Shown here in pieces: positions 1 through 64,000 of a DNA stretch of 64,000 nt. Made by a program: the position numbers and the translations under genes. The stretch is taken from the IMG/VR virus record IMGVR_UViG_2894708747_000001; one strand, given 5' to 3'. How positions within the stretch are numbered: position 1 is the first letter of the stretch; every line of letters starts with the position of its first letter. The notes under the pieces were generated by a model, which saw nothing but the letters and a program-made list of their open reading frames with translations, did not search any database and was not told where the DNA came from. The stretch is from a virus. Its lineage: Duplodnaviria; Caudoviricetes.

Positions 1-205
1 CCTTTTTTTCAAAAAACCCGCCCCCCCCCCCCCCCGCAATAAAAAACGTATAACCATCAAGGGTTTTATCAACAGTTCTCCACATGGGTATCCGATTTTT
101 AAAAACTATGTAATAATCACCAGTAATAGATTGCTTAATTGACATATAAGGTTTAAGATCAATGTTTTCGGCCCCTTTAGCACAAATAGGATCAATCTTT
201 CTCAT
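1..205 (-). CDS. hypothetical protein, probably partial (runs into a homopolymer at the window edge)
   Basis: ATG at 205 after a GGAGGAG RBS; frame MRKIDPICAKG... continues into the poly-C tract at ~21-35. Confidence 0.35.
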   Translation of the reverse strand, partial: MRKIDPICAKGAENIDLKPYMSIKQSITGDYYIVFKNRIPMWRTVDKTLDGYTFFIAGGGGGGFFEKK

Positions 206-236
206 TTGCTACTCCTCCTAATCAGAGCTTTAATGG

Positions 237-611
237 CTATGGTGCATTGTCTAATTGTTTTTCTATTAACTGCTTAAATTCCTCTTTTGTTATAAAGATT
301 TTTCCCCGATGATACAGCCGAGAAAAAACTGAAATAATTTTACCTGTATGAACCAAATCTTTAGGATTCTCTACTATTCCTTTTCCTTTGCATTTAGGGC
401 AATCTACAAGCTCTAAGTAACCTCCTTCTACACTATGGGTGTGGATAGCAACTTTACCGCCATGACAAGGTTCTAGTTCAATTGTCCAACCATCAGCATA
501 ATCCCTGTCTAAAATTTCTCCTTCATAACCACACCCAGGTTGTTTACATATTTTGTAATACTCATCACTACTAATACTTTTACGTTTACCTAATTCAGGA
601 AATCCCCACAT
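237..611 (-). CDS. hypothetical Cys-rich protein
   Basis: 124-aa ORF, AGGAG RBS, CxxxxC and CPKCKGKG motifs. Confidence 0.65.
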   Translation of the reverse strand: MWGFPELGKRKSISSDEYYKICKQPGCGYEGEILDRDYADGWTIELEPCHGGKVAIHTHSVEGGYLELVDCPKCKGKGIVENPKDLVHTGKIISVFSRLYHRGKIFITKEEFKQLIEKQLDNAP

Positions 612-642
612 TTTAAAGCATCTCCTTTAGATAAGCTAAAAA

Positions 643-852
643 TTATTTTACATGAACCTTTTCTACTATGTATTCTTCTATAATTTCAATATCCCACGTT
701 CCATCATTTTTAAATTCCACAAGTCTATGATTAAGTTTAGGCCTACGACAGAGTAATTCACACCATATTTTTTTAGCTTCATCTTCTGTTTTATATACCC
801 CGCCCACTAACCACAAATTTTGCATAGAATGATATACCAAAATAAACCACAT
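643..852 (-). CDS. hypothetical phage protein
   Basis: 69-aa ORF, GGGGA RBS, GVYxTxxxA motif also present in 1661..1870. Confidence 0.65.
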   Translation of the reverse strand: MWFILVYHSMQNLWLVGGVYKTEDEAKKIWCELLCRRPKLNHRLVEFKNDGTWDIEIIEEYIVEKVHVK

Positions 853-865
853 TTAAATTTATCCC

Positions 866-1087
866 CTAAAAACATTTTAGATTTTTATACTCCTTAGAGT
901 TTCGCTCTCCCCGCAAATAACCATCAGCTATATTCTCTATAGCTACATCAAAAAGCAGGCCCTTATTGTGGTTCTCACTATCTATAGCACCCTAATTAAG
1001 TAAACGTACTACTTCTTTAAAGAAAGCATCAGCTACCGCCGCCGCTCTCTCCTTGGCAATTTCTAAAGTTTCTTGTTTGTAAGACAA
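866..1087 (-). pseudogene. 74-codon frame interrupted by an in-frame TAG
   Basis: AAGGAGG RBS plus TTG at 1087; ...VVRLLN*GAIDSE...KEYKNLKCF*; TAG at 992-994. Confidence 0.55.
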
Positions 1088-1090
1088 ACT

Positions 1091-1306
1091 TTATGCCTCC
1101 TTTAATCGATCTAAATAGACATTTAATGGTGGTACATCCGCTTTAATCCCTTCACCACTACACCAAAGGGTGGCGAAGGGAATCATCTCCCTAAATTTCA
1201 AAGTGGCTTCATCGGAAGGAAAACCAAAGATCATTAATTTCCTGTCTGAATATAAACAACGGCCATTTAAGGCCGTTGCTAAAGTTTTTAGCGTTGTTCT
1301 ATCCAT
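1091..1306 (-). CDS. hypothetical protein
   Basis: 71-aa ORF, AGGAGGT RBS. Confidence 0.7.
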   Translation of the reverse strand: MDRTTLKTLATALNGRCLYSDRKLMIFGFPSDEATLKFREMIPFATLWCSGEGIKADVPPLNVYLDRLKEA

Positions 1307-1331
1307 TTGTTATCCATACCTCCTAACCTTA

Positions 1332-1517
1332 TTAATCGGACAACAGTTCTCCCTTTACTTCAATACTGTCAGCAGAACCAAGAAACGAAGATGGATCATC
1401 TTGGTAAGATTCCACATCTAATTGTAACATCTTCGAGTAATCATCACAGTCTTTAGGATAAGATTTTGGATTAATTTCATAGGTCATGGTTGCTGTTAAG
1501 GTAATTTTAGCCTTCAT
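1332..1517 (-). CDS. hypothetical protein
   Basis: Start at MKAKITL... after a GGAGG RBS (ORF track extends it to 1556). Confidence 0.65.
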   Translation of the reverse strand: MKAKITLTATMTYEINPKSYPKDCDDYSKMLQLDVESYQDDPSSFLGSADSIEVKGELLSD

Positions 1518-1539
1518 AGTTGTAGCCTCCTTGTTTAAT

Positions 1540-1645
1540 TTAATTATTATAGACATTTAGCGGAGATACATCCTCTTTGATCCTTCCGCCGCTACACCAA
1601 AGGGTAGCAAGCTGAAAGATTATTAAGTTCTAATGCTTCAATCAC
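1540..1645 (-). pseudogene. degenerate paralogue of 1091..1306
   Basis: LATLWCSGGRIKEDVSPLNV versus FATLWCSGEGIKADVPPLNV, out of frame with its own RBS/GTG. Confidence 0.5.
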
Positions 1646-1660
1646 TGTTTTATCTCCTTT

Positions 1661-1870
1661 CTATGTGGATAGTGGGCTTTCTGAAACACACATTTGAAGA
1701 GGAAATTTATCAAGCTCATATTCTTCATACCAACCAAATGTAATGGTTTTATTTTTAACTAAAAAATCAACAACTTGATCAGCTTTTTGAGAGGTACTAT
1801 ATACTCCATACACCACATTACCCAAAGAGTTCTCTATATTAAAACCAAAAACAACGTAAATTTTCATCAT
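1661..1870 (-). CDS. hypothetical phage protein
   Basis: 69-aa ORF, GGAGGT RBS. Confidence 0.7.
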   Translation of the reverse strand: MMKIYVVFGFNIENSLGNVVYGVYSTSQKADQVVDFLVKNKTITFGWYEEYELDKFPLQMCVSESPLST

Positions 1871-1884
1871 AACCTCCTATAGAA

Positions 1885-2256
1885 TTAGTAATTAGGGCTC
1901 CATTCCCAAATTGGAACTGTCACAAAATATTCTTCACCGCCCGCCTCCCTTGGTATATCTTTCCACCGCCAAACTTTCAACTGAATAGTTTCATTGGTCG
2001 GCTTTAATTCACTGACAGGAGTAGCAATTGTGCCAGGGCCACCTGAACACTCCACAAACTCAGAGCTTGTATTGTATTTTGAGCTTTTACCACGAAAACA
2101 AGACCAAACATTAAAGATAATTCTTACAGCATCTTTATACTCTTGATCTGTATAGCCCTCTATAATTCCTATCGCTCCCTTTTTCAACCCACCCCACTTC
2201 CAGGGGGCGGCTAATCTAACAACATCGCCACCACGAGGATATTTTTTATCGGTCAT
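1885..2256 (-). CDS. hypothetical protein
   Basis: 123-aa ORF, AGGAG RBS. Confidence 0.7.
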   Translation of the reverse strand: MTDKKYPRGGDVVRLAAPWKWGGLKKGAIGIIEGYTDQEYKDAVRIIFNVWSCFRGKSSKYNTSSEFVECSGGPGTIATPVSELKPTNETIQLKVWRWKDIPREAGGEEYFVTVPIWEWSPNY

Positions 2257-2403
2257 TTTTAATCTCTCCTACTGAGGTTGGACTAAAGCATATATCTTAT
2301 CAAAGATGGTAATACTCCCTGCTTATCCATCACATTCTTGAAGGTAATCATAAAAACGCTCGTACCCTGAATTTATCCAACCTAAAAGTTCTAGCGGCCT
2401 TTT

Positions 2404-2556
2404 TCAGGGTGGGGACGGACTTTTACAAGATAAAATTTTATTAGCGGCTAATTCAATTCGTTGAAGTATTGAAGGCGAAGGATTAAATTCTTGCGGTAAT
2501 AAATTATAAGCATAAATAAAGAGGCGCATCTCTTTAATTGCTTCTTTTAAGGTCAT
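2404..2556 (-). CDS. small hypothetical protein (50 aa)
   Basis: AGGAGGT RBS, MTLKEAIKEMRLF...; frame stays open for 26 codons past its TGA. Confidence 0.5.
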   Translation of the reverse strand: MTLKEAIKEMRLFIYAYNLLPQEFNPSPSILQRIELAANKILSCKSPSPP

Positions 2557-2647
2557 TAATATTACCTCCTTGTTACAAGAGTTACAAATAAATAATTCAA
2601 ACCTAGAAAAGATATTATGACAAGCATAGCCAATAGAATTTCCATTA

Positions 2648-2998
2648 TTACACCTCTGCCCTGATTTTCTTAAATCTTGTTAGAAGAGTAATCCAACACT
2701 CCTTACAACTTGCATCTCCACAATTTTCCACTAAACCATGTGTAAGAGGACAAGGAAGAGTAGGGGAAGATTGAACCTCCTGCAGAAATGCCCTAATTTT
2801 ATTGTAATATTCTTTATCTCGTATACGAATAATTAAAGAATCGAGAATACGGCTTCCACAAGAAGGACACGCAAACCAACACCCACCTATTTCTTCTACT
2901 AAAGGGGTAATAGAACCGTGACATATTTCTTGAGTGCTTTCATTCCAGGCGGCGGCAGGGTAGGCTTCACCACAATGAGGACATTGATATAAAATCAT
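2648..2998 (-). CDS. Zn-ribbon hypothetical protein
   Basis: CPHC...CPSC and CxxC motifs. Confidence 0.7.
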   Translation of the reverse strand: MILYQCPHCGEAYPAAAWNESTQEICHGSITPLVEEIGGCWFACPSCGSRILDSLIIRIRDKEYYNKIRAFLQEVQSSPTLPCPLTHGLVENCGDASCKECWITLLTRFKKIRAEV

Positions 2999-2999
2999 C

Positions 3000-3461
3000 T
3001 TAACCTACCTCCCGATAAGCGAAATACTCTCTGCCTCTATATAATATACGAATCTCCATCCCTAAGAAAAAAGAGTACCCATATAAATCAAGTACCTTAT
3101 CCACAAACTTATTAAATCCTACTACTTTATCTACAAAATTAACCAACTCAAAACTGTTATCTAGAAATACCCCCTCTTTAAGAGCAGGTATAGAAGAGAA
3201 AAGTATATCTCTATAACTCACAAGATTATTTTCTAATATTTCTTTTACAACCTGGAATCTTTCTTCATCAGTAAGAACTAGATATTCATAACCGTTAATC
3301 ATATAAGCAAAGTCAGGGAAGGTTAATTCCCTGACTTCATGTAAAGGAACGTTTAGATACCATGCTAGAGCCTGTTTTTTACTAACAGGTTGCCTTTTAT
3401 TTAGATAATGTCTTATTTTGCGGTAGAAGGATACAGAGGGTATTTCTTCTACAACCATCAT
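3000..3461 (-). CDS. hypothetical protein
   Basis: 153-aa ORF, AAGGAG RBS. Confidence 0.65.
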   Translation of the reverse strand: MMVVEEIPSVSFYRKIRHYLNKRQPVSKKQALAWYLNVPLHEVRELTFPDFAYMINGYEYLVLTDEERFQVVKEILENNLVSYRDILFSSIPALKEGVFLDNSFELVNFVDKVVGFNKFVDKVLDLYGYSFFLGMEIRILYRGREYFAYREVG

Positions 3462-3517
3462 AAATATTCGCTCCTTACTATAAAGTCCCCCAGGAGAGGG
3501 TGGAGGTGTGAATGGGT

Positions 3518-4177
3518 TTAGGCTTCCTTTAATACTCTAATTTTCTTAGGCACTAAAATTTCTTTTTCCTCAATGATATAATTTCTGCATATATCTATAA
3601 ACAGGTCACGAACTTCATCACATAATTTATCAAAACTCTGCACTAGTTTAACTCTATCTCTAAGGCTTTCCATATCCCAAACCTCAAAATCCTCATACAT
3701 ATCTACACCTTTTCCTGGATATGTGAAAATTTCTTTTGGTGGGGTTTTATAATTAACTCTTGCATAGGCCCCGCATCGTCCACATTGATTTTTGCCCTCA
3801 CTTGCAGGTTGAAAATTCTTCTGACCACAACGAGTACAATATGATTTATAACTTGAATACTTCCAGCCTCCTTGATATAAAACTAAATAGCCGCCACTAC
3901 GTCCATTAAAACCAACTTGCCACTGATAATCATGTTCTGCCGCCCAATCTTCAAGAAGGGAATTGATTTCAAAATAAACCTCATCCATATCCAACATATC
4001 CCAGGCTTTATTTTTAATATCTTCAGGAAGGTTTAGTTTATATATTTTGACACAATTAGCATAACTGGTAGCGTTATTCCAGCTATTCATGGTATGATAA
4101 CGGAAATGATTCCTTAAAAAGGAAATCATGGCTTCCCGATTTCTTTTATCTACTTCTTGATAAAACATAAAGAACAC
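3518..4177 (-). CDS. phage hypothetical protein with inserted Zn ribbon
   Basis: HFRYHTMNSWN and GFNGRSGGYLVL motifs; CxxC...CxxC insert. Confidence 0.75.
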   Translation of the reverse strand: MFFMFYQEVDKRNREAMISFLRNHFRYHTMNSWNNATSYANCVKIYKLNLPEDIKNKAWDMLDMDEVYFEINSLLEDWAAEHDYQWQVGFNGRSGGYLVLYQGGWKYSSYKSYCTRCGQKNFQPASEGKNQCGRCGAYARVNYKTPPKEIFTYPGKGVDMYEDFEVWDMESLRDRVKLVQSFDKLCDEVRDLFIDICRNYIIEEKEILVPKKIRVLKEA

Positions 4178-4195
4178 CTCTCTTAGTTAATAATG

Positions 4196-4224
4196 AAAAA
4201 CCCCGCCCAGTAGGAAGGGCGGGG
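4196..4224 (-). terminator. intrinsic terminator after the amidotransferase gene
   Basis: CCCCGCCC/GGGCGGGG stem followed by T5 on the minus strand. Confidence 0.7.
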
Positions 4225-4233
4225 GTATAGGAA

Positions 4234-5271
4234 TTAAAGACGTACTAAATCCTCTTCTATATCCGCAACAAAACTTTTAAGGTCGCCTGTATATAAAGCA
4301 TCTTCAATATCCTCTAGTGTAAATCCCCACTCCAATAATTGTAAAACTTCTTCTTTAGATACACCCTGCTGATTAGCCATAGTACATAGCATATCAAAAT
4401 ATACATCATTATCAAATTCATAGCTTGTTACCATATTAGTAATTATAGATGTTGTTTGTTGTAATAAATTAACCTGCCGCGAAGACTTGGCAGGTTTCCA
4501 ATTTATTCTATACCAGGTTCTTTCCTGGGGTTTAAATTTATTAAATTTTAAAGTACCATCAGGACAAATAGTAATTATATCGCCTTGTTTGGGTTCGATT
4601 AATTCCATATCCACAATACCAGTTTTAAATTGATTAAAAATCCGCTCACTGGTTTTAGGCCACTCCAGCAAGGAGTTTACCAAAATCTTTTTAGTGCTGG
4701 CATACACATACAATTTTAAATCTGGAATGTGCATAATAGAAAAAGGAGAATCATTTTTAACGATATATAAATTATTATCTTGATCGAGCAAGGTAAAAGT
4801 AAACATACCTTCTACGGTTTCAGCCATTTCCCTAATACTATTCATATCAAATTTATTATATAGCTCCAGTAATTGAACGGCTACATAAGAATCAGTTTCT
4901 ATTTGAGTTTTAGGTAAACCATACTCAATTTTTAATTCCCTATCGTTATATAAAACGCCATTATGAGCTAAAGCAAACTTAATTCCACCAGCCCGCCCTA
5001 AAAATGGGTGGTTATTATAATTCTTTTTGGCACTACCTTGAGTAGTATGTCGTACATGACCCATTACAACCTTAGCATCTTTTGGAACTTTAAATTTAAA
5101 CCTGTAGGCACTTACCCCATTTTTTGAGATAACAACATTTTTATCTTGCACATAAGCGATTCCAGTCGCATCCATGCCTCTTTCTGTAGAATTGAGTCCT
5201 AAAATTTCCAATAAAGATTCAAAATTCATTTTATCCATTCCGTAATAACTAAAGCCAAATAATCCACACAT
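4234..5271 (-). CDS. class II (Ntn) glutamine amidotransferase
   Basis: N-terminal MCGLFG nucleophile; RGxDATG, GHVRHTTQG, NNHPF, HNGVL, ETDS motifs. Confidence 0.9.
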   Translation of the reverse strand: MCGLFGFSYYGMDKMNFESLLEILGLNSTERGMDATGIAYVQDKNVVISKNGVSAYRFKFKVPKDAKVVMGHVRHTTQGSAKKNYNNHPFLGRAGGIKFALAHNGVLYNDRELKIEYGLPKTQIETDSYVAVQLLELYNKFDMNSIREMAETVEGMFTFTLLDQDNNLYIVKNDSPFSIMHIPDLKLYVYASTKKILVNSLLEWPKTSERIFNQFKTGIVDMELIEPKQGDIITICPDGTLKFNKFKPQERTWYRINWKPAKSSRQVNLLQQTTSIITNMVTSYEFDNDVYFDMLCTMANQQGVSKEEVLQLLEWGFTLEDIEDALYTGDLKSFVADIEEDLVRL

Positions 5272-5289
5272 TTTTTATCGTCCTCCTTG

Positions 5290-6651
5290 TTATGCTACTT
5301 CTAGATCAGATGCAGAAGCATCTAATAATTGATTTACAAACTTCCTAATCTCTTCAGCATCTCTTTCATCTAATTCAGGAATTATCTGATCAGCTTCCTT
5401 TAAATGTCGTGTAATCAAATAGGCTTTAAGTTCACCACTCACTCCTTCAATGAATTTTTCCCAAGTTAATTCTTGAATCTCATTGACAGGAGTGTTTATA
5501 GCCATCTTAACTAGTCGTTCTACAAACTGGAGGGTGGCAATAAAAGTCGTATACTTTAACGTTCCTCTAAATAACCTAATTTCAATAGTATTGTTATTTT
5601 CGAGATTAATAGCATAATATCTTCCGCTTCCTTTAGCTCTTTCTAAAATCTCTTCAGGTTTTGCTAAACCATAACGTTTAGCCCAACGGTCTAATTGAGA
5701 ATTAGTTCGTCGAGAAAATTTAACCATCTGATCCCAAAATCTTTCCACCAGAAATAACAGCTTCATGATATTAGTATCTTGTTCATCTTCGTTTTTACCA
5801 AATGCTTTACGACTCACATGAACATGCAATCCACAATTCCCATTATCGTGGGAAGTATAGCCCAACTTCTTAGCTTTTTCCATAATTTGTTTCCAAGGAA
5901 TGTAATTTATATGATATTCAAGGGTGGCGGGGTGAGAGACAATCTCTAAACCCCGTGAAAGTGATCCATCGTGTTTAATGTAAATATACTCATTATCTTC
6001 ATTGCCAACATCTAAAATTGCCTCAGCTTTATCTTGATACTCACCTCCACCATCAATTTCCAACTCCACTCCCAGAAACAACGAACCCTCTCCATAGAAA
6101 ATTGGAGAGGGTTTATAATTATAACTATGTATTACTCTTGACCTATGCTCTTCATAACAATTACGGCAATATATTTCATCATCATCATCTTCATTCATAT
6201 AAGTATAATCACTATGAATAATTCGACCACAATCACTACAACGATAATAACTTTCGTTAAAGCAATCCTCACAGATTTGAGTACCATAATCATCCGTCAA
6301 TACTTCATCATAGGGAACTGCTTCACCGCAGACATCACAAATTGCAAATCTTTCATTAAAACAATCAGGGCAGTATCCTTCACCGTCATAATAATAAGCA
6401 TCCTCTTGATATAAAATTTCATTACAAACTACACAAGAGGTAAATCTTTCACACCAACAATCGTTACAATATAATTTCCCATTTGCCCCTTCATTAGCTT
6501 CATCACGATAAATTACTTCATTACATCCATAGCAAATAACAAACAGATCATTATAGCAATCTTCACAAAAATAATCACCGTTAACTTCATAAGCCTCATC
6601 AAAATCAATTTCTATTTCACATTCAGCACAAAGAATCAGTTCATCAGACAT
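5290..6651 (-). CDS. putative amidoligase (COOH-NH2 ligase) with N-terminal tandem CxxC Zn-finger repeats
   Basis: GVELEI, HDGSL, GLEIVSHP, CGLHVHV, RYxAIN, TIEIRLFRGT; about five CxxC..CxxC units in aa 7-165. Confidence 0.85.
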   Translation of the reverse strand: MSDELILCAECEIEIDFDEAYEVNGDYFCEDCYNDLFVICYGCNEVIYRDEANEGANGKLYCNDCWCERFTSCVVCNEILYQEDAYYYDGEGYCPDCFNERFAICDVCGEAVPYDEVLTDDYGTQICEDCFNESYYRCSDCGRIIHSDYTYMNEDDDDEIYCRNCYEEHRSRVIHSYNYKPSPIFYGEGSLFLGVELEIDGGGEYQDKAEAILDVGNEDNEYIYIKHDGSLSRGLEIVSHPATLEYHINYIPWKQIMEKAKKLGYTSHDNGNCGLHVHVSRKAFGKNEDEQDTNIMKLLFLVERFWDQMVKFSRRTNSQLDRWAKRYGLAKPEEILERAKGSGRYYAINLENNNTIEIRLFRGTLKYTTFIATLQFVERLVKMAINTPVNEIQELTWEKFIEGVSGELKAYLITRHLKEADQIIPELDERDAEEIRKFVNQLLDASASDLEVA

Positions 6652-6654
6652 CTT

Positions 6655-6867
6655 TTACTCCTCCTTGAATTTAATGATTTTAATAAAATTATCTTCCCGC
6701 TCTAAGACAAAATCAGAGGAAAGACGTTCTTCCATAAAATCCATTATTTCCGTTAACATATCTTTTGGAGGCGGTGGGGGCGGCGAGGGAAGTTTTGTAG
6801 CTAAATTAAATACTATTGCCATGACAACAATAGCAAGAATTACAATAACCCTTTTCATTACCACCAT
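6655..6867 (-). CDS. small membrane protein
   Basis: N-terminal hydrophobic helix, poly-Pro linker. Confidence 0.6.
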   Translation of the reverse strand: MVVMKRVIVILAIVVMAIVFNLATKLPSPPPPPPKDMLTEIMDFMEERLSSDFVLEREDNFIKIIKFKEE

Positions 6868-6981
6868 CCCATTTTGTTAAATTTTTATCTTTTAACAACT
6901 CTATGGTATATATAAGGATATATACTAATAGCTAGAAAAAAGCTATAAAATAAAACCTTATTAAATTGTAATTATTTAATT

Positions 6982-7020
6982 AAAAAGAGGGGGAGGCGGG
7001 GAGAAAAACTCACCCCGCCC
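6982..7020 (-). terminator. probable intrinsic terminator
   Basis: GGCGGGG/CCCCGCC stem with a downstream T run on the minus strand. Confidence 0.45.
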
Positions 7021-7041
7021 TTTATATAGTGAGAGGAGGAG

Positions 7042-7122
7042 TTAACTTTGTAAATAACCAATTGCCAGCATAACAATATCCAGCACTACAAATCCAAAAC
7101 CAAGGAACCCAAGAGTCTCCAT
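7042..7122 (-). CDS. 26-aa single-TM peptide
   Basis: AGGAGTG RBS; METLGFLGFGFVVLDIVMLAIGYLQS*. Confidence 0.55.
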   Translation of the reverse strand: METLGFLGFGFVVLDIVMLAIGYLQS

Positions 7123-7132
7123 GATCTCACTC

Positions 7133-7204
7133 CTATTCAGGCATAACTGTAAGAAAAACAACCGCCATTACCAACCACATAACTAAAAAAGGAATACCGT
7201 ACAT
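7133..7204 (-). CDS. 23-aa single-TM peptide
   Basis: AAGGAGG RBS; MYGIPFLVMWLVMAVVFLTVMPE*. Confidence 0.55.
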   Translation of the reverse strand: MYGIPFLVMWLVMAVVFLTVMPE

Positions 7205-7234
7205 AAGACAGCCTCCTTAATGGGATAAGGGGAG

Positions 7235-7552
7235 TTAAAACTCCTCACACTCCCAAAATCCAAAATCACTTCCATCACCAGGATGGCTTCCGAAATAACA
7301 ACCTTTAGGGGCAATTTCATCTAACGCATCAAATAAAGTCTCTAAAAGCCAATCAACATCTTCAGGACGCTCTTCGATAAAATCTTTAATAATTTCTAGA
7401 TCCCAATCTTTAGGCAAATTATATAATCTTAACAAGTTATTGGCTTGTTCAGGCCAGTAGTGTTCTAACAGATCGAGAAAACGAGGGATCAAGTCTTCAC
7501 TTCTCAGAGTTCCAGAAATAACCGAACCAGTGAAGTCAACAGGCTTTTTCAT
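7235..7552 (-). CDS. phage hypothetical protein
   Basis: AGGAGGAG RBS before MKKPVD; GTLRSEDLIPRF and YFGSHPGDGSDFGFW motifs. Confidence 0.75.
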   Translation of the reverse strand: MKKPVDFTGSVISGTLRSEDLIPRFLDLLEHYWPEQANNLLRLYNLPKDWDLEIIKDFIEERPEDVDWLLETLFDALDEIAPKGCYFGSHPGDGSDFGFWECEEF

Positions 7553-7749
7553 TGGAAACTCCTCCTTTATTCCGCCCACGGCGGCGGGCGAGGTTAATAT
7601 AAAGAGTTATTACTCTCCCTATAACCGTCTTATACAAAAACAGCTATAGGCAAAATAATACCTCCCATAGCAATTCCTTGGACATAGGGATAACTAGCCT
7701 AACAAGTTTCTCAGCAGGGTTACTGCCCTCTTTGAGCCCATATAGGGCT

Positions 7750-7923
7750 CTACTGGATCTGTATCATCCAGGGCAATTCCCTGGATCGATACGCCTGATC
7801 CAAAATAGTTTGAGCTTCTTGGCGACTCAAAGGGCTCCACCCCAAGTCGCCCATACCTAGCTCCCTAATTACAGCCAGGGCTTTTTCCAAACTAACTATA
7901 AACCTCTGGCCTTTCTTATACAT
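7750..7923 (-). CDS. 57-aa hypothetical protein enclosed by an inverted repeat
   Basis: GGAGGT RBS before MYKKGQRF; the longer ORF-track start runs through the stem. Confidence 0.65.
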   Translation of the reverse strand: MYKKGQRFIVSLEKALAVIRELGMGDLGWSPLSRQEAQTILDQAYRSRELPWMIQIQ

Positions 7924-8784
7924 AAAAAGACCTCCTTTGGCCTTATATATAGGCTCAAAGAAGGCAGTAACAGTAAACGCTATCCACTTATGCGTAGCAT
8001 CCAGGAAGCGGATAGAGCCTACTAAACCTGCTGACTGGCATAGGATTTCCCCTTCGCACAATGCCAGCTATATTGATACAGCACTCTCCCGCTACCTCCC
8101 AATCCTAGCCTGGGGCGGGCGGGGTGAAGAACTATATCAATATAGAAAACCCATACTATATAAACACACACACATAAAAGACAGACTAAGAGTCCAAAAG
8201 ATATTCCTAGGATAAATAAAGAGAGAGCTAACTAATCTATATAACTCCAAGCGTAGCAAGGCAGTCATAAGGATTAATAAGCCCGCACTAATAGGAATCC
8301 TTGGACTCTTAGCCTGTCCCTAGTATGGAATTCCTGGTAAGCAGACTAAATCTGCAATAAGCAGACTAATATTAGTAAATTTAGCCTACCAATAGCAGGC
8401 CCGCCAATGGGCAAACTAATCCTGCTGATAGGTTGGTTTAACCTGCTAATAGCTAATCTGCTAACAGGCAGATCTAGCCTGCTTACCAAAGGAATTTGCT
8501 AGGCATCGCTATCCCTATGGCCTGGGCCTTCTGGTGCGGTTGCGAATTGGGCAGACTAATCCCGCAGAAAGCTAGTCGCCTGAGTAATTGGCAAACTGCT
8601 TGCGTAGCAAGGCAGTCACCAGTTATATTTCGCTACCACTAAGCAAAATTACGCTAGTTAATAGTATGTGTAAGAAAAACTCGGTGTCTATCGAAAACTA
8701 GCGAAAATTACTATAGTGACAGCGAAATCAAGCGGACTAACTCCTAGGATAGGATTAGTTCACCTAATTCTGCCGCTATAGCCA

Positions 8785-8812
8785 ACCGCACATAATATAC
8801 ATTATGAGCGGT
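8785..8812. other. palindromic dif-like Xer recombination site
   Basis: ACCGCACATAA-TATACA-TTATGAGCGGT (11-6-11); reverse strand carries CATAATGTATATTATG, the E. coli dif core. Confidence 0.65.
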
Positions 8813-8861
8813 TTCTAGCTATTGGATTGTGAGCAGATAGGGAGCCAGTAGCTCCCTGGAA

Positions 8862-9278
8862 CTAGGCTGACTTGCTCATAAGTTGAGCCATAGCTTGCGC
8901 TATGGCCTGGGCGAGCATATTCGGATCTATGGCAGACTGGGCTGGTGCAGGAGTAGTCTCTTTCTTAGACTCCTGCTTAGTAGCCTTCTTAGGAGCAGAT
9001 TCCTTTTTCGCCTGCTCAGGCTTGAAGCCAATGGGCGGCTTGCATCCAGTCGCCTTGACGATATTCTGGATGCCTTCTGGCGTAGCCACAACATTAAGTT
9101 GAAAGCTAACACCCTGGAACTCTGGAGAGGTGAGCTTACTCCAGCCGTGGCTGGTGGCTACAAGATAACTCTTGCCTGTACTCGACAAGCTGGCAGTCTC
9201 TAATTGCGCCAGATCGACGGCAAGAATTAGCTTGCTTCCCTTGAAGCCTACGCGAATGTTCTCGATGTTTTTGGACAT
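8862..9278 (-). CDS. basic small protein, possibly nucleic-acid binding, enclosed by an inverted repeat
   Basis: AGGAGGAG RBS; LILAVDL...SSTGKSYLVATSHG core and K/A/P-rich tail. Confidence 0.8.
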   Translation of the reverse strand: MSKNIENIRVGFKGSKLILAVDLAQLETASLSSTGKSYLVATSHGWSKLTSPEFQGVSFQLNVVATPEGIQNIVKATGCKPPIGFKPEQAKKESAPKKATKQESKKETTPAPAQSAIDPNMLAQAIAQAMAQLMSKSA

Positions 9279-10424
9279 GATAAGACTCCTCCTCTAGATT
9301 TTTTGGGGCTACTGGAGCCCTATCTGCCCACAATCCGCCGCCAGAATCCCAGGCTGTCCCTACGATTCCTGCATTACCGATTCTTCCATGCAGTCCTTCT
9401 CTGGTACTAGGCCCGCATAATGCAAGAGGCTTTTCCACAGGCATAGACACTAGCCAAAATAAGGCCACAACTGCCACTCGATCATCCAGAAGCCACTCCA
9501 TGCATAGCATGGCAGGGACTCCTGTCCCTATGCACAGGAGAATCCTTATTCCGCTTAGGCCACGCCTGGGTAGTTATCCTACTGGCTTACCTTCCCAGGA
9601 GTCGGGACACTCCTTCATCCTGAACCGTTTTCCCGTAATGCGTAGCATTACGAGTCCACGATCCGATCAGGAGTCAATATGCAGTTATCAAAGACCAGGT
9701 TTTTCGCATGTCTTTGGTGCGTTGCACCGCCAACCGCAATGCCACAATAGCATGGCCGTGGCGATTGTGGAGAGGTTGGTGCAGATTAATTTTTTTAACC
9801 TCAAATTTTTTGGCGGCTCTTTTTGTTTCACTCCCCCCGATGCCTTGGAAATAAAGGCGTGGCCGTTTCGGGCGGCGGAGCATCATGATCCCTACAGGAA
9901 ATTTTTCAAAAATGTTATTGCGAGTAGGTAATACCTATACTGGAAAAACATTAAAGAAAAACAATTGCGCCTATCCTAAAATTAGGAAGGAGGGATTATT
10001 ATGCGGCCTTGTATAGTGGGGTGGTTCTATGCGTTAAAATGGCTTATAAAAACTGGATTGGTTTTTAATTCAAAAACAAGAAAAATCCGTTGGAAATTTG
10101 GGCGAGAATTAATTAAACATAAGTATTTTTGGTACACAAGGCAAGAAAAATCTAAATACACAAAAATAGTGAAGAAATTAAATTAAGAATTACCAAGTTT
10201 ACAATACATCAAGAGAAGAAATGATTAAATTTTACATTAATGGGCTATACTTAAAGGTAACAGATCCCGTCACACCTCTGTTACCTCTAAAGCGTATCTC
10301 TATCTTACTAGTGGATAGAGATAGGTGGGTAATACGTGGCCCAGGGCGGGACAAGCAAATAAGCCACCTTGTTTATTGGGGTCGCATTTGCGGTCGGCAA
10401 GGTGGCATAAAAATTTTCATCTGC

Positions 10425-10458
10425 CCTCTTAAAAATGCTATATAACCCTTCGTATATG
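10425..10458 (+). promoter_or_regulatory. putative phage (middle-type) promoter of the ncRNA cluster
   Basis: CCTCTTAA-N18-CGTATATG, identical boxes at 16132-16165 (minus). Confidence 0.55.
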
Positions 10459-10468
10459 TACTATGAAA

Positions 10469-10575
10469 GGGGAAAACCAGTATAATAGCCATGCTGACGG
10501 CCCTAGAGTAAGCTGGGTGACGGGGAGGCGCGCACCCTGTCGGCTTGATGGATCAAAAATCCGCTGGTTTTCCCC
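10469..10575 (+). ncRNA. unknown structured RNA A
   Basis: Perfect 12-bp closing stem GGGGAAAACCAG/CTGGTTTTCCCC with internal hairpins. Confidence 0.6.
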
Positions 10576-10585
10576 AATTGGATAT

Positions 10586-10660
10586 ACAGGTGTAGCTCAA
10601 TGGTAGAGCGTCTGGCTGTTAACCAGATGGGTGTAGGTTCGAGTCCTACCACCTGTGCCA
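10586..10660 (+). tRNA. tRNA-Asn(GTT)
   Basis: Acceptor ACAGGTG/CACCTGT, D arm GCTC/GAGC, anticodon arm TCTGG-CTGTTAA-CCAGA, T arm GTAGG-TTCGAGT-CCTAC, G73 and encoded CCA. Confidence 0.95.
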
Positions 10661-10663
10661 ACT

Positions 10664-10725
10664 TGCCCTGCCTGCCTGAAAGCCTAAGTGCTACTTGGGT
10701 GACGTAGTGTAGGAAGGGTGGGGCA
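10664..10725 (+). ncRNA. unknown structured RNA B
   Basis: Closing stem TGCCCTGCC/GGTGGGGCA (with G.U pairs), inner hairpin GCCTAAGT/ACTTGGGT. Confidence 0.5.
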
Positions 10726-10729
10726 TATA

Positions 10730-10913
10730 TGAGTTAGCTAACTCCGAGGTGGGTCAAGGCATGAACCAGGGTGTTTCGGTGGCCTTGGCGAAAGGGTAAG
10801 AATAAATTGTTGTGGAGCTTTAGGCTCATTTTAATTAACTAATAAGGGTAGTCCGAGTAGGGGAGATATAAACCGACGGCACTGAAAGGACGTGTAGGAG
10901 TTACACTAACTCA
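10730..10913 (+). ncRNA. unknown structured RNA C (184 nt)
   Basis: TGAGTTAG-C-TAACTCC pairs with GGAGTTA-CA-CTAACTCA; inner stems GTCAAGGC/GCCTTGGC, GAGC/GCTC, GTCC/GGAC. Confidence 0.55.
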
Positions 10914-10932
10914 GAAACACAAAATTATAAAA

Positions 10933-11016
10933 GGAGCAACGATTACATTAAATGGGGGCGTGGTAGGCACGCCGACGATGGGTTGGCTAGTTTGCGGGAA
11001 CCTAGCCCATTGCTCC
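10933..11016 (+). ncRNA. unknown structured RNA D
   Basis: GGAGCAA/TTGCTCC closing stem; hairpins GGCGTG/CACGCC and GGCTAG/CTAGCC. Confidence 0.55.
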
Positions 11017-11025
11017 CAAGATTAC

Positions 11026-11044
11026 AGCCCCATAAGGGGCTTTT
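11026..11044 (+). terminator. intrinsic terminator ending the ncRNA cluster
   Basis: AGCCCC-ATAA-GGGGCT followed by T run. Confidence 0.7.
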
Positions 11045-11064
11045 AAATTTAAAGGAGGAAAAAT

Positions 11065-11211
11065 ATGAATGAATTATGCCAAGTTTGCATCAATCCATGT
11101 AAAAACAATAAACAAAAATTAACTCCTGATGGGTTAGATTGTAAAGAATGGTTTCCAACTAAAGAGTGGCTACAGAAAATGAATTTATATCCTTATTGGT
11201 GGGTGGATTAA
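11065..11211 (+). CDS. 48-aa Cys-rich protein
   Basis: AAGGAGG RBS; MNELCQVCINPC...C. Confidence 0.6.
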   Translation: MNELCQVCINPCKNNKQKLTPDGLDCKEWFPTKEWLQKMNLYPYWWVD

Positions 11212-11364
11212 ATGCATAATTTATATAAATTAATGACAGTAATTGGAACGATATGGGCCATACTACCATTATTTTTTAATGTGGCAATTCTCAAAGTCTC
11301 TTTGCCAATGCTTTTGGCTTTCTATTTAATGTTATACATAGATTATTGGTTACATAATCAATGA
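11212..11364 (+). CDS. 50-aa membrane protein
   Basis: Abuts the previous stop codon; two hydrophobic stretches. Confidence 0.45.
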   Translation: MHNLYKLMTVIGTIWAILPLFFNVAILKVSLPMLLAFYLMLYIDYWLHNQ

Positions 11365-11414
11365 ATTGTTTCTTTTCTCGCGCATGCCGCCGTATTAAAT
11401 TTGGGGGTATGTTA

Positions 11415-11762
11415 ATGAACGAAGAAAAAATAATAGAAAAACTTAATCGCCGCCAGCGGCAAATTTTGGTTCATTCGTTTTTATACTACAAACTTAATGA
11501 ATCAATAATCCCTGATCCTACTTATGATCAGTGGTGTATGGAATTAGTTGATTTGCAAGAACAATACCCTGAGCTGGCTAAGAAAACGGCTTATTATAAT
11601 ATCTGCCAGCATTTTGACCGCTCTGGTAGCGGTTTCTTTATTAAGAACTACCCGCCCGAAATAATTTCAACCGCATTTCATTTACTTTATCAACACTATA
11701 AGAAAAGAGATCTTGATTTACGGTTTGAAGATTTTATAGTGAGATATGGATACTATATATAA
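11415..11762 (+). CDS. stand-alone NAD-dependent DNA ligase domain Ia-like protein
   Basis: RQILVHSFLYYKLNESIIPDPTYDQWCMELVDLQEQYPE resembles the LigA Ia motif HxxxYYxxDxPxIxDxxYD; no adenylation domain. Confidence 0.75.
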   Translation: MNEEKIIEKLNRRQRQILVHSFLYYKLNESIIPDPTYDQWCMELVDLQEQYPELAKKTAYYNICQHFDRSGSGFFIKNYPPEIISTAFHLLYQHYKKRDLDLRFEDFIVRYGYYI

Positions 11763-11837
11763 TTATATATTCAGTTGTTAGGCATACCGCAAATGTGTCT
11801 TTACAAGTTATTTATATCTTGTATCAACTTTTTTGTT

Positions 11838-11897
11838 GGGCCTTTACGGCCTTTTCTTTTTGGTATAAAAAAATGACTAGTAGGGCCACTAGTCATT
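11838..11897. terminator. convergent terminator pair
   Basis: GGCC-TTTAC-GGCC plus T tract (+); A7 then TGACTAGT/ACTAGTCA (-). Confidence 0.55.
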
Positions 11898-12016
11898 AGG
11901 AGGAAAGTTTTCGTTAACTTGCATTTATATTATATGGTATTACCTACTAATAATGAAGAGGAAATATATGTTCGGGACAATAGTCCTCTGAATAAAACAA
12001 GTAATATACACTCCCA

Positions 12017-12307
12017 TTATTCGTTAATAGGTTGAATGACATAACCAAAGCGTTCTTTTCTAATTGATGCCTTTTCTTTTTTCAATTTCTCAACCCGATC
12101 CGCTTTTTCTTTATCAAGTACACCATCTGTAAAAAGAATACCTTCAGGATCTTCGCGGCAATCCCAAATTCCGCCCAATCTTGTAGTACCATCTTCTTCA
12201 ATTACAACTTCAAGAGCTAAACCAAGAGGATGAAAAAACTGCCGATTAACTTCCTGAAGAAAGCCAAATTCTCTAAACTCATTTAGATCCATTCTCTTAC
12301 GTCCCAT
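12017..12307 (-). CDS. phage hypothetical protein
   Basis: GFLQEVNRQFFHPLGLAL and IWDxREDPEG motifs; GGAGGT RBS. Confidence 0.8.
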   Translation of the reverse strand: MGRKRMDLNEFREFGFLQEVNRQFFHPLGLALEVVIEEDGTTRLGGIWDCREDPEGILFTDGVLDKEKADRVEKLKKEKASIRKERFGYVIQPINE

Positions 12308-12322
12308 TTTTATATTAACCTC

Positions 12323-12649
12323 CTAAACAATCTCTAATTCAACAATTTGATCCGTATCTTCCAAAACATGGACAAATATCCAACGTCCATCAGGAAGATG
12401 ACCGTGAGCAATAACCTCGGTATTATAATATTCTAGATCAATAAACCCTACAGTTTCACAATCGGAATGACCACAATCACAATAAGTTTTTACTTGCAAA
12501 TTTTCTATTTGACTAATAAACTTACTTGGATTTTCTTTTAATTTTTGACTGCTTTTTATACGACCCGCCGCACCATCTAAAAGAACTCCCAATAAAAGCT
12601 GTTTCTCTCGAAAAGTGAGGGGGCGAGGAGTATCAAGTTTCTTCATCAT
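12323..12649 (-). CDS. hypothetical protein
   Basis: Start at MMKKLD; CDCGHSDC motif. Confidence 0.65.
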   Translation of the reverse strand: MMKKLDTPRPLTFREKQLLLGVLLDGAAGRIKSSQKLKENPSKFISQIENLQVKTYCDCGHSDCETVGFIDLEYYNTEVIAHGHLPDGRWIFVHVLEDTDQIVELEIV

Positions 12650-12656
12650 CCAACAC

Positions 12657-12932
12657 CTACCAATCGCTAGTAGCAAAAATAAAAGGAGGACAAGTATCAG
12701 GTAAACTTTCTAACATTTCTTTAACAGTTAAAGTCACGCAAATACTTTGATTCATTGGTTCTTCTACAATATAATTATCTAAAAATTCTTCATATGTCTC
12801 ATAGAAATCCCTTAATTCTCTATAAACTTCCCACAACGCACATACATTTTCGTTGTAATATTGGATGGCCTGTTCTTTAGTTTTTGCCACCACTAACTCA
12901 TAGGGGCCATCCCCAAACCTGAACAGTTTCAT
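12657..12932 (-). CDS. hypothetical protein
   Basis: 91-aa ORF, GGGGGG RBS. Confidence 0.7.
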   Translation of the reverse strand: MKLFRFGDGPYELVVAKTKEQAIQYYNENVCALWEVYRELRDFYETYEEFLDNYIVEEPMNQSICVTLTVKEMLESLPDTCPPFIFATSDW

Positions 12933-13267
12933 ATTACTTCCCCCCTAAAAAGTTTAACCAATGAGTTTTTTTATAAAGCCTACATTTTCCATTTGCTGTA
13001 TCCTCAAAGGTTGCATCTCTAAAACACGCATCCCGCCAATGAACGCATTGATATAAGAAAATTTCATAATCACTAACGTTAAAAGAATGAATATTTTGAA
13101 AATAACTTTCGGTAAATTTACTAATATGTTACAGCGTAATATCCCGTAATATATCCTTTATACATTCTAACTTCAACAACTAAAATAAGGACTAACAATG
13201 ATGGCATCAAGTAATGTAAGATAATAACTAGAAAATCCATCCTCCATGCATTTAATACAAGTCAAAT

Positions 13268-13524
13268 CTATAAATCATCATCTGCGGATGGAAGTGCTTT
13301 TTGAATTATTACCTCATAGTCTGTAAATATTATCTCTAATGCCTCACCTTCTTAATGTTTTTAGGAATTACAACTCGACCAAGATCATTAAGACGCCTAT
13401 AAGCCCTTTCTTGCTCTATGTATTTTTTCTGAAGGTATTTCATAATGTGATGGACATCTGGATAAGCATCCATCGTTAAAACATAAAGGCTATTCCATAA
13501 AACTTCATAAGGATTTTGTGTCAA
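13268..13524 (-). pseudogene. frameshifted AbrB/SpoVT-family regulator
   Basis: RRLNDLGRVVIPKNIK, then EGEALEIIFTDYEVIIQK in the -1 frame (AbrB pattern RKVDELGRxVIP..IxExDALEI..IILKK). Confidence 0.6.
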
Positions 13525-13652
13525 TCGTCAAACCCCCTTATAAATAGTACATAAAGAATGTAGAATAAAGAAGCGAAAGCTCTTATACCTACATAAGCCG
13601 CGATAGGATAGACAATTATCTTATATAAAATATCAAATGTAGCATCACTCAT
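13521..13652 (-). CDS. 43-aa membrane peptide
   Basis: AGGAGGG RBS; MSDATFDILYKIIVYPIAAYVGIRAFASLFYILYVLFIRGFDD*. Confidence 0.55.
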   Translation of the reverse strand: MSDATFDILYKIIVYPIAAYVGIRAFASLFYILYVLFIRGFDD

Positions 13653-13711
13653 TAGATTAGTCCCTCCTTTATTTCACCTCCATTATAGCACTACATAATA
13701 AATATGGAAAT

Positions 13712-13817
13712 AGGGGATGGGCCAGAATCGAACTGGCGGGCCTTGCTCAAGGGCACTAATCGTTCTTAGTGAAGCACGCTAAGAACGACTGTGGGTCACC
13801 TCCTCACCGCCATCCCC
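13712..13817 (-). ncRNA. tRNA-like element with 8-bp acceptor stem and over-long anticodon arm
   Basis: GGGGATGG/CCATCCCC acceptor, canonical T arm GCCAG-TTCGATT-CTGGC, variable hairpin, 12-bp stem with loop CGTGCTTCA. Confidence 0.55.
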
Positions 13818-14017
13818 ATACTTTTATAAATAGAAGGCTTTTTCTCGTTACAATCAAATTCATGTAGGTTTATTTCATCTACATCAAAGGGGGCATATGG
13901 TGGTACTCCTATACAATCTATACATGGCTCATCTATTAAATCTGTTTTGGGACAGGCATGATTTTTTAAGCAAGTCAGACACTCACAATCCCCACACGTC
14001 TCAAATTCTACTAACAT
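13796..14017 (-). CDS. Cys-rich hypothetical protein
   Basis: CxxCxCxxC pattern, GAGG RBS. Confidence 0.6.
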   Translation of the reverse strand: MLVEFETCGDCECLTCLKNHACPKTDLIDEPCIDCIGVPPYAPFDVDEINLHEFDCNEKKPSIYKSMGMAVRR

Positions 14018-14149
14018 AGATCTTTCCTCCTTTATTCTAAAAATTGATCTAGTTCTTTTCTCTCCTTTTTTGCCATTCAGTGATAGCTATCAAAATAGGA
14101 TTGCTATTTTCCGTAAAACCATTATTAATGACCATTATACATTAAACGT

Positions 14150-14635
14150 TCAATTAGTGTATTCTTCAAGTATCTTATAAAACTCACTTGCTTTGATTTC
14201 TTGCATACCCACAGGACATTTTTCATCATAAAATGGGTCAATTGAGCAATAAACAGTACCATTTATATCAAATAATCTCGTTTTATATTTACCATATATA
14301 TTTTCAAAATAAAGTAATGGCGTTGGTTTAGGTAAAATTTTGAGGCCACTTTCTTCCACTGATTGTATCCACGCTTTACCGATTTTAGAGTTTTGTTTGA
14401 AAGGTCTTAGACCGTTCCCAATATCTTTCGATAAAAATTTATTAAACTTCTCTAAGTCTTCTTGGGTCGGTACGATATAAAGTAAACGTTGTGATGCATA
14501 ATATTCACGAGATATAATACCATGTTCAATCATAAATTTTTCAACGTGTTTAGCTACTTGCTTGCGATTTTCTTTCCATATAAAATAATCACTATATAAA
14601 CTCGATTTTTTAGTGACTATAAAATATTTTTCCAA
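14150..14635 (-). CDS. phage hypothetical protein
   Basis: AAGGAGG RBS; C-terminal EIKASEFYKILEE motif. Confidence 0.75.
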   Translation of the reverse strand: MEKYFIVTKKSSLYSDYFIWKENRKQVAKHVEKFMIEHGIISREYYASQRLLYIVPTQEDLEKFNKFLSKDIGNGLRPFKQNSKIGKAWIQSVEESGLKILPKPTPLLYFENIYGKYKTRLFDINGTVYCSIDPFYDEKCPVGMQEIKASEFYKILEEYTN

Positions 14636-14665
14636 CTTAATTCCTCCTTTGTATGCCGTTCATAT

Positions 14666-15013
14666 TCAAACATCTTTCTCTTCTTCCTCCAACTCGGACA
14701 GAGTCTTGGTTAATTCGGTATAAACTTCATACACTATGCAGGGCTCATCTTCGTCCATTATGGGATGTAACATTTTTATCACGTTTTTGGCCTCTTTTGC
14801 CGCCTCTACTACTGCTTCTAGTTTTGCCATTCGTTCTAGTAGGGCTTTCCCTACATCATTAGAAAGAACTCGCAATATATTTTCTTTAACTACCCAAGGC
14901 CATTTAATTTTTTCCCCATTATTTTGCAGTTTAAAATAAGGTAATGCTTGTTCTAATGCTTCCCTCATCGCCGCACATTGAGCTTCCAATTCTTCGTAAG
15001 TAGGTTTACTCAT
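14666..15013 (-). CDS. coiled-coil hypothetical protein
   Basis: 115 aa, overlaps the upstream stop codon. Confidence 0.7.
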   Translation of the reverse strand: MSKPTYEELEAQCAAMREALEQALPYFKLQNNGEKIKWPWVVKENILRVLSNDVGKALLERMAKLEAVVEAAKEAKNVIKMLHPIMDEDEPCIVYEVYTELTKTLSELEEEEKDV

Positions 15014-15503
15014 CTTTATCCTCCTCCTCTAAGTCGGCCAGGGCCGTATCAAGTTCCGCATTAATTTGTTCTATTTTCCTTATACTGTTCTTAATAAACT
15101 TAACTATATTTTTATCATCTACTCCGCTCATAGCATACTTAACTAAGGTTTCATGTTCTTCTTTTTCTAATCGTCTCTTTTTCTTTGCCGCTTCTACTAC
15201 AGCTTCAAGTTTTTGCATCTGTTTGTTTTGGTTTACAGCTTCTTTGATTTTTCTTATCAAGGCTTCTATTTCTTCTTTGGTAAAGAAGAAACCTTCAATA
15301 GTATATTTAATAGCAGAACTTAACTCGGTACAAACAATAGATGGTTTTTCTAAAAGAAAAAAGGCAAACGACTCAGCAAGTCTGTGTTTAATAATAGCTT
15401 CTAATTCTTTTGGATACCAGCAATAATCAAATTCGAGCCTACTTACCATATAGTTAGCTTCAAAATGAGCTTTATTTATTAGGTTCTTTACTTCTTGGTT
15501 CAT
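15006..15503 (-). CDS. coiled-coil hypothetical protein
   Basis: 165 aa, GGAGGT RBS. Confidence 0.7.
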   Translation of the reverse strand: MNQEVKNLINKAHFEANYMVSRLEFDYCWYPKELEAIIKHRLAESFAFFLLEKPSIVCTELSSAIKYTIEGFFFTKEEIEALIRKIKEAVNQNKQMQKLEAVVEAAKKKRRLEKEEHETLVKYAMSGVDDKNIVKFIKNSIRKIEQINAELDTALADLEEEDKDE

Positions 15504-15514
15504 TACTTTACCTC

Positions 15515-16075
15515 CTATAAAATCCAGTCTATTATTGGTTGGCCTTTATAACCATGCTCCCAAACAAACCAAGCAAAACAAATCATTCCTTTATTTTTCA
15601 TCTTTATACCATTACGATTCATGCTCAATCGTTTACTAAAGACATAAACGTTTTTAAGGGGGGAGGACTTAAAAAATTTATAACGCCCCGCCCCCTCTAG
15701 AAATTGAAGTTTGAGAAGCATAGCTACCTTCCTTTCCGTACATTCCAACGCATGTTCAACAAACGCCTGAGCAAGTTTATATGGAGGGTTAGTTATGATA
15801 TTAGGAACTTTTTTATAAGAGTGTAGAAAATCTACACCGACATTACCATAACCATAATCATACAAATCTGTTGACCAAACAGTATAACCTTTTTCTTCTA
15901 AAACCTTACTGATCGCTCCGTCACCACAGGCTGGTTCCCAAATAAGACCTTCAAATTTTTCTTTTTGTAATAAAGAAATTGTCGCAAAGGATGGAGTCGG
16001 GTAAAAATCATGCTCTGGACGACCGTGACTAACGCCAATAATACTATGAGCTAATGAAATAGCTCGATCCTCCAT
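15515..16075 (-). CDS. DNA amino-methyltransferase (N6-adenine type)
   Basis: DFYPTP, WEPACGDGAI (SAM binding), IITNPPY catalytic motif. Confidence 0.85.
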   Translation of the reverse strand: MEDRAISLAHSIIGVSHGRPEHDFYPTPSFATISLLQKEKFEGLIWEPACGDGAISKVLEEKGYTVWSTDLYDYGYGNVGVDFLHSYKKVPNIITNPPYKLAQAFVEHALECTERKVAMLLKLQFLEGAGRYKFFKSSPLKNVYVFSKRLSMNRNGIKMKNKGMICFAWFVWEHGYKGQPIIDWIL

Positions 16076-16131
16076 AGACACCTCTCCCAGCAAGCAGATA
16101 GTAAAACCAAATAATTTTTATCTCTAAACAG

Positions 16132-16165
16132 CATATACGAAGTCTTATAGTTAAAAGTTAAGAGG
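16132..16165 (-). promoter_or_regulatory. putative phage (middle-type) promoter
   Basis: CCTCTTAA-N18-CGTATATG upstream of the leftward 12-16 kb gene block. Confidence 0.55.
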
Positions 16166-16263
16166 ACTAGAATAATATTCTAGGTATCGAGCAAAATTCT
16201 AGAGCTAAAATAAGCTACGTTTTGTTCTATTCTAATTATGAATAAGGGAAGGAGGCGTAGTTC

Positions 16264-16497
16264 ATGGAAAACTACATAGAATATGTTGAACTATGTTACT
16301 GTGATACTTGTAAATATGCTCATAAATGCGCGAGATTGAATTATATTTATCAAAAACTCCAGGAATTAGAAGTAGAAGTTTTAGATAAATGGAAACTTAA
16401 TTTAGAAGTAGATTATCTGATCAATGATTGTGACCTTTATATGCCTAATCTTGAAAAAGTAACTATTATTGGAGAAGATGATAACTATGAGCGATGA
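16264..16497 (+). CDS. hypothetical Cys-containing protein
   Basis: GGAGG RBS; first gene of the rightward block. Confidence 0.7.
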   Translation: MENYIEYVELCYCDTCKYAHKCARLNYIYQKLQELEVEVLDKWKLNLEVDYLINDCDLYMPNLEKVTIIGEDDNYER

Positions 16498-17089
16498 TAA
16501 AATTACGGTGGTTAGTCCGACAAACAAATCCAAGATTGTTAAATATAAATTAGAAGAAGACTGCGTTAACTTGCGGAAAAGTGGTCTTTCTTACCAGGAA
16601 ATTGCCGAAGAGTTAAACGCTTCAGGTAAAGTTCCTGAAGATGATCCTATTGACGAGTATGTTGTTATGCGTTTTTTAAAAAAAATTCCCCAAGTAACGA
16701 AACAACTTGTTAAAGAAGATAAAAAACGATTATTGCAGGTAGTCAATACCAACTTCGATATTCTTCATGAGATAAATACTTTGTTTGGTAAAACAAAAAG
16801 CCTCCTAGAAAATATGGAAGCTGACGCTTACGATAAAGGAAAATTAATTAATCCTTATCAGTTTAAAGCTATAGTTTCAGAGATGCGGGAAATGCTACGG
16901 CAAATGATGGAGATTCAAAAAGAGATGAATGATTATGAAAATGTAAGGATGTTTATGGAAATAGTTTTAGAAACTTTACAAAAAGAAGCTCCTGATAAGT
17001 TACCTATCATAGTAGAAAAACTGAAAATGGCTAAAGGAACGCAATGGTTTGCTAATCTACTGGAAACCAAGCGTTTAACTAATGATTAG
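16487..17089 (+). CDS. putative terminase small subunit
   Basis: N-terminal HTH (LRKSGLSYQEIAEELN), helical oligomerisation region, position upstream of terL. Confidence 0.55.
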   Translation: MSDDKITVVSPTNKSKIVKYKLEEDCVNLRKSGLSYQEIAEELNASGKVPEDDPIDEYVVMRFLKKIPQVTKQLVKEDKKRLLQVVNTNFDILHEINTLFGKTKSLLENMEADAYDKGKLINPYQFKAIVSEMREMLRQMMEIQKEMNDYENVRMFMEIVLETLQKEAPDKLPIIVEKLKMAKGTQWFANLLETKRLTND

Positions 17090-17099
17090 GGGTGTTTTT

Positions 17100-17648
17100 A
17101 TGAATAAAAGAATTGGTGAGGTAACTTTATATTGGGGAACAATGTTTGCTGGTAAAACGACTAGACTTATTCAAGATTTAAAACAGGCGGGAGAGGGGGC
17201 AATTTGTTTTAAACCCGCCACCGATACGAGATATAGTCATAATATATCGAAAACACATGACGGAGTTGAATTTCCTGTTATAACTATCAAACAAGCTAGT
17301 GATATTTTCCTTTTACTCGAACCGCATATTACTACCATAGGAATTGAGGAAGCATCTCTTTTTTACGATGATCCTACCCTTATCCCCACCATCATTACTC
17401 TGCGGGATATGGGTTATAACGTTATAATTACGGGTATAGATCGCAATTTAAAAGATGAACCTTTCTGTCAAATGCATAAAATAGCCGCTCTTGCTGATAA
17501 CTGTATTAAGCTCAGGGCTAAATGTGTGCAATGCGGACGGCCAGCATCTATGAATTACTTTAAAGGTAAAGATAAATCTAATCTTATTGGCGGGGCTGAC
17601 AAATGGGAACCCCTTTGCAGGTCGTGCTATATGGAAAGGAAAAGCTGA
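17100..17648 (+). CDS. tdk: thymidine kinase
   Basis: GTMFAGKTT P-loop, FKPxxDTRY, IEEA, CxxC Zn sites, IGGADKWEPLCRSC. Confidence 0.9.
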   Translation: MNKRIGEVTLYWGTMFAGKTTRLIQDLKQAGEGAICFKPATDTRYSHNISKTHDGVEFPVITIKQASDIFLLLEPHITTIGIEEASLFYDDPTLIPTIITLRDMGYNVIITGIDRNLKDEPFCQMHKIAALADNCIKLRAKCVQCGRPASMNYFKGKDKSNLIGGADKWEPLCRSCYMERKS

Positions 17649-17649
17649 A

Positions 17650-17886
17650 ATGAAGGAAATAAAATCAATCTTTTACTTAGTACAAATAGATGGCAAACTT
17701 TATAAAGCCGTAGCCATTTACGTTATTTGTGGTAAATGCCAATCATATTTAGAACTTAAAGAAGAAAAATTAGATTTAAAATCAGAATGGGCATATCAAT
17801 GTCCTTACTGTGGAGAAGTTTATTCCTCACCGTTTGTTTACCCAATTTTTAAGTATGAGCCTGCGGATGTGAGTAGTCATGAGTGA
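17650..17886 (+). CDS. Zn-ribbon protein
   Basis: CGKC...CPYC. Confidence 0.65.
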   Translation: MKEIKSIFYLVQIDGKLYKAVAIYVICGKCQSYLELKEEKLDLKSEWAYQCPYCGEVYSSPFVYPIFKYEPADVSSHE

Positions 17887-19582
17887 CCTAACAACCTTGT
17901 TAGATGATTTTATTGAACTGGCAGGAAAGTATAATCCTGCCAGTGGTTTATGGCGAGAAAAACCTGTTGATTTACTTACTTTTTTTACATCTAAAGATTT
18001 TTTAGGAGAAAAACCATATCCAGGTAAACAAACAGAATTACTGGAAGCGGTTAATGAAATGCTATGGTGGAAATTAACTCGTGAAGAAGGAGTCTGCCGT
18101 GATACTTTAAAACAAGTAACCGAATGTACGGTATTATTCGGCAAAGGCTCAGGAAAAGATTTCCTGGCTTCTGGTATTTTAGCATATGTAGCTTATTTAC
18201 TATGCTGTATGAATGACCCCCACGCCACCTTTGGATTCGGACAAGATGAACCTATTGATTTAATTAATGTCGCTATAAATGCTTATCAAGCTAATAATGT
18301 ATTTTTTAAAAAATTAAAGGCACGTTTGCTTAATTGTCCTTGGTTTAAACGAGTTAATACTTACCCGAATAACTACAACGAATTTCAATTAACCAAAAAT
18401 CAGATTCGTTTTTATAAAAACATAACCGCCCACTCCGCCCATTCAGAAGCAGATAGTTTTGAAGGATTTAACCCCCTTGTAGTTATTTTTGATGAGATAG
18501 GTGGTTTTGAATATAAGAACGCTGAAAATTGTTATTCTACCCTGCGTTCTTCGGCTGTTTCACGGTTTAACGATAAAATGTTGTTGATATTTATTTCTTT
18601 CCCTCGTTCCCAGGATGATTTTATGATGAAAAAATATAATGAAGCAATCCAGAAAAAAGATCCTCAAGTATTTGCAATGAAAGGGAAGTCCTGGGAAGTT
18701 AATCCCAAAATTAAAAGAGAATCTTTAGAAAAAGACTATCAGACTGATCCTGAAGGAGCAAAAATAAAATATGAGTGCGAACCGCCTAAATACAGTCAAG
18801 GCTTATTTCAGTTCCCTGAAAAAATTGATGAAGTAGTAATGGTAGGCAAAAAAGCGCAGTGTCCCAACTTAATAGTGACTGAAAAAATAACTACAAGAAC
18901 TTTGCACAATGGCGAACAACGGCATTTTGTGGGCCTAGAATTATACAATCTAAATCTTGATCCTTCTTATGTTTACTATCTTGGTGGAGATGGAGGCGTA
19001 GAGACAGACAGTTATGTTATCTCTTTATTTCATGCTGAACCTGTTTTAATTACTGTGGTTGAAAATGGGGAGACATACGAAAAGTGGGTTAATAAACCTG
19101 TGGAAGATTTAATATTAGAATGGCGACCCAATAAAAAAGATAGACTACCAGTAGATCTGTTAAATGTAGCTGATATTTTGGAGCAAATATGTAAACAGGT
19201 TTATGTAAAAAAAGCCCTTTTTGATAAATTTAATTCAGCAGAGGTAGTACAGAGACTAATGAGTTACGGTGTAGAGGCTGAAGATAAGAACTGGAGCAAT
19301 CCTTTTCAAGTCCAAATTTATCAAAATTTAAAATCATTAATCTATACTAATCAGATAGCTCTTCTTGATCATACGCTAGATACAGATGATCGACTAAATG
19401 CCAACGAAGAATTAAAAGCAATTAAAATAATTAACGGCAATAAAATCGATCACGATCCTGGAAAGTCTAAAGACTATTCCGATGCACGGGCGGGGGCGGT
19501 ATGGGTATGTTCTACTGACGAACCTGTTCAGACAAAACACTTTAGTATGCCGATAATCGCAGGGGTAAAACGAAAAGGTTAG
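17879..19582 (+). CDS. terL: terminase large subunit
   Basis: GKGSGKD Walker A, VVIFDE Walker B, ISFPR coupling motif, C-terminal nuclease KIDH..SKDYSDA. Confidence 0.92.
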   Translation: MSDLTTLLDDFIELAGKYNPASGLWREKPVDLLTFFTSKDFLGEKPYPGKQTELLEAVNEMLWWKLTREEGVCRDTLKQVTECTVLFGKGSGKDFLASGILAYVAYLLCCMNDPHATFGFGQDEPIDLINVAINAYQANNVFFKKLKARLLNCPWFKRVNTYPNNYNEFQLTKNQIRFYKNITAHSAHSEADSFEGFNPLVVIFDEIGGFEYKNAENCYSTLRSSAVSRFNDKMLLIFISFPRSQDDFMMKKYNEAIQKKDPQVFAMKGKSWEVNPKIKRESLEKDYQTDPEGAKIKYECEPPKYSQGLFQFPEKIDEVVMVGKKAQCPNLIVTEKITTRTLHNGEQRHFVGLELYNLNLDPSYVYYLGGDGGVETDSYVISLFHAEPVLITVVENGETYEKWVNKPVEDLILEWRPNKKDRLPVDLLNVADILEQICKQVYVKKALFDKFNSAEVVQRLMSYGVEAEDKNWSNPFQVQIYQNLKSLIYTNQIALLDHTLDTDDRLNANEELKAIKIINGNKIDHDPGKSKDYSDARAGAVWVCSTDEPVQTKHFSMPIIAGVKRKG

Positions 19583-19608
19583 AGCTGTTTCAAAACAGCT
19601 CTTTTTTT
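19581..19608 (+). terminator. intrinsic terminator after terL
   Basis: AGAGCTGTTT/AAACAGCTCT followed by T run. Confidence 0.8.
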
Positions 19609-19646
19609 ATTTTCTAAGGTGGAACCATATAACTATAAATATATCG

Positions 19647-19771
19647 CTGTCTATTTTTCAAACTACAATTGTCTAAAAATCATACTTCAGTTGTCTAATT
19701 TTCATACTTCAGTCTCCTACTTTTTAGACACTAAGAATTATAATAGAAGAATTATAAAGAGAAGAATTATA
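19647..19771. repeat. iteron-like 22-bp tandem repeats plus three AT-rich repeats (putative replication origin)
   Basis: 22-mers at 19647, 19669, 19691 and a degenerate copy at 19713; AAGAATTATA at 19733, 19747, 19762. Confidence 0.65.
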
Positions 19772-19952
19772 GAGGATCTGGGGGAAGCTAACGCTTCCCA
19801 ACCCCTTTCTCCGCTGTTCAAAGAAGGCTATCGTTAGAACTAACCAATTACATGACCCCACCCCCTACCCCCTCCCCGCGAACCGTGAATTTTTGGACTG
19901 TAGCAGTGGAGTTAAGGAAAGTTTTAGATTTTGTTGTTTCCTTCTTAGTTTC

Positions 19953-19962
19953 GTCTAACCTA
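19953..19962 (+). promoter_or_regulatory. putative late promoter element GTCTANNCTA
   Basis: Also at 22239, 28114, 41733, 55984 and 57299; variants at 16225, 29134 and 37388, all upstream of late genes. Confidence 0.55.
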
Positions 19963-19991
19963 ATTTGAGGTAATACTTAGGGGGAATAATA

Positions 19992-20765
19992 ATGCGGCAG
20001 ATTTTATCAAAATATTCTGGTGAACACCAGTCTATTTTTATAGTTTTTATTGGTGATGTTCATTTTGGTAATAAGTATTTTAATCATTCTTACTTAGAAA
20101 ACGCTTTAAATTTCGTAGCCAGCCATCGGCAGCGGTGCCGTTTGGTGCTAATGGGAGATTTGTTAGAGGCGGCGACTAAAACTTCGGTGGGGCGGGCAGT
20201 GTACGATGAAAACTATCCTACGCAAAAGCAGTTTGAAAAGGCAGTAGAGACTTTTCTTCCTTTTGCTGAAAATATTGATTTAGTTTTAGAGGGTAATCAT
20301 GAAGAGCGCATTATTAAAGATACTTCTTTTGAGATTACGCAGGAGATGTGTCATAGGTGGGGGCGGATTGATGCTTATGGTAAATTCTCAGCAGTGGTCA
20401 ATTTTAATTTGAGTGGTGGTTTAACTTATTCCCTTTACGCATGGCATGGTGCTACTTCGAGTACTAGGGAGTCTGGAGCCATAAATGGGTTATTAGGGAT
20501 GAGGGAAAGGTGTGTAGCCCATATTTATGCTATGGGACATACTCATAAATTGTTAACTGTGCCGAAAAAGATTGTGGTTCCCAATCCCTCTCAAGAGAGG
20601 GTACAGGAAGTAGAACAGTTGTTTATTAATACTGGTTCTGCCTTGGATTATGGTGGCTATGGTGAACAAAAAGGTTTTAGCTTAGTGAAGGCGGGATTTG
20701 GGGCGGTGCAGATATTTGCTGATAAACGGAAGATGATTTTTCATAAGATTGAGGATTTAGTTTAG
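19992..20765 (+). CDS. calcineurin-like metallophosphoesterase
   Basis: GDVHFG, GDLLE, GNHE, WHG, GHTH motifs. Confidence 0.88.
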   Translation: MRQILSKYSGEHQSIFIVFIGDVHFGNKYFNHSYLENALNFVASHRQRCRLVLMGDLLEAATKTSVGRAVYDENYPTQKQFEKAVETFLPFAENIDLVLEGNHEERIIKDTSFEITQEMCHRWGRIDAYGKFSAVVNFNLSGGLTYSLYAWHGATSSTRESGAINGLLGMRERCVAHIYAMGHTHKLLTVPKKIVVPNPSQERVQEVEQLFINTGSALDYGGYGEQKGFSLVKAGFGAVQIFADKRKMIFHKIEDLV

Positions 20766-20776
20766 GGGGTAAGAAA

Positions 20777-22234
20777 ATGCGAAAGAGGATAAGAGGTAGA
20801 TTGAAAGAGCGTCAAGTTATTTCTAATCAGTTAGCGACTAGCAATAATAATGTGCCGTCTGTATCTGATTTTGGCGGGGCGCGGACGACTATTCCTAGGT
20901 TTATGAATGGGGGCGGGGGTGCTTTTGGTGCTTTACCTAAGCGCACTCAACGGGATCTCGGTTTAGATGAACGCCGCTTTGTTAATTATTCTATTGATCA
21001 GTTGGTGGATATTCTTACTGATGTTCATCCTGATGTATCGTTTGCGTTATGGAATTTTTTACGCATTGGTAATAGTGGTTATACTATCTCAGTAAGAAGG
21101 TTGGGTTCGGGTAAACCTTATCCCCAGGCAGAACGGGATATTAAAGAATTTATTGATCGTTTATCAATGCCTAATATGAATCAATTTGAGAAATCACGGT
21201 CTTTCCATAAGGTTTTGAATCAACTTTTTTTGAGTGCGGTAACGCGTGGAGCGGTGGCACTAGAGTTGGTGTTATTACCAGGGGCAACTGATGTGGCTTT
21301 TTTGGCCCCTGTAGATCCTGCCACTATCGATTTTCAGTTTATTAATGATCGTTTTGTTCCTTTTCAGGATAATTTGAAGCGGTCTTTAGATGTGCCAACT
21401 TTTATTTATGAGGGCCTAGATGAGCGTATTGATGATCCTTATGGGCGTTCTCCCTTATTGGGAGCTCTTAGTATGGTGCTTTTTCAGTTGCAGGTTTTAA
21501 ATGATATAAAAGCAGTGGTGCATAATCAGGGTTATCCACGCTTGGATATTAAAGTTTTAGAAGAAGTTTTGTTAGCCAGGATGCCTATTGCTATCCGTAA
21601 TAATGAACAGTTAAAACAGGAGTGGTTAAATAATAAACTTAATGAAATTATTAAAATGTATAGCCAGTTAGAGCCAGATGATACTTTTGTTCACTTTGAT
21701 AGTATTGATATTGATATGGTTGGCGGTAAGGGTAGTGGCGGGGCAATGTTAGACCCACAGAAGTTAATGGAAGCTATAGATAATTTAATTATGAGCGGCT
21801 TAAAAACCTTATCAACAATTTTGGGGCGGCGGTCAACGGGTAATACTGAGAGTTTCGCCAAAATGGAGATTAAATTATATTTACAAGGTGTAAAAGCCAT
21901 ACAAGACTTAGTTGCTTCTGTTATGGTGAGGGCTTTAACGATTTTTCTTAACTTACGGGGTAAACAGGGTATTGTTGAGTTTAAGTTTAAGCCTGTAGAA
22001 ATTCGGACTGAACTTGAACAGGCTCAATTTCAGCAGATTGCTTTACAGAATTATGCTTATATGCGTGATCAGGGCTGGATTTCGCAAGAGGAGGCGGCGC
22101 AGATGGCCGTGGGCCATGCGCCTGTGGGTGAGCCTGATTGGGAACACCTTGGAAAAAGCACCATTACCAATAAAGATGGTTCTCCTACTAGTGGGCAGAA
22201 GGATGAAAAAGGAACTAGTGCTCCAAATAATTAA
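20777..22234 (+). CDS. portal protein
   Basis: 485 aa; DDPYGRSPL motif; position between terL and the head protease. Confidence 0.85.
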   Translation: MRKRIRGRLKERQVISNQLATSNNNVPSVSDFGGARTTIPRFMNGGGGAFGALPKRTQRDLGLDERRFVNYSIDQLVDILTDVHPDVSFALWNFLRIGNSGYTISVRRLGSGKPYPQAERDIKEFIDRLSMPNMNQFEKSRSFHKVLNQLFLSAVTRGAVALELVLLPGATDVAFLAPVDPATIDFQFINDRFVPFQDNLKRSLDVPTFIYEGLDERIDDPYGRSPLLGALSMVLFQLQVLNDIKAVVHNQGYPRLDIKVLEEVLLARMPIAIRNNEQLKQEWLNNKLNEIIKMYSQLEPDDTFVHFDSIDIDMVGGKGSGGAMLDPQKLMEAIDNLIMSGLKTLSTILGRRSTGNTESFAKMEIKLYLQGVKAIQDLVASVMVRALTIFLNLRGKQGIVEFKFKPVEIRTELEQAQFQQIALQNYAYMRDQGWISQEEAAQMAVGHAPVGEPDWEHLGKSTITNKDGSPTSGQKDEKGTSAPNN

Positions 22235-22267
22235 ATGTGTCTAAACTAGGAAGGGAGTGGTGGTAAT

Positions 22268-24058
22268 ATGCCTGCTGAGAGTTATCATGATTTTCCTCTA
22301 TCTGATAATTATAATTGGGATGCTGACGCGGCGGAACTTGGGCTCAGGCGGTGGGCTTCCAGCGATGGAAGCGGTGATAAAGAAAAGATTGATTGGAATA
22401 AGTTAAAACAAGTCTATTTTTGGCATGAGGCGGGGGAATTATCTGATTTTGGGCAGTTAAAATTTCCTTACTGCCGTATAGAGGATGGGAGGCCGCATGT
22501 GGTGCATAATGCGGTGCAAAATGCTTTGGCAAGGATAGATGGTAGTACTATTCCTGAAAGGGATAAAGAGGAGGTGCGGCGAGTGGCTGAGAGACAAATG
22601 GCAAGATTTAATAGTGGTTCTTCTAATAATAGTGCTAGTGTGGTGGGGAGGCCAACTCCTGAGCAGTTAGCCAAGATTAATAGATTTTCTCTTCGCCCTC
22701 TTAGTGCGGAGGAAGTTTTTGTGTTTCCCGATATGATGATTGATAATCAGGAGACAGCATATAATACGGTTATGCATCCAAATATTCTTAACAAGTTTGT
22801 AGAAGATGCGAATAAAGGTATCGGGTTATTGATGAATCATAATCAGAGATCTCTTCCTGTAGGTCGTTCATTTGATTCTAAACTAGCGATAGAGCATAAT
22901 CCTGAAACAGGACAATATATCCATTCTGTTTACGGATATTTTTATATTGATTTAGGTAGGCAGACTGAGAGTGGTATGTCTACGGATGATATTGTTAAGG
23001 GAATAACTGCGGGTACGGTTTTTGATACTTCAATAGGTTTTAATGCTGATTCTTGGAAATGTTCTATTTGTGGTAATGATATAAGGGATTTCATGTCTTG
23101 TCCGCACATACCTGGGGAAAAGTATGTTGTTACTAGGGATGGTAAAGATGTTATTGAAAAGTGTATAGTAATTGTAGGCGAAGATGGTAAGGGAGAGTTA
23201 ATAGAAAACTCTTTGGTTTTTGCGGGGGCTTGTGATCGGGCGACAATAACTAAGGAGTTTTCAGCTAAAGGTGTTAATGATTTAGAAAAAGGTTCTAAAC
23301 TACACTTAGTTGATAATATTAAAAATATACCATTAAACGCAACTATCTATGGATATTACACTAAAGATGGCCCTGTTTTGTTTACTGATACTAGTGAGAG
23401 AACTAACGGGGCTGAGATTTTGAAAAGAAGGAGTGAAGAACAGGTGGAGTTAAAAGAATTGCAGGAGATTTTAGCGAGGTTTGGTATCCAGGCGGAAACA
23501 AAAGAGCAACTGGAGACTGAGTTGGCGGCAAAGGTAGCAGATGACAAAGTTGTGAGCTTAGAAACTGAATTAGCTCAGGTTAAAACTGAATTAGAGACGA
23601 TTAAGGAAGAGCTAGTAAAGAAGGATGAAATTATTACTGAATTGATGAAAGCTAATGAGGAACTTACGGAAAAAGCTGGTTTGGTAGAAACTTATCGTAT
23701 TGATTTGATAAATAAGGCCCTGGAGCTTGGGGTGCGGGCGCAGGGTAACGCTTTCCAGACTGAACTATTTAAGAAATTTCTTAATACACTCAGCATTGAT
23801 GAAATTAAAGAGGTTATTAAAGGATTTGAGGCAGAAGTGGCCGCCAAGTTTGAAGGTGCTAGGTTTACTGTGCCTTCTGATAGGACAATTAGGGCACGTA
23901 ATAATGAACCAAGTTCTCGCGATGATTTTGAAACTGAAGAAGAGTTTCGTACTTTTGTAGCTGAGAAAGCTGTAGAGTATGCCAAAGCTAACAATGTTTC
24001 TCTTGGTGAAGCAACTAAATTAATGTATAAAAAATTTGCTAAAGGCGGTGAAGAATAA
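22268..24058 (+). CDS. prohead protease/scaffold fusion
   Basis: LLMNHNQRSLPVGR, DTSIGF, CSICG..CPH, ENSLVFAGA; C-terminal coiled coil. Confidence 0.8.
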   Translation: MPAESYHDFPLSDNYNWDADAAELGLRRWASSDGSGDKEKIDWNKLKQVYFWHEAGELSDFGQLKFPYCRIEDGRPHVVHNAVQNALARIDGSTIPERDKEEVRRVAERQMARFNSGSSNNSASVVGRPTPEQLAKINRFSLRPLSAEEVFVFPDMMIDNQETAYNTVMHPNILNKFVEDANKGIGLLMNHNQRSLPVGRSFDSKLAIEHNPETGQYIHSVYGYFYIDLGRQTESGMSTDDIVKGITAGTVFDTSIGFNADSWKCSICGNDIRDFMSCPHIPGEKYVVTRDGKDVIEKCIVIVGEDGKGELIENSLVFAGACDRATITKEFSAKGVNDLEKGSKLHLVDNIKNIPLNATIYGYYTKDGPVLFTDTSERTNGAEILKRRSEEQVELKELQEILARFGIQAETKEQLETELAAKVADDKVVSLETELAQVKTELETIKEELVKKDEIITELMKANEELTEKAGLVETYRIDLINKALELGVRAQGNAFQTELFKKFLNTLSIDEIKEVIKGFEAEVAAKFEGARFTVPSDRTIRARNNEPSSRDDFETEEEFRTFVAEKAVEYAKANNVSLGEATKLMYKKFAKGGEE

Positions 24059-24471
24059 TGGCTGGTCAGTACACGGGATTACAGAAAACTTATAAAATTA
24101 TGGATGCAGATGGGGTTGCTCTCTATCATGGTGTAACTTATGGTTCTAATAATGATGAATGTGTTAAACCCACTGTAGATAATGCTGTGCCCCTGGGGAT
24201 TGTGACTAATGACGAACGTGTTAATGATCCTTTGCGGGCAGGTGGTGATCAGACGGGGCGTAATGTAGCGGTTCAATTAGAAGGGATTGCAAATCTTCTG
24301 TTAGCTGAACCTGTAGCTTACGGTGGCCGTGTTATCTTGGGAGCTGGTGGTGTTGGCAAAGCCCTTCCGTCTACTCCTGGAACTTATAATGTTATAGGTT
24401 TTGCTGAAAAGAGTGGGGCGGCAGGAGATGTTATTCCTGTTCGCATGAAATACCATGTATTTACTGTTTAA
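24058..24471 (+). CDS. capsid decoration/cement protein
   Basis: Gly/Ala-rich beta protein with AAGDVIPV motif, directly before the MCP. Confidence 0.75.
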   Translation: MAGQYTGLQKTYKIMDADGVALYHGVTYGSNNDECVKPTVDNAVPLGIVTNDERVNDPLRAGGDQTGRNVAVQLEGIANLLLAEPVAYGGRVILGAGGVGKALPSTPGTYNVIGFAEKSGAAGDVIPVRMKYHVFTV

Positions 24472-24496
24472 TTTAAGTGAAAAGGAGATGAGCTAG

Positions 24497-25459
24497 ATGC
24501 CTACTGTGCAGAAAGTTCATATAGATCAGGCATTAACAAATATTTCAATCGGATATAAAAATGAACAGTATATTGCTGATCAGATTTTCCTTCCTGTTCC
24601 TGTAGGTAAGCAGTCAGATAAATATTATGTTTATGGTAAAGAACGTTTTCGTCAAAATGATGACCGTAGGGCTCCTGGTACGGAAGCTAATGAAATTAAC
24701 TGGACTCTGTCGAATGATCAGTATTATTGTGAAGGACATGCTCTGCGTCATGCAATTCCTGATGAAGAACGCTCCAATGCTGATGATGAGTTCCAGCTTG
24801 AAGCCGATGCTACGGAACTGGTAACGGAAGGTATCCTTTTGAATAAGGAAGTAGATGCCGCCAGCAAACTGCTGGATGCAAGTAATTACGATCCTGGGCT
24901 TTCTATGACTCTTGGTAGTGCAGGTGCCCCTGCAAAGTGGAGTGACTTCACTAATTCTGATCCGCTTAAGGACGTAGCAAAAGCTAAAGAAGCTATTCAT
25001 AAGAAATCGGGTTTGCGGGCAAATACTCTGATTCTTGCGGAGCCTGTGTTTAATGTTCTCCAGATGCATCCGAAGCTGGTGGATATTATTAAATACGTCC
25101 AGCGTGGTATTGTGACTATGGATTTGATGGCGGCGGCTTTTGGGGTAGAAAAAATTCTGGTTGGTTCTGCTCTGAAGTCTACAGCTATGAATCCTGGACA
25201 GGAAGATATTTTAGCTTATATTTGGGGTAATGCCGCTATTCTAGCTTATATCCCGCCCCGTCCTGGAAAAAAGATTCCTGCCTTGGGTTATTCCTTTATG
25301 TGGAATAAAGATGGGCAGGGGGCCGTGCAGGTACGTCAATGGTATGAGCAGGGCCGTAGGGCAACCATCATTGAAGCTGAACGTTGGTATGATCAGAAGA
25401 TTGTTTCTTCGGTGGCTGGCTTCTTGTTTGCGGATTGTGTCACCCCGCTGTCTAATTAA
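24497..25459 (+). CDS. major capsid protein
   Basis: IDQALTNISIGY, RAPG, KWSDxxNSDP motifs; size and position. Confidence 0.9.
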   Translation: MPTVQKVHIDQALTNISIGYKNEQYIADQIFLPVPVGKQSDKYYVYGKERFRQNDDRRAPGTEANEINWTLSNDQYYCEGHALRHAIPDEERSNADDEFQLEADATELVTEGILLNKEVDAASKLLDASNYDPGLSMTLGSAGAPAKWSDFTNSDPLKDVAKAKEAIHKKSGLRANTLILAEPVFNVLQMHPKLVDIIKYVQRGIVTMDLMAAAFGVEKILVGSALKSTAMNPGQEDILAYIWGNAAILAYIPPRPGKKIPALGYSFMWNKDGQGAVQVRQWYEQGRRATIIEAERWYDQKIVSSVAGFLFADCVTPLSN

Positions 25460-25492
25460 TTAGTTTTATTGGATAAATTTTATTAAGTAACG

Positions 25493-25535
25493 GGTCGCTA
25501 CTGTGGGCCTGTATCGGCCCGTAGCGACCTTTTTT
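25493..25535 (+). terminator. intrinsic terminator after the MCP
   Basis: GGTCGCTAC/GTAGCGACC followed by T6. Confidence 0.75.
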
Positions 25536-25548
25536 ATAGGAGGGATAA

Positions 25549-25881
25549 GTGATGGCTAAGAAAATGAAAAAAGAAGGTGTTGAAGAAATCTTTAATCAGA
25601 TACAAGAAGGGATTGAAGAAGAAAAAAGTTTAGAGGAAGTTTCGGTACGAGAGGTTAAACTGGGAGTATCAGAACTTCTAGTGGTGGATATTTTACCCGA
25701 AGTACGGCAGGTTGTAGTAGAAAATCTTGGGGGCGGCGATGTGTATGTAGATCCGAAGGCTATTGCCTTTACTCCTGATAAATGTGTTGCTCCTGGTGGG
25801 AAAGTTGTATTTGAGGGTGTGAAAAAAGTATTTTTGGAGGCAACTAGTCGGCCTGTGGTGAAGATTTCCCAGTTTAAGTAG
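25549..25881 (+). CDS. hypothetical virion-associated protein
   Basis: GGAGGG RBS, head module. Confidence 0.7.
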   Translation: MMAKKMKKEGVEEIFNQIQEGIEEEKSLEEVSVREVKLGVSELLVVDILPEVRQVVVENLGGGDVYVDPKAIAFTPDKCVAPGGKVVFEGVKKVFLEATSRPVVKISQFK

Positions 25882-25892
25882 GGGGCGATAGT

Positions 25893-26315
25893 ATGGATAT
25901 TCTTACTGAAGGATATGAAGATTTGGTTCGTTCCCGATTTGGTGTAGATGACAGTGATTTACCCAACCAAGCTATTAACTCTCCATTAATTGCTGGTTTG
26001 GCAGAAGTAGTAGTAAAAAAGAGAGTGCCTGATTATGCGGCGGCGAGTGAGGAAGATAAGTTATACTTGCAAAATGCAGTAATCGCTTATATTTGTTATC
26101 TATTAGCCCCCTCCATGCCGATGCGGGTAAATGTAGAAGTTCAAACGTTGGATACTCGCTGGAAGAAAGGAAAGGTAGATTGGACGCAGGCGGCTAAAGA
26201 TTTTTTAAATGACTTTGAGTTTTTTTTGTCCCAAATAACGTCTGTATCTGTAGTAATAGCTGACAGTCCTATTTGCGGATTAATTTCAGGTACACGAGAG
26301 CCAATTGGGACTTAG
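25893..26315 (+). CDS. putative head-tail adaptor
   Basis: Size, helical pattern, synteny. Confidence 0.6.
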   Translation: MDILTEGYEDLVRSRFGVDDSDLPNQAINSPLIAGLAEVVVKKRVPDYAAASEEDKLYLQNAVIAYICYLLAPSMPMRVNVEVQTLDTRWKKGKVDWTQAAKDFLNDFEFFLSQITSVSVVIADSPICGLISGTREPIGT

Positions 26316-26939
26316 GTGGTGGCTGGAGTGATACAAGGTAAACGAAAGATAATCTTGAAAGAAGGGGTTCCCGTAGAAGTAATTTCGGTTTTGGGTGGGG
26401 AAGTGCAAACAACAATAGCTTTAGTAGGTAGGGCGAGTAAACAGTTTAATAATACTGCTTCCTTGGAAAGTCATAGACGGGGGCATTTTTTGCCTGAAAT
26501 AACTGTAGACAGTGGTTATATTATTCACAATTTGGTTACTGATGATTATTATATTGTTGTTTCTACTTACGATGAAGTAATAGAAAATCAAAAAGCGGCT
26601 ACTGTCGCCCACATGGTTAGGTCTAATGGGGTTATTGATGTGAGTGGAGAGGTAGAGGTTGCTGATGAGAATGGTAACATTAAAAAGCTGGCTCAAATTA
26701 AATATGCTGATTTGCGGGTATATGCTCAGGGTATTACTTTTGATTTAATGCAGTATCAGCCAGGATTCTTTGCTGATAGCAAGTTTATTCTTTATGCTCC
26801 TGGTGTGGATATAAATATCCTTGATCGGATTGTATTTAAAGTAGGAGGGCGGCAGATACCTTTAAAAGTAACTACAACTGATTATATTAGTTATCCTGGT
26901 CTGGTGTTGATACAGGTTCATGCGGAAACGAGGCGATAA
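26316..26939 (+). CDS. putative head closure protein
   Basis: Beta-rich, synteny. Confidence 0.5.
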   Translation: MVAGVIQGKRKIILKEGVPVEVISVLGGEVQTTIALVGRASKQFNNTASLESHRRGHFLPEITVDSGYIIHNLVTDDYYIVVSTYDEVIENQKAATVAHMVRSNGVIDVSGEVEVADENGNIKKLAQIKYADLRVYAQGITFDLMQYQPGFFADSKFILYAPGVDINILDRIVFKVGGRQIPLKVTTTDYISYPGLVLIQVHAETRR

Positions 26940-26941
26940 AT

Positions 26942-27640
26942 ATGGGCCGTAGAAGTAATAGTTCTTATTTGATGTGGTTTGATCTAAACAGTTATTTACA
27001 TGATTTAGATCAGGCTTTAAAACCTGCTTTACGCCAGATTAGGGATCTTTTGGTGCAGGAAGCTAAACAAGCGGCAAATAGACTGCCTTTTAAAGATAGT
27101 CCTGTCAGGTTGGCGGGAGGCGGTGTTACTAGTGATCGTAAAAGGAAGCAGGCTTTAATAAATTCAATTGTTGGGGATAAGGTAAGTGAGTACCGTTATT
27201 ATGTTTTGCGTACTGCAGTAAAAGCAATGGTTAATAATTTCAAGAACTCTCACATTGGTATTTACTATGAGTTTGGTACAGGTGAAGCTGGTGATGATAT
27301 TCCTCCAAAATGGCGTGATTTAGAAGATCCAAACCCTGCTAGGACAGGGAAAAAGATTGTGTCTCGTGGTCGAGATGTGATGTATCGGTCTGGCCGTGTT
27401 CCTGGTGTATGGCGGGATATGGGTGGTAATATGCGGATAACTGGTTCTCGTTATGCGGGGGGTAGTGGCCCAAAGTTTAGAGAATATATTGGTGAAGATA
27501 TACTTGCTTATTATTGGTTTAGAAATGCTACGACTCATTTAAATGAAGAGGCATTACGAATTTTAAAAGAAGCTGTTAAAAAGGTGCATCCTGGTAAGTA
27601 TTTATCTTTACGCCCTGTTTTTGTGTTGGGTAAGGATTAG
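26942..27640 (+). CDS. putative neck/tail completion protein
   Basis: YYEFGTG motif as in HK97 gp10-like proteins. Confidence 0.6.
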   Translation: MGRRSNSSYLMWFDLNSYLHDLDQALKPALRQIRDLLVQEAKQAANRLPFKDSPVRLAGGGVTSDRKRKQALINSIVGDKVSEYRYYVLRTAVKAMVNNFKNSHIGIYYEFGTGEAGDDIPPKWRDLEDPNPARTGKKIVSRGRDVMYRSGRVPGVWRDMGGNMRITGSRYAGGSGPKFREYIGEDILAYYWFRNATTHLNEEALRILKEAVKKVHPGKYLSLRPVFVLGKD

Positions 27641-27652
27641 GGAGGTGGGGTT

Positions 27653-28090
27653 GTGTCAGTTGTTAATTTATATAATGGAATTTATAGGGTATTGGCTAAT
27701 GATGAACAGATATTAAATTATTTGGGGTTATCGTCAGCTTCTACTAATCTTGAAAAAGCTAAACATATCCAGAAAAGGTCAAAACCCCAGGATTTGGTGC
27801 AAAACCTTCCTTTAATAACTTTTTATTCTCCTGGGGGGTTTCGTGATAGTATTAATGATTATGTTTATGGTTCACGTTTTTTCTTTGATATTTATACCAG
27901 TGATGATGTAGAATTGGCCCAAAACATAGCGCAGAGAATATTAGATCTTTTTGAGGGTGAGATTCCTCCCTGGATGGGTGTGGAGAATTTTACCTGTCGG
28001 TTTGAGGATGGTCATGAGAGTGCTGTCGATCTTGCTAATATATACTGTTTTACTATTGAGGTAATAATGTTTATCTCCTTAGCCAAGTAG
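27653..28090 (+). CDS. putative tail terminator
   Basis: P-ITF, FDIYT motifs; precedes the tail tube. Confidence 0.65.
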   Translation: MSVVNLYNGIYRVLANDEQILNYLGLSSASTNLEKAKHIQKRSKPQDLVQNLPLITFYSPGGFRDSINDYVYGSRFFFDIYTSDDVELAQNIAQRILDLFEGEIPPWMGVENFTCRFEDGHESAVDLANIYCFTIEVIMFISLAK

Positions 28091-28194
28091 CTTGTTAAAC
28101 ATTAAAGAAGTTCGTCTAATCTATTTTCGTAGGTAAAGTTGATTGTACTATAATTGAAAATTAAATAATCTAAATAGTTAAGGAGTGACTAGAG

Positions 28195-29013
28195 ATGGCG
28201 AAGAAGATGATTATTAAAGGCGTGGGTACGTTTATGGCAAAACGCCTTGCCAAGAATGGTGGTATTGAAGTAATTACCCTGGGTACTTTGCAGAATTTGC
28301 GGATTAATTTTAATACTGAAATTGAAGATATTTTTGGCGGTGATGGGCTTTTCCCCATTGATAATCTTGTCAGGTCTAAAACGATTGAAATTACGGCTAC
28401 GGATGCCAAGTTTGATCTGGCCGCTTTGCAGTTGATGATGGGTTCCAGCATCAGGGAGGGAGTTAGTGAGACTCTGTGGGTTTTAGGTGAAGGTCAGACT
28501 GTTGCGGAGAAGATTGGTACGGTTACTGTTGGTTTTGTAGATTTGGATTTTGCATCTACTCTGGCTCCTGATCCTTCCTTTAGTGTGCGATTGAAGGATA
28601 CTAATAAACTTTTGACTCAGGTGCCTTATGCGGCGGATACTGCTCCTGAAGCTGACGAGTTTATGTTTGATGCGACTTCTAAGCAGTTGATTTTTAATCC
28701 CTCTCTTAAAGGGATGGATGTGGTAATTAATTATAAACGGCAGGATACTAATGTAGATGTTGCCGATATTTTGGTAGATGAGGTTCCTTTCCCTGTAAGT
28801 GTGGTTCATCACGGTTCGTTCCTACAAAAAGATGGTACTTATGCAGGTATCGAGACAGAATTGTATGCTTGCAGGGCGCGGGGTACGTTTGCTATTGATA
28901 CTCAGCGGGCGGCGGCTTCGGCCAGTGAGGTGTCGCTAGTAGTTATTGATCCTGAACGAGCTGATGGGAAGCTGGGTTCTGTGAAACTATATGCGGCTAC
29001 TTCGCATGTTTAA
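28195..29013 (+). CDS. major tail (tube) protein
   Basis: GVGTF, LGTLQ, GGDGLFP; precedes the chaperone and TMP. Confidence 0.8.
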   Translation: MAKKMIIKGVGTFMAKRLAKNGGIEVITLGTLQNLRINFNTEIEDIFGGDGLFPIDNLVRSKTIEITATDAKFDLAALQLMMGSSIREGVSETLWVLGEGQTVAEKIGTVTVGFVDLDFASTLAPDPSFSVRLKDTNKLLTQVPYAADTAPEADEFMFDATSKQLIFNPSLKGMDVVINYKRQDTNVDVADILVDEVPFPVSVVHHGSFLQKDGTYAGIETELYACRARGTFAIDTQRAAASASEVSLVVIDPERADGKLGSVKLYAATSHV

Positions 29014-29021
29014 TTGTGGTT

Positions 29022-29090
29022 AAAACTGGCAAGGTAATGAGTGGAAGCTAGGTTTCCCCCTGCCTAGTCCTTGCCTTGCCAGTTTTTCTT
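29022..29090 (+). terminator. long hairpin terminator or processing site
   Basis: AAAACTGGCAAGGTAA/TTGCCTTGCCAGTTTT 16-bp stem. Confidence 0.55.
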
Positions 29091-29174
29091 TAGGGGGTTT
29101 GTATAACAAATTAAAGAAAAAATATGACGAAATGTCTATATTAAATATAGTAAGGATAGAAGGGGGATTACATA

Positions 29175-29612
29175 ATGACGAAAGAAGAAAAAGAGCTGTT
29201 AGAAAAAGAACATGCAAGTAAAATGAACGCTCAAGCAGTAGAAAGGATAAAACAGGAAGCTCTAACTCAGGTGGAGGCGGAACGAATAGAGGCTGTATTT
29301 TTTGAAGATGATGCAGAAATTATGTTGCGAGATGGTAAGAAATACAAAATTCCTCCTGCCAGCTTGAGAGATGCAAGGAAATTAATGAAATTATTACGGT
29401 CGGTGAATGTAGATGCTATTATTTTAAATTTTGTACCTACGGATGACCCGCAAATAGATCAAAAGCGGGAACAGGATTTATTTGATATTTTATTACTGGC
29501 TTTTAAGTATTATCCTCATATTGATCGTGAATATCTTGACAGGTATGTGGATTTGGATACAGCCCGTAAGATAATAGATATTTTAATTGGGTTGAATGGT
29601 TTAAAAAAATAG
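29175..29612 (+). CDS. tail assembly chaperone (G)
   Basis: Between the tube and TMP genes; ends in GGT TTA AAA AAA TAG. Confidence 0.8.
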   Translation: MTKEEKELLEKEHASKMNAQAVERIKQEALTQVEAERIEAVFFEDDAEIMLRDGKKYKIPPASLRDARKLMKLLRSVNVDAIILNFVPTDDPQIDQKREQDLFDILLLAFKYYPHIDREYLDRYVDLDTARKIIDILIGLNGLKK

Positions 29613-29944
29613 AGCGGCGGGAGGGGGAGGATATTGAGGGAACAGAGATAAGGGATGAAGAAACAGACGAGCCTGTTCATTGGGGTGAGGTTTTCTTTAT
29701 TTTACACAAACATTGCCATCTTAATAAGTGGGAAATATGGAATTATACTCTCCCGCAAATTGTGGAGTTAATGAAGGCGGTAAATAGATATATTCGTTTT
29801 GAAGTGGAAACTAGGATGGCTCCATTAGGCATATTTGGGGGGCTTGGAGAGGATACAGTAATAAATAAAGATGTAGATAATGAGTACCAAGAAGCTACAG
29901 AAGAGGATATTATGGCGTTCGCCAGGGCTCTTGGTGGCGGTTAG
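29600..29944 (+). CDS. tail assembly chaperone -1 frameshift extension (GT)
   Basis: Slippery T TTA AAA at 29600-29606; the -1 frame is open (IERREG...WEIWNYTLPQI...) to TAG at 29944. Confidence 0.75.
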   Translation, partial: FKKIERREGEDIEGTEIRDEETDEPVHWGEVFFILHKHCHLNKWEIWNYTLPQIVELMKAVNRYIRFEVETRMAPLGIFGGLGEDTVINKDVDNEYQEATEEDIMAFARALGGG

Positions 29945-29983
29945 ACCGTTCTGGCTAAACTAAGGTCAGGACGGTATTTTTTT
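29945..29983 (+). terminator. intrinsic terminator
   Basis: ACCGTTCTGGCT/GGTCAGGACGGT followed by T7. Confidence 0.6.
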
Positions 29984-30001
29984 GTAAGAAGGTGATAAAG
30001 G

Positions 30002-33000
30002 ATGACTGATCAAATCATAAGCGGAGAAGATTATTCTTTAAAGACACAGATATTAATGGATTTTTCTAGTGCAATTAAAGAAGCAGGAGCTTTTGCAGAT
30101 CAAGTTTCGGATATTGCTACTGCTTTTAGCAATATGTCAAGAGATGTAAAAAATATTAATCTTAAAGTGGCTGATTTAATTAAAGCGGAAATTACTAAGT
30201 GGAATGAGAGCGCGTTATTTGGTAATAAGTTTGATATTGGCAAGACTATTAAAGAAAAAGTGGAGAGGGCTATTGCAACTAATATTGCGAAACGTGATGT
30301 CACTATTACAGGTGGGGCGGGTGAACCGATTCAATTTGCTTTACGTGATAGTGACGTAAGGAAGATAAATACAAAAGTAACGAAAGCCATTCAAGAAGCT
30401 CTTTCTAAATTAGAAATTCAGCCCTTTAATTTACCTGCTTTTCAATTGACGGATCGCCATACAAAACAAATTCAAGCGGAATTTGTTAATAAATTATCGC
30501 AGGCGATAAATGAAGGCATAAATTTTGTTTGGGAGGGGGATAAAAAAAAGAGTTTTTCCCTGACAGTAACTTCGGAGAATATGCAGGCTATGCTGGACGC
30601 CTTTAAGACGAAGTTTTTGTCTTTAATTTCTAATCCTGCCTTTTTTACGTTTGCTGATGTTGAACCTGTAAAAATTGATGTCAGTAAAATGACTGCGGTG
30701 TTAAATAAGATAAGGGATTCTCTAGGTGATATAGATAAGCATTTAAATATTGATTTTGAAGAGTTGCGGAAGCTACCTAATATTGATAAGTCCCTAGCAA
30801 AATTTAGGGAGCATATTCAGATTGTAGTGGCGGAGATTGCTGATATAAATAAGAAAATCAGCGGTCTTTCTACTGGTGTTGATGTGGGCGGGCTCCAGCA
30901 GGTGGGCCAGCAGATTGCGACTTTACGGACGACAATTATTACTAAAATTGGGCAATTATTAAAGGAAATTACTCAACAGGTGGCGACTATACCCGCAGGC
31001 ACTATTGAACAGGCTAAGTACCAGGCGGCTATTGGCAATATTGGCGTGGTATTGAATAACTATGTCCTGGCTCAGATTGATGGGATTATGAAATCGCTGT
31101 TGACGGCGGCGGGGGCGCAACTTGTGAAAGTGCAGGGGAAGGATGTTTATGTAGCTGGTATGAAGCAGTTACAGGAGCGTTTGGTGGCCGCTACTAAGGA
31201 GGCTTTGAAGGGAATTGATTTTAGTAAGTTGGGGATAGATGTAGCCCCTCTACAAAAAATGTTGGATGATTGGAGTGATTCTATAGCTAAAGCCTTACAA
31301 GAGCGGGTGGTGGGGTCGGTAACAAAACTTACTGATGCAATTTTAAGGCTTCAAGGAAGTATAGAGATAAATGTATTTAATTTTATCAATGATTTGGAAA
31401 AGGGTGTGGAAGAATGGTTTAAAAGTCATTCTGATTATAGTGGAATGATACGAGGACAAGATATAGTTGATTATCTTATACCTCGTGTGCAACAAGGTAT
31501 TTTAGATATAATTACCAGTATGGTTCCTGTTTTTGATGCTGGGAAAAAGATACAGGTAACAATACCGTCTGAAGTAATAGAAAAAATCCAAGAAAGTATA
31601 TACGATGTAGTGTTGCAAGAAATAAAGTTAGTGCAAACTACTCCTAAACAGGGTACTAAAAGTGGCATCCAAGAGTTAATTAAGAAGGAGACGGAGAAAC
31701 TAGCGCAACTCCTTATAGAGAGAGCACGGAATATTTTTACGGCCTTAATAGAAGGGGTGTCGGCGGGGAGTTTTATGGTTCTTTCTGCCGAAGAACAGGC
31801 CCAGGTGCAGGCTGGTTTACAGAAGAGTGCGAGAGAAATTATTAATAGTTATCTAGTTGCTCTTCAGAGGGGTTTGGGGACACTAGTAGTTTCGCAGGAG
31901 GTTATCTATCACGTTCAGAGTGAAATGCAACAAGCCGTTGATAAGGCGGTGCAGAAGGTAAAGTTCGAGGTAGGTGAGTTTACTTTAGATATAAATAGCA
32001 TCATTAAAAAAGTGGTTAAAATTGTTGAGGATGCATTGAAGAAAAGTTTAGCTACTTTAGATGTAGGTGTGCCGCAGTGGAATTTAAATATTAATTCTCT
32101 TATTATCCAACCCATTCAACAGGGGTTGCGGCGTTTGTTTGTCGATTTAGGGAAAGAGATAAAGGAACAGTTGGCTATTTCTGTTAAAGGGGAAAATATG
32201 GTAGCACCCGTTAATTTTACGGAGTTATTAATGCCTGTGAATAAGGTTATTAATAATTATTTGCGTGATTATATTAAAACCGTTGTAGGGGTTATAAAAT
32301 CTACGGATAGGATGGCTTCTTTCCAGGCGGTAACTGGTGCTTTGCATCCTGAAGTGCGGCGGGCACTAGCGGCTGAAGCTGAAATGTCGGTGCGGGCGTT
32401 CCAGCGGGCTAATCCCCTGCTTCAGGGAGAAGAGTTCTTGCAAAAAATTATGCGTGAGAATATTAATGCTATCTTTAAGCGTTTCCATGCTGTTTTAACG
32501 AAGAGTGCTACGCAGATTGTAAAAGAATATCAGCAAGCATTGGGAGAAGTGGAAGTAAAGCCTAACTTGGAGGCAGTTTGGGACTTAACACGGAAAATGA
32601 CAGCTTTGCAAGACGCTATTGCGAAAAAAGTAAAGGAGTTGCTGGATGCTCAATTTAAGGCTTTAATGACTGAGATTAAGGAATTAAAGTTATACCCTGC
32701 TAGTATCGGTGCTTATGTTCCTCCTGCTTCTGTTAGACGCAGTGTTGAGAGTACAGCTCGTGGGATGGCTCGTTCTGTGAGTAGTGGACGGGGTGCTTTC
32801 CCTGTCCAGGAAAGGGTTTATGCGGCACCTTATTCCAATATTTTTAGTGAGGGCAGGGGCAGATCGCGTTATATTACTCCTGGTGGAGATACACGGACTT
32901 TTGTGGGTTCAGTAATCAATACGATGCGGTATATTACAGCAGGTATGTTAATGGGTATTCCGATGGGTCTGGTGTATAGTGCTTGGGAATCGGCGCGGCA

Positions 33001-36000
33001 GTTTGATTATGATTTGAAGAAGGCCGAAACTAATCTTTTAGCTAAAGAAGAGAATATTTTAAAATTGGCGGAAGAAAGGGTTAAACTTCGTTATGAGCAA
33101 GCGAGTCGTTTGGGGGATTATGGTATTACTGCCCGACAGTATAATAATGAGGTGGAACGCAGGCGTCTGGTAGAGGAAGAAGTGGCACGGATTCGTAATC
33201 TGGCGGGTCGTGGGGCGGTACGGCCTTTACAGGACATTGCTTTAAATTTCGGTATTAATCAAGAAGAGATGGGAAGAGTATGGGAAATTACCACTAGGCG
33301 GGTGGATAATCCTTATGAGGCTTTAAGTCTTTCTAGGAGTGCGGCGAAGATTTACGCCTATGAGCGAGAGGAATTAACGCCTGAAGAGGCCGCTAAAGGC
33401 ATGGAAGCAATTGCCTCTCAGTGGGGTTTGCGCGGGCAGGATATGGATCGTGTCGCTAATATGCTGATTAAAGCAGGTTTGTTATCTCAGGCTTCGGTGA
33501 AAGATTTGTTGCAGGCCCAGGCACGGTCTGGTATTACTTTTGCTCAAAATATGCCTGGGATTCCCAAGAGCGAAGCCTTGGCAACTTCCCTGGTGTTGCA
33601 GTCGCTTTTTACTCAAACTACGGCACGTACAGGTAGTGAGGCAGGCACTTTCTGGCGGACTGTTTTTGAAGCTCCTTTTAGAGCAAACGAAGCAAAGTTT
33701 TTGGAGCAAATGGCGGAGAGTAATCCTGCCCTGGCAATGCTGTCTCCATTTAAGAAAATTAAGCAGGATGATGGGACTTATAGGCGTATTCAAAAAACTG
33801 GGTTGGAGATGTTTTTAGATATTGTGGAGGCGGCTAGGAAATTGGACGATCAGAGTAGGATTGAATTATTAAATAAGGTGTATAAAACCAGGTATACGGC
33901 TAGTGCTGAGGCGATCCAGGCTTTAATAGAAGATATAGATAAATTGACAGGTTATCCTGACTTACGGTCGTACATTAAAGATGTGGAGAATGTTACTCCT
34001 GAAGAGGCTTTTCAGGCTATTGCAGGAAAGATGGATACCTATGAGTTTCAGCGTCAGCGTGCGTTGACTATGTGGCAAATATCAACGTTTGGAGTCTTTG
34101 AGAGTCTAAAACCACAGTTTAGTTCTTTAATAACTTATTTAACGGCTTTTTTACGGGTTATTCGAGATAACGCTGACAAAGTAGCTAGTGTATTGTCCAT
34201 TGTTAGTAAGATTGCAGTGGGGTTAGGTATAAAGTTTTTTATGGGTAAAGGTCAAAGTTTTGTAGATAGGTTTAATCAGCGACAGCTACAAAAATCCTAT
34301 GCTACCAATATGGGTTGGTTGGAAGAAGAAGCCTATATTCAAAGGCTTAAAAAGTTATCTGTAATGGATGAAATGGCTTATTGGGAACGGCAAGGGAGAG
34401 AAATTGAGATTGAAAAGACTAAGCTGGCTACTCCTATTAGTAAAGCTAAACGCCGACAAGATATTGTAAAAAATAGATTAGAGCAGGCTAAACATATTTA
34501 TAATGAAATGCTGGCGGAGGGGGCAGATTCTAGTCAATTGGCTTTACAGCAACAAAGAATAGATAAGTTGCAAAAAGCCTACGATCATTTTACGCAAACT
34601 TTGGATAAATATAATAATATAATGGCGGAATTGGAGGCGAAGCAGGCTGGTTATAATCGTCAAATAGAAAAATTAACTCAGGAGATGGCAGAAGTAGATA
34701 AGGAAGCGGTTGATTTACAAAAACGAATGGTTTTATTAGATACGGCTTTTGCGGATATGGGTTTGCGTGGTAAGCAGGTGATCTCTGCCTACCATCTTTT
34801 GAGTAAGGAATTTAAGACAGGAGCAATGGACATTGAGCGGTTTGAGAGAGCTTTACAGGAATTAGCAAGGGTATCAGGACTTTCAGAAGGGAGATTAAAT
34901 TCTTTACGCCAGGACGTGGATGCTCTGGTGAAGGAATTTAAAGAGGGCAAGATGACAGCCGAGGCTTTTTCCCGCGAGATCAGGCAGTTAGAGCGCAATT
35001 ACCGCCTCGGTGATTTGGGAGCGATTGAGGGTAAAGCGGTAGCTGAATTAAAGGGTGTTAATTTACTTGATGCTGTAATTGCAGGTTCTTTGTTTGGTAA
35101 ACAGATGCGCCAGCCGCAAACGGCCCAGGCCATGCTTGGAGAAATCGGAGGGCAGGCGGGTAGCGCATACGCTAAATACGCTGGTATTTTGGCGGGTATT
35201 CCCCTTCTGGCTAAGATGGGCGGCTTTTTGGGTAATTTGTTCGGTAAAGGTAAAGCTCTAGTTACGGGGGAAGGAGCTATTGCTAAAGGTATAGGAACGT
35301 TGGGTCGTGTTGGTGGTAAGATAGCGGGCAAGCTGAGTATTGGTGGTAAGTTTTTAGGTGGCCCCATAGGGTGGGGCCTAGCGGCGATGGAAATACTAGG
35401 TAATCCCCTAGCTTCCAGTATTTTATCTCCTGGGGAGCGGTTGCAGGAAGAGGCCAATCAAGAGGAGCAAATGATTAAACGTTTCCAGAATATAAGGGAT
35501 GCAGGCTGGTTGCCGAAGATTGTTTTTGGTGCTTTTGAGGCTATTAATACTCTTACGGGAGGTCTTTCGCGTCTATTTGGTGGTACTACCCCTTCTTTTA
35601 GTGAATATGGACAGGCGTGGAAGGCTCTGTTATCAGGGGAGGATGATTTACAAACTTACTTAACGGAACGGTTAGGAGTAGCGCAGAAAAAAGGGCGTGC
35701 GTTAGCTTTAATACAAGAAGAACAGGAGCGGTATTTACGTGAGAATCCGACATTAGATTTAAACGGTGATGGTTTGCGGGAAGATACTTCTAAGACAGAT
35801 TGGCGTGAGGTAACTTCCTTTGAAGAAGGACAGCAAATGCTGTCATTGATCAATGAACGGTTGAATATGAAACTGGCCGAGTTAAACTCGGAGTTTGAGA
35901 TTAAAAAATCGGAGTTACTGCGGGCTGGTTTTAGAGAAGATTCTGATCGTTTACGGAATTTAATGGCAGGGTTTCTTCGTTCTAATATTGAAGCGTTAGA

Positions 36001-36742
36001 GGAAGCAGTAAAACAGATTCAAGAAAGGAAGAGGTTATTAGAGGAAGCTAATCCTAACACTTATAAGGATAATGAGGCGTGGCAGGCCCTACATTTGGCG
36101 GAATTGCAACATCAGGCTACTATTGCTCAACAGCGGTTGCAACTTTCGCAGACAGAATTTTCCGAAGTAGATGAGATTACGAGTAAACTGGAACGGGAAC
36201 GTCAGCTTATTCAGGCGGAGTATAGTATTAAGCGAGGGAAAGCGATTTTAGGGGGAGCGCAGGAAGATTCGTGGACGGTTCGCTCTATAGAGCGGGCACA
36301 AGTAGAGCAGGAGAATAGGAAGATTGCTACAGCTATTACCGAATTGCAGAATTTAATGCAGAGGTATGCTGAAGGAGATGCGCGGCGGGAGCAGATATGG
36401 TTACAGATAAAACAATTACAAGCAGAATCTACAGATAATTTGGTTAAAATTAGAAAAGCTCTACCGTCTCAGGGTACATTTAATCTGCCCCCTGAAATTA
36501 AACCGTTAACCTACTGGGAGGCTAAAACCTTAACGAATAATTATCGTAATATGACTTACCGTCAAGGTGATGTGATTGTAAATCTAAATATTGATAATAT
36601 GAGTGGTTCACCTAGCGATGTTCAAAAAATATCAGAAGTGGTAGCGAAAACAATAAGAGATACCCAGGCTGGTTTGACTGGTTTGTTGTGGCAACAGGTG
36701 AAAAGCGGTATTGGCAGTAATTATCGGCCTTTACTACCGTAA
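30002..36742 (+). CDS. tape measure protein
   Basis: 2246 aa, helical/coiled coil, TMP core (GSEAGTFWRT), GGPIGWG motif, position after the chaperones. Confidence 0.9.
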   Translation: MTDQIISGEDYSLKTQILMDFSSAIKEAGAFADQVSDIATAFSNMSRDVKNINLKVADLIKAEITKWNESALFGNKFDIGKTIKEKVERAIATNIAKRDVTITGGAGEPIQFALRDSDVRKINTKVTKAIQEALSKLEIQPFNLPAFQLTDRHTKQIQAEFVNKLSQAINEGINFVWEGDKKKSFSLTVTSENMQAMLDAFKTKFLSLISNPAFFTFADVEPVKIDVSKMTAVLNKIRDSLGDIDKHLNIDFEELRKLPNIDKSLAKFREHIQIVVAEIADINKKISGLSTGVDVGGLQQVGQQIATLRTTIITKIGQLLKEITQQVATIPAGTIEQAKYQAAIGNIGVVLNNYVLAQIDGIMKSLLTAAGAQLVKVQGKDVYVAGMKQLQERLVAATKEALKGIDFSKLGIDVAPLQKMLDDWSDSIAKALQERVVGSVTKLTDAILRLQGSIEINVFNFINDLEKGVEEWFKSHSDYSGMIRGQDIVDYLIPRVQQGILDIITSMVPVFDAGKKIQVTIPSEVIEKIQESIYDVVLQEIKLVQTTPKQGTKSGIQELIKKETEKLAQLLIERARNIFTALIEGVSAGSFMVLSAEEQAQVQAGLQKSAREIINSYLVALQRGLGTLVVSQEVIYHVQSEMQQAVDKAVQKVKFEVGEFTLDINSIIKKVVKIVEDALKKSLATLDVGVPQWNLNINSLIIQPIQQGLRRLFVDLGKEIKEQLAISVKGENMVAPVNFTELLMPVNKVINNYLRDYIKTVVGVIKSTDRMASFQAVTGALHPEVRRALAAEAEMSVRAFQRANPLLQGEEFLQKIMRENINAIFKRFHAVLTKSATQIVKEYQQALGEVEVKPNLEAVWDLTRKMTALQDAIAKKVKELLDAQFKALMTEIKELKLYPASIGAYVPPASVRRSVESTARGMARSVSSGRGAFPVQERVYAAPYSNIFSEGRGRSRYITPGGDTRTFVGSVINTMRYITAGMLMGIPMGLVYSAWESARQFDYDLKKAETNLLAKEENILKLAEERVKLRYEQASRLGDYGITARQYNNEVERRRLVEEEVARIRNLAGRGAVRPLQDIALNFGINQEEMGRVWEITTRRVDNPYEALSLSRSAAKIYAYEREELTPEEAAKGMEAIASQWGLRGQDMDRVANMLIKAGLLSQASVKDLLQAQARSGITFAQNMPGIPKSEALATSLVLQSLFTQTTARTGSEAGTFWRTVFEAPFRANEAKFLEQMAESNPALAMLSPFKKIKQDDGTYRRIQKTGLEMFLDIVEAARKLDDQSRIELLNKVYKTRYTASAEAIQALIEDIDKLTGYPDLRSYIKDVENVTPEEAFQAIAGKMDTYEFQRQRALTMWQISTFGVFESLKPQFSSLITYLTAFLRVIRDNADKVASVLSIVSKIAVGLGIKFFMGKGQSFVDRFNQRQLQKSYATNMGWLEEEAYIQRLKKLSVMDEMAYWERQGREIEIEKTKLATPISKAKRRQDIVKNRLEQAKHIYNEMLAEGADSSQLALQQQRIDKLQKAYDHFTQTLDKYNNIMAELEAKQAGYNRQIEKLTQEMAEVDKEAVDLQKRMVLLDTAFADMGLRGKQVISAYHLLSKEFKTGAMDIERFERALQELARVSGLSEGRLNSLRQDVDALVKEFKEGKMTAEAFSREIRQLERNYRLGDLGAIEGKAVAELKGVNLLDAVIAGSLFGKQMRQPQTAQAMLGEIGGQAGSAYAKYAGILAGIPLLAKMGGFLGNLFGKGKALVTGEGAIAKGIGTLGRVGGKIAGKLSIGGKFLGGPIGWGLAAMEILGNPLASSILSPGERLQEEANQEEQMIKRFQNIRDAGWLPKIVFGAFEAINTLTGGLSRLFGGTTPSFSEYGQAWKALLSGEDDLQTYLTERLGVAQKKGRALALIQEEQERYLRENPTLDLNGDGLREDTSKTDWREVTSFEEGQQMLSLINERLNMKLAELNSEFEIKKSELLRAGFREDSDRLRNLMAGFLRSNIEALEEAVKQIQERKRLLEEANPNTYKDNEAWQALHLAELQHQATIAQQRLQLSQTEFSEVDEITSKLERERQLIQAEYSIKRGKAILGGAQEDSWTVRSIERAQVEQENRKIATAITELQNLMQRYAEGDARREQIWLQIKQLQAESTDNLVKIRKALPSQGTFNLPPEIKPLTYWEAKTLTNNYRNMTYRQGDVIVNLNIDNMSGSPSDVQKISEVVAKTIRDTQAGLTGLLWQQVKSGIGSNYRPLLP

Positions 36743-36754
36743 GGAGGCTTTATT

Positions 36755-37366
36755 ATGACGCAACAATATCCATTTGGTTCGGCGAAGGATCGTTATAAAA
36801 AGAGGCTATTTGTAGATATGGGATTTGGTTATCAGGAGGTGGGGGCGCGATTAATTGAGCCCTATTCACCTCCTGTTCCTCAATTTAATGTTAAAGAGTT
36901 GACAGTTATTAATGGGCCTTCTCATATTCAAAATATGGGTATTTCTAGTTATAAAGCGCAGATAACGTTGTTGTTTGATGATAAAGAAGCCTATACTGAA
37001 TATCTCACTTATTGTGGTTGGACGCATAAATTTTATGATGAAAAGGGACATTTATACCTAGGTAGTGTTACTAGTATGAAGGTTTCGGTGTATGAAGCTA
37101 ATAGGCGGTATAAAGTAGAATTGGATATGATTTTAGTCAAAAAAGATGAATATGATCGTAAAAATAGGTTTAAGTACCAAGATATTGAAGGGCATTGGGC
37201 ACAGACGGAAATTGAAGAGATGGCTAATCTGGGTTTATTAGCAGTAATGACGAGGGATAACCAACCTATTCTTTATTTTCGACCTGATGCCTATGTAACC
37301 AGGGCTGAATTTATAGCCTTTTTAAATCGGACAAGGAGATTATTAGAACAAAGTATTAGGGAATAG
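36755..37366 (+). CDS. distal tail-like protein with C-terminal SLH domain
   Basis: YQDIEGHWAQTEI...FRPDAYVTRAEF. Confidence 0.75.
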   Translation: MTQQYPFGSAKDRYKKRLFVDMGFGYQEVGARLIEPYSPPVPQFNVKELTVINGPSHIQNMGISSYKAQITLLFDDKEAYTEYLTYCGWTHKFYDEKGHLYLGSVTSMKVSVYEANRRYKVELDMILVKKDEYDRKNRFKYQDIEGHWAQTEIEEMANLGLLAVMTRDNQPILYFRPDAYVTRAEFIAFLNRTRRLLEQSIRE

Positions 37367-37405
37367 GTCTTTCCTACCTATTCCTTTACCTATACTAAAG
37401 GTGAG

Positions 37406-38800
37406 GTGATAGTCGTGAAAAAGTGGGTTGATGTTAATGAGGGTGACTGGTTTTATCAGGAAATTATGGAGGCATCGCGGATTGAATTAGAGGATGGTAA
37501 GCCATTTGTGTCAGGTATTCCTTATAATGCTTTTAAGGCGGGGGCTCCTTATATTTATGAAGAACATATAGCCACCGAGGGACAGAAGGTTTTTTCGTTA
37601 TCACAAAAAATAGTTCCCACGATAGATAATCCTTTATATGTCTTTATAGATGGGGTACAGACTGTATATGAGAAAGTAGAGGATAATGCTTCAGGGACTT
37701 CAGATGTGACTTTGTATGGGGCTCCTAGAGCGGGGGCGGTAGTGTCTTTTACTAGTTGGGGTATACCTGAGACTGATAAATTTGGTAAACCTACACCACC
37801 TTATACTGGTTATTATCCGAAGTATACTCTAAGTAGAGCTAGTAATTATGTTTATGATAAATTTAATCGGTATTATCAAGAGTATGTTTATGTTTTTGGT
37901 AGGTATTTGCGGCGGGCACCTGTTCCTGATGAGGAGTGGAGTGATCCTTCTATTTGGGAACAGGTAGTTCAAAAGTATATTGGTTATGACACAGATATTT
38001 ATTGTATAACCCCCACAGGGACAGTCTATATGCCGTATAATTTTAATAATGTAACTTGTACGATTGTTTATACAACACAAGAACCGTGGGGGTTAAAGCA
38101 GAATACTGAGCAGTTTAAGCCGACTTCTCCTATGGTTTATTATAATAATAGGTTTTTTCCTAATGCTTATATTACGAGAGCGGAGGCTTATGTTCTCATC
38201 AACCGTTTAAGGAAAACTTTTTATAGTCGTTTTACAGATTTAGAACCTCCTGGTTCTCGTTTGGAGCAGACGATTGTTGCTTATGAAGGGCAGACGGTTT
38301 TTAGGTTGAATGGTACTTATCCTGCGGGGAAAGAAAAGTTGCTAGTTAAAGTAAATGGTGTTAATAAAGAGGCTGGGGTAGATTATCAGGAAACGGATGC
38401 TCATACGGTTACTTTTAATACAGGTTTGCACGAAGGGGATCAGGTTTATTTCTTTTATGAGAAAACGGTAAGCACTAGGTTTGCGGATGTAGGGGTTCCT
38501 ACGAGTATGGTTATCCTAGGTACAGGAGAAGTTATTAAGGAAACAGATTGGTGGACGCAAGATATATTAGCGATGGAAGATGAGGTTATACGCAGTACGG
38601 GTCAACCTTTAATAAGCGGTATTTTATGTTCTTATTTTGATGCTAATGGCAATGTAGTTGTGGATGATATGTATAATCCTTTAGAGGGTACTAGCCAACC
38701 TAAGTTGATGTTTATGCCTGATTCTTTGTTGACACGGGCTGAAGCAGTTACTTTTTTAAATCGTTTTCGCAAGTGGGCGTTGGAGCGATTTAAGTATTAG
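37406..38800 (+). CDS. tail protein with split SLH-like motifs
   Basis: WVDVNEGDWFY...FFPNAYITRAEA; FADV...FMPDSLLTRAEAV. Confidence 0.7.
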   Translation: MIVVKKWVDVNEGDWFYQEIMEASRIELEDGKPFVSGIPYNAFKAGAPYIYEEHIATEGQKVFSLSQKIVPTIDNPLYVFIDGVQTVYEKVEDNASGTSDVTLYGAPRAGAVVSFTSWGIPETDKFGKPTPPYTGYYPKYTLSRASNYVYDKFNRYYQEYVYVFGRYLRRAPVPDEEWSDPSIWEQVVQKYIGYDTDIYCITPTGTVYMPYNFNNVTCTIVYTTQEPWGLKQNTEQFKPTSPMVYYNNRFFPNAYITRAEAYVLINRLRKTFYSRFTDLEPPGSRLEQTIVAYEGQTVFRLNGTYPAGKEKLLVKVNGVNKEAGVDYQETDAHTVTFNTGLHEGDQVYFFYEKTVSTRFADVGVPTSMVILGTGEVIKETDWWTQDILAMEDEVIRSTGQPLISGILCSYFDANGNVVVDDMYNPLEGTSQPKLMFMPDSLLTRAEAVTFLNRFRKWALERFKY

Positions 38801-38807
38801 GTGGTGA

Positions 38808-41800
38808 GTGAGGATGCAACCCATATCAGAGGAATTAAGAAAAATATTGGCAAAGAGATTAAAGGTTAGTAGCTATGAGCGTCCTACTTACAGGGTAGAG
38901 GTAGATCGGTTAGTTTTTATACCTGGGCGGGTGGAAGAAATTCAATCTTTGGCTGAGGATTATCAATTAACAAAAGAAGTAGTACGGACATGGATTGATC
39001 CATCTTCCACTGTTTCTTCTTATATTACGACTGCGGAGGCGGTGTTTCCTCTCCCTGGGCGAACATTAAATGATGTTACCTGCGCTTTTGGGGCCAGGGG
39101 ATATAACGGGCATAGCGGCCTGGATATAGCGGCTGATGTGGGTGAGACGGTGGTGGCCGCCTGGGGTGGTAAGGTAAAGCGAATTGAACGCTGGGATTAT
39201 GAGTCTTACGGACATTGGGTGGAAATTTTGCATGAGGGTGGTATTATCACTCGTTATGCTCATTTAAGTGAGATTTTTGTTAATGTAGGAGATAATGTTA
39301 ATCAAGGTCAGGCTATAGGTAAAGCAGGTAATACAGGTAATGTATGGTTTAGTGGTCATAAGGTTACAGGTAGTTACAATGATCCAAATTCTGAGCGGGC
39401 GCGGGGGCTAGGTTCACACTTACATTTTGAAATATGTTTACCTAACGGTAAAGGTGATATTTATGCTGTAGACCCTGTTCCTTATTTAAATGGTAGCAAG
39501 AAATTATCTTTATCTTCAGGTAATACTGGTGATGGTGTAACTGTAGGGGAGACTTATACAGGTTTACCTGGGGAAGTACGGTTGGATGAACAGTTTGTAA
39601 AACGGGATTGGTACACTGATCCCCGTTACAATTTAGATGCTAATTTCCAAATTTATTCATCATATGACGGAGAGGTACAAAGGTTTGTCTTTGATCCTAA
39701 TACGGTTTCGGAAGATGTTACGGTAGGTTTTAATATTGAGGTGGATATGCAGAGAGCAGGGTTTATGGATTTAAGTTATATGGCTTCTTTGTCTGAGGGG
39801 GATCAGCTTAGAGTTTATGAAAATGGTAATTTAGTGCGGCGGGTGACGGAGTTTAGTGGGGTTGAAGAAGAGTTAAAGGGTATTGCTGTTCCCCAAGGGA
39901 AGAATATAATTAGAATTGAAGTTTTTTGGAAACGGGGTTCGCGGTTGCAAACTTTAGCTTTAAAACATATTCTTATTCAAGAATTAATTGTGCAAGCTCT
40001 AGCTAGAGGTGATAAAACAATAGATAATTTTGATCCGACGAGGGATTTGCCAGGGTCTTCTGTGGCTACTGGTTATTGGGATGTTATGACTATAGATAGT
40101 TTTGTGTTTAATGAGCAACCAGAAAAAGTAAGTTTGCAGGTAGGTCAATTTGTATATATGGATACTTTAACTTTGGATAATGTTCAGAGTATTGAAATAG
40201 ATAGTCAGTTTGATATGGAGGCGGCGGAGGCGCAAATAACGATTTCTAACCCTGATGGTTATTACAGTCCTGATTATAACCCTTATTTATTTCCTGAGTT
40301 ATATAAGGATTCGCCGTTCTCATATTGGACTAATGGTGGTTTTCATGTTGGGGTTTTAAGTGAAAATACCCCGATTCGGATTTATTTAGGTTATGGTATG
40401 AATTTAATGCGGGTGTTTACAGGATTAATTGATCGGGTAGACATGACTGCTGATGGGAATATGACAATATATTGTCGTGATAGGTATAAAAAGATAATGG
40501 ACAAAGTGCTAACGGAGACTAAGCAATATCCTCGTGAGATTGACCCCGCTAATCCGCTAACTAATGCCTCTTGGCGCGATCAGATTATTGCCGCCGCTAA
40601 AAAACATGCGGCGGCGGTTGGCGTCGATTATAAATTCTTATTAGCTATCGCACAACAAGAAACTGCGATGGGTACACAAGGATGGGGGCGGCCTGAGCAG
40701 GGAGGTTATGTTCTTGGCTATGGGTGTTATAGTTCTTCTTACGCTGATCCAGCTTATGCAGGAATTGAAAAGCAGATGTATTATGGAGCCAAACGTATGG
40801 TAGATGCTTTGCGGAGTCGAGGTTTTCAGGTAGATTCCTGGGATGATGTAGAATATTTTCGTTTAGGGGGAGATTTGGGAACAGGATATACCTGGACTTC
40901 AGATGAGAATTGGACTAATAATGTTTGGAGTATTTATAATGAAATAAAAGCTAATCCATCCCAGTGGGATACTAATTATACAGAAAGTGCTTCGGGTACA
41001 GATGATAGCCAGAAAACGGCTTGGCTAAAATCGGCTGTAGTGCAAGATTTAGTAGCCCATGCAGGGATGTTTGGTTGGCGGGCTACTGATGAGGATAGGC
41101 AGTATCCTGATGCAATTATTGAAGAGACTTATTTAATAGAGGTAGATCAAAAACATGGGTATGTTGTAAAGGCGGGGTCAAGTGAAGGAGAATTTATTAC
41201 GGTGCCTATTTCTTCTATACCCACCCCCCAGGGCTGGTTAAATCCCTTTGTAGAAGCCTATGGGAAAAAATTTGAGGCTTATCGTTACAAAGTATCGGAT
41301 TGTATTAATGAAGTAATTGGGGATCTTAATTATCGTTCTTATTGTGATCGTTACGGCACCTATCGCTTAGAACAGCTAAGATTGGATAAGCCTGTTGTGG
41401 CTGAATTTACCGAAAACGAGAATTTACTTACTATCGCAAAGACTGTGGATTTTTCGCGAGCACGTAGCCATTTAGTTATTATTGATGCTGATGGTCGCGC
41501 GGAAAATTTTATTGATAAGGAGATTTTATTGGAGTTAAAAGGAGAGTTGCGGACTGCGGTAATTAGCGTGGGGTGGGCAAAATCTTCGGAAGCGAAAAAA
41601 CAAGTAGCATTACGGGCCTTTTTTGACATGAAGCGGTTGTGCCGTACTTTACAGGTATCTATAGTTGGAAATCCAGCCTTAGATATTTTAGATCGTATAT
41701 TAGTAGTGGATAAACATACTACTACTCGTTCAGTCTATACTATTAAAGGTATTAGGACTAGTTTTTCTAAGGATACAGGTTATATTCAAATTATTGATTT

Positions 41801-41834
41801 AATGTGGTCTGCCGCTGATGGGACGGTGGTATAA
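38808..41834 (+). CDS. tail-associated lysin/hub protein with M23 peptidase and lysozyme-like domains
   Basis: HSGLD, YAHL and HLHFE (M23); VDYKFLLAIAQQET (lytic transglycosylase-like Glu). Confidence 0.82.
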   Translation: MRMQPISEELRKILAKRLKVSSYERPTYRVEVDRLVFIPGRVEEIQSLAEDYQLTKEVVRTWIDPSSTVSSYITTAEAVFPLPGRTLNDVTCAFGARGYNGHSGLDIAADVGETVVAAWGGKVKRIERWDYESYGHWVEILHEGGIITRYAHLSEIFVNVGDNVNQGQAIGKAGNTGNVWFSGHKVTGSYNDPNSERARGLGSHLHFEICLPNGKGDIYAVDPVPYLNGSKKLSLSSGNTGDGVTVGETYTGLPGEVRLDEQFVKRDWYTDPRYNLDANFQIYSSYDGEVQRFVFDPNTVSEDVTVGFNIEVDMQRAGFMDLSYMASLSEGDQLRVYENGNLVRRVTEFSGVEEELKGIAVPQGKNIIRIEVFWKRGSRLQTLALKHILIQELIVQALARGDKTIDNFDPTRDLPGSSVATGYWDVMTIDSFVFNEQPEKVSLQVGQFVYMDTLTLDNVQSIEIDSQFDMEAAEAQITISNPDGYYSPDYNPYLFPELYKDSPFSYWTNGGFHVGVLSENTPIRIYLGYGMNLMRVFTGLIDRVDMTADGNMTIYCRDRYKKIMDKVLTETKQYPREIDPANPLTNASWRDQIIAAAKKHAAAVGVDYKFLLAIAQQETAMGTQGWGRPEQGGYVLGYGCYSSSYADPAYAGIEKQMYYGAKRMVDALRSRGFQVDSWDDVEYFRLGGDLGTGYTWTSDENWTNNVWSIYNEIKANPSQWDTNYTESASGTDDSQKTAWLKSAVVQDLVAHAGMFGWRATDEDRQYPDAIIEETYLIEVDQKHGYVVKAGSSEGEFITVPISSIPTPQGWLNPFVEAYGKKFEAYRYKVSDCINEVIGDLNYRSYCDRYGTYRLEQLRLDKPVVAEFTENENLLTIAKTVDFSRARSHLVIIDADGRAENFIDKEILLELKGELRTAVISVGWAKSSEAKKQVALRAFFDMKRLCRTLQVSIVGNPALDILDRILVVDKHTTTRSVYTIKGIRTSFSKDTGYIQIIDLMWSAADGTVV

Positions 41835-42241
41835 TGGCGGGCGTAACCCATGATTATTTGATTTATCCTATACTGGAATTAATCCACAATGAAATTAGGA
41901 AAATAAATTCTAGTGAAGATAGTGTGGGTGACATTGCGGCTATTACTTTACATCGTGACCATCCTGCAGATCAAGATAAGGTTACAGCGGTTGACTTTGT
42001 TTATGATGATGGACGTACGACTAGTGTTTATCTTCAATATGGTTCAGAGGATGCTTCAACCTATCCCGTGGGAATAACTCCCGATAGCTTAGACTATACT
42101 TATTACTTAATGTGGCGATTGACGGGGGTTATCCTTTCTAATTTTGATCCTTCAGGAAACCTTTTGAGTAGGTATCGGATAGGTTTGCTTTATGATGCGA
42201 AAGGTTTATTGGTAGGAACTGAAGTGAATCGATTAGGGTAG
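41834..42241 (+). CDS. putative tail protein
   Basis: Coupled to the previous gene. Confidence 0.6.
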   Translation: MAGVTHDYLIYPILELIHNEIRKINSSEDSVGDIAAITLHRDHPADQDKVTAVDFVYDDGRTTSVYLQYGSEDASTYPVGITPDSLDYTYYLMWRLTGVILSNFDPSGNLLSRYRIGLLYDAKGLLVGTEVNRLG

Positions 42242-42253
42242 GGGGGTGACAGC

Positions 42254-42661
42254 ATGTTTCAGGTTACTTATCCTGTTGGTGGAGTAATTGATAAAGTAAG
42301 GGAACTTCCTTACCCTCATTTTTCTAAGTTAACTATTCCTTATATACGAGGGCGGCGGTTGGATATTCCTGAAGCGACAGGGGTATATTCGGATACCTAT
42401 TCTTTACCTTTTAAAACGGAGTTTTTATCTATTGCTATAGCTTGTAGTCAGTATTGTGTTGATGATTATTGGGAGTTGACCATTGGGCAGGATAAAATCT
42501 GTGAGACTATTTATACTAAGGAATTACCAGAGAGTGTAAGTATGGGTAATAGTTTTGGGATTGTGTTTCCTATAGCGGCTAATACACCGTTGAAGTTTGA
42601 TTTTTATAATAATAGTGGTAAGGCGAAGCAGGTTTGGTATAATATAAAGTTTTTACGGTAA
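42254..42661 (+). CDS. putative virion structural protein
   Basis: GGGGGG RBS, tail module. Confidence 0.65.
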   Translation: MFQVTYPVGGVIDKVRELPYPHFSKLTIPYIRGRRLDIPEATGVYSDTYSLPFKTEFLSIAIACSQYCVDDYWELTIGQDKICETIYTKELPESVSMGNSFGIVFPIAANTPLKFDFYNNSGKAKQVWYNIKFLR

Positions 42662-42675
42662 GGGGGGCGGTATAG

Positions 42676-44463
42676 TTGCCAGCAGATCAAGTGGCTTGGG
42701 TAGAAGGGGCGGCAGAGGCGGAGAATATTATTACTGCTTTAGTGGATAGCATCGTTAGTGCTACTATACCTTATGAAATAAATAAATGGCAGAAGGTTTT
42801 TAGTAGTGATGCGTATATATGGGTAACGTATAATGAAAATTTTAGAGATAATATACAAGGTATATATAAACATACTGATGGGAATTTATATCCCGTATAT
42901 AAGGTGGGTACAATAAATACTATTAGTAGTAATAATTTAGAATTATGCGATACAGATGGCTATGTGTGGGAAGTAAATTCAAATAATGAAAGGACTGGTA
43001 AAAAGTTTCAGGTAAAAGCTGTTACTTATGTGGATGCGAATGGGGTTTCTCACACTTTACAGGTAACGGGACTGTTGTTAGTAAATGTACTTGATTCTAC
43101 GGAACCGACGGTGGGGGCTAGGTGTTATATTGTTGAGCAGGTACGGCAGGAATTGGATGGAAGTTATAAAGCTGATCCAGAATGGAATGAATTTAAGATT
43201 GTGGCAGAAATGCCTTCTGATTGGAATTATTTACTAACGAGAGATCGGGTACTTTTGTATAATTATTATGGTTCGTATACTTATTTATATAAACCTCCTG
43301 TTTATAGATTTACTGAGAGATATTATACTGCGGATATAAATATTAGTGATAAGGTAGAAGTTTTAAAAATTACTCCTGATCCACCTACAGGATTAACAGC
43401 TAAGAATTTTTATGTAATGTTTAAACATCCTATTGGGCAATATAATTATTTTGATGTTTTATATGGAGAGGGTTTTTTAGGCACGCCTAGTAGCGGCGAT
43501 CCAACTTTAACTTATAAAGATATTTGTGATGTGACGACAGTAGGAAAAGGGAAAACTCCCGTAATTATAGATCAGAAAAAAGCCGAGGCTATGTATAAGC
43601 AGTGGAATGATCCTCAACAAGAAAAGGTTTTTGTGCCGCCTTCTTTTTCCTGGGAGGTGCGATATGGAAGGGAAGTAGTAAGTCCTCCTGCTCACTATTT
43701 TTATGGTTGTAATACTAGTGTGTCAGGGATCGGTTTAGTGTCAAGACGACCAGAGTATCAAGTTAATTATTATCTTTCTATAAATAATAGAAGAATAGCT
43801 ATGATAATTGAAGGCGACCCTGTGCCTGATAGAGAGGGATATTACAGAAGTTTTGGTTATATCGGGCCTATAATTTCTTTTAGTAGTAATGATTACACCA
43901 ATAACTTTGCCGTTACGGTAGGGATGGGGGAATTAAATAAAGACAAGACAGGGTTTGTTTTACAGGACATTGATCAAAATAATAATCCTTTATATACACA
44001 ATATGGGGATTATGCTTCTAATGGTATGTATTCAGTATCTATGTTAAGTACAAAAAGTGGTAGTACGTTATTTCAAGCATTTTATCCATCTTTTAACACT
44101 CCATTACCAAATTATCATGGCGGTTCAATTCCTTCTGGCTTGTATAATCTATTGATAGCGGAAGATTTTTTACAGGCTTCTAGGTGGACAGGAAAATTTC
44201 ATGCGAGCCCAATTTATTTATATCATCAATATGAAGGGTATAGAGGGTATTTGGATGGTGTTTTAGCAATTAGTCCTTACAATCTTACTCATTTAGATGA
44301 ACTAGAGTTTGATACAGGAGAACCTAAAGATCCTGCTAATCCAGAAGTTGGGAATTGGATAGAGGTTTATAAGTTTGTGCGGTTGTTAAGTCCTATTAAT
44401 TTTATGTTGCGATCAGCAAATCCCAATGATATGATGCTTGCAATTTTAAAAGAGGTCAGGTAG
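42676..44463 (+). CDS. virion structural protein (paralogue of the next gene)
   Basis: Shared QASRWTGKxHxSPIY..YEGYRGxLDG and LKEVR. Confidence 0.7.
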   Translation: MPADQVAWVEGAAEAENIITALVDSIVSATIPYEINKWQKVFSSDAYIWVTYNENFRDNIQGIYKHTDGNLYPVYKVGTINTISSNNLELCDTDGYVWEVNSNNERTGKKFQVKAVTYVDANGVSHTLQVTGLLLVNVLDSTEPTVGARCYIVEQVRQELDGSYKADPEWNEFKIVAEMPSDWNYLLTRDRVLLYNYYGSYTYLYKPPVYRFTERYYTADINISDKVEVLKITPDPPTGLTAKNFYVMFKHPIGQYNYFDVLYGEGFLGTPSSGDPTLTYKDICDVTTVGKGKTPVIIDQKKAEAMYKQWNDPQQEKVFVPPSFSWEVRYGREVVSPPAHYFYGCNTSVSGIGLVSRRPEYQVNYYLSINNRRIAMIIEGDPVPDREGYYRSFGYIGPIISFSSNDYTNNFAVTVGMGELNKDKTGFVLQDIDQNNNPLYTQYGDYASNGMYSVSMLSTKSGSTLFQAFYPSFNTPLPNYHGGSIPSGLYNLLIAEDFLQASRWTGKFHASPIYLYHQYEGYRGYLDGVLAISPYNLTHLDELEFDTGEPKDPANPEVGNWIEVYKFVRLLSPINFMLRSANPNDMMLAILKEVR

Positions 44464-44477
44464 GGAGGTAATAATTT

Positions 44478-45557
44478 ATGGCAGATTTTAAATATGTAGA
44501 AACAATTACAAAGTCCCAGGATTTACTTAACACTATTAAAGAAATTTTAACTTTTACTAGTTACCCTTTTGACGCTATGCACGGAGAAACAGAGGTAGCT
44601 AATACTTGGATTATAAAAGAAGAAATTACTGATGTAGCAACAGGTAAAATAAAAGAATTAACAGTACAAGGAAAGACAGCTATTGGTTCAACTACTGTAA
44701 GAAATAAAGATTTTTATGTAAGATTTAAGTTAAATGGTTTTAGTGATGTAAGTAAACATAGTTCAATGACTGTTCAACTTTTAGATGAGTTTAATCCTAC
44801 TAATAATAGTTATGGTGTTAACGGCTATCCTGTGCTTTATGAGTGGGCGCAAGAGAATTATTCTAATTCAGATCGGGATTTTAATTCTCCAGTATATTTA
44901 TACGCAACTATAAGTAATAATAGGATTGCTATGGTTCTAGTAGCTGATCCTGCTATTAATTTTAATGATTATCGAAAATCATTCCTTTATATTGGGGCAA
45001 TTCAACCATTTAAGTTCAATGAGGATGATGTAGATGGTAATATTTTGTTGACGGCGGGGGCGTATAGAAAAGAGCCTAGTTATACTGAAATAGCTATTAA
45101 TAATCCTGATTATTATTTTGGTGAGTTTACAGCTACGGGCAATAATAATTTCCAAATGTTAAAAACAAAAACAGGTATTTTATTTCAAAAGCATTATCCT
45201 GCTTTTATCACTCAGGCCCCTCCCCCTGGAAGTGCTTATGTTGATTCTCAAGTAGGGGATACTGGCGTAAAATTAGAATCACAAGGATTTCAAGCCTCTC
45301 GGTGGACAGGTAAGTATCATATGAGCCCGATTTATGTATACCATCCTTATGAAGGGTATCGCGGTCAATTAGATGGATGTGTGGCCGTTACTAAACATAA
45401 TATTCTTCATCTGGATGAGTTAGTGGTAGATGTAGAAGGGAAGCCGTGGACACAGGAAGTATATCGTTTTTATGATATAAATACTGAGCAATGTTTTACA
45501 AAACATTCAGCGAATATAAATATGGGGTTGGCGGTATTAAAAGAAGTACGGTATTAA
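44478..45557 (+). CDS. virion structural protein
   Basis: Paralogous C-terminal half shared with 42676..44463. Confidence 0.7.
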   Translation: MADFKYVETITKSQDLLNTIKEILTFTSYPFDAMHGETEVANTWIIKEEITDVATGKIKELTVQGKTAIGSTTVRNKDFYVRFKLNGFSDVSKHSSMTVQLLDEFNPTNNSYGVNGYPVLYEWAQENYSNSDRDFNSPVYLYATISNNRIAMVLVADPAINFNDYRKSFLYIGAIQPFKFNEDDVDGNILLTAGAYRKEPSYTEIAINNPDYYFGEFTATGNNNFQMLKTKTGILFQKHYPAFITQAPPPGSAYVDSQVGDTGVKLESQGFQASRWTGKYHMSPIYVYHPYEGYRGQLDGCVAVTKHNILHLDELVVDVEGKPWTQEVYRFYDINTEQCFTKHSANINMGLAVLKEVRY

Positions 45558-45577
45558 GTGCTTGCGTAAGGTGGTGG

Positions 45578-45612
45578 GGAATTTCAGGTATCAATTCTGA
45601 AATTCCTTTTTT
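45578..45612 (+). terminator. intrinsic terminator
   Basis: GGAATTTCAG/CTGAAATTCC followed by T6. Confidence 0.7.
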
Positions 45613-45620
45613 GTTGTGGG

Positions 45621-47654
45621 GTGAGAGAGTTGTCACTTATGACTATTTCTAATGTATATAACTGTAGAGTGTTAGATTTAAATCAATGTCGAGAGACTTT
45701 TTCAGTTGTCGTAGCTATTTATAATAATTTCCATCAAGATAGTTATTATTTTAAATATATACCTTATAGCAGATATAGTAGTATTGTGATGATGGATTAT
45801 CTTTTGGGGAGGAAGGAAATTGTTGATGGTTCATTAATGGCGGAAGTTGCGGCGGTATTAAAAACTGATCTTCCTGGACAAGAAATAGTGTTAATAACAG
45901 GAGATAAGCAGGATATAATCTCAGAGATTACTTTGATAGATGTTGGTTATAAAGAAAGTCAGTCTACTAGTGAGGTATTAGAAGGGTGGGGAGTTAGAGA
46001 ACCTTTATCGGTTGGTGAGGTAAAAAAGAATTTTTTAACTGGTTATGTAGAGGAAGAGAGTGCTATAAGCAATGATTTTGTAACTGGATTGCTTATAATT
46101 CATAAGCATCCTTTAACTATTGATAGGGATTTTCTTTCTTATTATCGTTATGATAGTCACGATTTAATAATAAATTTTAAGTCTGTGGAGGGGCAATCTC
46201 TTAAACGAGATTTAATTGTAACTAGGGATCTTATTTCTTTTGATAGAAAAATAATGCGTGATTTAAACCTAACTAATGACGTAAAGTCGAGGCGATTTAC
46301 CTTAAAGGAAATTGTTCCTAGTTTTTTCATTTCAGGGGGACGTGAAAAAGATAAGAATTTATTTATTGTCGATACGGTCAACGGTGAGCGGTGGTTAATA
46401 AATGGTAAGATAATACCTGTAGAGTTTTTAAAGGGTGGGAGACAGGACGGAGGCCATTTTTTATATGTGCCTGACCATCTTTTAGGTGGTTTTTTATATC
46501 GCATGGCTGTCCTTTTAGAAGGAGTATTGGGTACTAAAAGTAGTTTTAATGGGATAGTGGAGGCAGGTTGGAAGGAAGGCATATCTGGGGGAAAAGGAGT
46601 GTTTGCTGATATTAAAGCTCTTTTAGGTAAGAAGGAAGATGAATATGGAGCAACCCTTTTATACGAACAGGAATTTAGTATTTTAGATAGGGTAAGATTA
46701 GGGTTTGTGGAAGAGGTTATGAAAAAATTGGCGGAGGTAGATAATCAAAAAGCGGCTGTTTCTTTGGTGGATTTGTTGTTGACGGAACGTATATGGCAAG
46801 GATTGGCAGAAGGGGATTTTGATATTATCACAGCAATTCTAGAAAAAGGAAGAAAGGCTCTTATAAATAAAGAGGTTATAACAGGAGTTTCAGAGGAAAG
46901 GTATGCTAAGACAAATATAATTATTCCTGTAGCTTTAAGACAGGAGCTACCGTCAATTATTTACAGTTCTACAGTGGCAGAAAAAGATCCTTTGCCTCTA
47001 ATAGAAGAAAAAGGGTTAATAGCTCTCAAAAAGCCAGGGGAGGCTTCTGAAATTAAACTAGGGTTAGGACAAGGCCTAGTTTATGATTATACTAATGATA
47101 TAGTTGATTTAGGAATGAATCCTGAATTTTGGGTAGGCGGGTTTGGTGTACCTGAAGAGTATAATCCGCTTGATCCTTTAAATCCTTATTATCCGTGGGC
47201 TGATGAAGTTTTTCGCATTGATCAAGGTATTTGGCAACCTGTGGAGGCGGAAGGATGGGAATATGATCCTACTACTAGAGGTTTTATTAATAGCTCGCAG
47301 ATAGAAAGATGTGGATTAGTGTATAGGGATATAAATAGTGATGGTTATATTTTCTGGACTAGTTTTAAAGTAACGGGTTCAGGAGATGATGGTGTAGGAA
47401 TTATTTTTAATTACGTTGATGAAAATAATTATTATAAATTTATTATTAATGGTGGAGATGCAGATTATAGCCTGAGTATGGCGAAACCGATGCAGTTGTA
47501 TAAAGTAATAAGTGGGGTTACGGTGCCCGTTGGGTCGCCGATGGAACCCTTCCCTTGGATAAGGGATAGATGGTATACAATTAAAGTGATCGTAAATGAT
47601 AATCGTATTAGTCTTTATGTAAATAATAAACTAGAGTATGATTTTGTAGAGTAG
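45621..47654 (+). CDS. tail/fibre protein with C-terminal ConA/LamG-like beta-sandwich
   Basis: DDGVGIIFNYVDENNYY...WYTIKVIVNDNRISLYVNN. Confidence 0.65.
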   Translation: MRELSLMTISNVYNCRVLDLNQCRETFSVVVAIYNNFHQDSYYFKYIPYSRYSSIVMMDYLLGRKEIVDGSLMAEVAAVLKTDLPGQEIVLITGDKQDIISEITLIDVGYKESQSTSEVLEGWGVREPLSVGEVKKNFLTGYVEEESAISNDFVTGLLIIHKHPLTIDRDFLSYYRYDSHDLIINFKSVEGQSLKRDLIVTRDLISFDRKIMRDLNLTNDVKSRRFTLKEIVPSFFISGGREKDKNLFIVDTVNGERWLINGKIIPVEFLKGGRQDGGHFLYVPDHLLGGFLYRMAVLLEGVLGTKSSFNGIVEAGWKEGISGGKGVFADIKALLGKKEDEYGATLLYEQEFSILDRVRLGFVEEVMKKLAEVDNQKAAVSLVDLLLTERIWQGLAEGDFDIITAILEKGRKALINKEVITGVSEERYAKTNIIIPVALRQELPSIIYSSTVAEKDPLPLIEEKGLIALKKPGEASEIKLGLGQGLVYDYTNDIVDLGMNPEFWVGGFGVPEEYNPLDPLNPYYPWADEVFRIDQGIWQPVEAEGWEYDPTTRGFINSSQIERCGLVYRDINSDGYIFWTSFKVTGSGDDGVGIIFNYVDENNYYKFIINGGDADYSLSMAKPMQLYKVISGVTVPVGSPMEPFPWIRDRWYTIKVIVNDNRISLYVNNKLEYDFVE

Positions 47655-47666
47655 GGGGTAATTTAG

Positions 47667-50600
47667 GTGTCTAAAACCTTTGGTATCCTTACAGAAGGAC
47701 AAAAAGATGTAATGTTTGCCAATATGGGAGCGGCTTTAATTAATAATGATGCAATAAATAATCCTGGTAATCCTGTTGGCCCTAATTTTCCAAGGGCTAT
47801 AGGACGTTTGCCTGGGTATCAGAATCCCATTTTAGGTGATCCTGGGCGGGGGCGTATTGGACGTTGGCAGTTTGTTAAGTATGATTCTTTACAGAATGTT
47901 ATTGATCAGGTTATAGAGCATTATGTAGAAAATAAGGATTGGTATAGTAGGGTGCGGTGTCGTGAGGCATTGTGGAATATGTATCGTCGCTTAGAGTGGT
48001 GGGTGCGGCAACAGGTAGATCCAAGTAAAAATGATTATCAACGAGCTTTGCTTTATATAAAAGATTGTATAGCCAAGATCCTTGATCCTGGAGAAATGGA
48101 GTTAAAGGAAGTATTTGAGGAGTATTTTAATGATCAAAATAATATATCTTCTCAAGTAGTGACTTCTCCTGGGTGGGAGTGGGAAGATTTATGGACTACT
48201 TATAATGGGGGTTCTGGAGACGGTGTAATGATAGTTCGTAATAAAGAGGGGGCTTATACTTTAGATGTTACAGGTATTTCTCTCCCTCGTGGGGGAAAGG
48301 TATTATTTGAATATGGTGGTGCATTTAAGGGTAATGATAAGATAGAGTTAATTGTAAACGGTAAAAGTATGTGGACAGGCAACACTTCTACTCGTACAGC
48401 CAGGGGTATTGATGTGGAAGTAGAGCTTCCTCCTAATACCAGTGAGCTAAAGTGGGTTTATACTTGCGGTTTTTCTTTAGAGGAACATTTTGGCTGGGTA
48501 GATAGTATTAGGATATTTTCTAATGAGTACGCTTATGGGGCTGATTTTAGCACCGAATTAGATGCGGGGCTTACTTATAGTGACGGTTGGTATGATGATA
48601 AGGGCGCGGCCACGGTTACAGTGGCCCCCTCCACTACGGAAACTATTACTAAATCTTTTGCTTTTTTGAGTAAGGGTTATGTTATTTTCAGCTTCGCGGC
48701 TAGTTTAGGGGCGGGAGGGAGAATTTATCTAAAAATAGATGGCGATGAGGTTTGGTCTTATAGTCAAACAGGAGGTAGTGATTTAAGTTTTAGGGATGTG
48801 CGAATTAATGTAGCTCCAGGATTTCATGATTTTGAGTGGGGGGTAGTAGGGGGGTCAGTTCCGAGTACAGTCAGAATAAAAAATATTGAAATGGTGGAGT
48901 TAGTAAGTAATGAGGAAATAACAAAAATGACTCCTTACTGTCCTGCGCCTTATTTTCATTATTTTGATGCTGATTATTTTAATCATTTTGATGGAAGCAT
49001 TATTGAGCGGCCTACTTTTGATATGCGGACTTTACCGCTCTCAAATGATTTCCCTGCATTTTTTAGGTGGGTATCTTCTACAGAAGATCAAGAATGGGTA
49101 GTAGTTCATTCGGTAGGGGCTAATGAGCAAGCAGGTACAGAAAATATTTTAAAATTAGATTTAGGGATATTATCTTTTGGTAATTCTTCTAAGATCACTT
49201 TTAATTGGCGTTTTAAACAGAGGGGTTTTATTCGGTTTAAGTATTTAGCTAGTGTGGATAAAGGTAATGGTTTGGTTTTCTTTATTAATGGTGAACAAGT
49301 GGGGGGCGAGTGGAGCCAGAGTAACGATTGGCAAGAAGTTAGTTTTAATGTATATCCTGGACAAACTTATAAATTTGATTGGTTGGTACGCAAGCAGTCG
49401 GCTAAGGATTGGGGTTATAATGCTGTTTATATAAAGGATATTGAGTGTGTGGAGACTATTAGAACGGCAGATCCTCCTACTCCGCCAGATTTTGATACTT
49501 TAGGAACGAAGGCATTAGAGGATGGACGTTATGAGTGGGTGACTTACTCGAAACAATCGGTGGTAAGAAGTAGGATGGGGGGTGATCAGCCTCTTGAAGA
49601 AGCTAGGGTCAGAAAGCTAGTATTTAATTTAGATAATGAATGTGATGGGGAGATTTCTTATTCTTACAAGTTGGATACAGAAACACCTTTTCCTGAGCAT
49701 ACACAGGAAAACATCTTTTCAGATAACTTTCAGACACCGAATCAGCACGGAGAAAGTGTTCATGGTAGTTCAGTTGATGCTCAATATGATTCTAATTGGG
49801 TTTTAAATGGAGAGGAGTCGACTGCAACTGCGGATGGGGCAAAGATTGTTTATAAGATAAAGGTTGCTCCTGAAGCAACATTAGATTTACATGGTATATT
49901 TGAACTTGAACCACCAGATCGGGTTATTGATCATTATGAGGAACAGTTAGTTCCTGTCGCTTTTTCTGGTAGCAGTCGTTGGGTGGCAGACGGTAGCTGT
50001 TACACGATTAATAATATTACAGCAGGGATTTGGAGCATGTCTACTTCAGTTAATATGCCTAATGATGGCTATTTTGAATTTGATTTTAGTCACGATTTGC
50101 GGCCTACGGAAAAGTTTCGGGTGGTTGTAAATGGGATAGTTGTTTTGGATTCTAAGGGTTTAAGGGCAGGAGATCATATTCGTATTAACCTTAAAGCAGG
50201 TAATAATCAAATTGAATTTAAGATTATTGATTCTTATACAGAACAGCCACTCCATGAAGATTATAGCGTTACTTATAATTATGGTAATTATAGTAGTGGG
50301 GAACCTCAGCATTTTGTAACTCAGTTGGGAAATAAAGTGGAATTAACTCGTTATTGGGATGTGGGGGACGGAAGAGCTTATACAAATCGTGATGGAGATT
50401 ATATTATATATAATATTTCTCTTAATCCTGGTGCTAAATTCAGTTTGCATGAAAACGCTATTTTCCATACGGCTCCAGTGTATGAGGGGGAAGGTAGAGA
50501 AATCTTTAGAGAAGATTTTAATATTAGGGGAGGAGTACATTCTCCAGCTATAAGTTTTAGCGGTCATTGGGAATGGGTAGATTTATGGGCCGAAGAATTT

Positions 50601-52973
50601 TTAGGTGGGCCTGATCCTAATGTTGTGCATGATGGTGTATTTAGAGTACGAAATGCGGATGGTACAACTAATACAGTTTATTTGAGCATTAATTTGGCGG
50701 CACCTGGAAGTATATCGTTTGAGTATGGAGCAAATCTGGGTGATTATGAAACCTTTCAGCTTTGGGATGGAGATGTTTTAATTTGGAGCGGTGATTCTAC
50801 TTCGGATAGTCACGTCACTGTTCCATTAGGCCCTGGATACCATTCTTTACGGTGGGTATACCAAGATTTAGGAGGTACGACTTATACAAAACCTCCAACT
50901 GAAGAAAATCCAGGTTCTTCTAATTTACCTGCTAAAGAAGAATGGTGGTCGGCAGGAAATCAAGTTCATCCTATAAATTATAGCTATAAGTTTAAAGAAA
51001 TTTATACGCCAAGAAAAACTTATTTAAATTGGTGGGCTGGAGATGATTCACAGATATTTTATTGGAATGGTCAAGCAGTTTCACAGGGGACAGATATTGA
51101 TGGGGCGACTATAACGCGAGATATAACTACTCCTGAATATGCATCGGTTACGTTAACTGAGAGATTGAAAATTTATCCAGGGAGTAAATCTTACTATAAT
51201 GAAGCAAGGTGGGAAGATGTTCCTATTACTGGAAGAGGAAATATTCTTTTATTAGCTAATGAGGGAACAACTTCGACAGGATGTCGGCCTGCTTTTGCAT
51301 CTATCTCAATTATCGGTAAAACTGAAATTCGTTTCTCTTATAATACCTTCTTAACTTATTATGATGCGGGAGTAGGGAATTTTAATTCTCGTTATCATAG
51401 TGGGCCACGTGGAGCTTTTTGTTTTTATATTATACCTTTTGATGCTATTAAACCTATAGATTTGGATTGGTTTGATACTGATAAGTTTTATCAATATAGA
51501 CGATTTATTGTTTATGACAACAGAACAAATTACTCTTATCGTACCGCTTTAGAAGGAGATGGTATATATTATCTAGTATGGGTTGTAGTAGATTTGTGGG
51601 AAGATACCAATTATGTTTATGCTAATAACGCACTATGGTATTATGGAGCCCGAATATTATCACTACAAAAGAAGGTTAATGGTTATTATGTAGAGGGATA
51701 TGATGATACTTATGTAGAATTTAAAGTGGTAGATGTAGCTAAAAATGTAGTGTTAAGTCAGAAAAATTTTTCGTGGGCAGAAGGTTATATACCTGTTAGT
51801 TATACTATTGCTCCTGGTGTAGCTGTTAGAATTTATTATACTTTACGAAAAGGGAAAGGTACAGAAGGGGGTATTAATGGAACAGGTGGAGCTTTTACAT
51901 TATCGCAAGGAAGTTTTGCTGAGTATTGGGGTTCATATGGTCGAGATGTAAATGATAATTATTACAGTATTTCTCCTTACAATGAAATTCCTGATCCTCC
52001 ACCACCGATACAGGTGGGAATAAGTTCAGATGATTCATGGGTTTGGTTAGATGCTATTCGAGTGGTTGAATCTGATAGTAGTTATACCGATGCTCGTTTA
52101 GATGTTATAGTGAAAGATGATGATACAGGTGCCATAATAACGAATCATAGTTATGATGCTAATGATGCTTTAAAGCAGAGTATCGCAGAAGAAATAGTTA
52201 ATAATTCAAATAGCAAAAAGACTTATACATTAATAATGCGTTTTCGTGGCGATGGTGGAGTTTATTTAAATAAAGGTGGCTTTACTATTACTGAAACAAA
52301 ACCCGTGCCACCTAGTTATGCTAAATTTTGCAATGTAAAAGTGGTGCAAAGAGTTCCTATTTGGATGGGTGGCCCTGATGGAAGTAAGTTGCATGTAACT
52401 ATCTATGATGAAGCGACCAATGCTGTGGTAGATAGTTGGACAACTGATTATAATGGAATATCGGATTATCCTTCTAGGTATTCTAATTTTACTCTTTCGC
52501 CATACTCTAATTATAGAGTGGAAGTAGTAACTGAACAACATGGTACAGTTAGTTCAGTGACAGGAAAAAAGTATTTAACTACTTTCTATGTTCATGAATT
52601 TAAAGCAATAGAAAACTGGACTCATGTACCGAATACGTTTAGTTCAAAATTAGAATTTTATATTGATGGGATTTTGAAAGCAGTTCATGAACAATCAGGA
52701 GGTTACTATACGGTTTCTTTTCCTGTAACGAAAGGTAAGCATGAATTTAAATGGGTGTTTGTAGGGGGTAGTTCAGAAAGAAATTGGGATTATGCCCAAC
52801 TAGATTGGATAAGATTGACGAATTGGATATGTGATCGTGTTTATTTGGTGCCTTATTGTGAGCCTGGGGGTGGCGATAAGTGTATTGAAGCGTTAATAAG
52901 ATGTTTGCTTAGTGTAGTTCAAAACAGGCCCCAGGGTTGTGTAGTTGGAAAGCGAATATGGTTGTTCACATAG
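47667..52973 (+). CDS. large tail fibre/adhesin with repeated beta-sandwich modules
   Basis: 1768 aa; repeated GxxxFxY...GxHxxxW...WxDxI units. Confidence 0.7.
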   Translation: MSKTFGILTEGQKDVMFANMGAALINNDAINNPGNPVGPNFPRAIGRLPGYQNPILGDPGRGRIGRWQFVKYDSLQNVIDQVIEHYVENKDWYSRVRCREALWNMYRRLEWWVRQQVDPSKNDYQRALLYIKDCIAKILDPGEMELKEVFEEYFNDQNNISSQVVTSPGWEWEDLWTTYNGGSGDGVMIVRNKEGAYTLDVTGISLPRGGKVLFEYGGAFKGNDKIELIVNGKSMWTGNTSTRTARGIDVEVELPPNTSELKWVYTCGFSLEEHFGWVDSIRIFSNEYAYGADFSTELDAGLTYSDGWYDDKGAATVTVAPSTTETITKSFAFLSKGYVIFSFAASLGAGGRIYLKIDGDEVWSYSQTGGSDLSFRDVRINVAPGFHDFEWGVVGGSVPSTVRIKNIEMVELVSNEEITKMTPYCPAPYFHYFDADYFNHFDGSIIERPTFDMRTLPLSNDFPAFFRWVSSTEDQEWVVVHSVGANEQAGTENILKLDLGILSFGNSSKITFNWRFKQRGFIRFKYLASVDKGNGLVFFINGEQVGGEWSQSNDWQEVSFNVYPGQTYKFDWLVRKQSAKDWGYNAVYIKDIECVETIRTADPPTPPDFDTLGTKALEDGRYEWVTYSKQSVVRSRMGGDQPLEEARVRKLVFNLDNECDGEISYSYKLDTETPFPEHTQENIFSDNFQTPNQHGESVHGSSVDAQYDSNWVLNGEESTATADGAKIVYKIKVAPEATLDLHGIFELEPPDRVIDHYEEQLVPVAFSGSSRWVADGSCYTINNITAGIWSMSTSVNMPNDGYFEFDFSHDLRPTEKFRVVVNGIVVLDSKGLRAGDHIRINLKAGNNQIEFKIIDSYTEQPLHEDYSVTYNYGNYSSGEPQHFVTQLGNKVELTRYWDVGDGRAYTNRDGDYIIYNISLNPGAKFSLHENAIFHTAPVYEGEGREIFREDFNIRGGVHSPAISFSGHWEWVDLWAEEFLGGPDPNVVHDGVFRVRNADGTTNTVYLSINLAAPGSISFEYGANLGDYETFQLWDGDVLIWSGDSTSDSHVTVPLGPGYHSLRWVYQDLGGTTYTKPPTEENPGSSNLPAKEEWWSAGNQVHPINYSYKFKEIYTPRKTYLNWWAGDDSQIFYWNGQAVSQGTDIDGATITRDITTPEYASVTLTERLKIYPGSKSYYNEARWEDVPITGRGNILLLANEGTTSTGCRPAFASISIIGKTEIRFSYNTFLTYYDAGVGNFNSRYHSGPRGAFCFYIIPFDAIKPIDLDWFDTDKFYQYRRFIVYDNRTNYSYRTALEGDGIYYLVWVVVDLWEDTNYVYANNALWYYGARILSLQKKVNGYYVEGYDDTYVEFKVVDVAKNVVLSQKNFSWAEGYIPVSYTIAPGVAVRIYYTLRKGKGTEGGINGTGGAFTLSQGSFAEYWGSYGRDVNDNYYSISPYNEIPDPPPPIQVGISSDDSWVWLDAIRVVESDSSYTDARLDVIVKDDDTGAIITNHSYDANDALKQSIAEEIVNNSNSKKTYTLIMRFRGDGGVYLNKGGFTITETKPVPPSYAKFCNVKVVQRVPIWMGGPDGSKLHVTIYDEATNAVVDSWTTDYNGISDYPSRYSNFTLSPYSNYRVEVVTEQHGTVSSVTGKKYLTTFYVHEFKAIENWTHVPNTFSSKLEFYIDGILKAVHEQSGGYYTVSFPVTKGKHEFKWVFVGGSSERNWDYAQLDWIRLTNWICDRVYLVPYCEPGGGDKCIEALIRCLLSVVQNRPQGCVVGKRIWLFT

Positions 52974-52986
52974 GGTGGTGAGCTAA

Positions 52987-54123
52987 GTGGCATTGATGGT
53001 TTTAAAGCAAAAAGGATTAATTTATGAGGATGATTTTACTAATACATCTTTAGATGCTAGTTGGGAGGTAAATCCTAATGATTTAAGTCGTTATTCTTTA
53101 ACAGAGGTTGGGGGGTCGCTCCGATTAAAGCATGGGGTTGACCCCGTATATTTATTTTTTACTCCTTTAACTAACATACCTCAATTTGTTTTTGATATGA
53201 AGAATATTTATAACCCTACTATTGACGGTGATGTGGGTGGATTAGTGGTGTATGCCGATACTATGGATTATATTTCTTTAGAAGAATATTATGATGCTGT
53301 TTTAGGGGTAACTAAAACTTATCCTTGGTTACGTTTGGTAAGAGAATATAATATTTATCAGGCTTATTGGTCTGAAGATGGGTATATCTGGAATTTTATT
53401 GGTACCCAGCAAATTGATAGAGAAGCACCTAAAATTGGTTGTTTTTTAAGGGGGACTGAGGGTGAACCTTTAGATATTGATTATATCCGTATATGTTCTA
53501 GTATTTATTTTACGGTTTCTGATCTTGTGGAGGGAACGCGGGTAGATTTATTAGATACGAACAATAATATTCTCGAAACTAGAGTTTGTCCAAAAGGTAG
53601 TACCAGAGTAGTTTTTAATTTAGTTAAATACGGAATCCCTTTTCCTTGTAAGTTTCAAATTACTACTGCTAATGGGGATATTTTTATTGATGATACGGTT
53701 TATACAGTGTGGGGTGGGGATGAGTATGCGTTTAAGCCATCTCCTTTAGATCTCTATTATATAAATGCTCAAGGTATGGAGGTTAAGATAGATCCTGGTT
53801 TAGAAGAGTTTTTAGGGTATCTTAATTCAGGTGGTTATCTTTACAAAGATATAAAAATGTTGGCAAAAAATAGTATGATGCACGGTGAAGTAAGTAATAT
53901 TACTGTAAAAGTTATTAGTTATAAAGATCCTGATGATTATCTTTTAGTCCAAGTAGCAAATGATGTAAATGGGATTCCTGATCAGTTTGGGGAACAAATA
54001 AATCTTCCTAATATAGGGGCAGGGGGAACGGCTATTTTTTGGTTACGTGTTAATAGACCGTCTGATGAGACAGGCTCAGAGATTTATTTTGGTTTGGATG
54101 TAGGTTCTGCTTATAGTTATTAG
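52987..54123 (+). CDS. tail protein with ConA-like (beta-xylosidase C-terminal-like) domain
   Basis: DDFxxxxLxxxW; WLRLVR...AYWSEDGxxW. Confidence 0.65.
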   Translation: MALMVLKQKGLIYEDDFTNTSLDASWEVNPNDLSRYSLTEVGGSLRLKHGVDPVYLFFTPLTNIPQFVFDMKNIYNPTIDGDVGGLVVYADTMDYISLEEYYDAVLGVTKTYPWLRLVREYNIYQAYWSEDGYIWNFIGTQQIDREAPKIGCFLRGTEGEPLDIDYIRICSSIYFTVSDLVEGTRVDLLDTNNNILETRVCPKGSTRVVFNLVKYGIPFPCKFQITTANGDIFIDDTVYTVWGGDEYAFKPSPLDLYYINAQGMEVKIDPGLEEFLGYLNSGGYLYKDIKMLAKNSMMHGEVSNITVKVISYKDPDDYLLVQVANDVNGIPDQFGEQINLPNIGAGGTAIFWLRVNRPSDETGSEIYFGLDVGSAYSY

Positions 54124-54137
54124 AGAGGTGTTGTAAC

Positions 54138-55010
54138 ATGAGTTGGGCAACTTATGAGGTATCAGAGAAAGAATTTAAAGATTTAGTAGAATACGGGATA
54201 CCCATTAAAGTACCAGTGGATGTTTTAGAGGCTAATTGTGGTGTAGAGGTACGAACTATTAGGGGAGGTTTTATAAACGCGATTTATGATGCGAATTTAG
54301 GAGCTATAAGAAAATTAAATAGTTATAACCCCATTTATAAGGAAATACCTAACAGGGAATTAATGTTATATAATGATTATCTTCAAAATGAGAAGATAAC
54401 AACGATTGTAGTAGACGGCTTTTTTGGAACAGGGAAAACGGCTACAGTATGTTCACATCTTGTTCCTGGTCTATTGGCTGAGTTGGAGGGTGGTAAAGGT
54501 ATTCCTGTTGCTTATCTAACAAAACCTCACGAAAGCCTGGGCCGCACTTATGGACACTTACCTGGAAATTTAGCAGAAAAGTCTAAAGAAGAGTTTACGT
54601 CTTTTTTTCAGTATTTTGAGCGGTTTGGGCACCCCTTTTTAGTAGAAAGACTAACAGGAGAAGATGGTTCTGGTTGTAGATTACTGAATATTATGGTATT
54701 TGAATATTTGCGGGGGCGGGATATAGATAGAGGTTGGATTATTCTTGATGAGGCACAAAATACAGATCGTAAAGAAATGGTTTCTTTTATTAGTCGGGTG
54801 GGAGATGGCGCAAAGTTGATAATTCTTGGAGATTCTACCGCTACGCAAATTGATAAACGAAATAATGACAGTGAAAATAATGGATTAAGTTTTGCTAAAG
54901 AGATTTTTAGAGGTAAAAAATATGCAGGAATAGTGACTTTACAAAGTACGAAACATATTTTACGGGGTCAGCGAGTAAGAGATGTTTATTTAGCTCTTCG
55001 CAATAGTTAG
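54138..55010 (+). CDS. phoH: PhoH-family ATPase
   Basis: GFFGTGKT, GHLPG, YLRGR, ILDEAQN, SRVG, GDxxxxQID. Confidence 0.9.
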   Translation: MSWATYEVSEKEFKDLVEYGIPIKVPVDVLEANCGVEVRTIRGGFINAIYDANLGAIRKLNSYNPIYKEIPNRELMLYNDYLQNEKITTIVVDGFFGTGKTATVCSHLVPGLLAELEGGKGIPVAYLTKPHESLGRTYGHLPGNLAEKSKEEFTSFFQYFERFGHPFLVERLTGEDGSGCRLLNIMVFEYLRGRDIDRGWIILDEAQNTDRKEMVSFISRVGDGAKLIILGDSTATQIDKRNNDSENNGLSFAKEIFRGKKYAGIVTLQSTKHILRGQRVRDVYLALRNS

Positions 55011-55018
55011 GGGGATGA

Positions 55019-55978
55019 GTGATGGCAGTTAGATTTAGTCGTCAGGGGACTAATACAAATATACAAGATCATAATGAGTTACTAAATCGAGGGATTAGAA
55101 CTCATGAGGAAATAGACCAGTATCTAGCGGAAATAGATGCGGCTAGGGGAAGTTATGCTTCTTTAAAAGAAAGGCTGGATTTTATTGAAGGTGCTGTATA
55201 CCCTGTAATACAACATATCATCGTTGATGAAACTTATTTGTCTCAAAACGATGGGTTAACTATAACGATTAACCCTCCATATATTGTGGGTAAAAATTAT
55301 TTAGATGTCTTTTATAATGGTCAGTTTTTACGAGCTGGCGGCGGGTATGAGGAAGTCGATAACTTTACTATTAAATTAAATTTAGGTGTAGGAGATGCTG
55401 GCCAGCCGATAACCTTGGCCGTGGGGGATGAAATAGTTATTAGGAATTGGGCCAGTAGTTATCCTGCGACAGGGGGTATGGGGGTTTATGAAAACCTTAA
55501 ATTATTAAGTTTGGAAGATGAAATTGAAAAGGCCCGCCAATATCAATCTGCTGATATTAGTTACACATCATTAGATGAACGGTTGGATTACTTGCAAGCT
55601 AAAGCAGAAGCTAGTAATGAAAGGGTTATTGTTTTTGTTATTCCTGGTAGGATTTCAGCAGGGGAGCAAAAGGTGGAAATAAGATTTCCTTTTAATGGGG
55701 TAATAACAGGAGTGACTGCTTCTTGTCGGGTGCCAGGGAGCACTCCTTCAACTATTCAGGTAGAGAAAATATCAGAAGCAGATTATGATAATAATCTCAA
55801 TAGTTGGGTAAATATATTGTCGCAGGCTTTAACTTTACCTTCTGGTAAGAAGATTAGTAGTTATGATTATGTAATAGGAATAAACCAAGTGACGCAGGGT
55901 GATTATTTTCGTTTGAATATAATAGAGGTAGGAAACGGTATTGAAGATTTGACTGTAGAAATAATTATTAACTGTTAA
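55019..55978 (+). CDS. tail fibre/baseplate-associated protein
   Basis: Repeated EIxxAR..YxSLxERLD motifs. Confidence 0.6.
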   Translation: MMAVRFSRQGTNTNIQDHNELLNRGIRTHEEIDQYLAEIDAARGSYASLKERLDFIEGAVYPVIQHIIVDETYLSQNDGLTITINPPYIVGKNYLDVFYNGQFLRAGGGYEEVDNFTIKLNLGVGDAGQPITLAVGDEIVIRNWASSYPATGGMGVYENLKLLSLEDEIEKARQYQSADISYTSLDERLDYLQAKAEASNERVIVFVIPGRISAGEQKVEIRFPFNGVITGVTASCRVPGSTPSTIQVEKISEADYDNNLNSWVNILSQALTLPSGKKISSYDYVIGINQVTQGDYFRLNIIEVGNGIEDLTVEIIINC

Positions 55979-56018
55979 TAAGTGTCTATACTAGTGTTGT
56001 ATAAATTAGGAAGGGAAG

Positions 56019-57254
56019 GTGAAAATAATGGCTGGTACTCAAGGTATTGCAACTATTCGCGGCGAGCAAATTCGGGCTAAAACTTTACGAGATAGCCATT
56101 TTGATGAGAACTTTAAGATCAATGAGAACAAGATAGATATTCAGTGGTTAAATCATAAAGAAATCCTAGAAGCCACAAAGGTTGATGTATTTGTTCAGAT
56201 TAATAATAAGGATGTTTCTAATTTAAGTGAGATTGATCTTACGCTTGATATTGGTTCGCGCCCCATAGCTACCGATCTTCAGACAGAGGGTGTTGTATTA
56301 GATCAGAAAGTTGTAATTAGGAAAGCAGGGACGGAAGATACAGCTATTCTTGATGCTGATGGTGATCGTGTCTACGGTCGTTTGGAGTATGATGCGGTTA
56401 ATAATAAATTTATTTTGAAATTCTATAGTATGGTTGGAGGTACGGAAACGGCCTTCACCATGCCCGCTAATACTAGCATTGACTTGAAGTATGTTTTACG
56501 GACTAACCTTTCCATAATTCCCGTCGATGCTATCTTGAACGGTGGGTCAGGGTTTATAGAAGGTGCTACCGATGCTAAGGCTTATATGAATCTTCAACAG
56601 TTAATGAAGGATCTTTATGGGCCTAGCGGGACTTTAGATAATGACGGTAATGCGAACTTGGTAAAGTCGGTAGTACAGCAGATTGCTGATGAAGTTACCG
56701 CCCGCCAGGAAGCTGATCAGGCTATTAGGGATGATCTTGCGGCTACAACGGGGGCAGGTATGGTTGGGGTTATTACTGATCCCAATTATACTGGATTGAA
56801 TGTTCAGCAAGTATTGTCTGATTTAGCTTCTCGGATTAAGGGTATAGAGACAGGTAGTAGTACAGAAGTAATAGATACCCATACTAGGGATGCTAATTCG
56901 GCTAATGGTTATTTTGTTGCAAAAACTGTGTCCTCTTTAGAGGAGCGGTTGGTAGATATTGAAACTGTAGCCGATGCCCAATTTAAAGATAATGCTACAC
57001 GGTTGATGAAACTGGAAACTGAAGATGATCGTTATGCTTATGAGGCTACGGGTGGGGAAATGAGTGTAAACTTACCTAGCGGTAAAAAAGCTAAACCCAA
57101 TACTTTGTTTATGTCTTTAAATGGTGCTTTGCAGGCTCCTGGTATTAACTATGAAGAAATTAAAGATGTTGATCAAAATATTATAGGAGTGAATTTTGCG
57201 CCTCAGACATTAAATGCTGGCGATGTAGTAATGATGTGGTGGAAAAACGTTTAA
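56019..57254 (+). CDS. virion structural/fibre protein
   Basis: NGALQAPGINYEE module, SLEERL motif. Confidence 0.6.
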   Translation: MKIMAGTQGIATIRGEQIRAKTLRDSHFDENFKINENKIDIQWLNHKEILEATKVDVFVQINNKDVSNLSEIDLTLDIGSRPIATDLQTEGVVLDQKVVIRKAGTEDTAILDADGDRVYGRLEYDAVNNKFILKFYSMVGGTETAFTMPANTSIDLKYVLRTNLSIIPVDAILNGGSGFIEGATDAKAYMNLQQLMKDLYGPSGTLDNDGNANLVKSVVQQIADEVTARQEADQAIRDDLAATTGAGMVGVITDPNYTGLNVQQVLSDLASRIKGIETGSSTEVIDTHTRDANSANGYFVAKTVSSLEERLVDIETVADAQFKDNATRLMKLETEDDRYAYEATGGEMSVNLPSGKKAKPNTLFMSLNGALQAPGINYEEIKDVDQNIIGVNFAPQTLNAGDVVMMWWKNV

Positions 57255-57267
57255 AATTGTTTTTGAT

Positions 57268-57297
57268 GGCCCCCTAAAGAGGGGGCTTATTTTCTTT
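57268..57297 (+). terminator. intrinsic terminator
   Basis: GCCCCCT/AGGGGGC followed by T-rich tail. Confidence 0.65.
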
Positions 57298-57343
57298 AGT
57301 CTATACTAATCCTAGATCTTAATCCTAGGAAGGAGTGTTATTA

Positions 57344-57862
57344 ATGCCATCACCGATTGTTTCTTGGTATAGCCGTGATAATACTACGCAAATTACCAAG
57401 TGGGATATAGGGACTGTGGATGCAGGCTCTATTTCTGCTGATTTTGGAGTTTTAATCTGGAATAATCGCGGAGGTACTACAGATGTTTCAGATATGCAGG
57501 ATTGTACTATTACTACTAAAGATAGTCTGGGCGGAAATTCGGGTGAGTTAGTTGTTAATAAGTGGATAGAGGTAAAAGTAGACACCTTAAACGAAACTAC
57601 ATTTACTCCTATAGGAGGAAATACGACTCATCCTATTAGAACTACAGGCAGTACCACTAATGCTGATGGTACTTTTACGCCTGGGGTAGCCCCCCATATT
57701 AGTGATACTGGTAGTGTAGATATTTTAGGGGTTAAAAATGATGGTACAAAAACTAATGCGGCTGGCAATTTTGTAGAGGTTACACTTCATGCTAATGTAC
57801 CTTCGACCGCTAGTGCAGGGGTAGTTAATTTCTTAACTCGTGTAGCGTATAAGTATGTGTAA
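57344..57862 (+). CDS. virion structural protein
   Basis: WDIGTVDAG, IWNNRGG; AAGGAG RBS. Confidence 0.65.
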   Translation: MPSPIVSWYSRDNTTQITKWDIGTVDAGSISADFGVLIWNNRGGTTDVSDMQDCTITTKDSLGGNSGELVVNKWIEVKVDTLNETTFTPIGGNTTHPIRTTGSTTNADGTFTPGVAPHISDTGSVDILGVKNDGTKTNAAGNFVEVTLHANVPSTASAGVVNFLTRVAYKYV

Positions 57863-57895
57863 TATAAATACTCCAATACAATGGGGGTAATATAA

Positions 57896-58324
57896 ATGGG
57901 AATAAATAAAGGACTTTTTTCTTCGGCTTCAGATGAATGGGAAACTCCTCAAGAACTTTTTGATCAGCTTAATGAGGAGTTTCATTTTGATCTTGATCCC
58001 TGTGCCACCCCCCAAAATGCTAAATGTGCCCAATTTTTTACTAAGAAGGAAAATGGATTAAAGCAGGATTGGTTTGGAACTGTTTTTATGAATCCCCCTT
58101 ATGGGCGTGAAATTAAGCAATGGGTACAGAAGGCGTATGAAGAAGCGGAGAAGGGGTGTACTGTGGTGTGTCTATTACCAGCCAGGACGGATACATCTTG
58201 GTTTCACGATTATTGTTTAAAAGGAGAGATCCGCTTTCTTCGGGGACGGTTGAAGTTTGGTAGTGCAAAAAATAGCGCACCTTTTCCTAGTATGATTGTA
58301 ATTTTTAGGAAGAAAGCGGCTTAG
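57896..58324 (+). CDS. phage N6-adenine DNA methyltransferase (Dam-like)
   Basis: DEWETPQ, FDLDPCA, FMNPPY, LLPARTDT. Confidence 0.9.
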   Translation: MGINKGLFSSASDEWETPQELFDQLNEEFHFDLDPCATPQNAKCAQFFTKKENGLKQDWFGTVFMNPPYGREIKQWVQKAYEEAEKGCTVVCLLPARTDTSWFHDYCLKGEIRFLRGRLKFGSAKNSAPFPSMIVIFRKKAA

Positions 58325-58363
58325 GAATGTCGCTTTCTTTTCATTCTCTGAGGGGGTTTTAGG

Positions 58364-58960
58364 ATGAGTATTTTTAATGGGCGGCGGGTTAGTCCTGTTA
58401 GTCAGGATTTTATTTGGGTAGCAGAGTATGCAGACGGTAGTAATATCGCAGAATTTGATTTACTAACCCGAAAGGAAAATAGTTTTTATAGTATTCAGCG
58501 TGATAAATTAATTCGTTTTGGTTTAATTGGACATGGTATGGGATTATATTATGAAGTGCCTGGAGGAATTTTTAAGTTAAATGGTCGTATGATCGAATTA
58601 ATTTATAAAACGAAGGTAAGAGAATATTATTTAACAGGCCACTCCAAAATGTATAATGATATTATTACTTACAAGGATGCGGAAGCGGTTTTGAAGTTAG
58701 ACGGAACGACACAAAGTAATATTACACAATTTAATTTTGGTTATAAGCAAGAATTGGAGTTTGAGGATGGGCTAAAATTTAATTTGCGGGTGTTATGTAA
58801 AATTCCTTATAACCGACCTGTTTATATGAATATCAGGTTGGTAGCTAATAAAGAGATATGTGGTTTTTTACACATTAAAAGAAACGGTTTGGTGTGTGAC
58901 GTATTTGAAGCCCCCCTTCGTAAGGGAGTAGGTGGCGAATTAAATTGGGTAGTAAGGTAA
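58364..58960 (+). CDS. hypothetical protein
   Basis: 198-aa ORF, GGGGG RBS. Confidence 0.7.
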   Translation: MSIFNGRRVSPVSQDFIWVAEYADGSNIAEFDLLTRKENSFYSIQRDKLIRFGLIGHGMGLYYEVPGGIFKLNGRMIELIYKTKVREYYLTGHSKMYNDIITYKDAEAVLKLDGTTQSNITQFNFGYKQELEFEDGLKFNLRVLCKIPYNRPVYMNIRLVANKEICGFLHIKRNGLVCDVFEAPLRKGVGGELNWVVR

Positions 58961-59007
58961 ATTGCGAGGGGATGGGGCGGGGTTCCAATACAATGGAAGT
59001 GATATAA

Positions 59008-60756
59008 ATGGACAATTTACAAAGTAGAATTATTCTTTTGGCCCGTAATAGGATGATGGGGCGGGCGATTTTAGAGAAACTGCGAGAATTTGATTTATCT
59101 TCCACCATTAGACTTAGAATAAATAATGACTTACAGGGTAAAATTGGGATAAATCCTCATAGTAGAATGGTGGGTGTGGCTGAAGTTATTCAGCCGCCTA
59201 CTACAAAAGAAATTTTTGCCCCTGTAGCTGATGCTTTTATTCGTGATGGTGTTCCGAAGCTAAACTATGGTGTTGAAGAAGATATATTTATAGGTCGAAG
59301 TGGTGGGGGGGAAGTTTTTCGTTCTTTTATCAGATTTGATATAAGCACTTTACCTCCAGGCCAGATAATTAAGAGAGCAGAACTGGTTTTATATCCTGCT
59401 TCTACTAATTATACTAATGAATTAGGTCTTTATGAAATTGGTAGTTCATGGAATGAATACTCAGTAACGTGGGATAATCAGCCTAGTAACTTGGATTTAG
59501 TTGGTGTTTTTAATAGTGGAATTAATGAAACTATTACGGTTGATGTTACTGATATAGTCACATCCTGGTATAAACAAACTAAAGTAAATAATGGTTTGCT
59601 TATTAAAGCCTTAGATGAAACTAATGCTGTTATTGCTCGTTATTATGCAAGGGAAAGTTATCTTCCGCCTCAGTTAGTTGTTTATTATTACAATCCAAGT
59701 ATACAGATGAGCGTGGGGCGGGGTAATTTAGCTGGTACTATTATTGTTAAAAAGGAAGAAAGTAATGATTTAATAAGCGAAATACAGGTTAAGAGTTATT
59801 GGGGTAAAAGTGAACTACCTGCTAAGTTAAATGTGTCTGATCCAACTTCTTTGGATTGCACTATTAGAGTTAATAAACCTAATCTTATATCGTCAATTAA
59901 TGTAATTTATACTACTAAAGATAACCTGGAATCAACTGTCAAAGTTGCTTTAAAATCTGCTGTAGATTGTCTCGCTTTTATAGCTGTTTCGAGAGATTTT
60001 ATATCGGGTAATATTAATGTGCCTCACCACAATGACTTAATGGCGGCAATTACAGTTCGGAGTGGTGCAGTGAGTGATTTATTAGGCTGGGCGGGGATAA
60101 GTAGATCTGTTCTAAATGGTATTATTGAAGTACCGAATAGAAATGATCTTCACAGTACAGTAGTGGTATACAATCTAACGGGGTATAATACGCCTAGTCA
60201 AATTTGGGTTCCTTTAAGATATAACATTCCTGCTCGATTAGAAGTTATAGGGGCCAGTAAATTACTAAGTAGTATAATTGTTGTTTCAGGATTTATAGCT
60301 TCTACTATTACTGTTATTAGAAAAGAAAGTAGTGATCTAGCTGGCCAGGTTACTGTTAGGTATGCCTCATATGAAGAGACTGTTTCAAGTTTGAGTGTAC
60401 GACATAGTAGTTATGATGATGTTTCTTCTAGTTTGGTAGTATATATTGTTGGTGAAAAAGATTTATTAGGAGTATTATCTGTTAGAGGTACTTCTAATCT
60501 AGAGAGTTTTATAATTATAAAACAGGAATCTTACAAAGATTTAATAGGTTATGTTCAACCTATTTACCATAATGACGTTGAATCTGAAGTTGTTGTCAAG
60601 CAATTAGCTTCTACAGATTTGGATAGTATTCTTTTAAGTAGAAGGGCTGATGGTCGTGAGCTTCCTGGGGTTATCTTATCACGAGTAAAATTTGCTAATG
60701 ATTTACAAGCAGAAATTTATGTTTTTCGCTTTGGAGCTTACGCCTTTATAATGTAA
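59008..60756 (+). CDS. DNRLRE/CBM96-like domain protein with repetitive beta-strand C-terminus
   Basis: DAFIRDGxPxxNYG, RSFIRFD, WNEYSVTWDNQP, NNGLLI, PQLVVYY; short xDLxSxIxV repeats. Confidence 0.75.
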   Translation: MDNLQSRIILLARNRMMGRAILEKLREFDLSSTIRLRINNDLQGKIGINPHSRMVGVAEVIQPPTTKEIFAPVADAFIRDGVPKLNYGVEEDIFIGRSGGGEVFRSFIRFDISTLPPGQIIKRAELVLYPASTNYTNELGLYEIGSSWNEYSVTWDNQPSNLDLVGVFNSGINETITVDVTDIVTSWYKQTKVNNGLLIKALDETNAVIARYYARESYLPPQLVVYYYNPSIQMSVGRGNLAGTIIVKKEESNDLISEIQVKSYWGKSELPAKLNVSDPTSLDCTIRVNKPNLISSINVIYTTKDNLESTVKVALKSAVDCLAFIAVSRDFISGNINVPHHNDLMAAITVRSGAVSDLLGWAGISRSVLNGIIEVPNRNDLHSTVVVYNLTGYNTPSQIWVPLRYNIPARLEVIGASKLLSSIIVVSGFIASTITVIRKESSDLAGQVTVRYASYEETVSSLSVRHSSYDDVSSSLVVYIVGEKDLLGVLSVRGTSNLESFIIIKQESYKDLIGYVQPIYHNDVESEVVVKQLASTDLDSILLSRRADGRELPGVILSRVKFANDLQAEIYVFRFGAYAFIM

Positions 60757-60780
60757 GGGGTAGTTTAACTACCCCTTACA
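60752..60780. terminator. palindrome between convergent genes (bidirectional terminator)
   Basis: TGTAAGGGGTAGTT-T-AACTACCCCTTACA. Confidence 0.6.
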
Positions 60781-61342
60781 CTTCTCTGATTTCTAAATTA
60801 ATGCGGTATTGAATCCCACTTTCATCTAGAGCGGCACTTAATTTCATAAGTTTGTCAATTAGGTTCTTACCTTCATATTCTCCCCGAAGAATTAAGATAA
60901 ACTTATCTGATGGTTCTGTTTCACTGGTATCGGGTTGATAGATTTCTAATTGATGAGCTTTTTTATAGGTAGTTTTTCTACGGGTGCTTCCTACAGGCAG
61001 ATTAAGTTCACGTACTATATTATAAAATTTTCCTTTAGATATGCCCCATATTTTAATTATTTCTTCAGCACTTTTCTCTTCCCGCCATTTTTGTAGGACT
61101 TCGGCTTGTTTTTCTCGGTTTAGTTGTTGAAATTCATCAAAAGAAAGTATTTCATCATACATAGAGTAAATTCGCACCTCACTCGGTTGAGTATATTTTT
61201 GGGCTTCTTCACCTTGTAATAATTCAAAAGGCATGTAAATGCGACCAGTTTTTCCTGTACGAGAGGCTCGACCGTGAACACCTGTAGCGGCTCGTTTTTG
61301 TTCACGTTGTTCTTCTTTCAGTAATTTTTCTATTTCATTCAT
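60776..61342 (-). CDS. hypothetical protein with HTH-like segment
   Basis: SAEEIIKIWGISKGKFYNIV; coupled to the recombinase gene. Confidence 0.7.
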   Translation of the reverse strand: MNEIEKLLKEEQREQKRAATGVHGRASRTGKTGRIYMPFELLQGEEAQKYTQPSEVRIYSMYDEILSFDEFQQLNREKQAEVLQKWREEKSAEEIIKIWGISKGKFYNIVRELNLPVGSTRRKTTYKKAHQLEIYQPDTSETEPSDKFILILRGEYEGKNLIDKLMKLSAALDESGIQYRINLEIREV

Positions 61343-62186
61343 TAGACACCTTCTCCCTAGCGTGTGGGTGGAAGCGGAGATATTCTAGTCGATTTCGGGT
61401 ATTACTAACTTTAGTATATAAATTAGTGGTATTGGGGCTGGCGTGACCAGCTAAGTCTTGAATGACTTTTAATTCAGCGCCCGCTTTGTATAAGTGACTA
61501 CAAAACGAGTGACGAAATTTGTGGGGGGTGATGTTTTCTTGTTTTATTTTTTGTGCCCACTTTTTTACTATGTCATTGACTTGACGGGTGGATAGGTGGT
61601 TATTTTTACGGCCTGGAAAAAGCCATTTACTATTGTGAGTTTGTATAAGTTCTTTGATAAGCATTAAGATTTTAGGATAGAGAGGAATAATTCGTTCCTT
61701 ATTACCTTTACCAATCACTCTAAGACTACCTTCTTGAAGGTCTATATCACTAATTTTAATATTGACGAGTTCTTCTCTTCTTATTCCTGTAGCATACAAA
61801 ATTTCCATGATAGTTCTATCTCTTAGGTTGTCTGGAGCATTAATAAGTTTTTCTATTGTTTGTTCGTCTATAGGATGGGGCAGTCGTTGTTCTGTTTTTG
61901 CTGTTTCTATGAGGGCGGCAGGGTTTTGGTCTATAATACCTTTACGAAGCATTACATTAAAAAAGGTTTTAATCGCGGATAATTTTCTATTAGCGGTGGC
62001 GACTGAGACTCCTTTCATATGTAGATTCACGAGAAAAGCTGAAATGTCGTCGGGAACAATTTTTTCAGGTGTTTTGTTTATAAATCGGAAAAACTGTTGA
62101 ATATCAGAGAGATATGCACTAACTGTGTTATGAGAAAAGTTTTTTTCTATTTCAAGGTAAAGTTGAAATTTCTCTAGGTAGTTCAA
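61335..62186 (-). CDS. XerC/XerD-family tyrosine recombinase
   Basis: SAM-like N-domain, YATGIRREEL, GKGNKER, HKFRHSF, LAGHA, TNLY; 283 aa with no arm-binding domain. Confidence 0.92.
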   Translation of the reverse strand: MNYLEKFQLYLEIEKNFSHNTVSAYLSDIQQFFRFINKTPEKIVPDDISAFLVNLHMKGVSVATANRKLSAIKTFFNVMLRKGIIDQNPAALIETAKTEQRLPHPIDEQTIEKLINAPDNLRDRTIMEILYATGIRREELVNIKISDIDLQEGSLRVIGKGNKERIIPLYPKILMLIKELIQTHNSKWLFPGRKNNHLSTRQVNDIVKKWAQKIKQENITPHKFRHSFCSHLYKAGAELKVIQDLAGHASPNTTNLYTKVSNTRNRLEYLRFHPHAREKVSNE

Positions 62187-62206
62187 ATGACATCCCTCCT
62201 TCTGTA

Positions 62207-62235
62207 ATTGTAAAGCCTGGTTTAACCTATGTCAA
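62207..62235 (-). promoter_or_regulatory. sigmaA-type promoter for the recombinase operon
   Basis: TTGACA-N17-TACAAT. Confidence 0.7.
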
Positions 62236-62255
62236 TAGAAATTTTGCAGGTGGTA

Positions 62256-62283
62256 CTTAATTTTCAAGAAGAAGGTTCGTATA
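62256..62283 (+). promoter_or_regulatory. putative phage (middle-type) promoter of the replication genes
   Basis: CTTAA-N17-CGTATA. Confidence 0.45.
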
Positions 62284-62305
62284 AAATTCATAGGGGGTTA
62301 GTTTT

Positions 62306-63355
62306 ATGGACTTGTTTGATGTTCGATTTGCGTCTACGGAAAAAGAGTTTATTTATAATTTCGGTGTTAATCGTGGTCATTCTCTTTCTTATGCTAAGGT
62401 AAACAGGTGTTTGTTTTTATCGGATGCCGCGAAACAGTTGTACCATAGTTTATGTGACTATGCTTATGGTGAAAGAAAAGACTGCTACCCTAGTCAGGCC
62501 CTTTTACGATTGGGGTTGGGGTGGAGTAAACAAACTCTTAGTAATCACTTAAAAGAGTTAGAAAAAATGGGTTTTATTACTATAGAAAAAGAAGGGTTTG
62601 GAAAACCAGCTAAGTATAACCTGCAAGAACTTCATAAAATACCTGCTTTATATCATTCGGAAATTATTTACTCTATTCGTCCCACTAGTACAGAGGAACT
62701 GGAAAAGTTTTATACGGCGGTGGTGGAGTATAAAAAATCAGATCTTTGTAGAGAAATTATGGATTCGGCTAATCCGCTGGCTTATATGGAACAAATAAAA
62801 TTGTGGTTTAAAACTTTTTTGGGGTTAGATAATACAAGTAATTCCTCTGAAGAAGAAAAAGTAGAAGAAGTGAAGGATAAATCCTCTAAAAGTAATAAAG
62901 TGAAGTTAACAACACCTAAAGTTTTTAAAGTTGATCCATTAATCCAAGAAGAAAATCTTATAATCTCTAAAAAGAAACGGCGGAGATTGAGCTATAAAGA
63001 AATTGATGTGGAAGATTGGAATACTAATCATTTTGTGGCTTATTTTGAGGATCTTTATTGGGAAAAGTATCATGCTCCTTATATAACCACTAAAGCTGAT
63101 CGGGGGGCGATGAAACGGCTTTTAAATAGTGGTAAAAGTAAAGCGATGCTTAAACAACATATTGAGAATTTCATTTCTCTTGATTTCTTTGAGGCTCCGA
63201 CAATAACTAGTTTCAGTTCCAGTTATGTGCAGGCTGTTTTGGATACTTATTTAAGTACAAGAAGATTGCCTACATTTAAGCGAAAGAGTAATCATGGCGG
63301 GAAGATTAATGAAGAATGGGCGCGGGGTTTGGATGAATTAATGGATAGTGATTAG
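62306..63355 (+). CDS. winged-HTH replication initiator
   Basis: LSDAAKQLY...CYPSQALL...LKELEKMGFI; upstream of the DnaC-like gene. Confidence 0.75.
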   Translation: MDLFDVRFASTEKEFIYNFGVNRGHSLSYAKVNRCLFLSDAAKQLYHSLCDYAYGERKDCYPSQALLRLGLGWSKQTLSNHLKELEKMGFITIEKEGFGKPAKYNLQELHKIPALYHSEIIYSIRPTSTEELEKFYTAVVEYKKSDLCREIMDSANPLAYMEQIKLWFKTFLGLDNTSNSSEEEKVEEVKDKSSKSNKVKLTTPKVFKVDPLIQEENLIISKKKRRRLSYKEIDVEDWNTNHFVAYFEDLYWEKYHAPYITTKADRGAMKRLLNSGKSKAMLKQHIENFISLDFFEAPTITSFSSSYVQAVLDTYLSTRRLPTFKRKSNHGGKINEEWARGLDELMDSD

Positions 63356-63363
63356 GGGGGTTA

Positions 63364-64000
63364 ATGATGCCGCCTTATACAGAATGTGAGAATTGTGTTG
63401 CGACAGGTTTTTGTAAAGCTTATTCGGGGGAAGTGGTTTTAACTAATAAAAAAAACTGGTGTAGTGCCCGTTTTAGGCTTTATAAGGCTTTAAAGTTAGC
63501 ACAAATACCGATTGAGTATTGGCGTGCTAATCTTACCAACTATATTTTAGATAAAGATAACGAGAAGGTTTACCAAAAGATAAAACCTAAATTGGGTAAT
63601 ATTGTGGAAGAAGTTAAGCGAGGATTTAATTTATTTTTCTATAGCGATAAATTCGGGACGGGAAAGACTTACCATGCGGCCATGTTTCTTAACCACTATA
63701 TTTACAAGGTGTGCTTAACTAGGGAGTTCGATTTTGAAACCCCACCTGCTTTATTTGTAGTTTATCCAGACTTAATGGATAAATTGCGGATGTATAAGGA
63801 TGAGATGCAGGATTACTTGACGTGGGTAAAAGAGGTTCCCTTAGTGCTTTTTGATGATATTGGAGCTGGAACAATGACTGATTTTACTCGTGAACAGACT
63901 TATTTGATCTTGAATCATCGCTTTAATAATCGACTATCCACCATTATTACTTCTAATCTATCCCTTTCAAAATTGGGTCAAGATACTGCCTTGGGTGAAC
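63364..64000 (+). CDS. dnaC: DnaC/IstB-like helicase loader ATPase (partial)
   Basis: Translated by hand: GTGKT Walker A, LVLFDDIG Walker B, TIITSN; truncated by the window end. Confidence 0.85.
   Translation, partial: MMPPYTECENCVATGFCKAYSGEVVLTNKKNWCSARFRLYKALKLAQIPIEYWRANLTNYILDKDNEKVYQKIKPKLGNIVEEVKRGFNLFFYSDKFGTGKTYHAAMFLNHYIYKVCLTREFDFETPPALFVVYPDLMDKLRMYKDEMQDYLTWVKEVPLVLFDDIGAGTMTDFTREQTYLILNHRFNNRLSTIITSNLSLSKLGQDTALGE

Follow-up and report, generated by a model that had tools for sequence, protein, structure and literature searches.

A G+C-rich island at the head of a tailed-phage operon, predicted to fold as RNA into nested long stems around two small genes

The island described here occupies positions 7580-9800 of a 64,000-nt stretch of the virus record IMGVR_UViG_2894708747_000001 (Duplodnaviria; Caudoviricetes), which we refer to as the window. 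This 2.2-kb region forms the head of a leftward operon, has divergent gene blocks on either side, and is considerably richer in G+C (43-51%) than its flanks (~34%). The operon genes that follow it code for a 114-aa protein, an amidoligase and a glutamine amidotransferase. The presence of terminase, portal, major head and tape-measure genes identifies the virus as a tailed dsDNA phage. The host assembly consists of a 99.98% complete genome and a separate phage contig of 103,282 bp, and the island is single-copy in the whole 3.06-Mb genome. The phage also carries genes for a 283-aa tyrosine recombinase (61335-62186, 52 kb from the island) and a replication-initiator-like protein (62306-63355). 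A weak sigma-70-like promoter-like site is found at 9909-9882 on the minus strand, and the host has an RNase III gene (239.6 bits, with a cut-off of 166.25). The only Rfam matches at gathering score, tRNA-Asn and DUF3800-VIII, both lie outside the island, and within 7000-11200 there was no credible Rfam match even at E<=5. A tRNA and small-RNA cluster adjoins the island.

Two ORFs, both on the minus strand, are found in the island, and each is enclosed by a long inverted repeat, or clamp. The 57-aa ORF (7750-7923) is probably coding, judging from its sequence: an AGGAGG stands upstream of it, directly after the 5' arm of the clamp, and its stop codon abuts the extended 3' arm. Its product has no match in Pfam or PHROGs, and its sole relative is a 96%-identical variant (T39I, R46Q). 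In the case of the 138-aa ORF (8862-9278), a gap of 26 nt, with GAGGAGGAG in it, separates the 5' arm from the ATG, and the stop codon is 5 nt from the 3' arm. The differences that separate this ORF from that of a near-identical metagenome relative at 9033-9132 fall on third codon positions, which argues that it is a real gene. The Shine-Dalgarno sequences of both ORFs are strong, lie in the loops and are unpaired in the centroid structures. The 138-aa protein is predicted to consist of a ~65-aa N-terminal beta domain, a Lys/Ala/Pro linker and a C-terminal helix (AF2 pLDDT 74.8). It has an 82%-identical relative, P0002, and 13 matches among 1.84 billion representatives, which by sequence similarity place it in a small uncharacterised phage family. 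Nothing pointing to its function was found in Pfam, PHROGs or a PDB sequence search; structure searches with Foldseek (pdb, viral) and VIA wide gave a best Z of only 2.4, and the Atlas contained unnamed phage clusters only.

The arms of the clamps are the most conspicuous of several inverted repeats in the island. A repeat search retrieved 8824-8855/9305-9336 (32 nt, 88% match), 7719-7744/7946-7971 (26 nt, 92%), 8335-8355/8468-8488 (21 nt, 90%) and 8180-8197/8301-8318 (18 nt, 94%). Two outer stems, 7683-7711/8490-8519 and 8520-8535/9340-9354, are weaker and both fall under the 14-nt reporting length of that search; they are present in the minimum free energy (MFE) structures of both strands, with pairing probabilities of 0.71 (minus) and 0.81 (plus) for outer stem 1 and of 0.59 (minus) and 0.86 (plus) for outer stem 2. 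The stems and coordinates named in an earlier note on this DNA were thus borne out by repeat search and MFE folding alike. In the ensemble of the 2,221-nt minus strand, all 12 of the 12 stems tested had pairing probabilities of 0.59-0.94. With a strong inverted repeat defined as ungapped, at least 20 nt long, at least 86% matching and with its arms within 1.5 kb, the whole 103,282-bp contig contains four, three of them inside the 2.2-kb island. In a background set of 148 other phage loci we counted 25 such repeats per 1,010,418 nt and 27 per 891,663 nt, that is 52 in 1.9 Mb, which gives a Poisson p = 3.6e-5 for the excess in the island. Folding free energies of the two outer domains, each compared with 20 shuffles, corresponded to z-scores of -14.7 (minus) and -15.6 (plus) for 7675-8525 and of -11.2 (minus) and -7.8 (plus) for 8515-9360. 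The stems lie far beyond chance, and from these folding models the most likely RNA structure of the island is a nest of long stems from which two small genes and several long hairpins are looped out.

The predicted structure is described here in plus-strand coordinates, all elements except one being assigned to the minus strand. Just upstream of the ribosome-binding site of the next gene is a hairpin at 7604-7664 (21 Watson-Crick pairs, 5 G.U and 2 mismatches). It is followed by outer stem 1, whose 3' RNA arm (7683-7711) forms 24 Watson-Crick pairs in 30 columns with a 5' arm (8490-8519) that abuts outer stem 2. Inside it, the clamp of the 57-aa ORF joins a 3' arm at 7719-7749 to a 5' arm at 7939-7971 through 27 Watson-Crick pairs, with 2+2 wobbles and a 2-nt bulge (pairing probability 0.92 on both strands). 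The same domain holds four hairpins. The first, at 7972-8023, has 14 Watson-Crick pairs, 3 G.U on the minus strand and 0 on the plus strand, and a GCGTAGC mini-hairpin in its apical loop (pairing probability 0.94 minus, 0.74 plus); the second is at 8068-8145 (0.84 minus, 0.79 plus). The other two are long and ORF-free. That at 8150-8329 (~180 nt) has 8 G.U on the minus strand vs 1 on the plus strand; a GCAGACTAA box containing a central G.U marks its base, and a GCGTAGC triloop caps it. The hairpin at 8330-8495 (~165 nt) has 49 pairs, 7 of them G.U on the minus strand, and internally repetitive arms with three GCAGACTAA-type boxes.

Outer stem 2 pairs a 3' arm at 8520-8535 with a 5' arm at 9340-9354, 13 of the 16 columns being Watson-Crick; the latter arm directly adjoins that of the 138-aa clamp. 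It encloses a branched ORF-free domain (8544-8770), comprising a closing stem, 8544-8583/8728-8770 (6 G.U minus vs 2 plus), and hairpins at 8589-8621, with a GCGTAGC triloop, and 8627-8728. Next is a 28-nt palindromic hairpin (8785-8812; 11+6+11), which is dif-like and has no assigned strand; no other site with <=7 mismatches to it was found in the genome. The clamp of the 138-aa gene, recognised both as an inverted repeat and as predicted pairing, is formed by a 3' arm at 8823-8856 and a 5' arm at 9305-9337, with 29 Watson-Crick pairs, 1+1 wobbles, a 2x2 internal loop and one bulge (pairing probability 0.88). The least certain part of the island is the presumed 5' leader (9355-9800), which is G+C-rich and ORF-poor and has several hairpins, among them a GCGTAGC-tipped one at 9632-9654; its local z-scores are only -0.8 to -3.7. 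A search for called ORFs covering the non-coding parts retrieved the window's own records and no others. Allowing <=1 mismatch, 7 of the 15 matches to the 9-mer GCAGACTAA in the window fall in 8181-9789, all of them on the plus strand. The other operon genes are not clamped and, within this phage, the arrangement is confined to the island.

Both strands fold far better than shuffled sequences. The 13 stems contain 41 G.U pairs on the minus strand (A.C on the plus strand) vs 15 on the plus strand, a ratio of ~2.7:1. The bias has p = 0.0003 against an expectation of 0.5, p = 0.007 against base composition and p = 3e-5 against the spectrum of transitions between the phage and its relative, in which 74 changes would create minus-strand wobbles and 87 plus-strand wobbles, opposite to the bias in the stems. 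The earlier note had counted about 12 A.C and only about 2 G.T mismatches on the plus strand; recounted in the seven stems that it named, these numbers become 28 and 10, so that its 6:1 skew was overstated. The bias resides in the local hairpins, the wobbles being symmetric in both ORF clamps and in outer stem 1 (2:2, 1:1 and 2:2). The hairpin at 7604-7664 forms on the minus strand only (pairing probability 0.90, vs 0.06 on the plus strand). At the level of local windows, the minus strand has the lower z-score in all nine of those in 8160-9359, including -9.7 (minus) and -4.3 (plus) for 8280-8519, and the plus strand in three of the five in 7560-8279. By z-score, 7675-8525 as a whole folds no better on the minus strand than on the plus strand.

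The relative differs from the phage at 286 positions in all; 40 of these are listed, reaching 9132, and only four lie between 5556 and 8953. Among the listed differences there are two stem substitutions. On the minus strand both replace a G-C pair by G.U, with 8637 as the partner in the case of 8718 G>A and 9336 in that of 8824 G>A; on the plus strand each gives an A.C. A third change, 8821 A>G, beside the 138-aa clamp, would convert U.G to C-G on the minus strand. Selection on a folded minus-sense single strand, which the earlier note had read from the mismatches, is therefore moderately supported: the 41:15 wobbles, the one-strand hairpin and both stem substitutions agree with it, and the symmetric clamps and outer stem 1 do not contribute to it. 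GNA triloops are a hallmark of stable DNA mini-hairpins, and the four occurrences of GCGTAGC in the island, each a hairpin tip that reads as such a triloop on the plus strand, would point to that strand.

A mosaic breakpoint with the relative lies near 8954, inside the 138-aa ORF and not at the arms, and the relative has a different sequence in place of a 93-nt block at 9457-9551. Other homologues were sought at several levels. The island had no blastn match in phage and plasmid collections; among 28 genomes of its own order it was found only in itself and in none of the 27 others, and a protein search of 101 relatives and 13 genomes of the genus likewise returned only the query. Genome contigs and metagenome contigs searched with P0002 gave no match. 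When viral contigs were searched with P0002 or alignment A1, two distant loci emerged, L002 and L098, neither with the layout of the island; in L002 a 34-nt hairpin covers the start codon. Using the Nlig-Ia gene, or only the amidoligase, as query against viral contigs provided no homologue for covariation. Neither the 68 loci that carry relatives of the 114-aa gene nor the 80 that carry amidoligase relatives shared any DNA or had a homologue of either clamped ORF. The 16-mer GCGTAGCAAGGCAGTC occurs in 26 IMG/VR loci, which is about chance level by a rough estimate, and these loci are otherwise unlike the island. Nowhere did the island show more than 17 nt of complementarity to the host or to other parts of the phage. 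Host CRISPR spacers did not match the phage contig. An RNA-based anti-CRISPR that mimics a host repeat was considered and rejected, as no ungapped alignment to either of the host repeats exceeds 21/30 (8436, minus strand), the next on the contig being 20/30.

We consider that the island as a whole is best explained, with a probability of roughly 55%, as a structured minus-sense RNA that makes up the leader and the intercistronic region and carries processing stalks. Leftward transcription of 7580-9800 as the operon head would read on into the 114-aa, amidoligase and glutamine amidotransferase genes, and the RNA would fold into a closed, nested set of helices with their arms back to back. The two clamps of 26-32 bp would each loop out one small gene with its ribosome-binding site; one of the weaker outer stems would close a domain with a clamped gene and four hairpins, two of them long, and the other the second clamped gene, the branched ORF-free domain and the palindromic hairpin. 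The idealised RNase III substrate comprises 22 bp, and internal loops limit cutting to one strand, according to one report (PMC3867540). The predicted helices are long enough for the host enzyme: a helix of at least about 20 bp drawn from both sides of the product is present, the clamps having 26-33 columns, 27 and 29 Watson-Crick pairs and pairing probabilities of 0.88-0.92. Cutting, which we infer from these stems and the host RNase III gene by analogy with the stems flanking 16S and 23S rRNA, would free single-gene messages and ORF-free hairpin RNAs. The 5' and 3' ends of the cut RNAs would stay paired and thus be shielded from exonucleases. It is plausible that the transcript is processed into end-paired monocistronic mRNAs; the suggestion in the earlier note that these might be circularisable found no backing, as no ribozyme or other Rfam family was detected at gathering score or E<=5. 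It is also conceivable, though unlikely, that the island is one large modular RNA of ~2 kb, or RNAs cut from it, whose long hairpins bind the proteins encoded in the loops, making a self-encoded ribonucleoprotein that is both messenger and structural or decoy RNA. The obvious candidate binder would be the 138-aa protein with its basic Lys/Ala/Pro tail; a duplex box GCAGRCUAA/UUAGUCUGC with a fixed G.U recurs in the hairpins, which also have four identical C(UAC)G tips.

The proposed processing of a minus-sense operon transcript would have counterparts in phages, whose early polycistronic mRNAs contain RNase III sites, as in T7 (R0.3-R1.3) and the Bacillus phage SP82. There too, the operon transcript is punctuated by duplexes of about two turns with internal loops, and the cuts yield stable single-gene messages. 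However, those sites are local intergenic hairpins, whereas the arms in the island lie on opposite sides of a gene, so that a cut message would keep both its ends paired together. In this respect the island resembles the bacterial rrn operons, where RNase III cuts two large processing stems that flank 16S and 23S rRNA (PMC6582327; PMC10250234). There, the flanks of a product, hundreds of bases apart, likewise pair to give a helix of >20 bp by which the product is looped out of a polycistronic precursor, and one such helix stands next to the other along the transcript. Unlike them, the island would loop out protein genes with ribosome-binding sites as well as ORF-free hairpins, its stems are nested two deep, and their cleavage is a prediction. 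Pairing between the two ends of one message is found in Staphylococcus aureus icaR, where a 5'/3'-UTR duplex is an RNase III substrate and masks the Shine-Dalgarno sequence (PMC3868564), and in B. subtilis hbs, where 14-bp end-pairing modulates cleavage by RNase Y (PMC5737220). These duplexes are short, whereas the island has predicted helices of 26-32 bp that occur in a nested series, with the ribosome-binding site left free within the loop. Finally, with several hundred G+C-rich, ORF-free, highly structured bases carried by a phage and adjoining a cluster of tRNAs and small RNAs, the island recalls the large ornate RNAs GOLLD, ROOL and OLE of bacteria and phages (PMC12286853; PMC5737381); it differs from them in having no Rfam match and in that its ORF-free parts are mostly long imperfect hairpins, not multi-junction folds. 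A literature search found no published description of such a system.

The repeats could instead act as DNA. Known invertons have repeats and segments of sizes comparable to those seen here (26-32-bp inverted repeats around 250-840-bp segments), the phage encodes a tyrosine integrase and the island contains a dif-like palindrome, all of which would fit targets of a site-specific recombinase such as the 283-aa protein, acting on nested invertible segments (invertons or a shufflon) or exchangeable cassettes. We regard this as improbable: contigs of four metagenome runs from one study all had the orientation of the window and no strand-changing joints, although contigs may hide minor forms; the mosaic breakpoint falls within the 138-aa ORF and not at the arms; the recombinase is 52 kb away, and Pfam and PHROGs searches of nine neighbouring ORFs revealed no other; and the 41:15 bias, the one-strand hairpin and the 150-nt imperfect hairpins would be left unexplained. 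Integron attC sites, which are local imperfect palindromes of 57-141 nt between cassettes with RYYYAAC...GTTRRRY ends, were rejected as a model, given that the arms here flank an ORF and the clamp ends, GTTACTG...CAGTAAC, do not fit the order of the motifs. An array of binding sites on dsDNA (an origin, partition or packaging site), with the hairpins as a by-product of inverted iterons, has a slightly smaller chance still. Seven of the 15 GCAGACTAA matches cluster here in one orientation, GCGTAGC occurs four times and the island separates divergent gene blocks; yet the spacing of the boxes is irregular (160, 20, 50, 140 and 181 nt), their partners are the opposite stem arms, the G+C-rich sequence is unlike typical origins, the replication-initiator-like gene sits at 62306-63355, a wobble strand bias is unexpected for duplex sites, and the loops are taken by two ORFs with good ribosome-binding sites.

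Slightly less probable again are nested MITE-like non-autonomous insertions or a foreign selfish module with functionless stems. The G+C content of the island and both ORFs, much higher than that of the phage, does suggest a foreign origin, and the nesting resembles the insertion of one element into another, but the island is single-copy in the 3.06-Mb genome, neither the 27 other genomes of the order nor the phage and plasmid collections contain a match to it, there are no target-site duplications at either clamp, the arms are private with no common terminal repeat, and the wobble bias points to one strand being under selection. The earlier note had also entertained a structured first-entering ssDNA. 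Such a structure, on the plus or minus strand, would serve as a priming or promoter signal (ssi- or Frpo-like) in replication or transfer, and we consider it the most remote of these explanations. The strand bias does show selection on a single strand, and in DNA of the plus strand the GCGTAGC tips would form GNA triloops; however, the wobbles favour the minus strand and the triloops the plus strand, so that no single DNA strand fits both. G.T in DNA is also less stabilising than G.U in RNA, no relaxase or conjugation genes were present among the part of the ORFs that was scanned, and this is a tailed dsDNA phage in which a metagenome contig extends beyond the first base of the window, which places the island away from any fixed genome end.

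If the processing-stalk reading is true, phages apply the logic of rRNA maturation to protein-coding messages, which would be looped out by their flanks, cut and left with their ends clamped. Stability and stoichiometry could in this general way be set gene by gene within an operon. Provided that the stems work in this manner, the locus adds a nested form, with messages and long ORF-free hairpin RNAs in one frame. The 99.98% complete host genome and separate phage contig make direct testing feasible, and the host-phage pair looks cultivable.

The G+C-rich island at 7580–9800 contains a set of long stems that is real and highly non-random. The two stems that, according to an earlier note on this sequence, clamp single ORFs (7719–7749/7939–7971 around the 57-aa ORF at 7750–7923, and 8823–8856/9305–9337 around the 138-aa ORF at 8862–9278) were recovered in place by an inverted-repeat search, as were two of its hairpin bases; the entire window has no inverted repeats reaching 20 nt and 88% complementarity besides those of the island. 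An ungapped scan of the full contig (minimum 20 nt and 86%, arms no more than ~1.5 kb apart) returned four pairs, three of them in the island; the fourth, at 102770–102823 of contig C4 and thus outside the window, is a local hairpin (25 nt, 88%, 4-nt loop) near the right contig end. With the arms also required to be at least 60 nt apart, the same scan found 25 pairs in 68 phage loci (1,010,418 nt) and 27 pairs in 80 other phage loci (891,663 nt), so that 0.06 pairs would be expected in 2.2 kb (Poisson p = 3.6e-5). The stem arms stand back to back: outer stem 1 (7683–7711/8490–8519) adjoins the clamp of the 57-aa ORF and meets outer stem 2 (8520–8535/9340–9354) at 8519/8520, and outer stem 2 adjoins the clamp of the 138-aa ORF. 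The outer stems are weaker and are predicted on both strands. Little besides an ORF and its Shine-Dalgarno sequence lies within each clamp.

The 103,282-bp contig, whose first 64 kb make up the window, is a tailed dsDNA phage with genes for terminase, portal, major head and tape-measure proteins, a 283-aa tyrosine integrase and a replication-initiator-like protein. Its G+C content is 37.5%, whereas that of the large contigs in the same assembly (3.06 Mb, 10 contigs), which looks like an isolate genome, is 53.5–55%. The leftward genes run from ~9300 down to 1 and include those for a 114-aa phage protein (phrog_29605), an amidoligase with a zinc-finger array and a glutamine amidotransferase. The island forms the start of this leftward block, with 43–51% G+C versus ~34% in its flanks. 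Opposite it, a short, G+C-rich rightward block from ~9965 carries a tRNA-Asn (10586–10657, plus strand) and, beginning four bases later, a DUF3800-VIII RNA (10662–10727, plus strand; 43.2 bits versus a gathering score of 40.2).

The whole island is predicted to fold at -944.2 kcal/mol on the minus strand, the coding strand of the leftward genes, and at -809.8 kcal/mol on the plus strand. Because the minus strand is G+U-rich and its shuffles fold better too, we used tests that do not depend on composition. In 13 stems, each arm was aligned to its partner's reverse complement. Of the columns, 349 were Watson-Crick, 41 had A.C on plus and hence G.U on minus, 15 had G.T on plus, 46 were transversion mismatches and 56 contained gaps. 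The 41 versus 15 bias is significant against an even ratio (one-sided binomial, p = 0.0003 versus 0.5) and against the base composition of the island (p = 0.007), as well as against the transitions that separate the phage from a near-identical relative (p = 3e-5), which slightly favour plus wobbles (87 changes towards these, 74 towards minus wobbles). The excess of A.C over G.T, put at about 12:2 in the earlier note, came to 28:10 in a recount of the stems named there. The hairpin at 7604–7664 has a pairing probability of 0.90 on minus versus 0.06 on plus. Folding both strands against dinucleotide shuffles, as the note had proposed, placed both far below them (minus by 11 to 15 SD, plus by 8 to 16 SD). 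The anticipated asymmetry was found at 8160–9359, where the local z is lower on minus in 9 of 9 windows of 240 nt, but not at 7675–8525, where minus has no advantage over plus in z. Also against the minus strand, the local z is lower on plus in three of the five windows in 7560–8279, both ORF clamps and outer stem 1 have equal numbers of the two wobble types, and four identical hairpin tips read GCGTAGC on plus and would make GNA triloops there.

The relative is carried by contigs of four subsurface metagenome runs, all from one study, and differs from the phage at four positions in 5556–8953 (eight in 4000–8953). At 8718 and at 8824, a G>A change replaces a G-C pair by G.U on minus (A.C on plus); the other two of the four are 8821 A>G, adjacent to a clamp, and 8584 G>C, within a junction. 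Right of ~8954 the divergence reaches 3–6% or more, the higher values being in the N-terminal half of the 138-aa gene, and a 93-nt block (9457–9551) is replaced by one of the same length. Since the last 30 codons of the 138-aa gene are identical in DNA and divergence sets in to the right of ~8954, comparison of the two sequences places a mosaic breakpoint there, within this gene and not at the stems.

The best-supported and simplest reading to account for this anatomy places the architecture at the RNA level, in the leftward minus-strand transcript. We assign it a probability of roughly 0.55; support is modest, with a single near-identical relative for comparison. Gene-enclosing processing stalks and ORF-free hairpin domains would be closed by the outer stems, and we infer cleavage, end protection and any role that the hairpins may have. 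The host genome encodes RNase III. The idealised substrate of this enzyme is 22 bp long, with internal loops and bulges restricting the cut (PMC3867540); the island stems are longer than this and have internal loops or bulges of this cut-restricting kind. Among textbook cases, the two large stems that flank 16S and 23S rRNA come nearest (PMC6582327), and within single mRNAs there are the 5'/3'-UTR duplexes of icaR (PMC3868564) and hbs (PMC5737220). The layout itself is nested, with the rRNA processing stalk as its textbook analogue. Searches of the main text of openly accessible articles returned no account of phage genes singly enclosed by long-range stems.

Were the stems the borders of invertible DNA segments, the strand bias would be left unexplained, and no opposite orientation was seen among the metagenome contigs of the relative. 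An array of duplex binding sites is suggested by GCAGACTAA, 7 of whose 15 matches in the window cluster in the island, all on plus; they are irregularly spaced, however, and their inverse copies are simply the arms with which they pair. Against nested MITE-like insertions, the island is single-copy and without target duplications. Single-stranded DNA signals would have to operate in a tailed dsDNA phage, and the two strand clues point in different directions.

Mimicry of host CRISPR repeats by the island was tested and rejected. The host has two arrays (C3:246553–249953 and C1:1277396–1280786 of assembly G000), with repeat k-mers found 51 and 23 times, and of the 102 spacers extracted, none has a match to the 103-kb contig of the phage longer than 17 nt exact or 22 nt with mismatches. 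A 28-nt palindromic hairpin (11+6+11) lies at 8785–8812, inside outer domain 2; on the reverse strand, its central six bases match the centre of E. coli dif. It was not copied from a host site, since the host contigs contain none with seven or fewer mismatches.

Among the differences listed, those of the relative at 9033–9132 fall on third positions of the 138-aa frame, so that this ORF is under purifying selection. The protein it encodes and the related P0002 are 82% identical, and an exhaustive HMMER search retrieved 13 proteins sharing a ~60-aa beta domain (consensus G.KL.L.VDL ... S..GKSYLVA.SHG ... LNV). Tandem copies of the domain (16 in P0003, 1808 aa; four in P0010, 313 aa; two in P0007, 139 aa) mark it as a repeatable module that lacks a Pfam model; searches of Pfam, PDB and folds gave no match. 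A strong ribosome-binding site precedes the 57-aa ORF, whose sole relative is a 96%-identical variant, so that its coding status is no more than probable.

In IMG/VR, the 16-mer GCGTAGCAAGGCAGTC is found in 26 loci (L072–L097), and in 20 of these ~60–80 nt around it are conserved (e.g. L075:3254–3400), all three frames being interrupted by stop codons close around the 16-mer. A scan of five loci (L072, L075, L079, L084 and L092) against Rfam matched no family, and the conserved stretch, which shares only the 16-mer with the island, may represent an RNA element of phages that is not yet catalogued. Some IMG/VR phage loci with relatives of the amidoligase show bracketing of the type seen in the island, with inverted repeats of 20–34 nt around single ORFs or ORF-free stretches: a 34-nt repeat surrounds a 273-aa ORF (L177:3484–4495), a 27-nt repeat an 83-aa ORF (L157:3252–3590), and a double nested stem ~300 ORF-free bases (L157:9178–9633). 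At L101:4717–5965, L103:4674–6008 and L142:423–1446, the downstream arm lies at the amidoligase start or no more than ~36 nt from it. In IMG/VR, the N-terminal domain of the 138-aa protein has a recognisable homologue (40%) in one locus only, L002, where this homologue is a 65-aa ORF and a 34-nt inverted repeat (9794–9980, 91%) forms a hairpin with its 3' arm over the start codon of that ORF.
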